DNA from: a virus
Length of the DNA: 24,963 bases
Strand: one strand, 5' to 3'
Virus record (IMG/VR): IMGVR_UViG_3300017585_000072
Location: 1-24,963 of that record
Shown here: positions 1-24,963 of the stretch, in pieces
How the letters are laid out: every line of letters starts with the position of its first letter
How positions within the stretch are numbered: position 1 is the stretch's first letter
The notes under the pieces: generated by a model
Told to the model about the DNA's origin: nothing
Database searches by the model: none
Seen by the model: only the letters and a program-made list of their open reading frames with translations
Position numbers and translations under genes: made by a program

Positions 1-765
1 GCCTTTGATAGCTTCATCAGTATATGCCTTAGCCCCATAAATCGTGCTCGCGGAAGCAGCATCTGTCGCGCTACCTACAACCGCGGTCTTCGCAGAATTA
101 GCAGCACCTGCCGCGTCATATGCGGAGCTCTCGGTATAAGCAGCCGTACCTAGACCATGTACAGCCACGTCGACGCCGTTTACCGCGATTGTACCATTAG
201 TAGTGCCTTCTTTAATATTAGATGCTTGTAATGCGCTATCTGCTTTATCTAGCGAAGCCTGTATATCTGTTGTTAATTTAGCTTTTGACACTCCGCCGTC
301 CACTAAACTAGCACTAATTATTCTATTATTATTATCTACAACAATTTGGACTTCGGTTGCTCCTTCTTGTTCTTTATAAATATCAACAAGCGAGCCAACA
401 TTAATATAAATTTTATCTTTGTTTGCATTAGCAAGCGTTAATACAAGATATGTTCCTGCGTCCATCCCAGCTGGATCAACTTCCACGGCGCCTTCCGTGA
501 CAACCATATCTTTAGGAATATTAATAGTAACAATCGTTTTATCATCTTGAATTAAGGTATAGCTTTTAGCGTAATCTGTAGGAGAAGATTCAACTACTGT
601 CACTACTGCTGATGTATCAACCTCATTTATTGCAGCAACTAAATCACTTTTAGCTGTTGTAGTTAAATCATTCAGGGAGCCTATCTTGCTTTCCACTTCA
701 GTGATATCTGCCGCGGTACCACCGGCTCCCGCGTTCTTACCTAATATGTATGCAAGTATATCCAT
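1..765 (-). CDS. tail fibre / receptor-binding structural protein, N-terminal ~255 aa (C-terminus lies beyond window start)
   Basis: Not in the ORF track. Found by hand: ATG at 765-763 (rc), frame open to position 1. MDILAYILGKNAGAGGTAADITEVESKIGSLNDLTTTAKSDLVAAINEV... followed by Ala/Thr/Ser-rich Ig-like segments (VAVHGLGTAAYTESSAYDAAGAANSAKTAVVGSATDAASAS) typical of Firmicutes phage fibres. Its ATG overlaps the upstream small ORF's stop (TAATG). Confidence 0.55.
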   Translation of the reverse strand, partial: MDILAYILGKNAGAGGTAADITEVESKIGSLNDLTTTAKSDLVAAINEVDTSAVVTVVESSPTDYAKSYTLIQDDKTIVTINIPKDMVVTEGAVEVDPAGMDAGTYLVLTLANANKDKIYINVGSLVDIYKEQEGATEVQIVVDNNNRIISASLVDGGVSKAKLTTDIQASLDKADSALQASNIKEGTTNGTIAVNGVDVAVHGLGTAAYTESSAYDAAGAANSAKTAVVGSATDAASASTIYGAKAYTDEAIKG

Positions 766-944
766 TATAATTTGCTCCAAACTTTTTGATTATTTAACAT
801 ATATACATTGGAGGTTGCAACTACAATGCAAGTACTTCCAGGTTGCACTGAAGTAGGAAGTTCTGCAATATCTTCTTCAGAATCTGCAACAAATTGAGTT
901 ACATACACTCCAATATGGTCATTCTGTTGCATTACATTGTACAT
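765..944 (-). CDS. small hypothetical protein (59 aa), translationally coupled to the fibre gene
   Basis: rc ORF MYNVMQQNDHIGVYVTQFVADSEEDIAELPTSVQPGSTCIVVATSNVYMLNNQKVWSKL. RBS AAAGAGAGGG about 7 nt upstream of ATG 944-942. Stop TAA overlaps the fibre ATG. Under the 60-aa track cutoff. Confidence 0.4.
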   Translation of the reverse strand: MYNVMQQNDHIGVYVTQFVADSEEDIAELPTSVQPGSTCIVVATSNVYMLNNQKVWSKL

Positions 945-962
945 TCTATTCCCTCTCTTTCT

Positions 963-2153
963 TTAATATTCGCATTCTAGCCCATATCTGGACATTACTG
1001 CTTTTGACATATTAACAATTTTCTTTACATTATATTCACGAATAAACCATTTTGAGTCAGAATTTTTAAACCATCCATAATAAGAGATACACCTATGAGC
1101 TAAACCAATAGGTATTTGTTTATTAAATTGCGCATATTGAAGATAAGCTTTTAAATAAGTTCTTCTTGCACGCAAGAATATTCCTGCTCTAACCTCAGTA
1201 TGGTCTCTATAAATAACATATCCCATCATATCTATAGGTCTTCCGTGCCTTTTAACTTTCCCATTTTTGTCCAATTCCATCCAATCTATTGGAAATATCT
1301 CCCAATTAGATTTAACCTCTAGCCCCAATGGACCCTCTAAATATTCTATTAAGCCTTTCATAGCTTCAATAACCAGTTCTTTATCTGCACCAAGTATAAT
1401 AAAATCATCCATATAGAATAATACCATAGAAAAATATCCACTATATGATTCATATAGGTAGTTATAGGCAAACGATAAAAAATAATTACATAAAAATTGA
1501 CTTAAATAAGAGCCAATGGAAAGACCAGATTTAAAAGTATCAATTAAGAAAAATAATAAATAAAGTAAATCTTCATTATCCGTATCTTTCCACAATTTGG
1601 CTTTCAGTATATCCTTATTAATTGATGGGTAACATTTATGTATATCACCCTTCGCTCCATATCGCGCGGTTTCAGGGTGTTTCCGCATTCTTATTTCAAG
1701 TAATTCTTTTCCATATACTTGACCGCGGCCTTGGATACTAGCGCATTGATATGGCTGTATCCTGTGGCTCCAGATTTCCCATCCAGCAACAACCGCGATA
1801 TGGTCAAGTATTTGGTGTTCTATTGATTGAATACCTATCTCTCTTAATTTTCCGGAATTACCATCAAATCTTTTAACATATTTAATAGGAGGAACAGATA
1901 ATTGTCTGTTTTTGATTTTCCAGATTATAGAATCTGCTATAGTATACAGAGTAGGTTTCAATAGCATATCTCGCATTGGATTATTTATCAACGCGAGAAC
2001 TTCCTTATCAGAATAACTAGGTAAGAAAGAACTAATATATGAAACAATATCTCTTCTAGTCCATTTTCCTTTGAAGCAGTCTTTTATACAATCATACACC
2101 GCTTTGGTGTCGTACATTATTTTAGCCGCGTCTCTTGCGTAGTGATGAACCAT
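963..2153 (-). CDS. DGR reverse transcriptase
   Basis: 396 aa. RT motif 4 reads GLSIGSYLSQF, the DGR-specific [IV]GxxxSQ variant of QGxxxSP. Motif 5 YMDDFIILG. Motif 3 GDIHKCYPSI (DIxK.FxSI type). Lies 310 nt downstream of the TR on the same strand. Confidence 0.9.
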   Translation of the reverse strand: MVHHYARDAAKIMYDTKAVYDCIKDCFKGKWTRRDIVSYISSFLPSYSDKEVLALINNPMRDMLLKPTLYTIADSIIWKIKNRQLSVPPIKYVKRFDGNSGKLREIGIQSIEHQILDHIAVVAGWEIWSHRIQPYQCASIQGRGQVYGKELLEIRMRKHPETARYGAKGDIHKCYPSINKDILKAKLWKDTDNEDLLYLLFFLIDTFKSGLSIGSYLSQFLCNYFLSFAYNYLYESYSGYFSMVLFYMDDFIILGADKELVIEAMKGLIEYLEGPLGLEVKSNWEIFPIDWMELDKNGKVKRHGRPIDMMGYVIYRDHTEVRAGIFLRARRTYLKAYLQYAQFNKQIPIGLAHRCISYYGWFKNSDSKWFIREYNVKKIVNMSKAVMSRYGLECEY

Positions 2154-2462
2154 GAAAAGTTACTCTCACTTTAAAATAATGAAAGTTTTTTAATAAAAGA
2201 TTGATTTTTATTATACTGACCTTCAGCTTTTGTTTCAAAAAGCTAAGCTTATACAACTTTATAAAAAGAGTAAGTTGCATTGGGCTCCTTATTTTCGCAA
2301 ATTTTGAATCAAATATTCAGAGCTATTCGACAATAATATAATTATTATCCGCGGCCTTTCCAGGGCGGTCAATGGCCATTTCGTATAATCAAATACAGAA
2401 TAGTTCTATTTCTAATTTTTGTGCCGTCTATAAGCACTCTAACTACTCTTTAAGTTAAAGTT

Positions 2463-2564
2463 CCGTGACAGGATGTTCCAGTTGGCATTACCGACACCAT
2501 TGTTCGCGTTCAGATTCCAGAGACCATCAATCGCCCCATTGTTCAGGTTCCCGAACGAAAGCCA
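2463..2564 (-). repeat. DGR template repeat (TR), 102 bp, non-coding
   Basis: 102-bp near-identical copy of 3174-3275. Read on the minus strand it is AAC-rich: tgg ctt tcg ttc ggg aac ctg aac aat ggg gcg att gat ggt ctc tgg aat ctg aac gcg aac aat ggt gtc ggt aat gcc aac tgg aac atc ctg tca cgg. Sits between the accessory ORFs and the RT. Confidence 0.9.
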
Positions 2565-2644
2565 AGGGTTTCCTGCGCCATGACCCTCATTTATAAAGTT
2601 AAGTTAATAAAATTATCTATCTTGAACTAAGAAACTTTGATTAT

Positions 2645-2758
2645 TTAATCAAGTGTCCTTTCTTCTAGTATTTTTTGCACCTGTTCTTTTAAGGATGTAG
2701 GCACATCATCCAAGGTCTTAAGGCCTTTAAGAATTAAATTTGCATATATTTTTGCCAT
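2645..2758 (-). CDS. small helical hypothetical protein (37 aa)
   Basis: rc ORF MAKIYANLILKGLKTLDDVPTSLKEQVQKILEERTLD. ATG is 2 nt after the stop of the 116-aa gene. GGAAGGA lies 14 nt upstream. Not in the track (too short). Confidence 0.35.
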   Translation of the reverse strand: MAKIYANLILKGLKTLDDVPTSLKEQVQKILEERTLD

Positions 2759-2760
2759 AA

Positions 2761-3111
2761 TTAATTTGTTAATCCTTCCAATAATTCATAACAATCACAT
2801 AGAGCTAATTGTGTTTCATCCATTTGAGCTTCTAAATTAGCGATTTTTGTAGGATAATCAACATCCTCTTCTGGCTCAAATTTTAAATAGAAGCTAATAT
2901 TAGCCTCAATAGTTTCTTTTGTTGTTTTTGTTCTAAAAACATTACAATCATATTGATACATTGCCTGAGTAGCTGTACCCTCTTCGGTGGCATCAGTCTC
3001 GATTGTGATTATCTGCTCATTAGAACAGATAATCACATCGGCATATTCGCTATCAGGAAGAGAATAATAACTCAATTCAGGCTGTTGTACAGGTGAAATC
3101 ATAGTTGTCAT
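2761..3111 (-). CDS. acidic 116-aa protein in the position where DGRs normally carry avd; not Avd-like
   Basis: AGGAGG 10 nt upstream of ATG 3111. Net charge about -19 (16 E, 8 D, 4 K, 1 R). No resemblance to the basic four-helix-bundle Avd. Confidence 0.6.
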   Translation of the reverse strand: MTTMISPVQQPELSYYSLPDSEYADVIICSNEQIITIETDATEEGTATQAMYQYDCNVFRTKTTKETIEANISFYLKFEPEEDVDYPTKIANLEAQMDETQLALCDCYELLEGLTN

Positions 3112-3137
3112 TATTTTATATCCTCCTATTGTTTATT

Positions 3138-4868
3138 TTAACTTAAGGGGTTCGCCATACCATTAGGAGATAGCCGTGACAGGAAGCTCCAGTAGGCATA
3201 ACCGACACCAATGTCCGCGTCCAGACGCCAGAGACCAGCAATCGCCCCATAGGCCAGGCCCCCGAACGAAAGCCACTCTCTCTGACCACTAGTTCCAGCG
3301 TCACAGTAACATCCGTCACAGAATCCTGTAGCAGAAGAAGCATTTTTTGCCGTAGGCACCATAATACCATTACTTAGGTCAATAGCACATTCAGAAATGT
3401 ACTTCCAAGCAGCTTCATTTCCAGGTATAGTAGCAGAGCATTTAGCCCAATCAGAGCTAGATTGAATAGTAGCAATAGTAGTTGTTAATGCTGTAGCGTC
3501 ATGGCATACATAGACATTTCTAACAACATTACTACTGCTATCTGTAGTAATATCCATTACCACGTTACCTAAGACTTCATAGCCGCCGACCATACATTCG
3601 ATTCCGCCCAATACAAATGGATGGACATTATCAACTTTATAAGCCCCATTAATACAAACGCCGTCCATATCTAGCACGTTATCACAGCTACCAGATATCC
3701 AAGGCATTGTAGAAATTCTACAAGATGTGGTCGTAGTAATATTATCAATAGTAGTTCCATCTATTTCAGCTAAAGTAATTAAAGAATTACTTGTATCTCC
3801 TGATAGTGGCTCAATAGACTTAATAACTTTGCTAAATGCTAAGTTGTGTGTTTCTTTATAATATCTATCATATCCGCTACTATTAGAGCAATCGCCAACA
3901 GATACTGTAGATCCCACTACATAGCTATTTGCATTAGAGGTTGAAATTACGATACCAGGGTAGGTTCCCGCAATAGAGCATAATGCTTGACTACTATAAG
4001 AACTACATCCACCAAAAATACTTTGTGAATTAAGAGTAGCGTATTTAATCATAAATTGCAACTGAAGGAAGAATTGGTCCATAGCAGTTTCGCCGCAGTA
4101 AAAATTATTAATGCCATGGCAAAAACTAATCAATCCACTATAAGAAATATTTGTAGGAGTAGGTTGTCCCTGACTATAAGAAATAGGCACATAGCCGCTA
4201 GCACTAATAGGCTTTCCATCAGAAGTTCTACCCATTACATATTTAGAGTGAACCATGAATCCATAAGAAGTTTTATCTGGTCCAATACATTCAGGAAGAA
4301 TAGTATAACCATCATAAGCTTTATCAGTTACAGATACATACCAATATCCGCTCTCGCTCCATGTCTTTACATACCAAGGAGCATTTAATACACCCACTTG
4401 TCCATTAGAGCCATCCCTAGCAAAGTCTGTTTGTCCATCAATGGCTTTTAAAACAATATGACCATCAGTAGAATCTAATTCCCAATTACAATCAATAGCT
4501 TTAAACATCGGAATATTGCTATAGTCGTTTGTATTTTTAACAGTTAAAGTAGAAGGCTTGCAAACAAGCCCTGCATTGTCATCAGTCTTTGTTCCCAAAT
4601 AGCTCGTTGAAGTAGCATATAGAGGAAACTTAGTTGTATAAATCTTACCCGTAGCTTGGGCATTAAAGAAGGCAGCCATGGTTTTATTTAGATTCCCGCC
4701 TAGATAAGCAAGCTCTTCAACACTAGCTTTTACGCCATCTACTTCAGCAGCAATCATTTCCATGTTTCTACCATCATCTAGTATAACATATTGTCCTTCA
4801 GCACCTAAATTCACGGTACGGAAAGAACCATCGGAGTCTTTGACCCTCATTTTTCTTGCTACACTCAT
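3138..4868 (-). CDS. DGR variable (target) protein, probable receptor-binding/tail protein with a C-terminal VR
   Basis: The track ORF starts at 4898 (MNKKIKKENTMSVARK). AAGGAG sits 7 nt before the second ATG (4868-4866), so MSVARK is the likelier start. C-terminus ...REWLSFGGLAYGAIAGLWRLDADIGVGYAYWSFLSRLSPNGMANPLS is encoded by the VR. Confidence 0.85.
   Translation of the reverse strand: MSVARKMRVKDSDGSFRTVNLGAEGQYVILDDGRNMEMIAAEVDGVKASVEELAYLGGNLNKTMAAFFNAQATGKIYTTKFPLYATSTSYLGTKTDDNAGLVCKPSTLTVKNTNDYSNIPMFKAIDCNWELDSTDGHIVLKAIDGQTDFARDGSNGQVGVLNAPWYVKTWSESGYWYVSVTDKAYDGYTILPECIGPDKTSYGFMVHSKYVMGRTSDGKPISASGYVPISYSQGQPTPTNISYSGLISFCHGINNFYCGETAMDQFFLQLQFMIKYATLNSQSIFGGCSSYSSQALCSIAGTYPGIVISTSNANSYVVGSTVSVGDCSNSSGYDRYYKETHNLAFSKVIKSIEPLSGDTSNSLITLAEIDGTTIDNITTTTSCRISTMPWISGSCDNVLDMDGVCINGAYKVDNVHPFVLGGIECMVGGYEVLGNVVMDITTDSSSNVVRNVYVCHDATALTTTIATIQSSSDWAKCSATIPGNEAAWKYISECAIDLSNGIMVPTAKNASSATGFCDGCYCDAGTSGQREWLSFGGLAYGAIAGLWRLDADIGVGYAYWSFLSRLSPNGMANPLS
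3174..3275 (-). repeat. DGR variable repeat (VR) inside the 3' end of the target gene
   Basis: Aligns without gaps to TR 2463-2564. 15 mismatches, all where the TR coding strand has A (plus-strand T). The last 13 nt (cctgtcacgg end) are identical. Confidence 0.9.
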
Positions 4869-4982
4869 AGTATTCTCCTTTTTTATCTTTTTATTCAACG
4901 AAAAATAACCTTTTCTCGTCGTTCTATGATATATAAAAAATCTTTTTTATGTCTAAATCAACCTTGTCCAAAAGAATTTTAA

Positions 4983-5011
4983 TTGATTTTCCTGAAAATT
5001 TTTGGTATAAT
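4983..5011 (+). promoter_or_regulatory. sigma-A type promoter P1 (TTGATT, 17 bp, TGgTATAAT)
   Basis: -35 TTGATT 4983-4988. Extended -10 TG 5003-5004 and TATAAT 5006-5011. Followed by AGAAGGA RBS and ATG 5040. Confidence 0.7.
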
Positions 5012-5039
5012 ATATGTAAAAGAAAGAAGGATGACAACT

Positions 5040-5885
5040 ATGAGTAACAAGCAATATTGGGGAGATAGAAGTCGTCAAGTGACAAGAGCTAAAATGCACA
5101 CTAAAGAAATGCAAGAACAATTTGCATCTGAAATTGAAGCATCTATAGCTAATTCTTATGCCGCTACGGTTCTATCTTTTCCTACCTCACTACAAAAGAC
5201 AAACGATTTAATGCGCTTAGAGCTGTGGCTAAACGATTTAAATACAACTGATGCTTTATTCAAGCATTATAGCCCAAATGAAAAAATTGCAGTATTAAAT
5301 TTCGCCTCCTTTGTGAAGCCAGGTGGTATGTTCTTGCAAGGCTCAACAGCACAAGAAGAGTCTATTTGCCATGATTCATACCTCTATAACGTATTATCAG
5401 CATTTGAGGACTGGTATAAAGAAAATACTGTCTTTATTAATGATAAGCTATTCGCTGATAGAATGTTATACTGCAAAGATATATATTTCTTTAAGAAAAA
5501 TGATTTAAGCAATCCCATTTCCGCAGATGTAATCACTTGCGCTGCTCCAAATATTAAGGGAGCCGTAAAAATTCAGGGACTAGATAAAATAAATTTATAT
5601 CTCCGCAATTCAAAAGCACTAGATACTAGAATTCAATTTATCCTAGATTCCGCAGAATATAATCATATAAACACCCTTATTTTAGGAGCATGGGGATGTG
5701 GAGTATTTGGTCAAGACCCTGTAGAAGTAGCAAGTCTTTTTAAGAAACACCTTTGTAGAACTTACACTTATTTAAAGAAAGTTGTTTTTGCAATTCCTTT
5801 TAACGCAAACGACTTTAACCTATATGGTTTTTATAAAGTGTTTCAAAATAAGGAGTTAATCAATGAGTCATTATATAGCAACTGA
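5040..5885 (+). CDS. bacterial-type poly(ADP-ribose) glycohydrolase-like macrodomain protein (DUF2263/TIGR02452 family)
   Basis: NFASFVKPGGMFLQGSTAQEESICHDSYLYN matches the PARG GGG-X6-8-QEE signature (PGG-x8-QEE). LILGAWGCGVFGQDP matches the family's second block. Track start 4983 is a TTG; ATG 5040 has the RBS. Confidence 0.65.
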   Translation: MSNKQYWGDRSRQVTRAKMHTKEMQEQFASEIEASIANSYAATVLSFPTSLQKTNDLMRLELWLNDLNTTDALFKHYSPNEKIAVLNFASFVKPGGMFLQGSTAQEESICHDSYLYNVLSAFEDWYKENTVFINDKLFADRMLYCKDIYFFKKNDLSNPISADVITCAAPNIKGAVKIQGLDKINLYLRNSKALDTRIQFILDSAEYNHINTLILGAWGCGVFGQDPVEVASLFKKHLCRTYTYLKKVVFAIPFNANDFNLYGFYKVFQNKELINESLYSN

Positions 5886-6639
5886 TTTGCATGGTGAATA
5901 CAAACTTTGGGAACGAATAAGAGATTATTTAAAACCTAATGATGTTCTTTATTTCTTAGGAGACGCCGCAGACAGAGGTCCCGATGGGTTAAAAATTATG
6001 AGAGAATTACTTTCCAATCCAAGAGTAGTTTATCTAAAAGGCAACCATGAAGAACTCCTTATTAATACTATAAAAGAATGGCTAGACCTTTCTTCGTGTT
6101 CTGATTATCCCCATAAACGTCAGAGCGCGCAGTCTCTACATCTAGCCAATGGAGGTCAAGCTACCCAAGAAGATTTACTTCCAGGCTCCCATATAGAATG
6201 GGAATGGTATCTTCGCCAACTAGAAAATTTACCAGAAATTATAACTGTCACATCTCAAAATACTGGTAAAATAGTATGCTTGTCTCATGCTGGGTGTGAC
6301 CCAATAGATATAGGAAATAATACTTTTAAAAATAAATTTAATCAGCCTCTTCACGATAAGGATGGACCAAATCTGTGGCTCTGGAATAGGGAACATTTAA
6401 TCCAACCTTGGCCGCAAGAATCCCGCTTTGAAAACCTTTACATTATTCATGGCCACACTCCAGTTCCCGCATTGGGTTATATTTCTTGCATTGATTATCC
6501 AGACCCAGACAAGACAAAAGAAATATTCATTTATGCTGATGGCCATAAGATTGACCTAGACTTACTATCTTTCCAAACTAAGAAAGCAGTACTATATAAT
6601 CTAGATAATATGGAGGTGGAAAAATATTTCAATGAGTAA
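5863..6639 (+). CDS. calcineurin-like metallophosphoesterase (Ser/Thr phosphatase-like)
   Basis: DLHGE, GDAADRG, GNHE motifs. AGGAG 8 nt upstream. Confidence 0.7.
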   Translation: MSHYIATDLHGEYKLWERIRDYLKPNDVLYFLGDAADRGPDGLKIMRELLSNPRVVYLKGNHEELLINTIKEWLDLSSCSDYPHKRQSAQSLHLANGGQATQEDLLPGSHIEWEWYLRQLENLPEIITVTSQNTGKIVCLSHAGCDPIDIGNNTFKNKFNQPLHDKDGPNLWLWNREHLIQPWPQESRFENLYIIHGHTPVPALGYISCIDYPDPDKTKEIFIYADGHKIDLDLLSFQTKKAVLYNLDNMEVEKYFNE

Positions 6640-7636
6640 TGTTATTACTGCAATAGAAGTACATAGAGATATATTATTGAATGATTTAAACTATTCTCCA
6701 AAATCTATTCTGGGAGTATTCTGCTATGGCTCCCAAAATTATGGTTTAGCTAATAAAAATAGCGATGTAGATACTGTAGCCATCTATCTTCCTACTTTTG
6801 AAGAAATGTGTCTCTGTAAAGAAAGATTATCAAAAGAATTTCATCTTCCTAATGGAGAACACATTGTTATAAAAGATATAAGAGAATATTCAGATATGCT
6901 TTCAAAGCAGAACATCAATTTCCTAGAAACTCTTTACACCCAATTTTACTGGCTAAATGATGAGTATGCTCAAATATTCACAGAGCTATTTATCAATAAA
7001 AGAGATATTTACTCTTCTTTAAATATTAAAAAGATGTATACATCAATAGCAGGACAAATTATTCATACTGTTAAGCAAGATCCAGCAGATAATAAAAAAT
7101 TAAGTAACGGGTATAGATTGCTATATTTATTGGAGAACTTTGAAAAAACTCATGATTACGAATCTAGTTTATCGCCCATTGGTAAAGAGCATGATTTTCT
7201 ATGGAATTTAAAATATAATAAAAGTAGCTACACCGAAAAAGAAAAACTTGATATGGCTTATGCTATAATTGATAAGGCCTTGGCTTACCAACAAAATTAT
7301 TCTTCTTTAAAGACAACTGAGGCGGGGACCGCCCTACGCGCCCTCCAGACCGCGACTGTGGAGATTTTAAGGAAGGCTTGCGCGATAAATACGCCCCGCC
7401 TTACGCGGGTGGAATTTGAGCAGTATTTAACTAACGCGGAATCTACTGCTTTAGTGGCATTAATGCAGTCAGTTTATCCAGAAGGCAATATATCAATTAA
7501 TAAAGCTATAGAGCAATATCACATTTCCCGCCCTGTATTTACTTCTCTATTGGAAAAAATGGAAAAGTATGACATGGCAGAAATTAAAAAACAAGGTGTA
7601 AAAGGCACATACATTAAATTTAAGGAGACAAAGTAA
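6632..7636 (+). CDS. Pol-beta superfamily nucleotidyltransferase-domain protein with helical C-terminal domain
   Basis: CYGSQNYGLANKNSDVDTVAIYLP is a GS-x9-DxD minimal NTase motif. KNTase/Lnu-like two-domain layout. Contains an atypically GC-rich codon block at 7319-7420. Confidence 0.55.
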   Translation: MSNVITAIEVHRDILLNDLNYSPKSILGVFCYGSQNYGLANKNSDVDTVAIYLPTFEEMCLCKERLSKEFHLPNGEHIVIKDIREYSDMLSKQNINFLETLYTQFYWLNDEYAQIFTELFINKRDIYSSLNIKKMYTSIAGQIIHTVKQDPADNKKLSNGYRLLYLLENFEKTHDYESSLSPIGKEHDFLWNLKYNKSSYTEKEKLDMAYAIIDKALAYQQNYSSLKTTEAGTALRALQTATVEILRKACAINTPRLTRVEFEQYLTNAESTALVALMQSVYPEGNISINKAIEQYHISRPVFTSLLEKMEKYDMAEIKKQGVKGTYIKFKETK

Positions 7637-7923
7637 TGAGCAGAAGAAAAATAATTGCCGCGATCTCTATTACTATTGGTTGCGGAGTGGCACTTGTATT
7701 ATCTGGTTGCTCAGAAAGCCTAAAAAGAGAAGCTAAAACCATAACAAGTGAATATACTGGAGGACTGAATCGAACTGTAACAGTATATGATTATAATGGC
7801 AAGAAGATAGATTCCTGGACAGGAAAGTTTGATGTTACAGAGTCTGAATCTGAAGTTTCCTTTGATATAGACGGCAAACGAGTTATTATTCAAGGTGGAA
7901 TTGTTATTAATGAAGAGAACTAA
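7636..7923 (+). CDS. small lipoprotein (signal peptide, LSGC lipobox)
   Basis: MSRRKIIAAISITIGCGVALVLSGCSE... AAGGAGA RBS. Confidence 0.55.
   Translation: MSRRKIIAAISITIGCGVALVLSGCSESLKREAKTITSEYTGGLNRTVTVYDYNGKKIDSWTGKFDVTESESEVSFDIDGKRVIIQGGIVINEEN

Positions 7924-24963: not shown

What the first reader, a model, noticed from the sequence alone, without database searches (positions are those of the whole stretch)
2645..3111. DGR has no Avd; the avd slot holds a highly acidic 116-aa protein and a 37-aa helical ORF
Canonical DGRs carry a basic four-helix-bundle Avd between the target and the TR. Here the slot holds a 116-aa protein with net charge about -19, which cannot be a nucleic-acid-binding Avd. 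It is followed 2 nt later by a 37-aa Lys/Leu-rich ORF (MAKIYANLILKGLKTLDDVPTSLKEQVQKILEERTLD). Either this element uses a non-Avd accessory factor, or these are fibre-assembly proteins and the RT acts without a partner.
Basis: partly seen in the sequence, partly recalled or inferred. Interest (0 to 1): 0.6.

Follow-up and report, generated by a model that had tools for sequence, protein, structure and literature searches.

The report
Tail-fibre helper genes inside Avd-less DGR
The two small genes between the target and the template of this phage's mutagenic retroelement are most likely the helper-gene pair that follows tail-fibre genes in many Gram-positive phages, not a replacement for the missing Avd protein; the retroelement is nonetheless demonstrably active.

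Summary
On the minus strand lie the target (3138-4898, VR 3174-3275), a 116-aa protein (2761-3111; net charge -18, pI 4.05), a 37-aa ORF 2 nt later (2645-2758), the TR (2463-2564) and the RT (963-2153). No Avd was found in about 32 kb.

The DGR is active. Two assemblies of this phage differ at 15 sites in 11.5 kb, and 14 of these are VR positions opposite TR adenines.

The 37-aa ORF is a CD1375-family mini-protein. The 116-aa protein belongs to an unnamed family. Its confident model (pLDDT 88) is beta strands plus one long C-terminal helix, not a four-helix bundle.

Its C-terminal helix motif recurs in small acidic proteins that sit between a fibre gene and a CD1375/XkdX-like gene. These occur in phages with Avd, without Avd, and with no DGR. 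In a sister family, 78 of 80 loci keep the mini-ORF partner, and half have no RT within the up to 10 kb held on each side.

The TR-RT unit therefore sits either before or after this pair. The pair most likely assists or decorates the lectin-tipped fibre. Avd-less DGRs are already documented. A DGR role for the N-terminal domain, which was always found next to an RT, is not excluded.

The parts
3138..4898 (-). DGR target gene: fibre-like protein (586 aa from the TTG start; 576 aa as called in L002) with a lectin-type variable C-terminus
   Evidence: ORF list. PHROG hits phrog_17147 at 6e-101 and tail protein phrog_5302 at 2e-17. Homologous targets lie next to homologous RTs in related loci.
3174..3275 (-). 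Variable repeat (VR)
   Evidence: 102-bp ungapped match to the TR with 15 mismatches, all at TR adenines. 14 of the 15 differences between the window and L002 fall here, all at TR-adenine positions.
2761..3111 (-). 116-aa acidic protein. Residues ~1-80 form a beta domain known only from this DGR-phage lineage. Residues ~84-116 form a helix with the motif LExQxxETQLALCDCYE.
2645..2758 (-). 37-aa CD1375-family mini-protein
   Evidence: NF040910 at E 6.9e-13, 48.1 bits against a cut-off of 22.5. phrog_1382 at 1.9e-15.
2463..2564 (-). Template repeat (TR)
   Evidence: Its in-frame translation is not an open reading frame (stops), as expected for a template.
2154..2462 (-). Non-coding spacer between the TR and the RT start. 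By inference it is part of the DGR RNA.
   Evidence: No plausible ORF. The position corresponds to the TR-RT spacer of canonical DGRs (established knowledge; not tested here).
963..2153 (-). DGR reverse transcriptase, 396 aa
   Evidence: RVT_1 at 2e-7. phrog_1423 at 2e-62. Bordetella bRT 8ub7 at E 6e-7.
765..944 (-). 59-aa ORF, the N-terminal domain of the next fibre-like gene
   Evidence: In L001 it forms the N-terminus of a single 372-aa fibre-like protein.
1..780 (-). Start of a 274-aa fibre-like ORF that runs off the left end of the window
   Evidence: The complete ORF is at L002 12332-13156. It is homologous to the rest of the L001 372-aa protein.

Best explanation
The 116-aa acidic protein and the 37-aa CD1375-family protein are a two-gene fibre-distal module. 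Phages of Gram-positive bacteria commonly carry such a module directly behind a receptor-binding or tail-fibre gene. Here that gene is the lectin-tipped fibre which the DGR diversifies. By position, and by analogy with experimentally studied neighbours in Clostridioides difficile phages, the pair most likely helps the trimeric fibre fold or assemble, or stays attached to its tip. The long C-terminal helix of the acidic protein would act as the oligomerisation or docking element.

The TR-RT unit is the movable element relative to this backbone. In this phage and its closest relatives it lies after the pair (target-acidic-CD1375-TR-RT). In all other relatives it lies between the fibre gene and the pair (target-TR-RT-acidic-mini-protein).

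The DGR belongs to the known class that has no cassette-encoded Avd, and it is active.

Shown: the gene identities, the two gene orders, the presence of the module with and without a DGR, and DGR activity. Inferred: the chaperone or structural role, and that the RT needs no small partner.
For: (1) The 37-aa ORF scores above the curated cut-off for the CD1375 family.

(2) CD1375-like or XkdX-like mini-genes, each preceded by a small acidic protein (pI 4.1-4.7), follow fibre genes in phages where no RT was detected. In Listeria B054 (gp26-gp28) and Brevibacillus Jimmer1 (gp33-gp35) the mini-gene is CD1375-like. Bacillus Sam46 has the analogous fibre / XkdW-like / 'putative chaperone' layout in gp24-gp26. 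Neither Listeria nor Brevibacillus nor Bacillus appears among the organism names listed for the 46 phage records that match the RT; 6 records are under names not shown.

(3) The same arrangement is present in Faecalibacterium phage Brigit, which has an annotated Avd: Avd-RT-target-gp61-CD1375-CD1375.

(4) The C-terminal helix module is shared. BLASTP gives 44% identity over 36 aa with Brigit gp61. phmmer gives 25 bits over residues 61-113 with the 79-aa protein of L105. A profile of the module finds 891 proteins (E<=1), the best 120 at E 2e-13 to 5e-10. hhalign between the two families gives 75.5% probability and E 2.4e-5. The window protein and B054 gp27 hit the same region of phrog_18126.

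(5) In the sister family, 78 of 80 viral loci have a CD1375-like ORF directly downstream. 40 have a DGR RT abutting upstream. The other 40 have no RT within the up to 10 kb held on each side (25 of them have at least 8 kb upstream); in 31 of them a fibre-like ORF of 191-1007 aa (22 of them 590-1007 aa) lies directly upstream, and in the three I read it ends in a lectin-type C-terminus.

(6) In the window the pair stays next to the fibre gene, about 17 kb from the holin and endolysin. This argues for a fibre association rather than a lysis association.

(7) Literature. Including the two short genes after the C. difficile RBP gene raises Avidocin activity (PMC4453579). PtsHN10N reduces aggregation of its RBP (PMC9615553). 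phiCD508 gp69 and gp70, listed right after the tail fibre gp67 and RBP gp68 and called putative chaperones, were detected in virions (PMC11948020). An XkdW-like protein has a beta N-terminus and a C-terminal coiled coil (PMC8190038).

(8) Avd-less DGRs are common: 26% lack avd, and 75 of 372 have no accessory gene (PMC5758913).

(9) Activity without Avd: 14 of the 15 differences between two assemblies are at TR-adenine positions of the VR.
Against: All 97 loci that encode the N-terminal domain family of the 116-aa protein also carry the homologous RT next to it. In the commoner gene order its start overlaps the RT 3' end by 32-89 nt in 78 of 85 loci. That would also fit a protein made together with the RT.

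Homology to the non-DGR examples is limited to the C-terminal ~35-50 residues and is moderate (hhalign 75%).

No member of either family has been tested experimentally, and I did not verify that PtsN/PtsO or gp69/gp70 are homologues of these two ORFs.

Divergence of the acidic protein tracks the RT and the target about equally (Spearman 0.77 and 0.81), so covariation does not identify the partner.
Confidence: 0.65

Rival explanations
1. The acidic protein, at least its lineage-specific N-terminal beta domain, is a non-Avd accessory factor of this DGR clade. It would be made with the RT and be needed for cDNA synthesis or retrohoming, for example as an RT-binding or nucleic-acid-mimicking subunit.
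For: 97 of 97 loci with this family have the RT adjacent, in two different gene orders. The gene overlaps the RT 3' end by 32-89 nt in 78 of 85 order-B loci. The whole clade lacks a detectable Avd. Wu et al. describe another small acidic candidate accessory protein, CH1, found only in Avd-less DGRs (PMC5758913).
Against: Wherever the contig is long enough, those loci also carry the homologous target, so the association may simply reflect common descent; no recombinant locus separates RT from target. In the window the gene is coupled to the target and to the CD1375 gene, and the TR separates it from the RT. Its C-terminal module and its CD1375/XkdX partner occur without any RT and alongside an Avd. 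It is strongly acidic and matches no known nucleic-acid-binding fold.
Confidence: 0.12
2. The pair belongs to the lysis or late-release functions rather than to the fibre, as its usual position just upstream of holin and endolysin genes in many phages might suggest.
For: In most related loci and in cultured phages the pair is followed by holin and endolysin genes.
Against: In this window the pair lies beside the fibre gene on the minus strand, while the holin-like gene and the endolysin are about 17 kb away on the other strand. In L105 and L127 further fibre-like genes follow the pair.
Confidence: 0.06
3. The acidic protein is a DNA-mimic or anti-restriction type of counter-defence protein that happens to sit here.
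For: Extreme acidity (pI 4.05). One relative gives a weak hit (E 0.0025) to an anti-restriction PHROG.
Against: It keeps a fixed position in the late structural region, coupled to a CD1375/XkdX gene, across many phage lineages. The PHROG hit is marginal and is seen in only one member. No structural match to known mimics.
Confidence: 0.04

Closest known systems
Avd (accessory variability determinant) of Bordetella phage BPP-1 and other DGRs
   Same: It occupies the position between the target gene and the TR, and it is small (116 aa against 128 aa).
   Different: Avd is a basic (pI about 9.5) four-helix bundle that forms a pentamer and binds the RT and nucleic acid. This protein has pI 4.05. 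Its confident model is beta strands plus one long helix. It matches neither an Avd profile nor any solved fold.
CD1375 family (NCBIfam NF040910; Pfam PF23792 CD1375-like) and the short genes after RBP genes of C. difficile phages and diffocins (ptsN/ptsO; phiCD508 gp69/gp70)
   Same: The 37-aa ORF is a member by profile score. It shares the position directly after a receptor-binding or fibre gene and the small size. The C. difficile genes have experimental hints of chaperone-like help for the RBP (PMC4453579, PMC9615553).
   Different: I did not test whether ptsN/ptsO or gp69/gp70 are themselves CD1375-family members. That the family name comes from a gene of the diffocin locus is my recollection. 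No biochemical function is established for the family.
XkdW / XkdX pair of the Bacillus PBSX element and related phages (Pfam PF09636, PF09693)
   Same: The layout is the same: fibre gene, then a small acidic protein of about 95-115 aa with a globular N-terminus and a C-terminal helix, then a mini-protein of about 40 aa. In some relatives of the window phage the mini-protein is a true XkdX member (L067 and FP_Epona gp61).
CH1, the acidic candidate accessory gene of Avd-less DGRs (Wu et al. 2018, PMC5758913)
   Same: A small acidic protein (pI 4.7) with no recognisable motif, found only in DGR cassettes that lack avd.
   Different: CH1 is 160-169 aa and is confined to Bacteroides-type lineage 3A. 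The present family is about 100-125 aa and occurs in phages of Lachnospiraceae-type hosts. The sequences could not be compared because the supplement is not held.
Avd-less DGR cassettes (Architecture A of Wu et al. 2018)
   Same: A TR-RT core without an avd, HRDC or MSL gene, with a target carrying a C-terminal lectin-type VR.
   Different: Here two conserved non-DGR genes lie between the target and the TR, which can be mistaken for accessory genes.

Membership tests
Avd (PF05635 / four-helix-bundle DGR accessory protein) | Sequence match to Avd / 23S rRNA-IVP profiles | tested here: not met
   No Pfam or NCBIfam hit for the 116-aa or the 37-aa protein. phmmer with the annotated FP_Brigit Avd found nothing.
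Avd (PF05635 / four-helix-bundle DGR accessory protein) | All-alpha four-helix bundle fold | tested here: not met
Avd (PF05635 / four-helix-bundle DGR accessory protein) | Basic protein (mean pI about 9.5) | tested here: not met
   pI 4.05, net charge -18.
Avd (PF05635 / four-helix-bundle DGR accessory protein) | Binds the RT and is required for mutagenic retrohoming | not testable with these tools
   Needs biochemistry or genetics.
CD1375 family (NF040910) | Profile score above the curated cut-off over the full length | tested here: met
   48.1 bits against a cut-off of 22.5, E 6.9e-13, residues 1-33 on profile positions 1-33 of 34.
CD1375 family (NF040910) | Mini-protein of about 35-45 aa encoded just downstream of a fibre/RBP gene and a small acidic protein | tested here: met
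   The window layout. The same layout is seen in B054, Jimmer1, Brigit, LBR48 and 78 of 80 sister-family loci.
XkdW (PF09636) | Profile match or fold similarity to PBSX XkdW (2HG7) | tested here: not met
XkdW (PF09636) | Position between a fibre gene and an XkdX-type mini-gene | tested here: met
   Relatives L067 and FP_Epona have a true XkdX gene after the acidic protein. This makes the protein a positional analogue only.
Diversity-generating retroelement | TR/VR pair whose differences are confined to TR adenines | tested here: met
   15 of 15 mismatches are at adenines.
Diversity-generating retroelement | DGR-type reverse transcriptase next to the TR | tested here: met
   RVT_1, phrog_1423 and Bordetella bRT 8ub7.
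Diversity-generating retroelement | Ongoing adenine-specific diversification of the VR | tested here: met
   14 of the 15 differences between the window and L002 over 11,457 bp lie in the VR at TR-adenine positions.
CH1 accessory gene (Wu et al. 2018) | 160-169 aa acidic protein in Bacteroides lineage 3A DGRs; sequence homology | not testable with these tools
   Size and host range differ.

The most novel reading that the evidence does not exclude
The N-terminal beta domain of the 116-aa family was found only beside this clade's RT and usually overlaps its 3' end. It could be a new, acidic, non-Avd partner of an Avd-less DGR reverse transcriptase, grafted onto a generic fibre-module helix. A milder version is that it is a chaperone specialised for folding the hypervariable lectin tips this DGR produces.
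Probability: 0.12. Interest if true: 0.7.

Novelty: new member of a known kind. Interest (0 to 1): 0.3.

Why it matters
The result prevents a mis-annotation. Genes lying between a DGR target and its TR are not necessarily DGR accessory genes. In Gram-positive phages this slot can hold the conserved fibre-distal pair.

It also gives a clean natural example of an Avd-less DGR that is demonstrably active. And it defines a widespread, uncharacterised two-gene module (a small acidic protein with a TQxALCDxYE helix, plus a CD1375/XkdX mini-protein) that accompanies lectin-tipped fibres. This module would need to be carried along when such fibres are engineered or expressed.

Tried and rejected
- Pfam, NCBIfam, PHROG and PDB sequence searches of the 116-aa protein gave nothing significant.
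- The first genome-contig scan found nothing. The second found 5 Lachnospiraceae MAG loci, all with an RT.
- A covariation test (is the acidic protein's divergence tied to the RT or to the target?) was uninformative: Spearman 0.77 against 0.81, and no mosaic pairs.
- My blastn test for TR-like repeats in RT-less loci failed its own positive control (3 of 40 RT loci detected), so it was discarded.
- Exact-match scans of the viral and metagenome collections, meant to extend the genome or collect more VR variants, found nothing.
- The CH1 comparison was impossible because the supplement is not held.
- I considered that the RT carries an Avd-like extension. It is only about 30 aa longer than bRT at each end, so I did not pursue this.

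Full report
**The observation.** The minus strand of window 1-4898 carries a compact block. It holds a 586-aa protein (3138-4898), a 116-aa protein (2761-3111) and a 37-aa ORF (2645-2758, starting 2 nt after the previous stop). A non-coding stretch follows, then a 396-aa reverse transcriptase (963-2153), a 59-aa ORF (765-944) and the start of a further ORF that leaves the window. The 116-aa protein has 23 Asp+Glu and 5 Lys+Arg, giving net charge -18 and pI 4.05.

**The DGR is real and active.** An ungapped 102-bp repeat links 2463-2564 (TR) to 3174-3275 (VR, the 3' end of the 586-aa gene). Its 15 mismatches all lie at 15 of the TR's 24 adenines on the coding strand. The RT matches RVT_1, PHROG 1423 and the Bordetella bRT structure 8ub7.

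A second assembly of the same phage (JGI contig Ga0315757_1000202, locus L002) is identical to the window over 11,457 bp except at 15 positions. Fourteen of these lie within VR positions 3187-3253, each at a TR-adenine position. The fifteenth is a single substitution in the RT gene. This is direct evidence of recent mutagenic retrohoming.

**No Avd was found.**
- The two ORFs have no Avd-type Pfam or NCBIfam hit.
- Twenty further small ORFs of the window and of the 7.2-kb extension in L002 have none either.
- phmmer with the annotated Avd of phage FP_Brigit hits no ORF in the window, in L002 or in any related locus.
- The rest of the genome could not be obtained, so a distant Avd is not formally excluded. 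Wu et al. looked for such distant genes in Avd-less DGR genomes and found none (PMC5758913).

**The 37-aa ORF.** It is a CD1375-family protein: NF040910 scores 48.1 bits against a cut-off of 22.5, E 6.9e-13, and phrog_1382 scores 1.9e-15.

tblastn finds similar mini-genes in phages of Clostridioides, Listeria, Brevibacillus, Lactobacillus, Faecalibacterium and Ruminococcus. In Listeria B054, Brevibacillus Jimmer1 and FP_Brigit the mini-gene follows a fibre or target gene and one small protein, and precedes the lysis genes; in phiCD211 the CD1375-like part is fused to the C-terminus of a 107-aa protein that follows a very large structural gene, with further fibre genes downstream.

**The 116-aa protein.** It has only 4 close relatives and 172 detectable relatives among 5.8 billion proteins. 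None has a Pfam domain or a name beyond 'hypothetical protein'.

**Genomic context of the family.** Every locus I could retrieve that encodes a member also has the homologous DGR RT next to it. Where the contig reaches far enough, it also has the homologous target.

Two gene orders exist.
- Order A, in the window phage and L001-L004: target-acidic-CD1375-TR-RT.
- Order B, in all the others: target-TR-RT-acidic-mini-protein, usually followed by holins and an endolysin.

In order B the acidic gene's start overlaps the RT 3' end by 32-89 nt in 78 of 85 loci. The mini-protein after it is either CD1375-like or a true XkdX-family member.

Three cultured phages show order B with more divergent acidic proteins:

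| Phage | Genes in order |
|---|---|
| Faecalibacterium FP_Epona | gp58 target, gp59 RT, gp60 (87 aa, pI 4.2), gp61 XkdX |
| Butyrivibrio Arawn | gp17-gp20 |
| Lactobacillus LBR48 | gp01 RT, gp02 (136 aa, pI 4.3), gp03 and gp04, both CD1375-like by eye (shared IYA..[VP] motif; not profile-tested) |

**Is the pair tied to the RT or to the fibre?** Perfect co-occurrence with the RT looks like evidence for an accessory role. But the same loci also share the target. Divergence of the acidic protein tracks RT and target about equally (Spearman 0.77 and 0.81), and no recombinant pair separates them. I therefore looked further out.

The C-terminal helix of the 116-aa protein (KIANLEAQMDETQLALCDCYELLEG) recurs in other small acidic proteins that occupy the same slot.
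- FP_Brigit gp61 (66 aa) shares 44% identity over 36 aa. That phage has an annotated Avd, and gp61 follows the DGR target and precedes two CD1375 genes.
- The 79-aa protein of L105 scores 25 bits with phmmer over residues 61-113. It follows a 904-aa fibre-like protein and precedes a 35-aa CD1375-like ORF, and a six-frame search of that locus (6 kb each side) with the window RT (E<=10) found no RT.
- More weakly, Listeria B054 gp27 (113 aa, pI 4.1) and Brevibacillus Jimmer1 gp34 (115 aa, pI 4.6) also carry it.
- A profile of this module finds 891 proteins (E<=1), the best 120 at E 2e-13 to 5e-10.
- hhalign between the two families gives 75.5% probability and E 2.4e-5 over 34 columns.
- The window protein and B054 gp27 hit the same part of phrog_18126.

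**The decisive comparison.** I fetched 80 IMG/VR loci of the sister (79-88 aa) family with up to 10 kb of flank on each side.
- 78 of the 80 have a CD1375-like ORF directly downstream.
- 40 have a DGR RT ending exactly where the small gene starts.
- The other 40 have no RT detectable in the DNA held (up to 10 kb each side; 25 of them have at least 8 kb upstream). In 31 of them a fibre-like ORF of 191-1007 aa (22 of them 590-1007 aa) lies directly upstream.
- In the three RT-less loci whose upstream fibre I read (L105, L127, L142), its C-terminus has the same lectin-type pattern (GGxW...GGRLLYVP) as the DGR targets.

The acidic-protein/CD1375 pair therefore travels with the lectin-tipped fibre, whether or not a DGR is present. 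The TR-RT unit is what comes and goes: between fibre and pair in order B, and after the pair in the window.

In the window the pair also stays with the fibre gene although the holin-like gene and the endolysin are about 17 kb away on the other strand. This argues against a lysis function.

**Likely function (inferred, not shown).** Short genes immediately after receptor-binding genes often encode assembly chaperones.
- In C. difficile, adding the two short genes downstream of the RBP gene increased the activity of a retargeted diffocin (PMC4453579).
- PtsHN10N reduced aggregation of its RBP and stabilised the complex (PMC9615553).
- phiCD508 gp69 and gp70, called putative chaperones and numbered directly after the tail fibre gp67 and the RBP gp68, were detected in virions (PMC11948020).
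- An XkdW-like protein of Bacillus phage Sam46, in the same slot, has a beta-rich N-terminus and a C-terminal coiled coil. Mutations in that helix change plaque type (PMC8190038).

The predicted architecture of the 116-aa protein (beta domain, Pro-containing linker, long amphipathic helix) matches this pattern. I therefore take the pair to be fibre assembly or accessory proteins, at about 65% confidence. I did not verify that the C. difficile genes are homologues of the two window ORFs. Whether the proteins are transient chaperones or remain on the fibre is open.

**Comparison with what is known, and novelty.** DGRs without avd are well documented. Among 372 curated DGRs, 26% lack it and 75 have no accessory gene at all. 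One whole lineage lacks it, and an acidic candidate accessory protein (CH1, 160-169 aa, Bacteroides lineage) has been proposed (PMC5758913).

The cassette here is a further member of the Avd-less kind, with two ordinary phage genes sitting between target and TR. Three things are new in a modest sense:
- the definition of the acidic family and its shared helix module;
- the demonstration that TR-RT occupies alternative positions relative to a conserved fibre-pair backbone;
- the natural evidence for activity of this Avd-less element.

**Residual novel reading.** The lineage-specific N-terminal domain might work with the RT, or might be specialised for hypervariable tips. I rate this at about 12%.

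**Verdict.** Interest is low to moderate (0.3).

Noticed in passing
window 3187-3253 against L002: Two assemblies of the same phage differ at 15 sites in 11.5 kb. 14 of them are VR positions opposite TR adenines, a natural snapshot of DGR activity. The remaining difference is a single substitution at window 1386, inside the RT gene.
   Followed up: yes
window 11457 (ORFs 10449-11465 and 11477-12913): Relative to L002 the window lacks about 52 nt. This splits a single 838-aa gene with major-vault-protein-like domains (MVP_shoulder, faint Vault_3) into two ORFs. It could be a real deletion or frameshift, or an assembly difference. A Band_7/SPFH gene follows (12910-13758).
   Followed up: partly
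window 4983-9931 and L002 13297-14814: There is a cluster of unusual auxiliary genes, identified from the precomputed Pfam hits of L002: PARG-like (PARG_cat_microb), metallophosphatase, RlaP-type nucleotidyltransferase, a Thg1-like tRNA-His guanylyltransferase, and a DUF2828/DUF7788 protein. The window also has an AAA_33 kinase (17989-18477) and an HPr-like protein (17280-17528). Together they suggest RNA repair or counter-defence functions.
   Followed up: no
window 765-944 and 1-780; L001 6712-7830: The 59-aa ORF after the RT and the following 274-aa ORF are one 372-aa fibre-like gene in relative L001. Weakly similar ORFs of about 80 aa lie upstream of the targets in order-B loci (E 0.03-0.5), possibly a shared fibre-attachment domain.
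   Followed up: partly
window 22962-24670 and 24890-24963: Judged from the translations alone, ORFs 22962-23243, 23307-23501 and 23498-24670 look like fragments of one type II topoisomerase/gyrase B-like gene. The last 70 nt of the window read like the start of a GIY-YIG-type homing endonuclease. Neither was tested.
   Followed up: no
L094 3797-4120 (Clostridium phage phiCD211): In phiCD211 the CD1375-like sequence is the C-terminal third of a 107-aa protein (phrog_7546). The N-terminal part of that protein is acidic and helical. This fusion suggests that the small acidic protein and the CD1375 mini-protein act together.
   Followed up: partly
L105, L127 and L142, upstream ORFs ending near 5988, 9979 and 9983: Fibre-like proteins in RT-less loci end in the same lectin-type motif (GGxW...GGRLLYVP) as the DGR targets. 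The same fibre tip therefore exists with and without a diversifying retroelement.
   Followed up: partly
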